Shown piece after piece: positions 1 to 64,000 of a stretch of 64,000 nt of DNA. Positions within the stretch are counted from its first letter, which is position 1. Every line of letters begins with the position of its first letter. Made by a program: the position numbers and the translations under genes. Below the pieces are notes generated by a model. That model saw only the letters and a list, made by a program, of their open reading frames with translations. It was not told the DNA's origin and did not search any database. This DNA is from Eledone cirrhosa (Eukaryota), in contig OZ024740.1 of the NCBI GenBank assembly GCA_964016885.1, forward strand, positions 232,190,001-232,254,000. Reading direction: 5' to 3'.

Positions 1-33
<33 letters not shown>

Positions 34-40
34 CGTACGT

Positions 41-783
41 TATTACTCTAATGCCCGGCCTTATTGAGTGCTTTGCTGCTCATTCCTAATTGTAGGTCGT
101 TTTGATTGACCATAACCAAAGCTTCGATTTAACTAAGCTTCCACTTGTATTATTATCTTTATTATCTTTCTAGACCTAATAATTAATTAATTAATTTAAT
201 TAGACAATTCTATTGATTGGTTAATTATTTATGTTTGTTTAATAACGTCTAGTCGAGAGCTTTTCATTCGGAAAGTGGAACGGAATTATTTCCTTTTGTT
301 CACATTTTGGATTTGCACGCCAAAAACCGGGGGTTACTTCCCTTGTTGGAAATAACACGTGACAACGAAACACTGAATGCTGCCTATTGTAGCAGTCGTC
401 TGGCGTTGCAGTCCACACCGACTTGAGGCATAGAACGAAATAGCTGTTGATGACGTGATTCCTTTGTTCGATCATAAAATGCCACAAGCTTGCATATTAC
501 GTAAGTTGGATTGAGGATATCGGATTAATAGAAACACATCGGACGTATTCCAGAATATCGTTCGAATATCGGTCGAGGTCTGTTGTCTAACGTGATTAGT
601 TTTTTCGTTTTGGTATTGTATGGCTGGGTTTACCTACCGCAATTTTCAATTTGTCAAGCTGTGTAAACATATATTATTACTCTAAGGCCCGACCTTATTG
701 AGTGCTTTGCTGTCATTCCTAATTGTAGGTTGTTTTGCTTGCCCACAGCCAAAGATTTGATTTTACTAAGCTTGCAGTTGTAT
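41..783. repeat. Pair of ~110 bp diverged direct repeats (41-150, 675-783) around a ~520 bp non-coding spacer, in TA-microsatellite context; LTR- or pLTR-like remnant
   Basis: TATTACTCTAA.GCCCG.CCTTATTGAGTGCTTTGCTG...ACTAAGCTT.CA.TTGTAT occurs twice; no ORF; family unknown. Confidence 0.55.
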
Positions 784-933
784 ATATATATATATTATTG
801 AATATAAAAGAAAAACGAACACAGATATATACATATATGTGTTCACATCGTAAGGGACCAGATTCGCGTTATTATATATACGCACACTATTCAGTTTTTT
901 AATATACTTAGAAGTGTCCAGGATAATAATTCT

Positions 934-1013
934 TCACCCACTGATGAGCAATAATTGGTATTCCTCTTCACAATTAATTTTGCGAAACAGCAGTACCAAA
1001 GGTGCCTGGGTGA
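934..1013 (+). ncRNA. Degenerate type I hammerhead ribozyme lacking the NUH cleavage triplet
   Basis: TCACCCA-CTGATGA-GCAA...TTGC-GAAAC-AG...CTG-GGTGA; stems I and II pair, UH missing. Confidence 0.55.
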
Positions 1014-1149
1014 TTGGTAGTTACCACAATTCCGGTTTGTATTTATTTTCTTGATTTATTCTTAAATTGAGTCTGGCAAACCCTATTGTCTATATTTAGT
1101 ATTCTTTTCACCTTAGCGAATCTGGTCCCTTACGATTTGAACACATATA

Positions 1150-1500
1150 TGTATATAGGAGTTTTCTGAATGTCCTCTCCCACCGTACCATAAATAGATT
1201 GGCAAGCTATGCTGACGCCAATGGCTGCTCCTTCATTCTGGGTGTAGATCTTTTCATTATACTTAAACATATGGCCCTTTATGGTAGTTTTAATACTAGA
1301 CCCTGTTGCATATGCGACCATTTTTCTCACCTGATCATTATTTTGGGGTGTCCGTTTGGCTTTGGTCCTTCCATTCCATCTTCGCATGGGAGTCCTTTTA
1401 GCCATTGAAGTTATAGGGGGTGGGTCTACCTCTTATAGGTCTACTGGGCAGGAAACAGCCAAGGTCATGATGATTAGCTAGGTACTCGGTGTCATAAGTA
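1150..1500 (-). mobile_element. Penelope-like element RT fragment (same family as 52700-54240)
   Basis: HMFKYNEKIYTQNEGAAIGVSIA is a PLE RT motif B region; YTQNEGAAIGV recurs at ~52724-52756. Confidence 0.7.
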
Positions 1501-1502
1501 AG

Positions 1503-1520
<18 letters not shown>

Positions 1521-1564
<44 letters not shown>

Positions 1565-2490
1565 GGGGTGTGTGTGGGTGTGTCTGTGTGTGTGTTTCCG
1601 AATAACGTTCTCCAAATTTGGCACAAACATGCGTTATGCACCTGACCTTCGTACGAACTTATTACATCTTCAAATTACATCTGCGCCCTCTATAAGAGAA
1701 AAACCGACTTTAAAAAAATCATTTTTGTTAATAACTTGTACAGTTTAGATCCGATTACCTTCAAATTTGGAACAAACGTGCATTATCTTTCCGACTTTAT
1801 TTTGGACTCGTAACATTTTGTTTAGTGCATACCCTGGACTAGAAAAAAGATTCCTTCAAATTTGGAACAACTATGCCTCATATACCAAACTTTATTTTGG
1901 ACTAACCGATTTTTCGAGATTTTATCTAGTTTGGGCCCTGTGTGAGAAAAACTAAATTTAAAAAAAAGTATCGACGTCAACAACTACAATTTGCGGCCAA
2001 TTTTATTCAAATTTGCACCAATTATGCATTGTGTTCCGTTTAATATTTTTTACTCATAAAATCTTAGTTGTTCTGCCTATTGTAGCCCCTAGCAGCGGAA
2101 AATCAACTCAAACGGCCACCTAAATTGCATGGTTTACTGCTTGATCCAGGCGGGTTTATCGATTTTCCCCCACTGGCATAGCACATGATGCACAGATGTT
2201 TAGTATAAAGGGCGCATTTCATAAGACATCGGTTGTATCAGAAAAAGCTTATTTGGTGAAAAAGAGTCAGAACGGATCCATTGAAAAAGTCCCCGCCAAC
2301 GGTAAGCAACAATAACACCGGGTCTTACTGGTTTATTTTTTTCACCAAAGAAATAGGGCACAAACTACAACCTATGTATCCGCTTAATGTGCGCAACTCA
2401 CAATCATATTTGATTTTTTATTTATACGTGTTACTACACATTTGAAGTTTAATTTTTCCAATCCCATACTACGCTGGGCTCCACTGGTAG
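1521..2490 (+). mobile_element. Non-autonomous Helitron (degenerate)
   Basis: 5' TCTATATA..., internal CAAATTTGG.ACAA repeats, 3' hairpin CCCATACTACGCTGGG then GTAG (CTAG variant) followed by T. Confidence 0.55.
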
Positions 2491-2708
2491 TATATATATA
2501 ATACAAATTATATGTGTTTTTGAACAATGAAAATAAAAGGAAAATCAGATGTATATTATTAAGAGTACGTTTAACAACTTATATTTGACTTTTGTTTTAC
2601 TTTCATTTTCAAAATACATATAATTTTATGACTGCTGCCTGTCTTCATTCTTCGAAGATACTTTATTCGACCGGTTCCTACCAGAAAACCTTAACGCCTA
2701 AAAGTGTA

Positions 2709-2764
<56 letters not shown>

Positions 2765-2789
2765 TGTGTGTGTGTGAGTGTATATATAC

Positions 2790-2881
<92 letters not shown>

Positions 2882-3608
2882 AAATGCGTGTGATCCTTGG
2901 TACATTTAGGTGTATTTGAAAAACAGGAAATGAATGACTTCACTTTAGTTTTATAATTTTAAAATTTTATAGTATTGCTATTTTATAGTATTGCTATGTA
3001 GAACTAATAAGTCCTTTCTTAACTTCGAGGAAATGTTTTTAAAATATCCTGGATAACTTTCTGGATAATCTTCTTGTATTCGTCGGGGGCGATTGTCAAA
3101 CTGATCTAATGTTAAAATGTGTTGGTGTCTATATAAAGAATTGGTGTGTATGTTTTGGGAAGCTTCTCCACACACACACCCAAATTCATTGTAATGATTG
3201 GCCGAAATAATTATATATATATATATGTGTGTAAAATTTAAATGTAATTATTGTTGATGGGTTCACTAAAGGTGAGAAATCGTACAAGTTTTCTGGGGTC
3301 TGTAACCGTACCTCCATTAGAAATATTACCCTTACCTATTAATGCTCTCCATTGATTGCCACAAAGATACGTTTGAAATTAATTTTGTATCTCATATTCC
3401 CATTATTTTTTTTACTACTATTATTTTGTGCGCAGAATTGGGAAATCCTTAGAGCGTCGGACATAAGACTTGCGGCATTTGGTAATGCCTCATTACACCC
3501 TGAGTTCAAATCCAGCCGAGGTCAACTTTGCTTTGCATATTTTTGGAGCAGATAAAACATAGTATAGTCACCTAGTGAAACCAATGTATAAATATATATA
3601 TACAGAGA

Positions 3609-3653
<45 letters not shown>

Positions 3654-3864
3654 GGATAGCAAGAGAGGGAGAGAGAGAGAGAGATCAGGGTTACCAGTTT
3701 TAAACTATATAGTAGAGGTCTCGTTACTTGTGATAGTACGGTGTAAATATATTAAACTGTCGGGGCGCGACCGTTAAGCTCTTGCTGCTTGGACACCTAA
3801 TTGCAGACTTAAAATTTGCTGCCGAAACGGCAAAATCTTACCCATCGGATCCCGGATTTCTAAT

Positions 3865-3976
3865 TATAACACATGTTAATTGCTCTGGTTTCTTCTTAGT
3901 CCATTGAGCGCTAGCCGGCTATCTCGAAGATTGCGTTTCGTTTTGTTTTGCCCACCGCCGAAATACAATCTCGATG

Positions 3977-3981
<5 letters not shown>
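3865..3981 (+). repeat. Short TA-flanked interspersed repeat, family A (also 16462-16626 +, 32697-32862 -)
   Basis: Shared ATAACA.ATGTT.ATTGCTCTGGT...GTCCAT.GAGCGCT.GCC...CCGCCGAAATAC sequence. Confidence 0.6.
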
Positions 3982-4030
<49 letters not shown>

Positions 4031-4058
4031 ATGATATTAAATAAATGGAAACCATATT

Positions 4059-4118
4059 TATTCTATTATATATATTTCAAGGGTACCAAACTTTGGTACG
4101 CTCTCATCAGATAAAATA
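4059..4118 (-). ncRNA. Minimal type I hammerhead ribozyme, intact core, AUA cleavage triplet
   Basis: Reverse complement reads UAUUUUAU-CUGAUGA-GAGCGUACCAAAGUUUGGUACCCUU-GAAA-UAUAUAUA-AUAGAAUA; 8 bp stem I, long stem II, palindromic stem III. Confidence 0.8.
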
Positions 4119-4334
4119 CAAAGTTTGTTTTATAAATATTGACATATCTAGGAATAAGATCTTAACAGTTCAAGTTTTTCCAGAACACACACATATATAG
4201 AGATATTTTTCACTGCTACAAGGGATTAATCCCCTTTCTTGACCGGTGTATCGCGTGATAGAGTCTCCCTCCGCCTTTCTGAGATTTTCTCGCATGCTTC
4301 GGACGTATATAGTTAGGCCTCTTCCCTGAGGTGC

Positions 4335-4425
4335 TCCCTTGATAAGCTGGCTTACATCAAAACAATGTTACATATCTATGACATAACATTTTTCCATAGT
4401 GACCAGCGAAACTGTACAGTCGGGA
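4335..4425 (+). ncRNA. Type I hammerhead ribozyme, U3-A8 variant core, GUC site at 4419-4421
   Basis: TCCC-TTGATAA-GCTGG-(52 nt insert)-CCAGC-GAAAC-TGTACA-GTC-GGGA. Confidence 0.8.
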
Positions 4426-4927
4426 CCAAAGAAAAAATAGGTATATTGTATCTATTATTTCTTTTTACAATATTTTACATAACTCTGATATTGTGTCAAT
4501 TTAATTATTTCGATTATCTTGTCTCATAATCATAGAGCAACACTGGTTAAGGTCGACAACATACAATCTCACATACTTGTGAAAAATATATGTTTATATA
4601 TACATGTATATGTATGTATACACATATATCTGTATACCTAAAGTAGAAACAATTATTGTCTCTAACTCCCTCACGGTAGAGTAACCACGGAAGTATAGTG
4701 ACTGCTTTCAAGCAAACACTATATACACTTCTAGTCAACCTTACCACCCTTCTGTAGCCTATGTATCATATCAATATCGCCCTCCGCCTTCTGAGATATT
4801 TTTCACTGCTACAAAGGATTAATCCCCTTTCTTGACCGGTGTATCGTGTGATAGAGTCTCCCTCCACCTTTCTGAGATTTTCTCGCATGCTACGGACGTA
4901 TGTAGTTAGGGCTCTTCCCTGAGGTGC

Positions 4928-5018
4928 TCCCTTGATAAGCTGGCTTACCTCACAACAATGTTACATATCTATGATATAACATTCTTGCATAGTGACCAGC
5001 GAAACTGTACAGTCGGGA
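4928..5018 (+). ncRNA. Type I hammerhead ribozyme, U3-A8 variant core, GUC site at 5012-5014
   Basis: Second copy; core and stems I-III identical to the first, substitutions only in the stem II insert. Confidence 0.8.
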
Positions 5019-5063
5019 CTAAAGAAAAAGATAGGTATATTGTATCTATTATTTCTTTTTATA

Positions 5064-5110
<47 letters not shown>

Positions 5111-5595
5111 CGCAGTATACATGCATAAAACGATATGTTTAACTACATAATCTATTTTTCAGAGATACGGGGTTCGATTCCTAGCAGGCGTATCTTCACT
5201 TTTTTTCCATCCACAGGAGAACTGTTTATTGTGATAGGTTTATATTACTCTCATCTTCTGCGATGATACGTTAATATTTCATATATATATATATCATAAT
5301 GGATTTTATGATATGTAAAAACTGAATGTGTTTGTGATAGAGTGAAGGAGATGCTATGTCTGTACGTGTGGATGTTTGTGCGCACGTCTATGTGTCTGTG
5401 TGTGTGTGGACATGATATGCGTTGTTGTGTTTCTTCCTTTATCAGTCAGGGCTGTTCAGAGATCAGAGGTGACTCAGCTAGGCTTGTGAAAAGACAAAGA
5501 AAACACACACGCACGCACACGCACGCACACGCACACGCACACATACGCACGCACACACACACACACGCACACACACACACGCACGCACACACACG

Positions 5596-5647
<52 letters not shown>

Positions 5648-6350
5648 CACACACACACACACCACCACCACCAGAAACAACAACAACAAAATAATAATAT
5701 AAAACAAACATACAGATATTTTTTATTTTTCCAAAAAGAAAAAAAAGGTACATAGAATGACGGCGCTTGCTTATGGGTAGACTGAAAGAGGTTTAGATGT
5801 AAATGCAGAGGTACTGGGTATGTAGGATGAGGTGATATGTGGCTGAATCTAACCAGAGTGAACAGACAAGTAACCCATTCATTGTACAACCATATCTCTG
5901 CGTAAAACAATATATACACACAATCGTGCTCCCCTCTCATACAAACGTCAGTAAAAGCTGGTAGAGAGCGAACCAACTGTATTTTAAGATTTTAATTGAA
6001 CTGACACTAACTTCAGAGCAAATGGGAGACTGAAGGTGTTGTGGAGTAGCCGATGTGGGTGTGGTGGACATGGGCACCATAATGCTTTATTTGCATTTTA
6101 TGTTGTTTTTTTCTCTGTATTTTTTTCCTTCTTTTTCATATTAATTTGTTGCTGTTGTTATTATTTCAGTTTTTCTGTTTTATTTTGTTCGTTTGAGGTG
6201 GGTGTTAGAGGTTATCTGTGAGACAAACCCTATCAGACGAAAAGAGAAAGAAAAGAAATGGCAACAATACAACCCACATGTTATTTGTCAGCTTACTAGG
6301 ATAGTTATACACACACACACACACACATACACACACGCACACACACGCAC

Positions 6351-6421
<71 letters not shown>

Positions 6422-6829
6422 CGCGCACACACACACACACACACACACACATGTTTATTTGTTTGTGTCAGAAAAAGAATAGCCTTCTTCTGTCCGCACA
6501 TAGATTAGTAGCTTATAACTATTTATGGTCTATACAAACCAAGATTTAGCTAAATAGGTAAGTCTAATTTGCCTCACAAATTTGTTTACTTTTTACACCA
6601 CGGTAACATTGTATGTTTATTAAAACAATTTAACATTCCATTTCAAATTATCCAAACACATCCAAATTATGCAGTGCACCAAGAATTTATTAACTGTTTC
6701 TATCGCATGCAATGTTATGCAAATTAGTTAGACTAGATTAACTACCTTCTAAATTGTATACACCAAAAAACAACTATAAGCCTCTCTGTCAAATGAAATT
6801 GAGTACATGTTTCTGTGTTGAAGATGTAA

Positions 6830-7370
6830 CAATATTGTGATGAAATCTAGCAAATCATGTGGTGAAATTTCCGGTGCAGTCGGATCGTACTGTAATATTG
6901 GGATAACGTGCACAGTAGCTCGTTCGGCTTCATCCGTCTTATCAGTTGCAAGGCGAAAAAAGAAAATCTTAGCTATAGAAATGTGCAGCAAAATTAGCGT
7001 GACAATCTCAGGAAATATGTTAACGGGTATAAGGTAGAACATATTATGAAGACTTCCAAAACACTTTTGAAGAATTAGCGTTTATAACATCATCATATCC
7101 ACGGATATAAACATAGTCAAGTGTTACATACACTTATATTAGGGATAATATAAAGCATATGGAAAAACGCAATATAAAATATGTATATGAACAGAAATTC
7201 CAGGCATCCTCCTATCATCTTCACGAACCTCATTGAAAATTTAAGTGAACGAATTTCTAATAGGTCTTCATAACATACAGCATTTTAGCAGATCAATTAG
7301 TTAATTTCATAGAACTTTAGTTAATACTGGTTTTAAAGAAAGAATTACTTCTATACCCAATGAGAAGCAA
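6830..7370 (+). mobile_element. Highly degraded PLE RT/thumb remnant (related to 14662-16400)
   Basis: ~7188-7285 translates MNRNSRHPPIIFTNLIENLSERISNRSS, matching VNFKSNHPTNIKNAIVSNIGKRISNLSS of the 15.6 kb ORF. Confidence 0.55.
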
Positions 7371-7542
7371 ATTTTGTGCAACAAAAATATAACTATCATA
7401 GAAATAATTTAGTCTCTTATAACATCACAAAATTCTCACCTTGTCTACACTCGAACACGGCACAACTAAAGCTGTCAAAGTCGCTCTATAATGTCGGCCA
7501 AATAATTTCTGATAATTTCTCCTAGATACCCTTTATATCGCA

Positions 7543-8770
7543 CTAGCAGTAAAGCCCGGCGTTGCTCGGGGTCGCTCAGTAGCTGTGTTAAAGTTACAAT
7601 GTTAAGTTTCTTTCTTGGCTTAAAAACTGTAGTGTCTACTGTGCAGACTTGCATGTGGTGTTTTTGATTAATATTCCCTCAACCAACAATATGCCTTATG
7701 AAGTTAAGAAAACATAACGATAACCCGAATGTTATAACAAAAGAGGATGCTGGGGATAGAAACTGCACTGGTTATTTATTAACAAAGATCGAAAATGTAA
7801 ACACTGCAACGCAGAGAAAAACATTAGCGTAACCAAATTATCAGTTATGTCTGTCTGCACGCCTATATCACCTCTCTGCACGACTGTCTGTCTGCACGCC
7901 TATATCACCTCTCTGCACGACTGTCTGTCTGCACGCCTATATCACCTCTCTGCACGACTGTCTGTCTGCACGCGTATATCACCTCTCTGCACCAACCAAC
8001 AATATGCCTTATGAAGTTAAGAAAACATAACGATAACCCGAATGTTATAACAAAAGAGGATGCTGGGGATAGAAACTGCACTGGTTATTTATTAACAAAG
8101 ATCGAAAATGTAAACACTGCAACGCAGAGAAAAACGTTAGCGTAACCAAATTATCAGTTATGTCTGTCTGCACGCCTATATCACCTCTCTGCACGACTGT
8201 CTGTCTGCACGCCTATATCACCTCTCTGCACGACTGTCTGTCTGCACGCGTATATCACCTCTCTGCACGACTGTCTGTCTGCACGACTGTCTGTCTGCAC
8301 GCCTAACGACGAAATATTTGCTTGTTTTACGTAGTCTTTAAATAGACTTGTTTTCAAGTAAAAATATTGTTTTAAAATGCTTTTAAATGGAAATGAAGCA
8401 AAACGGAAGCTTAGTGTTCGAACTGATGAATTTTGCAGGTCAATATTTTGCTGGCTCGACAACTGTCTGTTCGTGTATTGTGTTAATGTCATTTTAAACG
8501 CTGAGAAAGCCAGCGTAATTTTTTACGTAAGACGCTCAATGTAAACAGAACAAAGGGAAATAACTGATAACTTACGCTCAAAAATCGATACATTATATTC
8601 GATTTCGTCACATAGGGTGGGTCAATTTGAAATTTATTTTTTCCGATGTCTTCGCTAGGGCTCAATGTACAAGTATAGCAATTTCGGTGCAATTCCGTGA
8701 GAGATTCTAAGAGGAGATGTGTGCCAAAAATCGATAGACAGACAGACAACCACAGTTTTATATATATAGA
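7543..8770 (-). mobile_element. Non-autonomous Helitron
   Basis: Minus strand starts TCTATATATATAAAAC and ends in hairpin CCCGAGCAACGCCGGG then CTAG; inserted between A and T. Confidence 0.8.
7681..8304. repeat. 313 bp tandem duplication containing a 37 bp minisatellite, inside the Helitron
   Basis: AACCAACAATATGCC at 7681 and 7994; unit CTGTCTGTCTGCACGCCTATATCACCTCTCTGCACGA. Confidence 0.9.
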
Positions 8771-9018
8771 TTATCAATTGTATTCACAAAAACTAAGATT
8801 TCTCTTTAGCGCCATGATTTAGTATAGCTTTGTCAATTGCTGACCTTCTACTAAACACAAATAAGTGCTCTATTGGAGTACATATGTGACCGCAATCGGT
8901 AAATACAATAACATCATAAACCTCATCAGGATTGTGGCTACTCAACTAATTTTCAATTATTCTCTCGCCAAACACAGTTGCTGACATGTGTTTTTTGCTC
9001 TTCCCTTCTCTCTCGCTC

Positions 9019-9099
<81 letters not shown>

Positions 9100-10904
9100 C
9101 ATCTATCATTATACAATGCCTCTAAACTTTCTACTTTCTACACCAATGCTTTCCTAGCCCAAGCTACGAATTTCTCCTCTTCCCGCCACTACTGCCATAT
9201 CTCGCATGCCACTAATCATTTATCCCTAGAGCTACAACTTCCAATAATTCGTTCTCTGTTGATATATAGACAGCAGGGGCAAACTTTCAGATGATGTTAA
9301 AGTTGAATGATTATCGCATTAAACTTTCCAGCCTGTACATACCTAATCGGGCATGTCTTTGATGAAAGACTCTCACCCATGACTATTCTATCTTTTATTT
9401 CAAATATTGTGTATCTATGAGTACATTATCCAACCATGAAAGTCATTTCAATCGAAACTTCCTTGGTTTAAAAAACAAAACAAAAATACAAACAAAGTCT
9501 TCCAATGAATACGTTATCCAATATGTTCCTTCTTTTGTAACAGGTGTAATTTGAGAGGGATTGCGTTGCTACTCCTAATAGTCAGAAGACCATATAACGG
9601 CTTTCATTTTGGTTAATTTCCTGGTGATAAAGATACGATATAAACAATTGCACTAAAGGTCTGCACTCCAATAATTAGAAGCTGTTGATCCAGTTTCAGA
9701 AATAAATATTCTGTGAACTAATTTTTAAAATGATTTTATTGATTAGGAATGTGTTATAACTAATTAGTGAAAATATCGGCATTTTAAGCGCTTTCATGGA
9801 ACTTTCTTGCAGATCCTTGCTCACATCACTAAAGGATATATATATATGCATCATATTACTAGTTCTTCACATTTTAATTACAACAAATTACACATGTATA
9901 TATTTATGTTTGAATGTTATCTAGTTTTACATGCGTTAACATCATTCGTAATTAATAGTTTACCTAGCATATTCATTTAGAATTGCAGTTATGACCTTAA
10001 ATTTTTAATTATTCCTTTATATATACCGAAAATACTTTTACTGGCTTTTCTGCGCAAAACCATCGGGTAATTGTAACAGTTGTTTGTCTTTGTACGAGGA
10101 AAATTAGTAGTTTTGGAGGAAGATGTAGATGCAGGTATGGTTACGTGTTTAAGACGTTTACTTCGCAAGTCAATAATTTCAGTTTCAACCTCTCTGCATG
10201 GCGACCTCAGCGGATATCTTTTACCATAGGCTCGAGTTGACTACGGCCTCATGAACAAAATTGCTAATCAGAAACACTGTGAAAGCCAGTGTGAGATCAG
10301 TATTTGACTAGTACTTCTATTATAAACACCTCCAGTTAAAAAGAGTACAAAATACCGGGTTTATTCTGTAACATTTAGAAATCAAAACGTAAATGGTACA
10401 ACTAAATGCAACCAAATATTTACCTCCAAATCTGACATTCACTACCCTAATGATAACACTAATGATTTCCAAACTTCTATTCTGAGTAATGGGGTTTTCC
10501 TCATTAAATAAATGTAATCAGCCCCAATCCTTCACTGGTATTAATTCTGCAAAGCGTTGGACTGGTAGATTTGTGAAAGCGTTGGAAAAAAATGACTTGT
10601 GATATTTGTCTCAGGTTTTAACGTTCTAATTATAAATGCTGTTGGGACCATCACTGCTTTTCTACATTCCGGAGTCGATAAACTAATGTCTTACATAAGT
10701 TCAATCAAGTTATGGAGTTGACCTTTGCCAACATGTAATAATACAGTAGAACTTAGATCTACACCCAACCGAGATGTCTGAGGATAGGTGATATGACACA
10801 GGTTGGGGCACACTCAGCTTGCATCAATATATGCTATCCATAAGGTCCTGTATTACTGCTACAACACACATGCTGATGTGAACACATATGCACAGAGCCT
10901 AAAC

Positions 10905-11028
<124 letters not shown>

Positions 11029-11605
11029 CTGCCTATCTATCTATTACGTAGCTAGCTATATATTTATATATAAGCCACTTTTCTCTGCTTCTATATCTGC
11101 CCCCCCCCCCACACACCTCCTCTCTCACACACACAGTGCTTCTCTTAAAATGGACCCCATTGAAAAAAGATAACGTAAAAAACTGTCCAGGTTAGCGTAC
11201 GTGAGCCTTCTCAGTGCATCAATGGCTGAAAACTGGTGCAATAGTTAGTAATAGATTCCATTAAAGGCACTCAATATGTTAAAATGTGTGTATCACACAG
11301 TCTCTGTCTACCAAGTTTCATTCACAATAATTTAACATCCTAGTCTATGGCAAAAATCACTTGCCTATGGTGCCCTGCAATGAGATCCAATCCGAAACTC
11401 CGTAGTTTTGGAGCGATAGTTTTAATGACATAGCCATGCCCGCATAGAGAGATGAAATCGAAACTGAAGCCCTACATTTTCAGAGAAGTGTATAATCGAT
11501 TTCATCAACAGCAATACTTGACTTAAGCTTTATCGATGATAGAAAAATGAATTACATAACTGATATCCATGAAATTTTAACCCGAAATGTTAAAAAGAAT
11601 AATCA

Positions 11606-11801
11606 CAGACCTGCCAACCTCTAAAAACCCAACCGGGGTGTACCATGAAAATAAAAGTGCCTGAAAATGGGGATAAATGAGGCAAAATGGGGAGATTTTA
11701 CATAAGGAAAACTATATCCATTTTAACAAATATGCGGAGAGGGGAGAAATGAGCCAAAACGGGGAGATCTTGCCGTTTGATGGGGAGAGTTAACAGGTCT
11801 G
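11606..11801. mobile_element. MITE with CAGACCTGCCAAC TIRs and probable 6 bp TSD
   Basis: CAGACCTGCCAAC...GTTAACAGGTCTG; flanks TAATCA/TAATCG; homologous to 18526-18678. Confidence 0.75.
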
Positions 11802-12009
11802 TAATCGTATAATACTGATTTGTCCTTTAGTATTCTCTATGAGTGGTGTATAAACGCTCTACCCAAAATCTCCATCATAATTTCTGAACCCAGCACGAAA
11901 TTTAAGGAAGTTCAGCGCTAACCGGGTTCTTGCTAAGAACATGGTTTCAACGAAATATCCACGTCATCCACATATAGACTATTCATGATATCGCTCGCGC
12001 GCCTATAAT

Positions 12010-12196
12010 TGTTTCTACGTTAGGCACAAGGCCAGCAAATACCCAGTGCATTACTGGTACTTTATTTTATCGACCCCGTAAGGATGAAAGGCAAAGTTAA
12101 CCTTGGCGGGATTTGAACTCAGAATGGCAAGGGCAGTAACTCTATACGTCAAAGCATGGCGTCCGACCCTCTACCAATACTGCCAATCCACCGCCC
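12010..12196 (-). mobile_element. tRNA-derived SINE (family 1), full length
   Basis: A box TGGCAGTATTGG, B box GAGTTCAAATCC, central GCCTTTCATCCTTACGGGGTCGATAAAATAAAGTACCAG; 18 bp TSD 11992-12009/12202-12219. Confidence 0.9.
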
Positions 12197-13013
12197 TCCT
12201 CCGCTCGCGTGCCTATAATGTTAGATATAATGTTTATTAAATACGATTAGATACGTTTCTAAATAATAAATGTTTATAATGACAATAATGATATAATGAT
12301 TATATTGCAGTAAATTATATGATTGTTTAATATTGGAATAGACATATTTAAAACAGCGTAGCACGAGGCAGTGGGAAGAGAAAGCGTAAGAGAGACAAAG
12401 AGAAGAAAGGAAATACGTGGATATAGGGAAAGACATACAGAGAGGAGATAAAAAGTGAGAGTGATACATGAATTGTTAAGGGAAAAGAGAAGTATAGACA
12501 AATGTAGAAAAGACAAAATAAGAAATAGAAGTGGGGAGTGAGAGAAGGGGGCTTGGGAGAAAGAGAGAGTGAAAGAAAGAGACAGACAGTCAGACATGAA
12601 AGAGAGACGTAGCTTTGCAGTTCTAACAGCGGTGAGGTTACGTAAACCAGAAGCCTTGACAGGAAGTCGGATTTCTGCTTGTCTCAGGAGACCGCTTATG
12701 TCAAAGCATGAACAAAGAGATAAGCTTTATCTCCCTTGATTGCTATCCTCCGCCCTGGTCGAATAAGCTATCAAAACGAGAAGATTAGCCCTACGGTTAA
12801 CGGAAACTAAACAGTGAGTGGAAATAAAGTTAAAAACTGTGCTAATTGCATTAGAACGAATATTTTGTGTTATCAGAACGGCAGTAAAATGGCCACATAG
12901 TACAGACATACACAGAAAGGCTCTCACGTATACACAAACACAGAGGAAAAAAAATATATATATATACACACATACATATAAACATACATATATATAAGTA
13001 TGTACATGTGTAT

Positions 13014-13082
<69 letters not shown>

Positions 13083-13400
13083 AGGCACACTCATACATAT
13101 GTACATATACTCACCCAAGACATGCACCATACATATACAGACATCTACACGTACCGACACGCTGGTATATTCATAAACACAGGAACATACTGAAATCTAC
13201 AGAGACACACATGCGTACATTGGCACCTACACGCATACAAGAAAAACCGAACATCACTCATAGTAGAATATGTTGTATATATATAACATACCAATCATAT
13301 ATGTATGTATTAAAAAACAATACACATACATTTAAATGTATAAAAAAAAATTACACCCACATGCGCGCGCAGTAAGACACTCCAACATTCACTCCAATGC

Positions 13401-13536
<136 letters not shown>

Positions 13537-14471
13537 GAATAATCGAGAATCGGAATATCAGCCCACGAAATCACGATAAACAATATCCGATATATGTGGC
13601 AGAGGGCTCAATAATTTGGAAAAATCAGAGCTATAACTATCGTTAAAATACCAACACATGGAGATCATGCCTAAAATCCCCCATGCAGCCGAAAAAGAAC
13701 GACCAGGAAGATTCGGGTCACTCAAATAAAATATCAATAAATTAATAAATTAAATGAATGTAAAAAACTCACCCGGACCCGCTAGAAAGGTGTTAAATCT
13801 AGCTTCTTGGGTTTCTGCAATTCCTTAATCCAATCACTATCAGCCAATATAAAAAATATATAAGACTTCTTGAGAAGAGATGAACGAGGAAAGGCTTCTT
13901 CAACGAGTATTTCGTTCCATAATACACAGAGGACCCAAAGCCAAAAAACGCACATGGTATTCAGCAAGGGAGGGAACCACTATATTAGCGAAAGAATTCG
14001 GTGATGTGTAAATTATGTAAGAATACAAATTATCACATATCGAATCAGAGTGCTCAACAGACATGTTAAAAAAACAAGAGCTATTCACCAGTCAATAAGA
14101 TCAACAAAAAAATCATCAATAAAATTAACTGGTCAATAGCTAAGGTCTAGAGCTAAATATAGTAGAATAATCGAGTAATAATAATAAATTTGAAGACTAA
14201 AATCCAAAGAGGGCTCGATAGGGATAAATATATATCAAATATAAAAGAACCATAGAGCAAATATTTATTAAAGTAACAGATTAAAGTTTAAGCAAAGAAT
14301 ATATGTATATATATACATGTATATACCAATGTATATACTGATATATGTATATATATATCAACTAGAAATTGATTGACTTATATATATATATATTTAAAAT
14401 AAACACATGAAACAATCACACCGGATAATTTGTAAAGTGTGTAATCACACATAGCTAGATAGGTAACTAAT

Positions 14472-14574
14472 TAAAGTTTAACTAGAGCTTCAAATATTAC
14501 CTTTTAAAAAATGATTAGTCTTTAAAAAATAATCATTTTTAAAAGGTAATATTCGAAGCTCTAGTTAAACTTTA
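14472..14574. repeat. Short fold-back (about 45 bp arms)
   Basis: TAAAGTTTAACTAGAGCTTCAAATATTACCTTTTAAAAAATGATTA ... TAATCATTTTTAAAAGGTAATATTCGAAGCTCTAGTTAAACTTTA. Confidence 0.85.
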
Positions 14575-14581
14575 TACATAT

Positions 14582-14661
<80 letters not shown>

Positions 14662-14667
<6 letters not shown>

Positions 14668-16400
14668 GTTTGTATATGTATAATAAAGCCAAAACAATGC
14701 AGGTATGGACATAGAATAAAGAATGCAAATGCAAAAGATATTGTTGACAACTAGTCTTTTACCTTAGATTTATTTAAATGTCCTAAATTTTCGAGATAAT
14801 ATCTCTTCTTCAGAGGGAATAAACTTGTCAAACCAGTGTTCTAAATAGCTTGCCAAGTCATCCTGTCAGCATGATTTGATAAAGAATTGAATATTAGCTG
14901 TATACTTTGTGAAATGTTTTATGGAATTTATGCAAGCAGATAGAAAACAAGTCAGTGCGTCTATTTATTATAGAATCTAAATTAGAAATAATGGTAAATT
15001 TTCATTTAGACATAGATTGCAAATTTTTGATAGAGAACTGTTCAAGTATGTAGACGCAGAAGAAACCTTCTTCCAAAAGATGCTATATTTAATATTTTTG
15101 TCTTTCAAGGACCATATGAGTTCTGAGAGAGCCGTGTTGGTTCTTTTAAGTTTGTATTTAAAAGACGAATGATGGTTATAAAGACGAGCTTTAAAAGAGG
15201 TGGAAGTGGTGCCAAAATAGGTGAAGGAATTGGTGTCAGTTATAACTTTACATTCGTAAATTAAGTTTTTATCAAGACAATGGTTGTTGAGAGGACATTT
15301 ATTTTTAATAGGGCAATTGCAATTGCGATTAGAGAGATTATTAATGAGTGACCTAGTGTTATCTATAGAAGGAATTGGATTGGAGAAGTTATTTGCGATA
15401 GGAATAATAGTTTCTTGATTTAGAATGGGATTAAGAACATTTAGCGAAGTTGTGTTTGACGTTGTATTGGGGTTTGTAGAAATTAGCCTAGGGTTTACAA
15501 TGACGTCGGGAGTACTATTATTATGATATTCAGTGTTGGAAGGAAGAGATTTAGTATTTAGTATTTTATTGTTGTGTTTAGAGATAATGTTGGAAATGTT
15601 GGAGGATGTAGAATAGGAAAATTTTATAGTGTGTTAAATATTTTACTATAGATATGTGAGGGAGGGAAGCATTTATTTAAGGCACTAAAGAATAATTTAG
15701 GAATATTGTTATTAATAGAGATGGAGAAAGGAGCATAATACCAGATTATGTTTTTGTATCTAGGTCTTTTATTAAAGTTATTGGAATGATCATGATTAAT
15801 TATTCTACTGTAATTTTTTCTAGAATTTGTTTCTTTACTATATTTAATTTTATCAGGATAGCCGGCTTTAGAAAACGCGTTATTATAGTAATTGGCGTTA
15901 GCATCAAAGATGTTTTTATTAGAAGATAAGTTAGATATTCTTTTTCCAATATTACTAACTATAGCATTCTTGATATTAGTAGGATGGTTAGATTTAAAGT
16001 TAACATAATTTAGGTTCTCATTGTTTTTATGGTAAGGGTAATATAGGCCAGTGTCAAGATTAAGAGATACATCCAAGACATTAGCTAGTTTGATGCTGTT
16101 ATCAAATTCAATTTTTAAGTTATGTTGGTTAAAGAGATTACGTATATTGTTCTTAATAATATTAAGGTTAACTATGTTGCAATTTAAGATAGTAAAGAGT
16201 CCATCGTCACGATAAATTCCACCGCGAAGTTGAGGAATTTTCCGACTGAAAGAGTTCAAAATAAAGATACCAATTAAATCTGTCAATTGGGATGAATCGG
16301 ATGCTCCCATTGTGATGTCGAATATTGGACCAGAGCCGATACCTCTAACATATCTGCATTGCTTTATTGTACTACAATAAAACTCACCTCCTACACACAT
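14662..16400 (-). mobile_element. 5'-truncated Penelope-like element (YRDDG-type RT plus C-terminal GIY-YIG), one frameshift near 15630, stop at 14866-14868
   Basis: FDITMGASDSSQLTDLIG, GGIYRDDGL, FKSNHP; shifted frame gives CNCPIKNKCPLNNHCLDKNLIYEC...TYFGTTSTSFKARLYNH...CNLCLNEK; TA repeats on both sides. Confidence 0.9.
14782..14816 (-). ncRNA. Minimal hammerhead ribozyme in PLE 3' end
   Basis: Reverse complement CCU-CUGAAGA-AGAGAUAUUAUCUC-GAAAAUUU-AGG; loopless palindromic stem III. Confidence 0.6.
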
Positions 16401-16401
16401 A

Positions 16402-16461
<60 letters not shown>

Positions 16462-16647
16462 ATTTAGGTGGTTGATAGCTTCTTAACCACCGTCTCAGTT
16501 TGTATGGCCTTTATAACATATGTTTATTGCTCTGGTCTCTTTTGGTCCATCGAGCGCTTGCCAGACAAATCGGAAATTGAGTTTTTCTTATTTCTACCCG
16601 CCGAAATACGATTCGCGCTGAATTTATGTTTATATACATATATATAC

Positions 16648-16729
<82 letters not shown>

Positions 16730-16878
16730 CAAAGGAATTGTGGTAAGGAACCAGATCGACTATAACGCACCAGAGTACTCAATACTTAGGGTAGTAGAGT
16801 GGGAATTAGGAAAAAGTATGAGTCCAGAAATAGCCGTCGAAAGGGCTTGAGCTCTGCCGTCGGGGTCAACTTTTTCCT
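16730..16878 (+). repeat. Short TA-flanked repeat, family B (also 32452-32657 and 58697-58805 -), carrying an HHR 3' half
   Basis: GTGGTAAGGAACCAGAT.GAC.ATAACGCACCAGAGTACTCAA...CCGTCGAAA(C/G)GGC...GCCGTCGGGG shared. Confidence 0.7.
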
Positions 16879-16897
16879 ATATATATATATATATATT

Positions 16898-17275
16898 CTT
16901 ATGCTTTGGGAGGGTCATGTTGCCAATTTTTCTTTGTATTTGTGCCTCTACTTTGTTCTGTCCTACGCCATTTTGTTTTTGTGTGTTTTGTCAACACACA
17001 CAAAAACACACATAAAAACAAAATGGCGTAGGAGAGGCACAAAAACAAAGAAAAGCATCTCCAGTCACTGAAGAGGTCACAGAATGTGTGACGAAAGAAC
17101 TTTGACAATATATGAACAACCGTCTGGTTATGGAACCAACCAACCAACCAACCGGAAATTTATAGATTTATAAATTCTTAAATTTATAAATTTAATTTAT
17201 AATAAATTGGAGTGAAAGCTACTGGTGCGTGTGTTTCTTATTGGCAACATGACCCTCCCAAAGCGTAACAATATC
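16898..17275. mobile_element. Fold-back HHR element (family of 45695-46116); left arm has an internal deletion
   Basis: TTTGGGAGGGTCATGTTGCCAAT ... ATTGGCAACATGACCCTCCCAAA; central hairpin TCCTACGCCATTTTGTTTT/AAAACAAAATGGCGTAGGA. Confidence 0.8.
17064..17106 (+). ncRNA. Minimal type I hammerhead ribozyme, intact core
   Basis: GTCA-CTGAAGA-GGTCACAGAATGTGTGAC-GAAAG-AA-CTT-TGAC. Confidence 0.8.
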
Positions 17276-17356
17276 GGTTTCAACACACGTTTTTAGATAA
17301 AGAATCTTGCTAAACAAATTCAGAAACGAAATAATATATATAATATAATATTTATG

Positions 17357-17442
<86 letters not shown>

Positions 17443-18525
17443 TGTGTGTGTTTTTGTGTATGTGTGTATGTGTGTGTGTGTGTGTGTGCGTGTAAAATGT
17501 ATGAGACAGGAACAGCCGGGAAATGTGAGACAAAGAGCTGCAGAAATATGAACTAAGGCAATATATAGAAAAAAACAAAACAAAAAAGAAACACAAAAAA
17601 AATAAAACACCAGTCATTTAGAACAATACTAACACGAAACACACTTTAATTCCACGGGTTGACATACACACATGTACAAAGTCACGGTCACGCACACATC
17701 TCTCTATACACTCGCATGTGTACACACGAGAAATTAGCCAGAGGCGCTTGCAGCAATAAAACTGAACAGTAAATGAACGGGTCTAGCATTCTTGCAACAT
17801 TTACCCAAAAAGTTATATTTGATTAGTGTTACACCCAGAAATCCAAAATCATTTTAAACCCACATATTTAATTTCATACCTTAATTCTTAATTGTTTTAA
17901 TTATTTAATTATCTGAAATTTATTTAATCTTTCTTACGAATGTAGCTTTTTGTGACATTTGACTCCCCTTCCGGTAGATTAATTGATAAGTGAATTTTAT
18001 ACCAAACCTCTGATAATTTAACCCAAATCCCTTTGGAATTAGTATTTTGCTTTTTGAACAGTTTCTTGTAGAAATATTAATCCATAAATTTCATGGGTTT
18101 TTTATTGAAGAAAACTTAGTCTTTAATACCGTAATTGACAACCGCAAATATATTTTGTAATTAAGATAATTGTTCCGTGAATCGAATTATGAGATTGATT
18201 GCGGAAAGGCATCCAATTTCAACTAATAAAACTGTTTAATTGCAACTGTCTATGAAGTATATTAAAAGCATAATTATGAAAATAACTTAAATCGAAATAA
18301 AATTATAAATATAGCCCTTATCAATTCTTATATATGAAAAACATTTTCAAAATAAAAAGAAAATGTAACGTGTATGTATTCCACGTATAACGTCAAATAT
18401 TTAAGGAGAGCCAGAATCTTTTAATTTAAACAACATCTACTACAATGATAATAGCGTTAGAAAATCGAGTAAAATACTCTTAGGAACAGAAAATAAGTGG
18501 CCTGCGGTTAGCCAATTATTGTCTG

Positions 18526-18678
18526 CAGACCTGCCAACCGAAACGGGGAGAAATGTGCCAAAATGGGGAGATTTTACATAGTGAAATCTATACCCATTTT
18601 CAAAAGAGAAGACATCTTTTATACACTCAAATGTGGGTGGGAGATCTCCCCGTCGGACGGAGACAGTTGGCAGCTCTG
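18526..18678. mobile_element. MITE with CAGACCTGCCAAC TIRs and perfect 6 bp TSD (TGTCTG)
   Basis: TGTCTG|CAGACCTGCCAAC...GTTGGCAGCTCTG|TGTCTG. Confidence 0.85.
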
Positions 18679-18732
18679 TGTCTGGCCCTAATGATATTTT
18701 AACATATATTCTAACGTTATTATCATTGTAAT

Positions 18733-18916
18733 GGCGGTGAATTGGCAGTATAGGTAGAGAGTTGGACGCCATGCTTTCTCGCATAGTTACGTCTCTTTAC
18801 GGTTTGAGTTCAAATCCCGTCGAGGTTAACTTTGCCATTCACCCTTACGGGGTCGATAAAATAAAGTACCAGTAATACACTGGGTATTTACTGGACTTGT
18901 GCCAAAAGTAGAAACA
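18733..18916 (+). mobile_element. tRNA-derived SINE (family 1)
   Basis: Family consensus match; 16 bp TSD GTTATTATCATTGTAA. Confidence 0.9.
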
Positions 18917-19317
18917 GTTATTATCATTGTAACGTATCTTAATTTGGATTTCAACATTTTAAATATCAAATTACCCAAACGCTGCTGTAAATCATATGAT
19001 TTGTTGAAACAGTAGCATTTATGATTCGATAGAAATTCATAAAAATATAAACATTTTCTAAAAATGCAGCTTCTTAAATATAACATTTTGTCCTTTTGTC
19101 TTTCTTTTGTCACCTCTATTTTTTTCCTATTTGTATCGTTTCTCTTACAACCACTTCTTCCGCCCCTCTTTATTTTCTTTTTACTTCATCGTCCCTCTCT
19201 ATTGTTATTGTTATTTTGAAGCGTCCATTTGCTTTTTTCCTATTCCTTTGTTTTCTACATATTGCCTTTTATGTTTCAAGTATCAAAACAATGACACTAC
19301 ATTATTATTTCTTAATA

Positions 19318-19502
19318 GGGCGGCGGATTGGCAGTATCGGTAGAGGGTCGGAGGCCATGCTTTACAGCATAGAATTACTGCCCTTTATGGTCTGAGTTCA
19401 AATCCCGCCGGGGTTGACTTTGCCTTTCATCCTAACGGGGTCGATAAAGCACCAGTAATGTAATGGGATAATTGCTCGCCTTGTGCCAAATATAGAAACA
19501 AA
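19318..19502 (+). mobile_element. tRNA-derived SINE (family 1)
   Basis: Family match; 15 bp TSD TATTATTTCTTAATA. Confidence 0.9.
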
Positions 19503-19599
19503 TATTATTTCTTAATATATCTAATTAGCTATGATTATAGTAAAACGAACTTGCAGATTATTAGATAATAAATAAAACATGTTTTAAACTCCAAGCACA

Positions 19600-20000
19600 C
19601 CGAGTTCTTTCTTCAATGTGAATTTCCTGTTTATGCAAGGCGAAACATTAAGTTCTGCTCAGTCCTAATGTAAGACGTTGCAGATCCGTGGTGTACATAG
19701 ATGCCTGATACAGAGAGGTGTTGAGTAAAGTGGTTGGAGGAACGGAAGAGACGAGCGATTGGGGTGTCTTTTCCACGTTGTATGTTCCGCAAATGAAACA
19801 CTGGAGCGCATAGACGACGTTGGTAGAGGTGCCTCTGGAAGAATGGCGAATGCAAAAGGAATGTTTCGTAACTATGAGGGTGGCTATGAAGAGACAGGTA
19901 TTACATCATTGATGAGAGAAGGAACTGGAACCAGTTGGTGTCATAGGTAAGAAAGAAAAGGAACTAAACTGTGTAAAAGAAGCTGGACTAAAAACGAAAC
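19600..20000 (-). mobile_element. Degraded PLE GIY-YIG C-terminal remnant (Neptune-like)
   Basis: HLRNIQRGKDTPIARLFRSSNH...TEQNLMFRL resembles the GIY-YIG C-terminus of PLEs. Confidence 0.55.
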
Positions 20001-21653
20001 GGAAAATGGCGGAGTCAGAAATGAGGGTTTGAGAGCAAAGAATGATACGGTGACACACCCCTCTTTCAATAATCTTTCCGTTTCATCTTCCTTTCTTCTT
20101 TACTTATCAGTCCTATGTGCCAACATACTCCTCTCTCAATCATCATCTATACGTTGCATCTATTTTCACCCATCTCACAGCTTTCGATATTTCCAGAGCG
20201 ATCACTGGCCGCTGTTTTCTCTCCGTATGGTTATTTTTAACCGACTTCCATGCTATTGTCATTGACGGCATTCCGCTATATTAATAGCCGTTCCCTGCGT
20301 TCGAGTTTCCAACTTATTTCTATAAATATCTCGTATTTGATTATACTTTATACTTTTGAAAATTCTGTAATATTGAACATACTATGCATTATCTAAAAAA
20401 AACAACTATTCCTTTTGAGATGTACAATTAATTCGCTCTAAAAACATTTGTTAATTGATGAATATGCTTATTTAAACTATAGCTCATGAATGGAATTGTA
20501 AAATCAATTTTTTCTTAACCAGAAGGCCCTATTCGTCATCTCTTCTTTGTTCCATTCTTTCTTTCTTTTCGCTTTTCTTTTATCTCGTATTCTGCACCTT
20601 CATTTTCCTCTTAACTTATTTCCATCTATCATCTTTCACAATTTAATCACTACTATTGGTCAGAACAAACCTCGATTATGTTCTGATGAATAACCTTTGT
20701 TAATGCTTCCCATTAATATTATGAGCCGATTGAATCATTAGTAAGTTGGGAAAGTATATGTTCAAGTTCTTTATTTTCTTATTTCAAATCCTGCTGAGGT
20801 AAAATTTGTCTTTTATCTTCCCGGGTCAACAGGATAAAGAAATTGATTTATCGTCCCTCCACCCAGAAACTGCTGCACTTGTACCTAAATTAGAAGTCAT
20901 TAGTATAATAAAAAGGTTCCCAAGAGTGGCACTTGATATTACATACACAATTAAAACTAACCTGCAATCTAGACAGTAAATATTATGTGTTGTATTCTGA
21001 ATTTTAATTCAAACGTAAGAAATAATAGTGTAAAAAAATTTCTATGTGAAATTCGTTTCAGCTAAAGCAACATATGCACCTTAAAATCCATAACATAAAC
21101 TTAATTAAGGTTAACATATTATTTTGCCAATATTCAATGGGCCCTCCAAATATTAATAATACTGTTTTCTCTGTTACCATCCTCAGCATTTCTACACACA
21201 CCCATGCTCTTCTTTAATAGAAATCGCCTTTCGAAAACCTTTTTGTACTATTTGCCGAGGAATCATATCGGATTGATTGAGAATTTTTTCTTACAAACAG
21301 ATTGTCACACCATAGTAACCTGAAGAAAAATGGTCGAGAAGTGTATACAAATATATATATATATATATATACATATATAATTCGAATATGTGTAGTTTAC
21401 CATACTGGTATGTCAATTCTTCTATCTACCCTGTTTATATACTACCAATACAGATTCTAACTTCATTGTTTCCGAAGGAGACGGTCTTATCGAACCTATA
21501 AATGAAATGTGATAGTAAACAGTTATATAACTGCTATAGATCAATCAATATGTCAATACGATCAACCCTCCGAAATGATCTTAAAACAATGATATGAATA
21601 GGTAAAATAACATGGCTTTGTTGTTATTATTTTCATTGTTAAATTAATACAAA

Positions 21654-21822
21654 GGGCGGTGGATTGGCAGTATCAGTAAAGGGTCGTCATGCTTTGAAGC
21701 ATAGAGTTACGCTCCTTTATGATCTGAGTTCAAATCCCGCCGAGGTTAACTTTACCTTTCATCCTGACGGGGTCGATAAAATAAAGTACCTGTCACACTG
21801 GCCTTGTGCCTATGTAAGAAAG
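21654..21822 (+). mobile_element. tRNA-derived SINE (family 1)
   Basis: Family match; 17 bp TSD CATTGTTAAATTAATAC. Confidence 0.9.
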
Positions 21823-21975
21823 CATTGTTAAATTAATACCTAATATCAGACTCTGTGTCTATGGAATTAACTCAGCAGAACACGGAACCTTTCTATAGAT
21901 TTCAGTGGATTACTCGCTATCAGATTACATTGAATTCTATCCACGGTACGGACCCTACCACGAAGGGGAGACCAC

Positions 21976-22056
<81 letters not shown>

Positions 22057-22613
22057 GTTTGTATATGTATAATAAAGCCAAAACAATGCAGGCATGGACA
22101 TAGAATAAAGAATGCAAATGCAAAAGATATTGTTGACAATTAGTCTTTTACCTTAGATTTATTTAAATGTCCTTAATTTTCGAGATAATATCTCTTCTTC
22201 GAATGGAAGTAAAGCAGTTAAACCAGTGTTCTAAATAGCTTGCCAAGTCATACTGACAGGAAATGGTATAGAGTATCTGTTCTATCTCTAATGTCAAAGA
22301 GTTAAGGTAGGTGGATAAAGAGTAGTCTCCCTTTAAAAGGTTTTTTTTGTTGTACATGCCTGTTTAAATGTGTGGGAGAATGCATGAAGGTGTAAGTATG
22401 TGAGTGTGTGTGTGTGAGAGTGAGAAGATATGTCTATACGTAAATGTGGGGGATAGATGTTATCTCGTGTTAGAACTGGTCTTTGTGTGTGTATGTGTGT
22501 GTGTGAGAGAGAATAAGTGAAGGTGTAAGCGTGTGTGTGTGTGTGCGTGCCGTCGTGTGTGTGTGCATGTGTGTGTGTGTTGGATGTGTGTAAATATGGG
22601 GCTAGAAGCTCTA

Positions 22614-22982
22614 TCAAGTTATAAATTGGGTGTTCAGTTCTAGTCTATTATTGATTGGTGGTCGTGTTTTGTCTATAATTATTGCTTCCTTAATTCTAAG
22701 ATTGCCGAGGTTTCTTTCCTTAGTTTCTATCCTAACTGTTATGGTTTTGTCGGTGTTTTTGCATTTAACTAGGTGTTTCTTAAATGAGGAAGCGTTAGTA
22801 TTGAGGTGTTCTTTTATTCTTATCTGGAGTGGTCTGGTAGTGCTACCTACGTAGAAGTTGCTGCATTCGTCACACTCTAGTCTGTATACGACGTAAGCCT
22901 GGTGGCATACGTCTGTGTCGTTGATGGGGCAGTTGGCTAGCCTGCAGCAGTTGTCATGTCTGGTGGAGTGTCTTTTGGACAA
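22614..22982 (-). CDS. Open GIY-YIG endonuclease domain in the inverted arm (element fragment)
   Basis: CRLANCPINDTDVCHQAYVVYRLECDECSNFYVGSTTRPLQIRIKEH...LRIKEAIII...PPINNR. Confidence 0.75.
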   Translation of the reverse strand: MSKRHSTRHDNCCRLANCPINDTDVCHQAYVVYRLECDECSNFYVGSTTRPLQIRIKEHLNTNASSFKKHLVKCKNTDKTITVRIETKERNLGNLRIKEAIIIDKTRPPINNRLELNTQFIT

Positions 22983-25333
22983 ACGATCACTTAGTTACAT
23001 TCAAAAATTCTGCCTAAGAAAACTCATACAACACCTACACTGCACGCTACAACAACACATACGGACTATTTCCAGCCTTGTACCACAACTCGCTGAAACC
23101 CCAAAACCTCTGTCCAGAGTTATCTCCGCCGCTATAGACAGGTCGTACCACCATCGCCGAGACTACGAGAAAATACGCCTAGCGCAAACATTTCTCAAAC
23201 TCAGCACGGCTAACCGTCTTAACAACATCCCAACTCTAAGCACGAATAGAGGCGAACAAGACGGTACCAACACCGAATCTAGCGGCGCCCCGACCAACAA
23301 CACACCTGACGCAAAACACCTCGTCACAGACTTGACAAGATCCCTCTCCCGAAAGGAATTAGACCTCCTCAGCCTGGGTCCCAAGTTCATATTGAAACAG
23401 AGACTGGACGACAAATTATGGCTCGACATAGAAACGAATTTCTGTCGGGCTGCCTACCAACTAAAATGGATATCGACTCTCGGCAACAATACCATGGAAT
23501 CTAACAAACCCAGATTCCCGATATACCAACTGGATCACCCACCCTGTCCACCGCCTGCCAACCGCGAGCTTGAAGAAAAACTCTCGAGGCTAAAACATTC
23601 CGTATTTAACATCTTACGGAAACAGAAGAAGATAGCCCCAAACCTCTCCAGGACACAACAACTCGCCCTGAAGAACCTACGGAATAGGGAACTTATATAC
23701 TTACCATCCGACAAAGGTAAAGAGTTTTGCGTCATCTCTCAAGCCACATACAACAACCTAGCCTTTGAATACCTAAGCGACAATGAATTATATACAGAGA
23801 TCCCGGACATGACTGCAGCCCAGAACTAAAAACAGAACAACTCCATCTGGTTCGATATCTGTAGGAGAAGACAAATCCCAAATAAAGTTAAGCACAACTA
23901 CACCACTAGAAATAGCAGACTGCCCACTTTCTACCACCTCATCGAGACCCACAAGAATAGTACTAAGACGCAAATAAGACCCATCGTCTCTAGCATAGAA
24001 GGACCCCTATACAAAATTTCCTGGCTCCTCTCCCAGGTCCTCAAGCCTCTACTCTCCACCTTTCCCGGGCATGTCAGTAGCTCCGACGAAGTTATACGTA
24101 GACTACACCAACTCCAGCCAGAACAACTTAAACTAAATAGATACGCCTTTAGCCTCGACGTTGTCTCCCTCTACACTACAGTCCCCGCTCATCCAGCTGT
24201 CGATTTATTGATAGACTGCGTGGTCGCAGAGGACATCCACTGCTACGGCCTCCATCCGACGGACATACACCAGCTTTTGTCCTTCACAGTGGATAACACG
24301 TACTTCACCTTCCACCACCACACATACAGACAGACAACAGGATTACCCATGGGATCCAGCCTATCGGGCCTGCTGGCCATCACCTATATGAACCAGCTAG
24401 AATGCCGAGCCCTCAACACCTGCCATTCCCATACCTTCTTCACCCGATATGTAGATGACATACTCATCCGTACAGCATCCCGTGAGGAGGCAGATAAAAT
24501 ATACACAACATTCTCCAGCATGGACGCCAGTATAAAGTTCAGCATGGAACACCCCGATGACCGCGGATCCCTATCCCTACTGGACTTCCAACTCAGGGTA
24601 ACAGAGGAATGCAACATCCACACCTGCTTCTATAAAAAAGCCGCCAGCAGGGACCTGTTCGTACATTTCAGATCGGCCCTCCCAGCCGGCGCTAAGTTCG
24701 GATACATAAGGAACGAACTACGCGTATCCGGTACAAATGCACCGACGCTAGAGACCGAGACACACACACCACACATTTCCTGGAAGTACTCAAACTTAAC
24801 GGATACACGACATCCACCATAAACCGTGCCAGAAAGAACAGAGGACACCACACCCTAGGCACTAACACTTGCTTCCTGAAGCTACCACACTTCAGTGACG
24901 AAACAACAACAGCCATCCGCAGAGCTATCAGACGAGAGGGACTAGATATCCAACTGGCCCACTCAGGTCCTTCTCTACGCGGACAGCTAACCAAAAGACA
25001 CTCCACCAGACATGACAACTGCTGCAGGCTAGCCAACTGCCCCATCAACGACACAGACCTATGCCACCAGGCTTACGTCGTATACAGACTAGAGTGTGAC
25101 AAATGCAGCAACTTCTACGTAGGTAGCACCACCAGACCACTCCACATAAGAATAAAAGAACACCTCAATACTAACGCTTCCTCATTTAAGAAACATCGAC
25201 AAAACCATAGCAGTTAGGATAGAAACTAAGGAAAGAAACCTCGGCAATCTTGGAATTAAGGAAGCACTAATTATAGACAAAACGCAACCACCAATCAATA
25301 GTAGACTAGAACTCAACACCCAATTTATAACTT
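22983..25333 (+). pseudogene. PLE RT-GIY-YIG polyprotein, disrupted by in-frame TAA at 23827, frameshift near 24722 and a ~19 bp deletion near 25196
   Basis: Track ORFs 22915-23829 and 24208-24822 are one frame interrupted by a single stop. Confidence 0.9.
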
Positions 25334-25939
25334 GATAGAGCTTCTAGCCCCATATTTACACACACCCCACACACACACACATGCACACACACACACACGC
25401 ACGCACACACACACACACATGCTTACACCTCCACTTATTCTCTCTCTCACACACACACATACGCACAAAGACCAGTTCTAACACGAGATAACATCTATCC
25501 CCCACATTTACGTACAGACATATCTTCTCACTCTCACACACACACACATTCACATACTTACACCTTCATGCATTCTCCCACACACTTAAACAGGCATGTA
25601 CAAAAAAAAACTTTTAAAGTGAGACTACTCTTTATCCACCTAACCTTAACTCTTTGACATTAGAGATAGAACAGATACTCTATACCATTTCCTGTCAGCA
25701 TGACTTGGCAAGCTATTTAGAACACTGGTTTAACCGCTTTACTTCCCTCCAAAGAAGAGATATTATCTCGAAAATTAAGGACATTTAAATAAATCTAAGG
25801 TAAAAGACTAATTGTCAACAATATCTTTTGCATTTGCATTCTTTATTCTATGTCCATACCTGCATTGTTTTGGCTTTATTATACATATACAAACGTTTAT
25901 ACCTCATTACACAATGCTTCAAGTGAACTATAACCTCCT

Positions 25940-25984
<45 letters not shown>

Positions 25985-26096
25985 TGATTGGAACTTCTGG
26001 AAGGCAATTCAAATTAATGTAATGTCGCATATACGTTTATTTGTTGTGAAATTCTTGGTCGGAGCTAATCGGACAAATACCCGACTAATCGATAAT

Positions 26097-26168
26097 TGTT
26101 TCTACTTTAGGCACAAGGCCAGCAATTACCTAGTTCATTACTGGTACTTTATTTTATCGACCCCGTAA
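26097..26168 (-). mobile_element. 5'-truncated SINE (family 1)
   Basis: 3' half only; 18 bp TSD ACCCGACTAATCGATAAT. Confidence 0.85.
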
Positions 26169-26311
26169 TCCGATAATAACCCGACTAATCGATAATATTA
26201 GTAAAATATATTTGTAAAACAATGTAACCCTTTTCTCGAATTAGGGAAAAGGCATTAGTCGATTAAATTAATTCCAGTACTTGAGTAGTACATTATCAAC
26301 TCGAATCCAGA

Positions 26312-26880
26312 ATAATAGTTTCTTATATAGGCACCAGGCCAGCAATTTCGAGTCGATTAAATCGACCCAGTGCATGACTGGATCTATATTTTATCGACCC
26401 TGTAAAGATGAAAGGCAAAGTTAACCTCGGTGGGATTTGAACTCAGACCGCAACGGGCCGTAACTGTATGCTGCAAAGAATGTCGTCCGACCCTCTACCG
26501 ATACTGCCAATCCACAATGGCTTCTAATTTGGGTACAAGACTATCAAATTGAGGAAGAGAGAATTCGACTACATTGAGCCTACTATTTGTCTAGCACATT
26601 ATTTTATGCAGAGTTAAAGTCGGCGGGATTTGTCCGATGGTTTAACGATTCTGCCAATCCACCGCTCTTATTAATTGTCAATGACGTACATAAGCATTAA
26701 TTACAATATATATCTATAAGTAGGAGTGTTAGCAGAATCGTTTGAACGTCGGATAGACTGTCCAGTTGTATTCGTTCAGAGCCTTGGCATTCTGAGTTCA
26801 AATACCACCGAGGGTTTACTTTGCCTTTCATTCTTTCGGGGTCATTAAATGTATTAAGTATTTGAATCGATTTTCCCCCT
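26312..26880. mobile_element. Cluster of family-1-related SINEs (26312-26514 -, about 26520-26668 -, about 26720-26880 +)
   Basis: Repeated GAGTTCAAAT / GCCTTTCAT / GGGGTC motifs at varying divergence. Confidence 0.75.
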
Positions 26881-28837
26881 ATCTTTATTTATAATTTTCA
26901 TTCTCTCACATTCTGGAAGACATTGACTGTACTCAGACCTGGTGAGTCATGAGCTCCACCAGATTTCAATTTCACGCTGGGGCTCGTATGATTCCATCAG
27001 AATGTCAGGGCCCTTGGCTGGATTGTTAATCTTTGAAGATACTCTGCCAAAGAACAGAACAGAAAAAGTTGTTGTGAGCTATGAAATGATAATTGGTGAC
27101 TTACAGGAAACAGCTCTATGCTATAATTATGTGACTAAAGACTAGATGTTGTTGCTGTTGTTATTTAACTCCAGATCAACTCTGAGTGTGGATATAGGAC
27201 CTCCGTCGGTTCTGATGATAAATGTTTCAGTTGTTGGAACAACAGAACATACTGCTCCTGAAATTAACGTACAAGTCACTGAACATTGCATAGACACATG
27301 CATTTTTAACATAGATAAAGATTCAGCTATGTGTGACAAGGCTGGCTCTTTGAATTACAGGTAAAAGGTTGTTGAGTTGCCTGTTGAGTTATCGTGAAAT
27401 AACATATTTTACTCAAGGACAAAACTAAACGATAAAAATGGAACTCACAACCATACCATCACGAAACAAATATTATAACTATTAAGCCATCAGCCGTCAC
27501 AGGAATTTGAGCCATGACCACTAGTTTCTTATATAGGCACAATGCCATTACCACTAGGTTACGCTCCTGAGTAAATTCATAGTCAATGGCATTTTCTCTT
27601 TATTTCAGGTAATGCATCAAATACTATACTATCAAATGTCCCTTTTAAAGAAAATGGTATAGAAAAATGTGAGGGCGATTTGATTGCTATATCTAACAGA
27701 TCACACTAATATATAGAGCTTTCCTCGTTGATTCACACTTCAGGTGTCATATTCTTATGCGTTTCCCATATCAGCTTTGATTTAGCAGATCTATGATAAT
27801 ACACGTTTTAGTCTTGTTCACTCTTTTTGTATATCCAGGAGAATATTCTCCAATGTACTCATTCCGAATTCAAATCGGTAGCATGTCATACGAAGGATAT
27901 TTGACTGTTATTTCTAATGAATCAAGTGGTTTTGTAGGCGCTTTCTTTCTTGCACACAGTAATCATGTAGTTCTTGCTTGTCACACTAAACCGGGTCGAC
28001 TACTTGGTAACTTTGATATTGCAGCATGCTGGTTGCAATGATGTAACATAGAAAGTGTAAGAAATTATATTCTAATTGAATTAATTATCTACTTCCTGTA
28101 TTTCTGCTAACGAACTTAGCATGTTAAAAATTTTGAAATTTCAGCATTGTAATTATGTAAATTAAATTAAAATTAAAAACGCTCATTCGTATTTGTTTCA
28201 TTAGCTATTTTGAGGCTCTGGTATTTTATGAAATCAGCGAAAATATAAGTTTGTTTTATATCTGATAATTATTTTAATGATATTATATATTGCAGCTAGG
28301 GTGGGGTGAAATATACGAAGTTATACTGGCAAACAATTACCTACTTGCTAACCCAACAAGTGGCGAAATTTTCAAAAACATTATTAGATGTTTTTCATGA
28401 TCTCCGAAAGTTCAAAGTTTCAAAATGCTAACTATATATTTTCAAAAACTAACTTCTCAAACAACATATGACAACATATTAATTCCTATAATACAAATTA
28501 AATACTATATGAGGACAGAAATGATCCTTTCGGAATGACAAAGAAATGTTGCTATTTTAACAGACCCACAAAGAAAATCGTTCTAGCTTTGTTCATTCCT
28601 TATTTTTATGTATTTGGGATTAGATTGCCAAATATGTCGTTATTTTAATATAATAGTTGGGTATGGTTTGCCTTCTATTTCGAGCGACCATGAAAATTTC
28701 ATCCGTTGGAAATTCTAAAGAAAAGTGGTTTTCAATTGTAAAATGACTCACAAGAATCATACAATCCCAAGCAATCCTTGGTTGAAAATTTACTAAATTA
28801 AATAACAAAAAAGTAACATTAATGTTATATCCTCCAA

Positions 28838-29022
28838 GGGCGGTGGATTGGCAGTATCAGTAGAGGGTCGGACACCATGCTTTCCAGCATAGTTACGTCC
28901 CTTTACGATCTGAGTTCAAATCCCGCCGAGGTTGACTTTGCCTTTCATCCTTACGGGATCGATAAAATAAAGTACCAGTAATGCACTGGGTAATTGCTGG
29001 CCTTGTGCCTAAAGTAGAGACA
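28838..29022 (+). mobile_element. tRNA-derived SINE (family 1)
   Basis: Family match; 18 bp TSD ATTAATGTTATATCCTCC. Confidence 0.9.
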
Positions 29023-29842
29023 ATTAATGTTATATCCTCCTATACTGTTTATTTTTTGGTTGAGTTCCGGTCAGCCACAGCTCGTTTCTCCATAACCATA
29101 TATATTCCTTAGTAAATAATAATCAAGTTCTTTTCAATAAGAGCACTTACACATATGTTTGCAGTTTGTCATTTTTATTCAGAGTTTGTCATTTTTATTC
29201 ACAAATCAATTTGTCATTTTTATTCACTCTTCCTATGAATGCTATAATCTTAAAACTATTCGTAGCGTAGCAAAAATGACCCAGTGTGCGTAGCTTAGGT
29301 TAAAATACTAAATTCATAACCGTGTATATTATGTCCATCTAATTATTACACTTTATCAAATACAGAAAATAGTTAACCACACAAGAGACACTGGCTAATA
29401 AGAAAGGACTAATGCTTCCGAATACTTCAAATTGTCAACAATCAAAGACAACTGACACATACGGAATCATTATATAGACGCTTGATCTGCTATAAATAGT
29501 AAACAATCCTGCCTCAATTCAGTCATTGTCAATTCACTACTTATTAAAGAACAAACGTGTTTCCTCTGAATATGGAAACCTAGCTTTATCGCATCTGTTC
29601 TTCACTAAAATAAGTTCTCAGTTGTTCACTTCACATTTTTCGGTGATTCATGAAAAAGGTTTGTCTCTATAATTCACCGGTTATTCTTCATTGATAAGGT
29701 GATATCCGATGGAAGTTACACGTCAGATTCTAATAGTCCAATAGATACTCGTTGCCTGTTCAAAATCTTTCTTTGAGTCCTCCAATGGTAATCTTTTAAT
29801 TACAAGGTTTACAAAAATTGAGAAAACATTAAAGTAAAGACA

Positions 29843-29895
<53 letters not shown>

Positions 29896-29913
29896 ACATA
29901 TATATATATATAT

Positions 29914-29974
<61 letters not shown>

Positions 29975-29975
<1 letters not shown>

Positions 29976-30225
29976 CTCCGGCTTAGCCTGTTCCCCCCTT
30001 TTGGAACTTTCCCCCCGTTGATGGGCGTGAGCCCGAAATATTGGGATTAAATCTCCACTACGGTAATCCTTCTACCTTTGTTTTGTTTTCGTTTCTCTCA
30101 TTTTTCACTTTTCTCCTATTTCTTACTCACTTCCTACCTCGAGATTTCCCATCTGCATTGTTGTGGCTTTCTAAACTACATATTTTACATATTCCACAAT
30201 GCTTCAAGCAAACTTTAACACCCTC
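29975..30225 (+). mobile_element. TA-flanked PLE 3'-end remnant with degenerate HHR (about 30010-30046)
   Basis: CCCC-CCGTTGA-TGGGCGTGAGCCC-GAAATATT-GGGA; terminal ACAATGCTTCAAG resembles the tail at 25911-25941. Confidence 0.5.
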
Positions 30226-31882
30226 ATATATATATATATATATATATAAACAATTAAATTACGCAGGCACTCCTGATCGTAGAAAACAAAACTCAAATTA
30301 CAGAAACGCTTACTAAAATATATCAGAAGACATTTTTTCACTGATATTCCTCCAACACTCGTATTAACAATATTGCCAAGGCTACATGAAAGATTTTTGC
30401 CTTTGCTGTAGGCAGCTGAGAAGTTATATCACACCTGATATATGCCTTGACTTCATGAAAATCTACAATTTTAAGCTTTCAACTCGTATACTTCCTTTTG
30501 TTAATCACTCCGTGTAACTTCCAACTAAAACTTATCTTATTTTGAAATTAGTGGATCCACACCTTTTTCACACCTAATTGAAATACATATCCCTTACCTT
30601 GCAATGCAGTACCACCAACGACAGTTTACATTTTGTGTTGTATGTGGTGCCATTATCCTGATTAGTTATATTTGCTCAACTCCGTACTATTATGATGGAT
30701 ATATAAGCAAATGATATGCTGCAGTTTAAAAGCAAGAATCGAAATAATATTGCAAACTCCTCACATCTCAACAGTCAAATTACTCTCCTTTAATGGATCT
30801 CCTATATAAAGGTAAATTTTGTAGACTGTACTGATTCAGTTCATTGATTCCAGCACATTGTATAATTGGCATATGTATGAAGCAAATAGGAGCCTTTGCA
30901 TGGTCAATTACATTTTTTAGAAATAGGAGCTAAATCTGGCCCTAACACGCACTGGCTTTTTACGGAAAGTTCACTGGATATTAAAGTCCTATTTCAGCAT
31001 GATTCGTTTGATAATAGGTCAGTTCTATCATATTTTTCAATATTCTTTCACATAAAAGACCTATCTGTTAGACACGCAGTGACTAACAAAATAATGTTTT
31101 AAGTCTGCGTGTCTGACATATATGCGTAGCTTGTGAATAAAAAAATCAAGGGGTGTCTCTGGCCGTGGTGATGATCGCTGCCAAACATGTTTTGTAATGT
31201 ATCGTCTTATTGGCTAATCAACCAACGAGAGTAATTGTTGGTCAAAAACATCTGCCATTTTGTTTGCACTTTTATTTATCATTTCGCTTTCGAATCTTCT
31301 TCCTGTAATTCGTTGTTTATCATCAAAATATTTTTCTTGTTTTGGTAAGTTATATTGTTAATTTATATATGATTTTTTAAATTTATATTAACTATTTTTT
31401 TTTCAGTTTGTTATAACATGCTTATAATATTGGTTCTATCATATTTACTTGTATATTTGTCCATATTGTTCATTTTATGTTAGATTATTTTATTATTATT
31501 ATGTTAGACTATTTGTATGTAATATTTAATTTCTATTAATTCAACTATAACAATTATTATGTAAAATATATTTATTTAATATTAATTGTTTTTTGTAGTT
31601 GTTTATATTAAAAGTCTGAATCGCCGTTTCCCTCTTACTCGATGATTTAACAAAGATTCTATGTTGTAAATACGAATTTGCATATCAAACTGGATACAAT
31701 ATGGATTTGTCAGGGAACTGTACAGATTCAACGCAACGTCCTGTGTGCAGTTGATGCATTAGCAAAATACAGTGCACGGAAACCACGTGTTATTTCCGAA
31801 AAGGATCGAGAATTTACACGTTATTCGGTCCGATGGGGCGCATTAACTAAGGAGTTCAGTCCTGAATTGTAACGGTGGAATT

Positions 31883-31989
<107 letters not shown>

Positions 31990-32376
31990 TAAGTATTGAA
32001 ACTTTTTGTGAAACAATTTCATATTACAATTGTTTCTATATCGATCAGCTGGAGGACCAACATGTTGAACCTGTGTCTATATGTCGTTGAAAATGAAAGG
32101 GAATATGTTTCTCTTTAAGTGTTACGTAAACTATCTATTTTCTACCCTCATTGTTTTGGCGATATATTTCGCCTCATCGTTGATAGAGATATGTGGTAGC
32201 GTCGGCCTTCTTTTATTTTCTTACATTTTTAACATTTTCCAGTTCATTTTCATCGGCGGACCAACGAGACGTACGTACCTGGTATGGCAGCGTTGTAGTA
32301 ACTGGCCTTAATAATTTTATCAAAGCCCGCTTGGATATCTTTACCATACTACTACTACTACTACTACTACTACTAT

Positions 32377-32420
<44 letters not shown>

Positions 32421-33379
32421 TATATGTATATATATACATATATATATAACTAAGAGGGTGTGGTAAGATACCAGGTGGACCATAACGCACCAGAGTACTC
32501 AAAACTTAGGGTAGTTGAGTGGGTAATAGGAAAAAAGTCAGGAACCCGACGGCTGAGTTCCGGCCGTTTCGACTACTAGATCCGAACACAGTACGGATTT
32601 AGCTGTCGAAACGGCCGGAGCTCAGCCGTCGGGATCCTGAGTGTTTTCCTACTTTCCTATATATATATATATATATATGTATGTATATATTTAAATATAG
32701 ATTTAGCGAGCATCGTATTTTGGCGGGTAGAAATTAGCGAAACGCAACTTCCGTATTGTGTAGACAAGCGGTCAATGGCTATGAAGATACCAGATCTACA
32801 AACATAAGTTAACAAGGTCATACAAACTGAGACGATGGTTAAGAAGCCATTAACCACCTGAGCCAAAGAAGCGAACAAGCTAAACGGGTCAAACAAAATG
32901 AGATATGATTGAAATAGTTACCCGGACCCTCGGGGAAATATACAATTGTGAATGTGATTGAGAACATATGTGTGTGTATCTGTGTGTGCGTGTGTGTGTG
33001 TGTGAGAGAGAGAGAAAGAGAATGTATGCTTGTGCGCGTGTGTGTGTGTCAGAGAGAGAAAGAGAGAGAGAGAGAGAGTGAGAGAGATAAAGGGAAGGAT
33101 TGATTATAGTGGTTCCCTGGTGTATCCCGCAATGTTGAAACGCAAGGTTGATTAAGGTGGGCTGAGAAACCGTAGCGTATATATCCGCAACAAATACCAC
33201 AAAGCATTCTCCTATATTGAAGCTGCTACTCTATTGTTCTTCTAGGCTTATATATGTATATGTATAAACACACACACACCACATATACATGTGTGTGTAA
33301 ATGTGTGTATGTATATCTATATATATATAAATATCTATATATATACATATATACACATATTTATTATATATATGGATAC

Positions 33380-33440
<61 letters not shown>

Positions 33441-33609
33441 TTTATATATATATATATATATATATACATATATACACATATTTATTATATATATGGATAC
33501 ATATGTATATATATATATATATATATAAATATTTATATATATAAAAATATTTATATATATATATATATATATATACATATATACACATATTTATTATATA
33601 TATGAATAC

Positions 33610-33655
<46 letters not shown>

Positions 33656-35027
33656 ATATATAATGTGTGTTTATATATATAATGTGTGTATATATAACCC
33701 CACACTTCCCACTAATGTTTCCTATGTTGCCACTAACATTAATATGAAAATCAGGCTATTTGATTCGTTGAGAGATTTGGGAAATGGTATCAGTTGCTGA
33801 GAAATAGTCCCCTAATCTTCTGGCGTGTGTCTGATAAGAAGCAAATTAATATACTTTGTCACGTGCTTTTCTTATTTCGGGCAACTAATAATTTAATAAT
33901 TTGATATTTCCGACGAAAAGTAAAAATCTAACATATAAAGAATCAAACAACTAAACAAAAAATAACAAGAAAGAAATGAAAAAAAGTGTTTGTTAAAAGT
34001 GAATAATAATGATTTCTAACATAGGCACGAGGCCAGATATTTTCTCGGGGCGGGCCGGTGAATGTCGCTTAATTCAACCACATTACTTAACTGGCTCGTT
34101 ATTGTATTGAGCTAGGAATAATGATATTTGATCTCGCTGGGATTTGAACTCAGAGAAGTAATGAGCTAGATTTTGTTCCTCAGACAACCACCCAGTTCTC
34201 CTCTGTTGTGCTATTATCACCTTTTCACGACACTCTGAATCGCACGGTAGAGGATTAATAGGGCTCGCATTTGTTTTTTTAAAGCCAAAATGGGTTTAAT
34301 TAATACTAAGTATATATTATGCCAAGGGTATGGTCCGAACGAGGAAGAACCGAACTCCCACTGTCATTTCCTCAATCTCTCTCGCCCTCCCCATCTTTTA
34401 TAGCCTGCAGAACTATAATGAATAGTAGTGGGTTAAGAACCGAACCTTGATGAACTCCTACTTTTACCTAGCAAAAGCCTGAAGTTATCTGCACTGATAC
34501 ATAGTATAAATATATAAATGAATAAATAAATAAACATATAAATAAATAGAAATGTACATTATTTAGTTTCGTCCCTGTGTTCTCTGTTTAATTCCCATCG
34601 GTGTTTAATTTGCTTTTAATCACACCGGTTTTTGTGAAATACAAACCAGTTATTGAATTTTATAAATTCAAACAACTATTCTTTCATTACAAAACGTGAG
34701 TTAAGGAAATACATTAAGTATGGTATTATGAATTTATATAATTTAGGAAGGAGGTGATGTACTGAATGACTTATACAAACACTTTTTAATGCATTGAAAT
34801 GTGTCTCTTGGTTGGAGAAAGATAACACAAACCTTAAGATAAGTTCAAACAATTATTAATCAAGTTCACAGAAAATTTAATTTTCATGCTTATTTCATCA
34901 ATAATATAGGATAAGGTGGGGAATTGAGGGACATTGCTAGCACTGCCTATTCGGTGAAGTTAATGTCCAACTTCAATATTCCGTAAAGGAATATAATTAT
35001 TTTTGTTCTGTAACTCTAGGTCCAGTA

Positions 35028-35283
35028 GAGGCACGTGGCCTAGTGGTAAGGGGGTTCGATTCCTTGGTTGCGTGTTGTATTCTTGAGCAAAATACTTCAT
35101 TTCCCGTTGCTCCAGTATACTCAGCTGAAAATGAGTACCAGCAATAGCTGGTGGTTTAACCCCGTGGTGGACTGGCGTCCTGTCTAGGGGGGAATCTTGT
35201 ACTCTCAGTCGCTTCACGCCATGAAACCTGGATAAGCACCGGCCAAATGACCCCTCTGGCTTAAGACAGACTTTAGATTTTAG
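35028..35283 (+). mobile_element. tRNA-derived CORE-like SINE (family 2)
   Basis: GTGGCCTAGTGGTAAG, GGTTCGATTCC, TTCTTGAGCAAAATACTTCATTT; 13 bp TSD ACTCTAGGTCCAG. Confidence 0.85.
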
Positions 35284-36029
35284 ACTCTAGGTCCAGAAGC
35301 TCTATGATCAAAGATATACCAACACTGACTATAAACTCTGTATATGAGCTTAGTATATCTATGGGTGACTAAATTACCTAATGTATTCTTCCTTGTCACA
35401 AGTCTTGTTGGGATTTTAATGGTATTTCATTTTGTATTTTAACTAGATTTAGTAAGCACAAATAGGCCGTCGTTCTAAGAGATGTTTGCTTGCTGAAAAA
35501 TTATAGTTTCAGAGAGGTCATTCAAAAGGGCTCTGATATGAAAATGTGCTAGAGTCAAATTAAAAAAATGAATGTACTTATGTTTTAACGACTAGAAGAC
35601 AGCACTACTTCTACTCTTAGTACAATCCAGTTTTGGTGCCATTTTTCCAATTGTTAACTATTATATACATCGCCAGTAACTACGAGCACTACTTAATTTA
35701 ATTCTTTCTTGAGAAGCACTTTAATTCAAACATATATTCAATTTCGTCCGTCAAATTCTTATTAAAAACACCATGGCCTGAACACTGAATATTCTCTCGC
35801 ACAAAATCCTCATATTCAAATAATTGAGGTTTCGGGATGATTCTGCTGTCTTTTTGTAACAAAATTTAGTCATTTATAAAATAATATATCTCATTACATA
35901 AGGCTGTAGATTTTAATTAATTAAATGGCTGGTCTTGTATCATCAAACATACCTAATGAGAAAATGACAGGTTTTGTATATTATCAAAAGAAGCACGATT
36001 GTGACCAGACAAGATCAGTTGTACTACTG

Positions 36030-36079
<50 letters not shown>

Positions 36080-36122
36080 GCTGCTGCTGCTGTTGCTGCT
36101 ATAGCTGCTGCCGTTGCTGCTG

Positions 36123-36165
<43 letters not shown>

Positions 36166-37736
36166 TACTACTACTACTACTACTACTGCCGCTGTTGATG
36201 CTGCTGCTGTTGCTATAAAAAGGACAGGGAAAAATTTGAGATTCAATACAATATACCAAAAATAGTTAAAATTGAAAAAAAAAACTTACTCTGATAAGAA
36301 CGACCAGCGACTGATAAGCACTGCAACAACAAGATCAAGAATATCAATCATTGGTAACAACGACAACGACAACAACAACAACAGCAACAGCAACAACAAC
36401 AACAACAACAACACCGACAACAACAGCACTAACTAAAACATCAACTACGACAAGAAATAAAATAAGAAATGAGCCCATCAAATATATCAAACAAACTAGA
36501 ACAAAAAACTACTAACACAACAACAACAAAAAACAACAAAACAAAGACAACAGTACAACAACAACAACAACAACAAAAAGCAAAGCAAAACCAAAGAACA
36601 ACAACAAGTGCAACAACAACAACAAACACAACAACAATACAAAGAACAACAAGTACAACAACAACAAAAACAAAGCAAAACCAAAGAACAAGTACAACAA
36701 CAACAACAACAAGTATAACAACAACAAAAACAAAGCATAACCAAAGAACAACAAGTACAACAACAACAACAACAAAAACAAAGCGAAACCAAAGAACAAC
36801 AACAAGTATAACAACAACAAAAACAAAGCAAAACCAAAGAACAACAGCAAGTATAACAACAACAACAAAAACAAAGCAAAACCAAAGAACAACAACAAGT
36901 ATAACAACAACAACAAAAACAAAGCCAAACTAAAGAACAACAACAAGTATAATAACAACAACAAAAGCAAAGGAAAACACTAAGAATAGAAAAATAAACT
37001 AATGGGAACAAGAGAAAAAAAGAAGTGAGCATATAAAGAACATGAAACAAGAACAAGTACAACAATGACCATAAGCGTAGGCAAAACCACCACCACCACC
37101 ACCACCACCACCGCCATCACCACCATCACCACCACCACCACCATCAACACGACCATCACCACCACCACCATGACCACCATTACCACCACCACCACCACCA
37201 CCACCCAAGCAACACCACCACCATCAATCGTTATCACAACTGCTACCATCACCACCACCACCATCACCACCACCTCCACCACCACCACTACTAGCACCAC
37301 AACCACCACCATACCACCAACACCACCACCACCAGCTTCACCAGCTCCACCACCACCACCATCACCAACACTACTACTAGCACCACAACCACCACCATAC
37401 CACCACAACCACCACCACCACCACCACCTCCATGGTGATGGTGGTGGTGGTGGTGGTTGTGGTGGTATGGTGGTGGTATGGTGGTGGTTGTGGTATTAGT
37501 AGTGGTGTTGGTGATGGTGGTGGTGGTGGATGGTGGTGGTGGTGGTGGTGGTGGTTGTGGTGGTATGGTGGTGGTTGTGGTGCTAGTAGTGGTGTTGGTG
37601 ATGGTGGTGGTGATGGAGCTGGTGGTGGTGGTGGTGGTGGTGGTATGGTGGTGGTTGTGGTGCTAGTAGTGGTGGTGGTGGAGGTGGTGGTGATGGTGGT
37701 GGTGGTGATGGTAGCAGTTGTGATAACGATAATATT

Positions 37737-37926
37737 AATTGTTTCTACTGTTGGCACAAGGCCAGCAATTATCCCAGTGTATTACTGGTACTTTATTTTA
37801 TCAACCCCGTAAGGATGAAAGGCAAAGTCAACCTCGGCGGGATTTGAACTCAGTCCGTAAAGGGACGTAACTGTGCTGCAAAGCATGGCGTCCGATCCTC
37901 TACCGATACTGCCAATCTACCGCCCT
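37737..37926 (-). mobile_element. tRNA-derived SINE (family 1)
   Basis: Full family match. Confidence 0.9.
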
Positions 37927-38496
37927 TACGGTAATAATAACGATAATAATAATGATGGTGATGGTGGTGTGCTGTTGGTAGTGATGATGATGATAACGAT
38001 TATAGTGGTAGTCGTGATGGCTGTAGTGGTGGTGGTGGTAGTGGGTTTGATAGAGGTGGTGGGATAATGATAATGATCATCATGAGGAAGAAGAGCAGCG
38101 GCAGCAGAGCAGCAGTAATAGTAGTAGTAGTAGTAGTAATAGTAGTTGTAGTAGTAGTAGTAGTAGTATCAGCGGTAGTAGTAAGAGGAGGAAAAACATG
38201 GTTATGGTTGTGATGATGATGATGATAATTATGATACTGCCAATTGGTATTCATTTTTTAACCCGAAATCATCTCTGATTTAGTGGTCCTATGATGATCG
38301 AAGGTGGTCTAGATATGACCGCGCCTTGATATTTTTTACAATGCTGAGTTCGATTTCTTTTTTTAAAGGTGGTAGTATGCTCGGCTGGGGCCGGCGATGA
38401 CAAGTAATGTCTTGATGCTTTGGATGTTGTTTTCGGTTCTAGTGGTAGAGCTGTTGTTGGAGTTATTGATATTAGCACTGGTTGTTGTGTTGAAGG

Positions 38497-38845
38497 CTAA
38501 TATTTGCGATACTGGCAAGCGGCTAAGCGACCGTATCTGTACAGTGAGCTGTTCAACATTACCAAACTTCGACCAATTACATCAATTGTCAAGTCAAGAG
38601 TACTCAAACTATGCGGTCATATAAAAAGATCAACTCGTGGTGTGAGTATGTTATGTCTGGAAGGAAGGTTGGCTGGTAGGAGAAGCAGAGGCCGGTAGCC
38701 AAAACGATGGCTTGACAATGTCAACTTATGGACTGGACTTGATCTCTGCTCTTTAAACTCTGCTGCTGGTGATCGAACTTTGTGGAGGAAAATATCTCAT
38801 GTTCATGCACAGTCTGCAAGTGGCGGAGTTAAGCGTAAAAAAGAA
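38497..38845 (+). mobile_element. 5'-truncated RTE-type LINE 3' end
   Basis: LKLCGHIKR...LEGRLAGRRSRGR*PKRWLDNVNLWTGL...AGDRTLWR; 13 bp TSD GTTGTGTTGAAGG. Confidence 0.85.
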
Positions 38846-39114
38846 GTTGTGTTGAAGGTGGTGGTGGTAGTATTGATGATTATGATAATAGTATTGATAA
38901 TGCTGGTAATGGTGTTGTAAGTGGTATTGATAGCTGTGATTGTAGTTATATTGGTGGTAGTAGTGCTGCTGTTGGAGTTGTTGATAGTGGTGGTGGTAGT
39001 AATGTTGGCATTGTTACTGGTTGTATTAGTGGTGGTGGTAATAAAAGATTGAAATCAGCAATGGACAGAATTTAGAAAGAAAGAATTACTCTATTATAAA
39101 AATAACATGTAACC

Positions 39115-39158
<44 letters not shown>

Positions 39159-39207
39159 AACTACTACTACTACTACTACTACAACCACTACTACTACTAC
39201 TACTAAC

Positions 39208-39277
<70 letters not shown>

Positions 39278-39592
39278 GGCTGTTCTCGGTGATGTTGTTT
39301 GTATTTGTTTGAAAGATAGGTGAATATCTTAGATAAGAGAGTGAAGGGTTCACTTCAAGGGCGATAAAATTATTGTCATCCCTCATTCAAATACCACCAT
39401 CGCAACTGCTAAATTTACCCCCAGCATCTGTACAATAACCATTACAGCCACTTTCACCCCCACTCGTCATGTCACTGTCCTATCGACTCTTGAACAGCCT
39501 TCTTCTCCCTGTCTTCAAAGCCCCCCAATTATTTTCTCCGAACACATCACCAAACTCCTGACCTAACATCTTTAATTATTATTAACACCAGA

Positions 39593-39792
39593 GGGCAGTA
39601 TCGGTAGAGCGGTGGATTGACAGTATCGGTAGAGGGTCTGACGTTATGCTTTGCAGCAAAGAGTTACGCCCCTTTATGGTTTGAGTTCAAATCCCGCCGA
39701 GGTTAACTTTGCCTTTCATCCTTACGGGGTCGATAAAATAAAGTACCAGTAATGTATTGGTTTATTGCTGGCCTTGTGCCAAAAGTAGAAAC
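39593..39792 (+). mobile_element. tRNA-derived SINE (family 1) with duplicated 5' segment
   Basis: 19 bp TSD AATTATTATTAACACCAGA. Confidence 0.9.
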
Positions 39793-40933
39793 AATTATTA
39801 TTAACACCAGAACCGCTAAGGACACAACTGCCTCAAAGACTCATCAATATCATCTCCACCACCACGACGACCACCACCACCACCATCATATCATCATCCT
39901 CATCATCATCATCATTGTCATCATCATCATCATCATCGTCGTCGTCGTCGTATTCGTCCTCTTTATCGTGATTGTCGTATCCATCATCATCTTCAACATC
40001 ACTATCACCAACAATAAACATGAGGGAAAACCAATGTAGACCTGGGCACACTGTCTGAATAGAAGATGGAATGGTTATGACTGGAATGCCTTTTATCATA
40101 GGTCTGCTCTGTGAAGGATGACCTGGGGTTAAACAATAATGACAAACCTCACGGCATCATCTTACAACCTTGCTGCCACTTCTTAATATAAAACTAAAAC
40201 TAAACATCAGTATACTGCTCTATCCTCATCCATTACAGCCGAACACCGCCATCACAGCTATCACATCCATCATCCATTTGCATTCTTACCAGCCCCAAGC
40301 GTTGTCATTCCTTCAGACTGTCCCCATCGGTAGTACGATCACCCCCAACATCACCGCTGTCGCCTTGTTTCCATCAGCACACTTCTACCATACCACCATC
40401 TACTGCCTTCCCCATTATCACCCTCACCACTTTCAAGTACAGCTACAATCATCTATCCCCATCCACAACGCAGTGGGGGAAATCCATGTGGCCCATTGTT
40501 CTGCTAGAAACAGCAGCCAAATGTTTAGCATATACCTTCGTGTAACCTTCTATGATTAAAAATATATATCGAACAATGTAGTTCAAGCAGAACGCAACAT
40601 GTGAAATGTTCATTGCTCAGCATCGCCATCATTCGATTACTGTATCATAAAAAGGGATTATCTGTACTAGGATCGATCATATGCTGAGATCATATCCATT
40701 ATACATATAAACCAAACCTTTACTAAAGGCTTAAGTAAATTGGATGGACGGATTTGCATTTATAACGCATTTTCGGTGGTTAGTTTGATTAATGAAATAC
40801 TTGTGTGTTTAAAGAGATTTGTTTCAAAGTTAAATCCATTTGTAGTAATACATTTATAAAAAAATAACTTCGTGGGCAGGAAAGAGGTACTAATCCGATT
40901 AATCCATCTTTTCTACCAACGGAATTATATATG

Positions 40934-41519
40934 CTAGCAGTGGTACCCGGCGTTGCACAGGATAAGGTATTTTGGAACCCGGGCCGCCAACAGACCTAAT
41001 CGTGGAAAAACTGCATGCCTGGACAATACGTAAAGAAAATAAACCAAATACTCTGATGGCTGGATAATCTTTAAGATTTTTCTCGACGAGGCAGAAAAAA
41101 TGCAGGTTTTCGCATAATGTGGGCTCTAGGGGATCAAGAAAATGAATATGTTAATGCCTTGAAATTTCGGGAAAATCAGCTAGACGTAACGCCTCAAAAA
41201 ATCCCTAAAAAGCTGAAACCAATAAGTTTTTCACCTAATGCGGGCACTAGGCCATAAACATGTTGGATTTTCTTTGCTCACGGTATGAAGAAGAGACTGA
41301 CTAATACATAGTTACAATTTCAAGGAAATCGGTCTGACGTAACGCCTCACAAAACCACTAAAAAGCTGGGGGAAAAACCAGTTTTTCACTTAATGCGGGC
41401 CCAAGTAATACACATGTAAAGTTTGAAAAAAATCGGTTCGGTACTTCTCGAATTTTAGGAATTCAAACTCACAGACACACACACACACAGACAGACATCC
41501 TCAGTTTTATATATATAGA
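40934..41519 (-). mobile_element. Non-autonomous Helitron
   Basis: Same termini as 7543-8770 (TCTATATATATAAAACTG; CCTGTGCAACGCCGGG hairpin; CTAG); internal ~130 bp repeats. Confidence 0.8.
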
Positions 41520-43047
41520 TAAAATTTCTATATATTGGCTATTAGTTAGCAGAATCGACAGAACCTTTGTGGTATATAGTACGAATAAGTTCAAATCTCT
41601 CCGAGGACAGCTTTACATTTGATCCATTCGGGGTCGGCAGTAGGGTAGGGTAGCATTGTTAAAACTATAGATGGAATGTCTTCCTATATCTTTTCCACCT
41701 ACGAGCGTTATGAGTTCAAATATCACTTCCTGCTAGATGTTGTGACCGAGAAATAGTAAGAGCAATGGAACAAGAAACAACACAAAGAAAACAGCTTTCT
41801 TTGTCTGATCAGACTTGCATGTTTATTTAGAAGTTTATAAATACAAAAAGAAAACAAATTAAAAATGTGCTATAACGAGCGAAAAATATATCGTTTCGGG
41901 CACTTGTCCATCTGCAGAGAAGAATATAGATGCAGAAAACAAAGAATTACAAATATTGGGTGGAATTTTATTAGCACAACGGCACTCCTCAAATATCTAT
42001 CAGAAACTAGATTTTCTCTCCGCGCGGAAAATTAATTCGCTGTAAATGTTTTCACTTCTGAACTGTTTCAAATTACATTTTTTGCCGACGCTGATCAAGA
42101 CTGAGCCTTTGATTCAGGATACTGCGTTCGTTTATAATGTGATTCGTGTAGTTTTAACTTGTATAAATATAGAGTTTGAAGTGTCTGGAACAACTCCAAG
42201 TATCATATTACACAATAAATCTGAGTGCACTACATTATAAACATTGTACTACACAAACTAAATTTCGTGAGCTACATTATAATCCTGATGCTTTTAAAGT
42301 TTAAAGCACCAAGAGTATAATATATAGCTCGTGAATAGATTGTTTTAAGTTTAAAGTGGATTATCTTGTGATAATCCACAAACCATCAAACATTTACAAA
42401 CCATCAAACATTTACAAACCATCAAACATTTACAATAGTTACCTCCCGCACACCCTACCTAATCCTTTTTCTTAAATAAATTAAATATCACCCAGCAAGA
42501 ATTGCTTCCCCATGCGTATTAAATCTCTAAAAAGGGAAATCATATCAAACCAAAGTCCACCATTTACCTCCTTCACGGAACCATGGTTCAACTAAGCACT
42601 CTTGCGATATTAACACATTTTGAACTGCTTAACTTCAATGACTGTGCTTGTAAATAACATTTTTCTTCCACATTGACTTTTTACGTTCCACATTATGCAC
42701 GTTTTTTTTTTTCCTTTTTCTTTTTTCTTTTCACTTCTTAAACCTTGTTTGTATAGCATTATTCTTTCTGCACCTTCTGTTTAACATGTGCGACACCACA
42801 CTAATACATTTCACTATCATTTGATAATGCATATAAATGCTGAAACCGGTAGTAGACAGTAATTAAATATATAAATAGATAAATAAATGCCATTGTTGAA
42901 TAATAAATAAATCGACTAATGCCTTAACACTTCACACAAAGTAAAACATTTCGTTTTAATCATTTTTTGGCCCAGAAAAAAGAGAGAGAGAAACAAAAAA
43001 GGAAAAAAAAAAATTTTTCTTCCTCATAATCGTCTCTTTCTCCCTGT

Positions 43048-43107
<60 letters not shown>

Positions 43108-43108
43108 A

Positions 43109-43150
<42 letters not shown>

Positions 43151-43343
43151 CATAGCCCGGAGAGTCTACGTTTATCTCCTTTCCTACCGTTTCTATGACA
43201 TTTTTCTGTTTCTCTCCTCTTATTAATTGTTGCACTTTGGTATTTTTTTTATTTTTTCGAGTTTGTTTAATTCAGCATAATGTATATCTCGTCTTGTGTC
43301 TACCTGTTTTGCTGTGTTCCAATGAGCACCAGAATGAATGGGA

Positions 43344-43386
43344 TCAACAATGATGAACTGAAGCTATAGTGAAATCCAGTTGTTGA
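43344..43386 (+). ncRNA. Degenerate hammerhead-like remnant
   Basis: TCAACA-ATGATGA-ACTGAAGCTATAGT-GAAA-TCCAGT-TGTTGA; C3 and stem III mutated. Confidence 0.4.
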
Positions 43387-43952
43387 CTGAGAAGTAACTG
43401 TCCGTTGTTCCGTTGATTTTTGCGTTATTTCTGACCCGTGCGCCCACTTGTTTTAGATCTCTATTCGAAAATCAGCCACTTGTATTTTATGAACATATCA
43501 AATAATAAACGTTACACCACCCAGTCTGCTTTCCTCGATTTTTCCTTCACACCATTTCTATAATTCCATGTCATTTTTCTTTGACCGAACGTTGGATTGT
43601 AGTCCATATATTTTAATTATTTTTTCTATTTCTCTCCATTCTATTTTTCTTCTTCGGTTAAGCCACCGAACAACATTTCTCTCACTCTTCATTTTCAGCT
43701 GATGTACTATGGTTTGTAGTATGTTTTTCGTCTTTGTTTAATCTTTCGAAAGCCAATACTCTTCCGGTATTACCACTGTCCAATGTGTACTGGGTTGATT
43801 AGTATCAACTTAATGCACATAAACTGTAGTATTTCCTAAGGTTGACTGAGGAGAAGGGACAGTCCGCTTTCACCATTTTTTTCCCCGATGACTTTGTTTT
43901 ATGCACCTCCCTGTTTGGATTCGTATTCGAAAGACTTAGTGACACTGTTTTA

Positions 43953-44017
<65 letters not shown>

Positions 44018-44020
44018 ATG

Positions 44021-44123
<103 letters not shown>

Positions 44124-44126
44124 CTA

Positions 44127-44290
44127 TATGAGGTGTGTCAGAAAAGTAACACGAATTAGGGCGCTGTGTCGAGAATGAATGAGGTAAGGATTAGCGGGTT
44201 GAGTCACCATATGACGTAATATCCGGGGAGTATATAACTACTATCTCAGCTCACTGCAAACATTGCATGTTTTTTACACGTGCTTTTGTT
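44127..44290 (+). mobile_element. Possible mariner-like terminal fragment
   Basis: TA-TGAGGTGTGTCAGAAAAGTAA resembles mariner TIRs; no partner TIR seen. Confidence 0.3.
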
Positions 44291-44492
44291 AACAGCTACT
44301 CTTATTAACAAACTAAACGGTGCATACAAAACCTAAAATTAATGCAGACAATGTTATACACTCTACAACAAAGCTTATTTTATCGCACAAGAGTATTTAA
44401 ATGTTATTAATAATTAGAGATGGTATTAACATAATACGATTCATCATAGGGGTGTATATGAAAGCATATACAGTATGATTATGTATAACTAG

Positions 44493-44679
44493 GGCGGTGA
44501 ATTGGCAGTATCGGTAGAGGGTTGGATGCCATGCTTTGATGCATAGAGTTACGGCCCTTGCCATTCTGAGTTCAAATCCCGCCGAGGTTAACTTTGCCTT
44601 TCATCCTTACGGGGTCGATAAAAATAAAGTACCAGTAATGCACTGGGTAATTGCTGGCCTTGTGCCAAAAGTAGAAACA
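44493..44679 (+). mobile_element. tRNA-derived SINE (family 1)
   Basis: Family match; 15 bp TSD ATTATGTATAACTAG. Confidence 0.9.
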
Positions 44680-44842
44680 ATTATGTATAACTAGATCACC
44701 CCTGACCCGTTGGCTCACGTTCACTTCTAAATATTTTTTAAAAATCATGTTCACTTAGAAATAATTTTTAAATAATTGAAATATACACAGACATTTGTAT
44801 AATGTGAAACGAAACTGGAAGCCCCATATATATACGTGTTTG

Positions 44843-44877
<35 letters not shown>

Positions 44878-45016
44878 GTGTGTGTGTGTGTATACATATA
44901 TATACATATGTATGTGTCTGTGTATATATATAATTATGTGGGTGTCTGTGATCTATATACACTGGTCATAGAAACACAGACATACACACACACACACATA
45001 TATATATATATACACT

Positions 45017-45064
<48 letters not shown>

Positions 45065-45309
45065 ACAACACCACCATCTCTCTCTCTCTTCCATTCTTCT
45101 TGTCTGTCTCCTGTCCTTCTCCCTATGTCTCTCTTTCAATCTACTCTCTCACAAACACTATCTCTTTATCTCTATTTTTCTCTCTCTCTCCCTGTTTATG
45201 CAGGTACCCGGAAAAATCCCATATCTTCGATTTACGCGAAACTTGTTTTATTCCATTTGTATTCCCATTTCAGGGTCAACTTCCTTCCAAAGTATTTACC
45301 CGTTATGCG

Positions 45310-45352
<43 letters not shown>

Positions 45353-45604
45353 CAATATAATAATAAATGGAAACTATATTTATAAAACCACAATTATTTT
45401 ATTATATATATTTTATTATAATTACCTCATTACCCGAATAAGACGAATACGAATGAGGACATTTTTCATATTCGTCTTATTCGGGAAACCTCTGGTAATG
45501 AGGTAATTATATTGTATTGTTTATTATACATTAAATTTAGCTCTGGTACTTACATAGAGCACTCTTCACTCCTATGACTTTTTCAATTTTCAACGGAAAC
45601 TTCA

Positions 45605-45636
<32 letters not shown>

Positions 45637-45694
45637 TCCGTTCCTGAATTTTTTTTGCGAGATTTGTTATCTGAAAACGTATGTTGAAACAGAT

Positions 45695-46116
45695 GTTGTT
45701 ATACTTTGGGAGGGTCATGCTGCCAATAAAAACACACGCACCTGTAGGTTTCACTTCAATCTATTATAAGTTTCCGGTTGGTTGGTTCGATAACCGGAAG
45801 GTTGTTTATATATTCTCAAAGCTCTTTCATCACACATTCTGTGAACTCCTCAGTGATTAGGTTTTTATTTTGTGTGTATTCTCCTTTATTCTGTCCTACA
45901 CCATTTTGTTTTTGTGTGTTGTGTGAGACACACATAATAAAAACCTAGTCATTGAGGAGGTCACATGATGTGTGACGAAAGACCTTTGATAATATATAAA
46001 CAACCTTCCGGTTATCGACCCAACCAACCAACAGAAAAATTATAATAAATTGAAGTGAAAATTAAAAGGCGCGTGTGGTTTTATTGGCAACATAACCCTC
46101 CCAAAGTATAACAATA
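45695..46116. mobile_element. Fold-back element, about 185 bp arms, decayed HHR in each arm (45816-45857 -, 45948-45990 +)
   Basis: Arms are reverse complements; cores CTGAGGA and TTGAGGA, TCAC..GTGA stem II, GAAAG..CTT. Confidence 0.85.
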
Positions 46117-46138
46117 TACATATATAATAAAAATATAA

Positions 46139-46202
<64 letters not shown>

Positions 46203-47214
46203 GAGAGCGTGAGAAATGCATTTATATGATATGTATGTGTGTATCAGTATGTTTGTTGGTTTCTGTTTCTGTCTCTCTTTCTTTCACTCTTTCTATTTCT
46301 GTCGGTCTGGAATCTGGCACCACTGCAATAACCCTAACTTCTGGCTACATTATATCCGTCACCACACAAAAAGGTATCTTATGCGACACAAACGCCACTA
46401 CTAACTACCATCACCACTAACAGCAATAACAGAGTCTCACAGTTATAAAAATCAACATACTTCCCACATCCACCACAACTACTACCTCCACCACTACCAA
46501 TACCAACCACCATTACCCCTACTTTAACAAGTTTCATCATTATCAACATAAATAAAAGTCCTCACACTTCAATTCACGCCTCAGTCTATATCCCCCCTCT
46601 CTCTCTCTCTGCTTATCTCTCTCTCTATCGCTCTCCCTCCCCCTCCTTCTCTTTCTACCTCTTTTTCCATCCCTTTACCTCTTCGCTTTTTTTCCCTCTC
46701 GACTTCTTTGGTATGTCTGTGTATGTGAATATCTGTGCAGGGATTCTGTGATATCTGACGAAAGCAAGATGGCGACCAGATGTAAATATTGACACGCTAA
46801 TGTCCAACAAGAAATGAAATACAACCTAAAATCCCGACTGATGTTTTCAAATAAAAGATCACTTTCTCTCTCCATGACTTCCAAATATATATTTGTTGAT
46901 TTGCTACTGGTGTTGTTTTATACTTCTATGTTTCTTCTACACGTTACTTGACGTGCATGAAACAACTGGGTTCATTGGCAACCATTTTGTAATATTCTTA
47001 TTTATTCACTTGTAATTTGTTTAATTGTGTGTTACATTGTTTTTGTATTCCTCTATGCCTGAGATGACATTTTTACTAGACTATATCGTTCATCGAGAAA
47101 ATTAACTTTATCTTACTGTACGTTCTTTCGGGAGTTAAAATTAGCATATGTAACGATGGTCTTTATGTGGTATGCATATAATCTTTTATTCTATTTAAAC
47201 ATCAGCAATAAGAA

Positions 47215-48106
47215 AAGAAATCGTAACAATAGACAAACTATATACCTTCTCACTCAACGTTAAATCTAATGTAGGTAAAAATTGTTAAGCCCTCTTAGAT
47301 AGACACTTTCCCATAGGTCACAAATACCGCTCCATCTTTAACAGCCACAGAGTAAAACTAGGGTACTTCTGCGCTAAGAATATGAAGGCCGACATAAACA
47401 ACAGTTCTAAGAGCAGCACCCCACCAGGGTGCTCTTGCCAAAAATCTGAGGCTTGTCACCTTCAACAGCAATGCAACACAGCAGCCGTAGTTTATGACGC
47501 TGTGGTCACTTCCAACCGACCAAATCAATCACAGGAGGTCAAATCCTATGTGGATATGGCGGAGGGCCGTTTTAAGGAACACTTCATGAACCATCAGTCG
47601 ACCTTTAGGTACCTGTACAAACGATCATCCACGAAACTCGCGAGCCACTATGGTCCTTCAAGGACTCAAATATAGACTACTCCATTCAATAGAAAGCCAT
47701 GACTAAGTCCAAGCCATACGCAAGGGGCAATCCGTCTTTTGGACTGTGTATTGATGAACGGATAAATATTCTAAGGAGATAGCCATTGCCTGAACTTATG
47801 AAATGAAATCTTCACACGTTGTCCTCATGTCTGGAAACACCTCTTGCATAACTACAAAGCTCCGGATTGAATAACAACAGCATTCTAATTGTCTTATCAA
47901 CTCGAACTACTTTTTGGACTTTCGCAGTTATATCCCTTACACCTTTCGCCCGTGGCGTTGTATCGCTTCACTGTAGTGACCGTTTCTGCGCATACGTGTT
48001 CATGCACTTATTCTTCCTATTCCGTATAACCATGACCAGTCCGAGCTGAAGATCCGCCAAGGTGAAACAATTGTTCTCGGTGTGGTGAACTAACTGTTGT
48101 GTTACT

Positions 48107-48110
<4 letters not shown>
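47215..48110 (+). mobile_element. 5'-truncated PLE (YRDDG-like lineage): GIY-YIG remnant plus 3' UTR
   Basis: CSCQKSEACHLQQQCNTAAVVYDAVV...KSYVDMAEGRFKEHFMNHQSTF...STKLASH; ends at (TA)n. Confidence 0.85.
48035..48086 (+). ncRNA. Minimal type I hammerhead ribozyme, intact core, GUU site
   Basis: ACCA.GT.CCGAG-CTGAAGA-TCCGCCAAGGT-GAAAC-AATT-GTT-CTCGG.TG.TGGT. Confidence 0.8.
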
Positions 48111-48197
<87 letters not shown>

Positions 48198-48329
48198 TTC
48201 CTGCTCTGTAAAACAACTGATGTTCTCACATTGAGCTATTTCCCTTACTGGTAATAAGGTAGTAGGAAATTACTGACCTTTCCTGTTTATAATTGTTTAT
48301 AGTATATACATAACTATAAATAGTATTAT

Positions 48330-48388
<59 letters not shown>

Positions 48389-48961
48389 AATGTATATATA
48401 TGTATATATATATATTTTAAAATATATCAAACTTAAACCAAAATCTCAATTTGGGTGGATAGAAGCTAGATCGTCTAAAATAAGTCAGTTTTTACTTATA
48501 TAGTCCCCGACCATGGTTTCTGGAAGTCAAGAAACATCAACGGTAATTCCAAGACATTGGAAAAACCAATATTGAAAGAATTTCACTTCCTTCATTGAGA
48601 CAACAATTCTTTCTTAGAAACACGGGGACAAGTTCAATATATATTATACATACCATGTTGTTGCCATAATTATATTTTATTTTATTTTTTTACTTCTCCG
48701 ATTAGATAATTTATTAACATATCTTATCCTTTCATTGAGTTATTTACCTATTAGAGACAGCTAACTGTATAAAGTTATAAATGAATATATATATATATAT
48801 ATGTATATTTATTAAAATAACAGATTAAAGTTTAAGCAAAGAATCGCTGCTTTCACCCTTAACGGGATCTTCTAAATATTTGCTCTACGGTTCTTATATA
48901 TTTGATATATATTTATCCTTATCGAGCGCTCTTTGGATTTTAGTCTTCAAATTTATTATTT

Positions 48962-49002
<41 letters not shown>

Positions 49003-50014
49003 ATGCATCTGTGTATTTATATGTGTATATATATATATATGCGTGTGTGTGTATGTGTGTGTGTGGGCGTGCGTGTTTGTGTGTCTTTGTACATAAGTGA
49101 ATGTGTGCGTATGCTTCTTTGAGAAAAATATACATCCAAATTTGAAGGAAGAAATAAAAAGTAATTTTCTCATTGCGATTTTTATACTTTCCTTTTTTTT
49201 TCATTAAATAACATTATCCAGAAAATAGTATAAACATTTAGAAGAACAACGCCGTTACTACCAATAAGAATTACATTAATCATGATAACAAACATAATAT
49301 TAATAATACCAATTTAAAAAGTTATAAAAATCATAATTATGATAAACAAAAAATAGCCAAGCGTTCATATGAATATGAGTTGATTTAATTTCCTTTACTA
49401 AGTACTTACTAGGATTGTTTTTTTTTTCTGTTTCTTGCTTAATCGGATTGCTGATAAAATATTTCCCGTTGACTGCCCACAATATCCTCTTTAATAAGCT
49501 GCCCGACTGTTGCCTTAAGTAATCTAGATTACATATTGGACGGCTTTTGTGCGCGTTTTGTGCTGTTCCTTAATAACAGCACAGGTGCTCCTAAACGTCT
49601 ACGTATTGCGTCTTACCTCCGGAAATATCATTTGCTGCTCATGGAGAGAGCGCTTTCTTAGGCTTGTAGCTTTGTTGGTGTGGGAAGAGCAGAAGAAAGA
49701 AAGTAAATACAATAAAGTGAGGAATGAAAGAAAGTAAGTGCAATGAAGGGAGGAATGAAAGAAAGAAAAATAAGTTCGGGCATATTTTATTCATAATAAA
49801 ATTAATAACAATTCCGTTAAATATAAATATATAAATGAGAAATAAAACTATTACCAACACAATTATCACCAATAGTAACAATAAGAACAGCATCAAGGAA
49901 AATAGGCAGAACGTTTGAAAAGCTTATGAAACGGTATTAACGTTTATTAACGTTTGACTTGTGCGTGTACCAACAATGTAAAACCTGGCTACTCTTTCAA
50001 TATTATTAGTTGGA

Positions 50015-50114
50015 CGCCGAGGTTAACTTTGCCTTTCATCCTTACGGGGTCGATAAAATAAAGTACCAGTAATGTACTGGGTAATTTGCTGTCCTTGTGC
50101 CAAAAGTAGAAACA
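50015..50114 (+). mobile_element. 5'-truncated SINE (family 1)
   Basis: 13 bp TSD ATTATTAGTTGGA. Confidence 0.85.
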
Positions 50115-50664
50115 ATTATTAGTTGGATGAATTCTACTTAGATTTACAACTTTTCTACGTAAGTCTTTTCTATGAGAATAAACACACTTTTAAGGACACA
50201 TTGAGGATATCGACACCTAAAAATAACAGTCCTGCAAAAAATAACAGCCAATTTCCATTCAAATCACACCCCTACAGATTTTAAAATGAGTATTATAAAA
50301 GGAAACATTGTGAGCGGTCCCACCTGATCCATTCGCACATTACTACATTACGGATTCCAAGTGAAAGAGAGAAAGAGAGAGTGGGTGAGGGTGAGAGAAA
50401 GAGATGACGAAAGAATGCAATAAATTAATTAATCAACCCCACGAATTCACTAGTGATTTCTTCTTTATCTCGAAAAGTAAAAACAAAGTTGACCTCGCCG
50501 GAATGTGAACTCAGTTCAGCCCGGTGCGTTAACGTGTCTCCCTTTTTATCGCATCTTATATATATATGAAGGAACGATCGACTTTCGTCAAATCGGACCG
50601 AGGGAACAATGTTTCCGTTGGTCTTTCCAATTGCTAATACTATCTATCGGTCGCAACTCCAGGT

Positions 50665-50787
50665 AGAAGAAGCAACGTGAAATAAAGTGTCTTGCTCAAG
50701 GACATAACGCATCACCTGGTCCAGGAATCGAACTCACAACCTTACGATTGCGAATCGAATTCTCTAACCACTCAGCCACACGCCTTC
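50665..50787 (-). mobile_element. tRNA head and CORE-like part of a SINE related to family 2
   Basis: Reverse complement GGCGTGTGGCTGAGTGGTTAGAG...GAGTTCGATTCC...TCCTTGAGCAAGACACTT. Confidence 0.75.
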
Positions 50788-50788
50788 A

Positions 50789-50832
<44 letters not shown>

Positions 50833-50857
50833 TGCGTGCTCGCGTGCGCGCGTGTGT

Positions 50858-50983
<126 letters not shown>

Positions 50984-51079
50984 CGCGTGCGTGTAAAAGG
51001 TAAACAGAAATAACAACCCAATCGGTACAGTATATGGAAGGAATATATTAGGTTAACGCTTGAAATAGCTAGAAGAGGG

Positions 51080-51115
51080 TCTTAACGTCTCGGACGCTAG
51101 CCCTTCATCAGAAGA
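51080..51115 (-). ncRNA. Degenerate minimal hammerhead (GAAA mutated to GAGA)
   Basis: Reverse complement UCUU-CUGAUGA-AGGGCUAGCGUCC-GAGACGUU-AAGA. Confidence 0.55.
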
Positions 51116-51534
51116 AAAAAATAAGAAATGAGAAAGATTGAAGGAACGGCAGGGCGGAATGGGGAAAATCATGGGAAACAACACTGTTGATGCTGGCGTT
51201 TTGTGTATGATATACCTTTTTAGAAAAGTGGATGATGGAGCGCGTCTACTTGAAATGGAAAAAAAAAACTGTTTTGTGTATAGAGCTATACGTGTACGCG
51301 TGCATATACATGTATGTATGTCTGTGTTATTATACATCCGTAATAAAAGAAACGATGATCGCTGGTATAAATTCAGGGCCCTCCGGGCAGCGTCTAATTC
51401 ATTCAATGAATCTGGCGAATTGCAGTAATGTTGCTGCAATCAACTGTTCAGATTTCACTCATTCAGTTAACAGTAGATACGTTGGCTGTGATACGTTGGT
51501 AGAGATACAAAAAAAAATATCTACTATAATATTT

Positions 51535-51910
51535 TTTTCTACTTTCTGCTCAAGGCCAGCAATTATTCCAATGCATTACTGGTACTATATTTTATCGACC
51601 CCATAAGGATGAAGGGCAAAGTTATCCTCGGCGGGATATGAACTTAGAACATAAAGAGCCATAACTCTATGCTGCAAAGCATGGTATCTGACGCTCTACT
51701 GATACTGCCAACAAACGCCTTTATATATCTCATATAATAAATGTTTCTACTTTTTGCACAAAGCCAGCAATTATCCCAGTGCATTACTGGTACTTTATTT
51801 TATCGACCCCGTAAGGATGAAAGGCAAAGTTAACCGCGGGATTTGAACTCAGACTGTAAAGGGACGTAACTATGTTGGAAAGCCTGGTGCCTGAGTTTCT
51901 ACTGATACTG
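51535..51910 (-). mobile_element. Two tandem SINEs (family 1): 51535-51719 and 51741-51910
   Basis: Family match. Confidence 0.85.
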
Positions 51911-51944
51911 CTGAGTCGTAGTCATCGAATAGCACCGAAAAATC

Positions 51945-51975
<31 letters not shown>

Positions 51976-52267
51976 TATACATATATAAAAAATAAAATAA
52001 AGATGGCCATCTTTGTTTTTATTTTTCTCGTGACAGGCTGAAGAAATTGGGTTCCAGAACCCAACCAAACTTGAGTACCTGTTTATGTCACTTGTAACTA
52101 TTTATACTAAACTCGTCCTATGGACTGAGTGCTCTTACTCTTGGATATTTCCACTTAACCTTTACTTCAGTATATATATATACCACCTACCCCCCACTCT
52201 CCTGAGCGTGAAATTAATAAACATTTATTGTACTGCCTCTCTGTTTTGTCCCTGTTCAAATTTTTCC

Positions 52268-52315
<48 letters not shown>

Positions 52316-52575
52316 GTGATATACGATGTAAGTTATATATTTTGCACTCAGCCTCACCGCTCTGTCCGGGTCAGTATAAAATCTTTTCCTGGGTCCTGTA
52401 TTTTCCTGCTCTAGTGATGCGGCTGGACTGCCGACCGCTATATCTGATTTGCTAAGCTGTCTGAACGTAATGTTATTACTCTGTGGTTCTTCCTCATCCG
52501 AGTGCTAAAGCTACAGACTGATTCTGCAATCGTTAGCTTGGCCGTGTTTTAAAGCTTCGTTAATGCTGTACTAAA

Positions 52576-52666
<91 letters not shown>

Positions 52667-52699
52667 CGAGGTTATTGATATGAAATCGTGAGTCGAAAC

Positions 52700-54240
52700 A
52701 AATAGTTATACTTGGGGAGGGTCTACACCCAAAATGAGGGAGCAGCCATTGGCGTCAACATAACTGGTGACGTTGCCAACCTTTTTATGGTATAGTGGGA
52801 AAGGAGACTCAAATAGCTACTTGATGAGAGCTCCATAGACCTCATCATGTACTCTCGTTACGTAGACGACATTAATATAGTAATAAGGACATCCCCACAA
52901 GAGAGTACTAACAAGTATGATTTAGAATGTAGCACAATGGAAAGCATCCAGCAGATAGCTAATTCCATACACCAGAGTATAACTGTAACTATCGACTACC
53001 CTTCAAACACCGTAACAATAGACTACATGTATTAGACACGGAACTCTGGATTAAGACTATAGACGAGAGAGCCCAAATTCTCCACTCACACTACGCTAAA
53101 CCCATGCCCTCCAGATACCCGATACTCAGCAATGTCCAGTAGTGCTAAGTTTAATATTCTGATCGCAGACTTGGTACGAGTGATGAAGAACGTGTCCCGC
53201 ATGTGCGACCCAACAGAAATGGAAAGACACATCCAGCACTTCATCAACCGTATGCAGTTCTCTGGCTACAACCAAAGAGACATAATCAGAGTATACGAAG
53301 GAGCCACGGAGAAGTATAGGACCCTCATAGAACTGGACATGAAAGGAATGTCCCCGTTATACAGGAGCAAAGCATGGAATAGCTTAGGTAGGATTAAACA
53401 TGAGGTAGGGAAAGCCACCTCATGGTACGACAACCAGAGATACCAGAGTGTCATGTTCGTGGACGCAACCCCTGGAGGAAAATTAGCTAACCAGTGTAGA
53501 AAGGCCCCGAGAAAGACTCACTTAAAATTAAGGTGGTAGAAAAGCCAGGAACCACCATAAAATCCCTGATCAGCAAAACATAACCTTTTAAGAAAACCCA
53601 CTGTACTAATAGGAAATGTGTTATATGTAAAGTAAACCCCCGGATAAACTGTAAAACCAGAAACGTAGTCTATAGCATAAGATGTACAGAGGGTACTTGC
53701 AGAAACATGACAACAACATACATAGGCGAGATAAAAGGATGATAAAACGGTTCAGTACTATACGAACACGCCAGACACAACATGACGGTAACATAGACAA
53801 CATAGAAATTAAAATAATATCTAAACATAGAAATGACCCAGCAGATAGGCAAATCAGAGAGGTCAGTGAAATAGAACTTAGAAGGCCAAAGCTAAACAGA
53901 AAAAAATGAAGGGAAGAACAACCATACCCAAACCAACAATACTGACCTAAGAGAAATATAAATAAATAAATAATTAAATACATACACAAGCACAATAACA
54001 ACAAACACACATAAACACACACTTGTAAGCTAAGATAGAATACAATAACCAATGCACAGTCACTAAAACGTGAACACACATCAAACACTATACTCACACG
54101 CAAACGCATGCGCAGAGAAGACAAAAATAAATAAATAAATAAACAGATTAAATAAAGATGGCGTAGATAGATATACAATACAACAGGAGGAAACATAATA
54201 GCACCACTGACGATGTTGCAGATGTGCAACGAAAAAAATT
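52700..54240 (+). mobile_element. 5'-truncated, disrupted Penelope-like element (third lineage)
   Basis: YTQNEGAAIG, YSRYVDD, AKFNILIADLVRVMKN..MQFSGY..PLYRSKAW, VMFVDATPGGKLA, CTNRKCVIC..NCKTRNVVYSIRC..YIGE; HHR core CTGACGA-TGTTGCAGATGTGCAAC-GAAA at 54207-54234. Confidence 0.85.
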
Positions 54241-54498
54241 TGTTAGACTATATATATGTGTTTGTGTCTATATTATATCTGTATTTTTGACCGTTGGTCA
54301 GTCAATGCTAAACATTGAGGACCGAATAAATTCACTGATATAAAAGATACAGAAGCGAAAACCAACCAAACAGTGAGTGTGTTCTGTTATTAATTCTAGC
54401 AATATTATTACAACAATATATATATATGAACCTCCCTCTCTATATATATATCTGTAAATATTTATATATTATTGAGAAAATATGGTGTTAATATAATG

Positions 54499-54712
54499 GT
54501 TTCTTATATAGGCACAAGGCAGGTAATTTTGGAGGAGGGGAAAGTCAATTAAATCGACCACAGTGCGTGACTGGTACTTTTTTTATCGATCCCGTAAGGA
54601 TGAAAGGCAAAGTTAAGCTCGGCGGGATTTGAACTCAGATCATAAAGGGCCATAACTCTATGCTGCAAAGCATGGCGTCCGGCCCTCTACTGATACTGCC
54701 AATCCACCACCC
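54499..54712 (-). mobile_element. tRNA-derived SINE (family 1, long variant)
   Basis: 19 bp TSD ATATGGTGTTAATATAATG. Confidence 0.9.
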
Positions 54713-55035
54713 TCATATGGTGTTAATATAATGAAATCAACTTGTCTTTGCTGTGGGATACTATTTATCCTCGAATCCGGTTGGTTATGTGTCTGTGATA
54801 TGGTTTTTCTTATTTTTTTATTTTCATTTTTATTAATTATTCACGCGAATTCTTAACGCTGGAAAATAAAATCAAAATAAATTTATCCACTGGTTCTCAT
54901 ACTTTTGACCTATTGTGAATTCTGGTATCATTTATCTGACAGAAGGGAAAGAGAAGTTCCAGAACTTTATTGCTTAGGAGAAAATGCCTTAAAATGTGCC
55001 GCTACTGTTTTCCTTATTATTATTGTTTTGATAAA

Positions 55036-55390
55036 GGCGAAGGACTAGCAGTATCGGTAGAGCGCCGGACAATATGCTTTGTGGCATCCTTACAGGGTCG
55101 ATAAAATAAAGTACCAGTAACGTACTGGGTCGACTTAATCGACTTTCTCCTCCAAAATTGCTGGCCTTGTGTCTATAGTAGAAATCATTACTGTTTTGAT
55201 AAATGCGAAGATTGACAAAATCGTTTGAGTGTCGGACAAAATGCCCTCTTAGTATTTTTTTACGGGTCTTCCCGTTGCCTTTCATTATTCCGAGGTCGAT
55301 ATGTTTAAGTATCAGTGGGGTACTGTGGTCATTATAATTGATTTTCTTCTTCCCACACCCGACAATGGAATGTACGCAAATTAGAAACAA
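55036..55390 (+). mobile_element. SINE (55036-55186) followed by an older related SINE
   Basis: Family motifs; TGTTTTGATAAA duplicated. Confidence 0.7.
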
Positions 55391-55819
55391 TTATTATTTT
55401 CTTTGGTCATAATGTTCTTTATACCAAGACTAAAATAACTAATACCTTTTAGTTGATGCTGTTGTTGCTGTACTATCCTATACATTGCCGTCGTTGCTGT
55501 TGGTGTAACACCCTATAATGTCTGTTGGCTGATTGCTTAAACAGTGTGGACAGGAGCTCTGCTTAGACAGCTTTAAATATTATTAATTCGTATAGCTCTC
55601 GTGGAAAGAGATAAGATAAGGCACTGCTAAACTGACTTACCTACATTATATGCAGCTGACATCTGGCGGAAAATGACAGCTACTGTTCAATGTGATATAT
55701 TTTCATATAAATACATTTATACTCATAAGTGTATATATTCATATAAAAATGCATTTTCTCTCTTTCTCTCCCTCTCTCATTCTCTGTTTATATATATGTA
55801 TATATAAATCGTTGTTGAA

Positions 55820-56160
55820 CACACTTGTGTGTTGAGAATACTGCTGAACTCCGTCTCCGAATGGAAGTGTATGTGTCCTTTCAAGCTGTGAAGTAATCAT
55901 ACGATATTTCGGCCCGTTCCACTGCTACTCTTGGTGTCACACACGGATGTATGTGACTAAACTCCTGCACAGCACAACAAATATTCATGAGTTTGATCTT
56001 TTAATTCTGGGTCAGATGCCTTCGTCGACGCCAGCGCTTCAGAATAGCACGGAGTCTGATGTGTCTGATGCTATGACGTCGATCGAGGTGCCTCCATGCC
56101 CCTCAATGTGTCAGGCGAGCTCTTTTGAGTCAGTTGCTGGGACACGCACGCCTTCTAACC
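55820..56160 (-). mobile_element. Degraded RTE-type LINE 3' remnant
   Basis: Reverse strand encodes IDVIASDTSDS.. and a C-terminal LKGHIHFH followed by GGAGACGGA. Confidence 0.4.
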
Positions 56161-56218
56161 TACCTCAATTTATATTCTCGAAATGAGTTAACTTTCTTTT
56201 ACTTTCTTTCAAGTTACA

Positions 56219-56431
56219 GGGCAGTATCGATAGAGGGTCGGACGCCATGCTTTGCAGCAAAGAGTTCCGGCCCTTTACAGTATGAGTTAAAGGATGAAAG
56301 GCAAAACTAACTTCGGCTAAGTTCAAATCCCACCGAGGTTAACTTTGCCTTTCATCCTTACGGGGTCGATAAAATAAAGTACCAGTAATACACTGAGATA
56401 ATTACTGGCCTTGTGCCAAAAGCAGAAACAA
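56219..56431 (+). mobile_element. Rearranged SINE (family 1) with short internal inverted piece
   Basis: AAGGATGAAAGGCAAA inserted before GTTCAAATCCC. Confidence 0.8.
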
Positions 56432-56459
56432 TTATGTTTCACATTAACATATTTTACAG

Positions 56460-56990
56460 AGGTCAACCAGCTCCCTGTACCTTCTGCGCTTTCCTTTCGA
56501 ACACAACATTGATGTTCGCCTCCTGCGAGGCAGAAAGTTCCATTACCTTTTCTACCTTCCTTGTTCTGTACCTGCATATCAAATACTATTTCACTCTTGA
56601 TGGTAAAGAATGTGATATAGTCTCGAGCCCCGGTGGAGAGAAGCGGGTGACATGGTAATTCATTCAAATCGCTCAGCGCAGACCGCACCTTACCACAGTT
56701 GTACTGCTCGGTTATTTATAGAATAGATAACTCTATCAACCCACAATTCCTGTTCAGAGCCACACGCATAGTTTAGTGCCAATCCCAGCCATTTGTGAAT
56801 AGAGATATTGCATTTCCGTTCAATGATCTCGATTCGTGCTAGTGTTACTTTGTACGTTAGAGACCACTGCAATCTGGGGTAAATACTACTGCTAAAAGTA
56901 TTGTCATTTAACAATGGACAGAAGAGAGGACCAAGAGTACCAAGTAACAAGAATCATTCTTTGAGTTTGATGATGCTGAATATCAGATAC
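56460..56990 (-). mobile_element. R2-Hero/NeSL-like non-LTR retrotransposon remnant
   Basis: IYPRLQWSLTYKVTLARIEIIERKCNISIHKWLGL (post-RT motif) and KVMELSASQEANINVVFERKAQK (restriction-like endonuclease motif). Confidence 0.65.
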
Positions 56991-57059
56991 TTTGAACTAA
57001 CTAATTGCATACTATTTTTCCTCCAATATACAATTTTATCTCCCTCTTACCTAATTCGA

Positions 57060-57118
<59 letters not shown>

Positions 57119-57220
57119 ATCCTTTACACGGATCATCTCACCGGCGATTTTACACAATCATAATACTATATCATTACCGACCTTGTGCCTATATAAGAAA
57201 CCATTATATTAACACCTCCT

Positions 57221-57319
57221 GCCGAGGTTGACTTTACCTTTCATCCTTACGGGGTCGATAAAATAAAGTACCAGTAATGCACTGGTTATTTGCTGGCCTT
57301 GTGCTAAAAAGTAGAAACA
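57221..57319 (+). mobile_element. 5'-truncated SINE (family 1)
   Basis: 13 bp TSD ATTATATTAACAC. Confidence 0.85.
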
Positions 57320-57394
57320 ATTATATTAACACTATATCTGCATTACGCTTGTCGCTTAAATATCTACCGCAGTATTCGAGCTGAATATAATAAC

Positions 57395-57580
57395 TGTTTC
57401 TACTTTTGGCACAAGGCCAGCAATTATCTCAGTGCATTACTGGTACTTTATTTTATCGACCCCGTAAGGATGAAAGGCAAAGTCAACCTCGGCGGGATTT
57501 GAACTCAGATCGTAAAGGGACGGAACTATGCTGGAAAGCATGGCGTCCGACCTTCTACCGATACTGCCAATCCACCGCCC
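57395..57580 (-). mobile_element. tRNA-derived SINE (family 1)
   Basis: 19 bp TSD TCGAGCTGAATATAATAAC. Confidence 0.9.
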
Positions 57581-57893
57581 TCGAGCTGAATATAATAACG
57601 TTTTAATTTGTCCAGTCCCAGAGAGATTTCGAAGATCAATACTCCTCCTTCTCCTCCTCCACCTCCTCTTCCCCCTCCTCCTCTTCCTCCTCCTCCTCCT
57701 CCTCATCATCATCATCATGTTCATTATCATCCACATCATCACCACCTTTCTTGACCTCTTCTTTTCCTCCACTCTCCAGAGAAAGATATTAAAATATAAC
57801 TCCCATGTGTATATTCAATCGACATTTTATATAAACACAGATGCCAGCAACACCCTACAAATACACATACGTATACACAAACACACACACGAG

Positions 57894-57944
<51 letters not shown>

Positions 57945-57968
57945 ACACACGTACACACACCACACACC

Positions 57969-58001
<33 letters not shown>

Positions 58002-58063
58002 GGATAGATAGATAGATGTGTACATATAAACAAATCACACATATATATACACTCATGTATATA

Positions 58064-58139
<76 letters not shown>

Positions 58140-58560
58140 ATGTATGTATGTATGTACGTGTGTGTGTATGTATACATGTGTGACTATCTGCATATATGTT
58201 TATATATATATATATGTGTGTGTTTGTGTATGAATGTATATGTATGTATGCATGTATGTCTATATACGACATACATCGACAAAAGAGAGAAGCGTCGAAC
58301 AATAGACAAAAGATTAATTAAGAAGGAGAGCTTATCACGTTTCTAATGTAACTCTTCTTATTCTGATGGATGGCCAGGTTTAGCAGTAGATCTTTTAATA
58401 AACACGGAAAAGCGGCATGTGTACAATGATCGCCCAAACTGTCATCATGGCTGGGTGTGGTACTCTACACAATGTCGACAGAGACACCAAGCTAATATCA
58501 TGCTGAAGGTGGGCGCCACTTTTTTTTAGGGAAAGTCGCCATCTCAAACACACAGACACA

Positions 58561-58618
<58 letters not shown>

Positions 58619-58649
58619 CATATATATATGCATATATATACATAAATAA

Positions 58650-58681
<32 letters not shown>

Positions 58682-58803
58682 ATATATATATTTATGAAAA
58701 AGTTTAACCCCGACGGCAGAGCTCAAGCCGTTTCGACGGCTATTTCTGGATTGAGTACTCTGGTGCGTTATGGTCCATCTGGTTCCTTACCACAACTCCT
58801 TCG

Positions 58804-58846
<43 letters not shown>

Positions 58847-59077
58847 GGAACACACAGATACATGCGGACACACACATATATACATGAATGCATCCGCACC
58901 CAACTGTGAGTTAAGGGTGCCAACTTCACCGATGTTGCTCAATGAATGACTGGGACAGACCAATTCAGTTTGAACCAGACTGAACCAGTATCAGAGTTAA
59001 AAATACATTATGAAGAGAGAAGAAACATTTAGATATAATTAGTAATAAAATGTATCATACCTAAACTGCTCCTAAAT

Positions 59078-59165
59078 TCCTCGACTACGTAGTTTCGTGG
59101 CATAAACAAAAACAATATATCAAAGATATAGAGTCCCTGCGAGGTCTGCCGACTTATCAAGAGGA
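59078..59165 (-). ncRNA. Type I hammerhead ribozyme, U3-A8 variant core (homologue of 4335-4425)
   Basis: Reverse complement UCCUC-UUGAUAA-GUCGGCA-(insert)-UGCCAC-GAAAC-UACGUA-GUC-GAGGA; upstream 59200-59300 resembles 4205-4290. Confidence 0.8.
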
Positions 59166-59548
59166 TACCTCATTTTACTAGTCTCAAGAACGCGTCCACA
59201 CGACGTGAGAAAGAATCCCAAAAGGCGGAGGGGGAGATAGTCACGCGATATAACGGTCGAGAAACAGAGCTAAGCCTCTTATAACCACGAAGAAAATACC
59301 ACGGAGGCGTATATATATATATATAGAGGTTATCACATACATAAAATTAAATTAAATTAAATCAATGATACATATATGTGTTGCAACTGTTCACTTTTAA
59401 GCTCAATGAAGAATTAATAAGTTAAAATCAAAAAATCAGAGCATTATATCATAAAACGTGTCTATATCTATATATATATATATATATATTAGAAAGTGAG
59501 GTTTTTTTTTTAAACAAAATGAAAAATAACCGAGGTGTCCTACACGAG

Positions 59549-59613
<65 letters not shown>

Positions 59614-59709
59614 TTACGTATAGCACGGAGCATATGTGCATAGACACACATGCACCGTGTTATATAATGACAGTATTTTATTAGCTCAATGTACGAGAAC
59701 AGAGCCGTT

Positions 59710-60070
59710 ATATGTAAAAGAATGCAAAGAACGCTTACATACTCAAACAGTTTTTATTTGCTTAGAATGTTTCACCCATACCCTTTGGTAGGAATCCTCA
59801 GAGCTTAATAAACACAGTGCTGAGTATAAACTCCACCAAGCTTAGTCACACGAACAATCGAAATACATTAGAGGGTAAAGATAAGGAGATCGGAGCCTAT
59901 CTTTACACTCTATTGTATTCCGATGGTTCGTGTGACTAAGCTTGTTGGAGCTTATACTCAGCACTGTGTTTATTAAGCTCTGAGGAATCCTACCAAACGG
60001 TATGGATGAAACATTGTAAGCAAATAAAACTGTTTGAGTATGTAAGCGTTCTTTGGTTTCTTTTACATAT
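59710..60070. mobile_element. Near-perfect ~360 bp fold-back element with an HHR in each arm
   Basis: Arms are reverse complements about ~59890; TA-flanked. Confidence 0.9.
59977..60021 (+). ncRNA. Minimal type I hammerhead ribozyme, intact core, GUA site
   Basis: GCT-CTGAGGA-ATCCTACCAAACGGTATGGAT-GAAAC-ATT-GTA-AGC; mirror copy 59760-59805 (-) has CUA. Confidence 0.8.
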
Positions 60071-60071
60071 A

Positions 60072-60110
<39 letters not shown>

Positions 60111-60124
60111 GCATATATACATGC

Positions 60125-60215
<91 letters not shown>

Positions 60216-60222
60216 CATAGGA

Positions 60223-60494
60223 CAGCACATGGCCTAGTGGTAAAGGTGTTGGATTGTGACCATAAAGTTGTCGGTTCAATTTCTGGACTGGGTTGTGTGT
60301 TGTGTTCTTGAGCAAAATACTTCATTTCATGTTGCTCCAGTATACTCAACTGAAAATGAGTACCATGCGATGGTCTGGCGTCCTGTCTCGGGGTGGGGTT
60401 GAGGTATTTTACTGTCAGTCGCTTAACGCTATGGAAACCGGGATAAGCGCCGGCGTGATGAGCCTTCGCGCTTGAGATAGACTTTAGACTTAGA
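60223..60494 (+). mobile_element. tRNA-derived CORE-like SINE (family 2)
   Basis: Homologous to 35028-35283; GACTTTAGACTTAGA tail. Confidence 0.85.
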
Positions 60495-60839
60495 TATTAT
60501 TAACTGTCAAAATGAATGACCATTTGCTTTTGTTAACAATCAGGAATATACTTTGGAATAACATTTCAACTTAACATTTCTCGCGTTACGTGTGTATGGC
60601 GATTCGCTTGTAACATTATTTTAGTCTTGAACAAACATATAACATGTATCGTACTATTATATCTGAAGCTTTAAACTTCATATTCATGCTGTATTACGTA
60701 GACAATATACAGAATAAGAGGAGTGAACAGTCAAACCATCAAAGGGGCTACTAAATAGAATGGGGAGGTTTTTGTGTAGGAGTTCGAACATGTCGGTGTT
60801 TCTGGGGTTGAACGTGGATACATATGGTAAGATATTGTT

Positions 60840-61393
60840 CCTCCTACACAAAAATCTCCCCATTCTATTTAAAGATGAAAAAATGAAAAAAATTCTAGAA
60901 ACACAAGATCACCAAAAGCAAAAGGCAACCAAAATCACTAAAAATAATTCTCACTGGAACAAAGATACACAAACCTATCTCCAACCTTACGGTAATAAAA
61001 TGCAGAAGAACAAACTGTGGAACATGCCTATACTTAACTGAAGGACATAAATTCACGTTTAAAGATGGCCAAACTTTCACAGTGAAAAACAACTTCACTT
61101 GCCACTCGGAGAACGTGATCTATGTAATCACATGCTGTAGCTGTCGACATAACTATATAGGTCAGACGGGGTTGTCATTACGCGAAAGAATGACCATCCA
61201 TCACCAACAAATCCGAGACGTAAACACAAAGAAAATCACCTTAAGTAGCCACATTGCAGATTGTGCAGGAATGACCCTACCCAACTTTAAAATCTTCCCC
61301 CTTCACAAGTACTCCGATTCTTTCACTCAACAACAAAGAATAAATAAGGAAAAACTATTTATTAACAAATTTAAACCAAAACTAAATATGTAA
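60840..61393 (+). mobile_element. 5'-truncated PLE GIY-YIG endonuclease fragment (Neptune-like)
   Basis: NFTCHSENVIYVITCCSCRHNYIGQTGLSLRERMTIH...RINKEKLFINKFKPKLN. Confidence 0.9.
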
Positions 61394-61489
61394 TCACCAC
61401 CATTAGATCCCACACCCCACACACACATCATAAAATAATTTTTAGCTTTTTTTCTGAATTTTTTTGAAAAAAATGTTAAGATTCTCACC

Positions 61490-61548
61490 ACAAAGGGACC
61501 TGTGACAGACAAACTGAATCGCCCCCCCTTCCCATATACGTGCGTTGT

Positions 61549-61581
<33 letters not shown>

Positions 61582-61935
61582 CACAGAATAAGAGAGAAAG
61601 AATTACTCATTCCAGAAGTTACTGTCCGAGAGCCACTAGTGATACTCTACTCTGGGCTTTTGAATTTTTGATTTTGAGAATCATTTGGATTTTGAAAAAA
61701 ACATTTTATAGTTTTTCTGAATTTTGAAGATTTTTTATAATAATTTTCCCCCACAAAGAGACCTGTGACAGACGGACGGACCCCCCACCCTCATTTTGAA
61801 GGAATCTTTAAGTTTTGGGAATGCTTCTGAATTTTGAAGAACATTTTTTTTTTATTTCCCACCACAAAGGGATCGGTGACAGACAGGCTGAAACATATGT
61901 GTGTATTGCTAAAGGGACTGTGACAGACAGGCTGA
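61490..61935 (+). repeat. Four diverged repeats of AAAGGGACCTGTGACAGAC
   Basis: Motif near 61492, 61755, 61866 and 61911. Confidence 0.6.
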
Positions 61936-62379
61936 AACACACACACACATACACGTGTGTGTGTATTGTTATATATACACCTTCATACACTATATATTTA
62001 CACACACTCCCTAAAACCATATTCCAATAATAGAATTTCTCTTACACTCCTGCTACTGTCATAGAATTTACCTCTAGCTTACAATTCGCTTTTGAACTTT
62101 TAACCAGTCAATTAACACAATCAAATATACACACACATATTTACAGGATGTTTCCTTGGCCCCCAAAAAATAACTTTGTTCGGTGAAGAAACATACTGTG
62201 AAGAAATATGCTATCTTCACTACCACCTCTCTATTAACAAGAACTCATTCTCCAGCCCAATTTTGAGCAAGACAAAGGGAAAAAACTTACTCCAACATTT
62301 GATTATAATTTTAAATCTTTAATTTTTAGTTTTTAACTCCTATTAATTCTTTTTTTAAATTTTGTATTTCAATACTCAA

Positions 62380-62423
62380 TATTTGATAAGATGAATTTTA
62401 ATAATACATCGAAACCGGTAATA
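62380..62423 (+). ncRNA. Minimal hammerhead-like motif with U3-A8 core
   Basis: TAT-TTGATAA-GATG(13 nt)CATC-GAAAC-CG-GTA-ATA; stem I is only 3 AU pairs. Confidence 0.55.
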
Positions 62424-62568
62424 CTTTATATACATTATAAAACTTATTTTAAAAATAATTGTCCCTCTCATTTTTTCAATAATGTCATCTTTTCAATAAT
62501 GTCACTTTGAGGAATCAAAGAAAGGATAACAAAAGAAAATCAGACCCTTAAATATATTTCAGACTTCA

Positions 62569-62652
<84 letters not shown>

Positions 62653-62657
<5 letters not shown>

Positions 62658-63342
62658 CATGAGAAGAAAGAAGAATACTGCGTGGTTGCACATGGGTTAC
62701 ATATGATAAAAATAGTCCTTCGTCAGTGATTTTCCAATCATCATTGGTATTTTATCGCATTAAAAATTATATACCTCAGGTTGGTGCGAGCAATAACTAA
62801 AAAAAGTTATTGGGACCAGTAAATCGCGTAAAGCGAGGGGGACAAGTGAACAACACAGAAGGATAAAAGCAAACCAAAGATAGAAAAAAAACAAGCAACA
62901 TGGTTGTCCGGTCAGCATAAGCTGGGTGGATTTCATGGCGAAAGGTACAGACCGTCCGACATGAGTGAGATGTAAGCAAGAAGAGACCCACTGTAAGCCA
63001 AACGGGAGGAAGTGAGAAGGGGAGAAACAGAGAGTGAATGAGTGGAAGTGCGAGGAAGCGGTCAGTCGAGAGAAAGTGTAACTGACAGAGGGGGCGAAAG
63101 AAGGTTAGAGAAACAGAGAGAACGGGGAAGCAGTAAGAGAGAAACAGACAAACCCAGCCGAGGTAAATATATATAAAAAACATGAGAAGAAAGAAGAATA
63201 CTGCGTGGTTGCACATGGGTTACATATGATAAAAATAGTCCTTCGTCAGTGATTTTCCAACCATCATTGGTATTTCATCGCATTAAAAATCATATACCTT
63301 CAGGTTGGTGCGAGCAATAGCTAAAAAAGGTTATTGGGACCA
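62653..63342 (-). mobile_element. pLTR-like direct repeats (62653-62818, 63176-63342) with decayed HHR-like motif; TA-flanked
   Basis: ~166 bp near-identical repeats; reverse complement AAAATA-CCAATGA-..-CTGAC-GAAG-GAC-TATTTT. Confidence 0.65.
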
Positions 63343-63360
63343 ATATATATATATATATAT

Positions 63361-63985
63361 AAATGTAAGTATATATACGTACATACTTATATGTATACAG
63401 ACGTACAGTAGCATGTATATACATACATACATGAACACATATATATGTACGTATGGGTTTACAAACAGCCCGAATTATTAGCCGTACAACCATCGTTGCC
63501 CTTTTGTTCAACACTGACAAAGGAACGATGAACTAGTTTCTAGCTTATTAGCTGTCATCAGCAGACTATATCTTCCTGTCAGTCAATTGAATGTTTGAAA
63601 GTGTATACTTTCCTTATGCATATTAACGTCTGAGCAGCCTAATTTGCATATCGAGTGAGTTAGTCGGCCGGGTGTACCGAAAACGAAAAATTGAAAAAAT
63701 GAAATGCATATTAACGGCTATGCATAAGGAAAGTATATAGTTTCAAATATTCAATCGACTGACAGGAAGGTGTACGGTACTGATGACAGCTAATAAGCTA
63801 GAAACTAGTTCATCGTTCTTTTGTCAGTGTTGAACAAAAGGGCAACGATGGTTGCCGAACACTGTACGGCTAACAAACCGAGCATTATAATAAATGTTTG
63901 GTAAACCCATACGTACATATATATATCTGTGTGCATGTATGTATGTATATACATACTACTGTACGTCTGTATACATACTTACATT
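63361..63985. mobile_element. Fold-back element (arms about 63361-63622 and 63718-63985) with an HHR in each arm
   Basis: Arms are reverse complements; CTGATGA-CAGCTAATAAGCTA-GAAAC-TA-GTT at 63780-63810 (+) and 63531-63561 (-). Confidence 0.9.
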
Positions 63986-64000
63986 TAAGTATCAGCCGAA

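Follow-up and report, generated by a model that had tools for sequence, protein, structure and literature searches.

The 591-nt non-coding repeat analysed here carries a conserved type I hammerhead and is probably a non-autonomous retrozyme copied by Penelope-like enzymes, with a hammerhead that is predicted to cut as a dimer and to be braced by a likely pseudoknot. A truncated copy and an older relative are located in the window, i.e. the whole 64,000-nt stretch of Eledone cirrhosa DNA that was analysed, and thousands of dispersed copies were found by searching the 3.0 Gb genome. At the DNA level, the features of a non-LTR retrozyme were recovered for the unit, namely repeats, no coding frame and dispersal that bears the marks of retrotransposition. 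Comparison of the copies indicates a real, selected hammerhead fold in a young retrozyme, the ribozyme activity of which is predicted from sequence. Selection acted on the source RNAs of the mobile element and not on the copy in the window or on the host.

The copy in the window has a length of 472 bp (Table 1). It comprises monomer positions 365-591 followed by positions 1-245, numbered from the cut site, and is 99% identical to the young 591-nt subfamily. TA repeats flank it on both sides and its 3′-end at +245 lies in a TA run. A sequence-only reading of the window had placed the motif correctly, but the span it gave (59040..59305) falls short of the element, which occupies 58838-59309; the retrozyme context and the likely pseudoknot had also escaped this reading. 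Its description of the minus-strand motif as a relative of the 4.2 kb repeat was borne out by 241 identical bases out of 350 aligned (69%), and the upstream segment is similar in both copies as well (match at E 4e-6). Intermediate subfamilies link the 59 kb copy to the 4.2/4.8 kb copies, in which the hammerhead cores at 4339 and 4932 are 593 bp apart. The upstream block kept across subfamilies is possibly an internal promoter or a protein-binding site. A twister ribozyme reading of the CCCUCCGCC blocks was dropped, since there was no Rfam match and the blocks lack the conserved elements of twister. Moreover, a splice-donor-like GT was observed about 15-25 nt past the cut site in the retrozyme family (59062-58985 on the minus strand of the window) and in three other families with a long helix II. 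In older subfamilies, a pyrimidine tract ends with UAG at about +85, which is lost in the youngest, where a CAG is found 17 nt further on (by eye). By eye, this stretch after the hammerhead resembles the short retained intron of Penelope elements. Additionally, short elements with a GCCG-GAAA-CGGC-type hairpin were seen inside TA runs at 58690-58804 (-) and 3770-3860 (+), as was an interspersed repeat of about 195 bp, probably a SINE, with a dozen or more copies in the window (e.g. 12005-12198, 28837-29035, 44491-44689 and 57385-57581).

Table 1. Positions of the retrozyme copies, their predicted functional elements and the Neptune-type fragment in the window
Feature	Position	Strand	Remarks
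Older sister subfamily	4200..5075	+	1.5 tandem units of the 593-nt monomer; ends at its short fixed end in (TA)n
Retrozyme insertion, single-arm, 5′-truncated	58838..59309	-	472 bp
Upstream block kept across subfamilies	59242..59258	-	CCCUCCGCC block just downstream
UGAGGU	59167..59172	-	predicted pseudoknot 5′ strand
Helix I 5′ strand UCCUC	59161..59165	-	read 59165-59161
Catalytic core UUGAUAA	59154..59160	-	U3...A8
Domain II	59097..59153	-	57 nt; bulged helix IIa, asymmetric internal loop, long hairpin IIb (59139-59107)
Helix II (IIa) strands GU(C)GGCA / UGCCAC	59153-59147 / 59102-59097	-	
ACCUCG	59140..59145	-	unpaired in internal loop; predicted pseudoknot 3′ strand
GAA, palindromic helix III and C17	59083..59096	-	GAAAC 59096-59092; palindrome ACUACGUAGU 59093-59084; C17 59083
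Predicted cut	between 59083 and 59082	-	
Helix I 3′ strand GAGGA	59078..59082	-	
Short fixed 3′-end (+80) position	59003..59012	-	used by other copies; putative second start site of reverse transcription
Long fixed 3′-end (+245)	58838..58850	-	continues into (TA)n
Neptune-type Penelope fragment (GIY-YIG)	60899-62500	+	own U3-A8 hammerhead, core at 62383

A pattern of core, long spacer and GAAAC-N6-GTC gave 7,782 matches in the genome, compared with 22 when the pattern was reversed as a control. The genomic matches to the 59 kb copy were 99-100% identical and often 591 bp apart, and those to the 4.2 kb copy were 85-96% identical. A frequent match outside the family is a different repeat, which by eye looks like a Helitron-like coding stretch. 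Decay from a CUGAUGA family had been named beforehand as the origin that would speak against a genuine U3-A8 ribozyme family. Counted together with the family flank, UUGAUAA occurs 7,076 times, CUGAUAA 10 times, UUGAUGA 7 times and CUGAUGA 0 times; UUGAUAA (U3-A8) is the family state and not a decayed CUGAUGA. Scattered core mutations are present in individual copies. In the oldest lineage U, A and G all occur at position 7, the only position of the core that is known to vary freely. The longest stop-free stretch measures 86 codons in the young monomer vs 72 codons in its older counterpart, hence there is no protein-coding frame. The units form head-to-tail arrays with one type I hammerhead each, arms reach up to 5.1 units consisting of monomer only, and no Penelope-type RT/GIY-YIG ORF was found between the repeats of the retrozyme arrays. 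Two out of four sequencing runs of unknown kind gave single self-closing contigs of 620-621 nt, which would fit an RNA circle as well as a collapsed tandem repeat.

The boxes of a type I hammerhead, (C/U)UGAN(G/A)A, GAAA and UH, are present around three helices with helix I open, and include the U3-A8 swap. As the sequence-only reading had stated, UUGAUAA, GAAAC and GUC are the same in the minus-strand motif and in its plus-strand relatives, the stem I strands pair in both (UCCUC/GAGGA and UCCC/GGGA), and stem III differs yet is palindromic and paired in both; its palindrome has withstood four changes between the two families. Stem II was likewise said to differ and yet pair, which is the case; however, a true compensatory swap exists at only one pair (10.2-11.2, U-A vs C-G), while the remaining differences are a bulge or a change of register. 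The insert in stem II is retained as claimed, with about 44 nt at 59 kb and 52 nt in the 4.2 kb copies, lengths that follow from a domain II of 57 nt and 62 nt, respectively. Rfam scans gave no hammerhead match to the motif and only low-complexity miRNA matches, probably due to the long domain II and the variant core. Segments of 103 nt folded no better than shuffled sequences (z -0.2 to -0.8), and together with the Rfam result this means that the case rests on comparison. The sense-strand monomer circles folded better than shuffles (z -5.9 and -6.4).

In an alignment of 22 copies, 91% of the cells were paired and 12 of 33 pairs had changed on both sides. Since the control for this alignment ignores relatedness, changes were counted on a tree of subfamilies. 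For this, 217 distinct copies were assigned to 14 subfamilies with 2 to 84 copies each, and the test was performed with 13 of them, one noisy 3-copy group being left out and one alignment gap being moved by hand. No change was counted at sixteen core positions and two changes were counted at N7; of the flank columns, 52% are invariant. The eight pairs flanking the core are 100% paired in every one of the 13 subfamilies, and same-branch double changes in these pairs were counted 5 times on the full tree and 9 times on the flank-only tree, numbers reached in 0-1 of 1000 neutral simulations in each of four settings. Compensatory changes in the genomic homologues, the test of covariation proposed beforehand, are thus above a phylogeny-aware null. 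Four of the five double changes lie between two subfamilies, F (L136, L137) and D1 (L129, L134, L135), which differ at only 12 of 106 flank columns, so that the independent events may number only 2-3. The difference between the F and D1 hammerheads suggests a swap of the module between families. For the long hairpin IIb, double changes were not in excess (P 0.42) and pairing amounted to 87% vs 75% (P 0.04), i.e. the hairpin is kept loosely. Helix IIa was not recovered by RNAalifold, because its register shifts between subfamilies. Altogether, a core that is invariant except for N7 and compensating stems across the 13 subfamilies argue for selection on a U3-A8 fold with enlarged domain II, as had been proposed.

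In the fold of the enlarged domain II, a short helix is followed by an asymmetric internal loop and a long hairpin. The 5′ strand of the loop, ACCUC(A/G) (ACCUCR), is complementary to UGAGGU just upstream of helix I, and judged by this complementarity the internal loop likely pairs with the 5′ flank as a pseudoknot, which would stand in for the usual contact between loop I and loop II. When domain II was folded, the 3′ strand of the pseudoknot stayed mostly unpaired in all seven examples, and the duplex has -7.3 to -8.9 kcal/mol. The central 4 nt of each strand are invariant in the 13 subfamilies; within the retrozyme family the pseudoknot is conserved without covariation, and the outer pair becomes A-G in one subfamily. 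Three other families combine a long domain II with the canonical core (C3-G8), namely X (L213, L290), Y (L228, L283) and Z (L278, L218). Each of them has, with different sequences, a long helix II, a palindromic helix III and complementarity between flank and loop; the flank/loop pairs are GAGUUU/AAACUC, GAGAAU/AUUCUC and GGAAAAU/AUUUUCC and are located at similar offsets. Among 120 permutations of five family representatives, the cognate pairing ranked first, although one of the five does not pair. In the test of flank-to-loop pairing, the shuffle P was above 0.08 in 5 of 14 representatives, and the intervals searched were chosen after four examples had been seen, with three of the seven fetched later pairing (P < 0.04) and four not.

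The energy of helix III was calculated as +1.5 kcal/mol for a hairpin and about -13 kcal/mol for a 10-bp dimer duplex. Its four loop bases change together from GUAC to ACGU with the palindrome intact, and helix III is also palindromic in the representatives of the three other families; relatives with another base at helix III position 3 were searched for and none were found. Persistence of the palindrome through four changes and in three other families favours dimer cleavage, and the hammerhead is predicted to cut as a dimer. Since a hammerhead-competent monomer fold lies within about 1 kcal/mol of the minimum and three pairs plus the tetraloop can close helix III, dimer dependence is put forward here as what we infer. 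Dimer-cleaving Penelope hammerheads were reportedly described by Lunse et al. in 2016. For Penelope hammerheads, the model in the literature is cleavage as a dimer through a palindromic helix III (PMC4209133; review PMC6765202; here and below, statements on the literature refer to the available parts of the cited sources). In vitro, eight of nine Xenopus retrozyme dimers were without cleavage and one was cleaved (bioRxiv 2026.07.22.740005). The hammerhead could instead act in monomeric form with no pseudoknot, in which case the long domain II would be an insertion that is tolerated. The closable helix III and the competent monomer fold would permit this, as would the missing compensatory change in the pseudoknot inside the retrozyme family, and an axolotl hammerhead with a 2-bp helix III showed 22% cleavage as a monomer (PMC7229834). 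However, the tetraloop has remained palindromic through four changes and in three other families, and the flank-to-loop complementarity recurs with other sequences at similar offsets; we give a monomeric hammerhead only a very slight chance.

The insertions were surveyed at 83 loci, which consist of best matches and first-listed pattern matches and are not a random sample. At these loci, the 117 arm 3′-ends cluster at two distances from the cut site, with 58 ends at or close to +80 and 53 at or close to +245, and 104 of the resulting 111 ends at the two fixed sites run into TA repeats. Two arms arranged head to head are present in 42 insertions, of which 39 combine a short end with a long one and none carries the same end twice; two identical ones at L276 (G000:C1:19619974-19623827) are 2.55 kb apart and represent a local duplication, which leaves 41 and not 42 independent events. 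The ends of the older lineage were used qualitatively only, since alignments break at an insertion in the window's monomer and make their counts unreliable. The copies are dispersed and 5′-truncated, with inverted arms and fixed 3′-ends, as is characteristic of retrotransposition. A dead satellite amplified at the DNA level, with the motif as a relic, would account for tandem arrays and for scattered core mutations in individual copies, but not for dispersed, truncated and inverted copies that end at two fixed sites in (TA)n, nor for subfamily changes that preserve the fold; this explanation is largely refuted and its remaining probability is negligible.

The insertions run through the cut site and neither start nor end there, from which it follows that the template was an uncut multimer or a circle. 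No enrichment of arm 5′-ends was found at the cut site, with 2 of 117 within 3 nt vs 1.2 expected. A surplus of such ends directly at the cut site (6 of 119) had been produced by the alignment and was no longer seen when a concatemer served as query. In the proposed mechanism, the arrays would be transcribed into multimers, in which two hammerheads would swap their helix III strands and cut the multimers into monomers, and the monomers may be ligated into circles. A Penelope RT/endonuclease would then nick both strands of (TA)n, and cDNA synthesis would start at two internal sites and copy through the cut site on the uncut multimer or circle. That insertions cross the cut site also fits a different role of the fold, which may have been selected as a structure that binds the Penelope protein or sets the start site, with self-cleavage being weak, protein-assisted or irrelevant to spread. 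An anole Penelope hammerhead cleaved only in the presence of protein, and its catalytic mutants were still inserted (PMC11167929), and minimal Penelope hammerheads show low in vitro activity (PMC4209133). Yet every catalytic position is invariant here while the free N7 varies, and the helix III palindrome is kept, which is the pattern expected from selection for catalysis. A fold selected for protein binding or for setting the start site, with little or no part for self-cleavage, is considered unlikely.

As to its origin, the unit could be a detached pseudo-LTR of an autonomous Penelope element, the hammerhead having been selected there. Xenopus retrozymes match Penelope pLTRs (bioRxiv 2026.07.22.740005), the insertions are built like those of Penelope elements, and older subfamilies have, by eye, a short stretch resembling an intron behind the hammerhead. 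This origin is nevertheless very unlikely in our view, since arrays of up to 5.1 units hold the monomer only, no coding frame is present and no homology to the single autonomous family examined was detected. A candidate helper for the retrozyme is the Neptune-type element, a fragment of which lies in the window (Table 1) with its own hammerhead that has a short helix II and a palindromic ACCGGU. Related genomic copies have long open frames, including one open RT/GIY-YIG frame of 1,176 codons, and an RVT_1 match (E 7e-7) was obtained in one of two Neptune-type frames. In these copies position 7 of the U3-A8 core is A, and the two 3′-ends lie in (TA)n with a distance of about 36 nt between them; helix III is palindromic in the hammerhead of the element with the 1,176-codon frame as well. 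Sequence homology between the hammerhead region of the monomer and the Neptune loci was not found in this comparison with one autonomous Penelope family. Further Penelope-like sequences were observed in the window: a remnant at 21980-25985 with RT and GIY-YIG matches and an inverted 1-kb arm, and remnants recognised by eye and without Pfam match to RT or GIY-YIG at 14977-16463 (-), 47289-47675 and 53063-53539.

The unit resembles metazoan non-LTR retrozymes (Cervera and de la Pena 2020, PMC7229834; Li, Clavereau and Pollet 2026, bioRxiv 10.64898/2026.07.22.740005) in its non-coding, AT-rich head-to-tail repeats, one type I hammerhead per unit, thousands of copies and the presence of Penelope elements alongside, and such retrozymes have been tied to Penelope pLTRs (bioRxiv 2026.07.22.740005). 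It differs from them in the U3-A8 core, in a domain II of 57-62 nt instead of a short helix II, in a likely pseudoknot instead of loop-loop contacts, and in being known here from genomic DNA. With 591 nt it is longer than the 170-400 nt given in one report (PMC7229834) and within the 51-972 bp of the other (bioRxiv 2026.07.22.740005). Penelope hammerheads are also of type I with a short helix I, a palindromic helix III and proposed dimer cleavage (Cervera and de la Pena 2014, PMC4209133). The U3-A8 variant was found in about 1,300 Schistosoma Penelope hammerhead matches, and the helix II bulge seen here is shared with Drosophila virilis Penelope (PMC4209133). Their helix II has 6-8 bp and a simple loop, whereas a two-helix domain with internal loop and no attached ORF is found here. 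Many hammerheads have a pseudoknot that connects domains I and II and is required for fast cleavage, and pairing between the helix I and helix II regions replaces the loop-loop contacts in about 40% of the set of Perreault et al. 2011 (PMC3088659), who also report natural covariation to U3-A8 and cite it as active in vitro. Unlike in those hammerheads, the predicted partner strand belongs here to an internal loop that interrupts a long helix II midway. In this dimer-type retrozyme it would pair with the flank on the 5′ side of an open helix I.

Penelope insertions (Frangieh et al. 2024, PMC11167929; Craig et al. 2021, PMC8557442) share the AT-rich or (TA)n targets, partial tandems, an inverted 5′-truncated arm and two internal start sites downstream of the hammerhead. 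In contrast to these, the ends are 165 nt apart here instead of the usual 30-40-nt tail, and no protein is encoded. The anole Penelope protein used two internal start sites and extended both strands in vitro, and hammerhead cleavage was dispensable for insertion in that system (PMC11167929). No account of this family or layout was found in the literature search, which covered the available parts of the sources; similar motifs with a long helix II may be contained in the supplements of PMC3088659, PMC4209133 and PMC7229834. The U3-A8 core, cleavage as a dimer, the pseudoknotted hammerhead, the retrozyme and the Penelope tail have each been described on their own, and the value lies in finding them together in one abundant and very young family whose subfamilies form a graded series. 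Rfam and descriptors restricted to a short helix II or to CUGANGA miss the motif.

What deserves testing most is the likely pseudoknot and the precise rule for the start sites. Natural compensatory variants across the graded subfamilies provide a test of a pseudoknot formed from a helix II internal loop, and the strict rule of one start site per arm, with sites 165 nt apart, would offer a precise test substrate for Penelope twin priming. The exact start sites also allow a test of whether a Penelope enzyme moves retrozymes, which the literature, in the parts available, infers from co-occurrence and homology. A more tentative proposal, to which we assign somewhat less than an even chance, is that a recurrent architecture exists in at least four families with different sequences and combines a long helix II, a pseudoknot between internal loop and 5′ flank and a palindromic helix III, together with a dimer requirement that spares circles and the rule of one start site per arm. 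If the dimer requirement is true, multimeric transcripts would be cut and the monomer circle spared, which would answer how the circles of animal retrozymes avoid cutting themselves.
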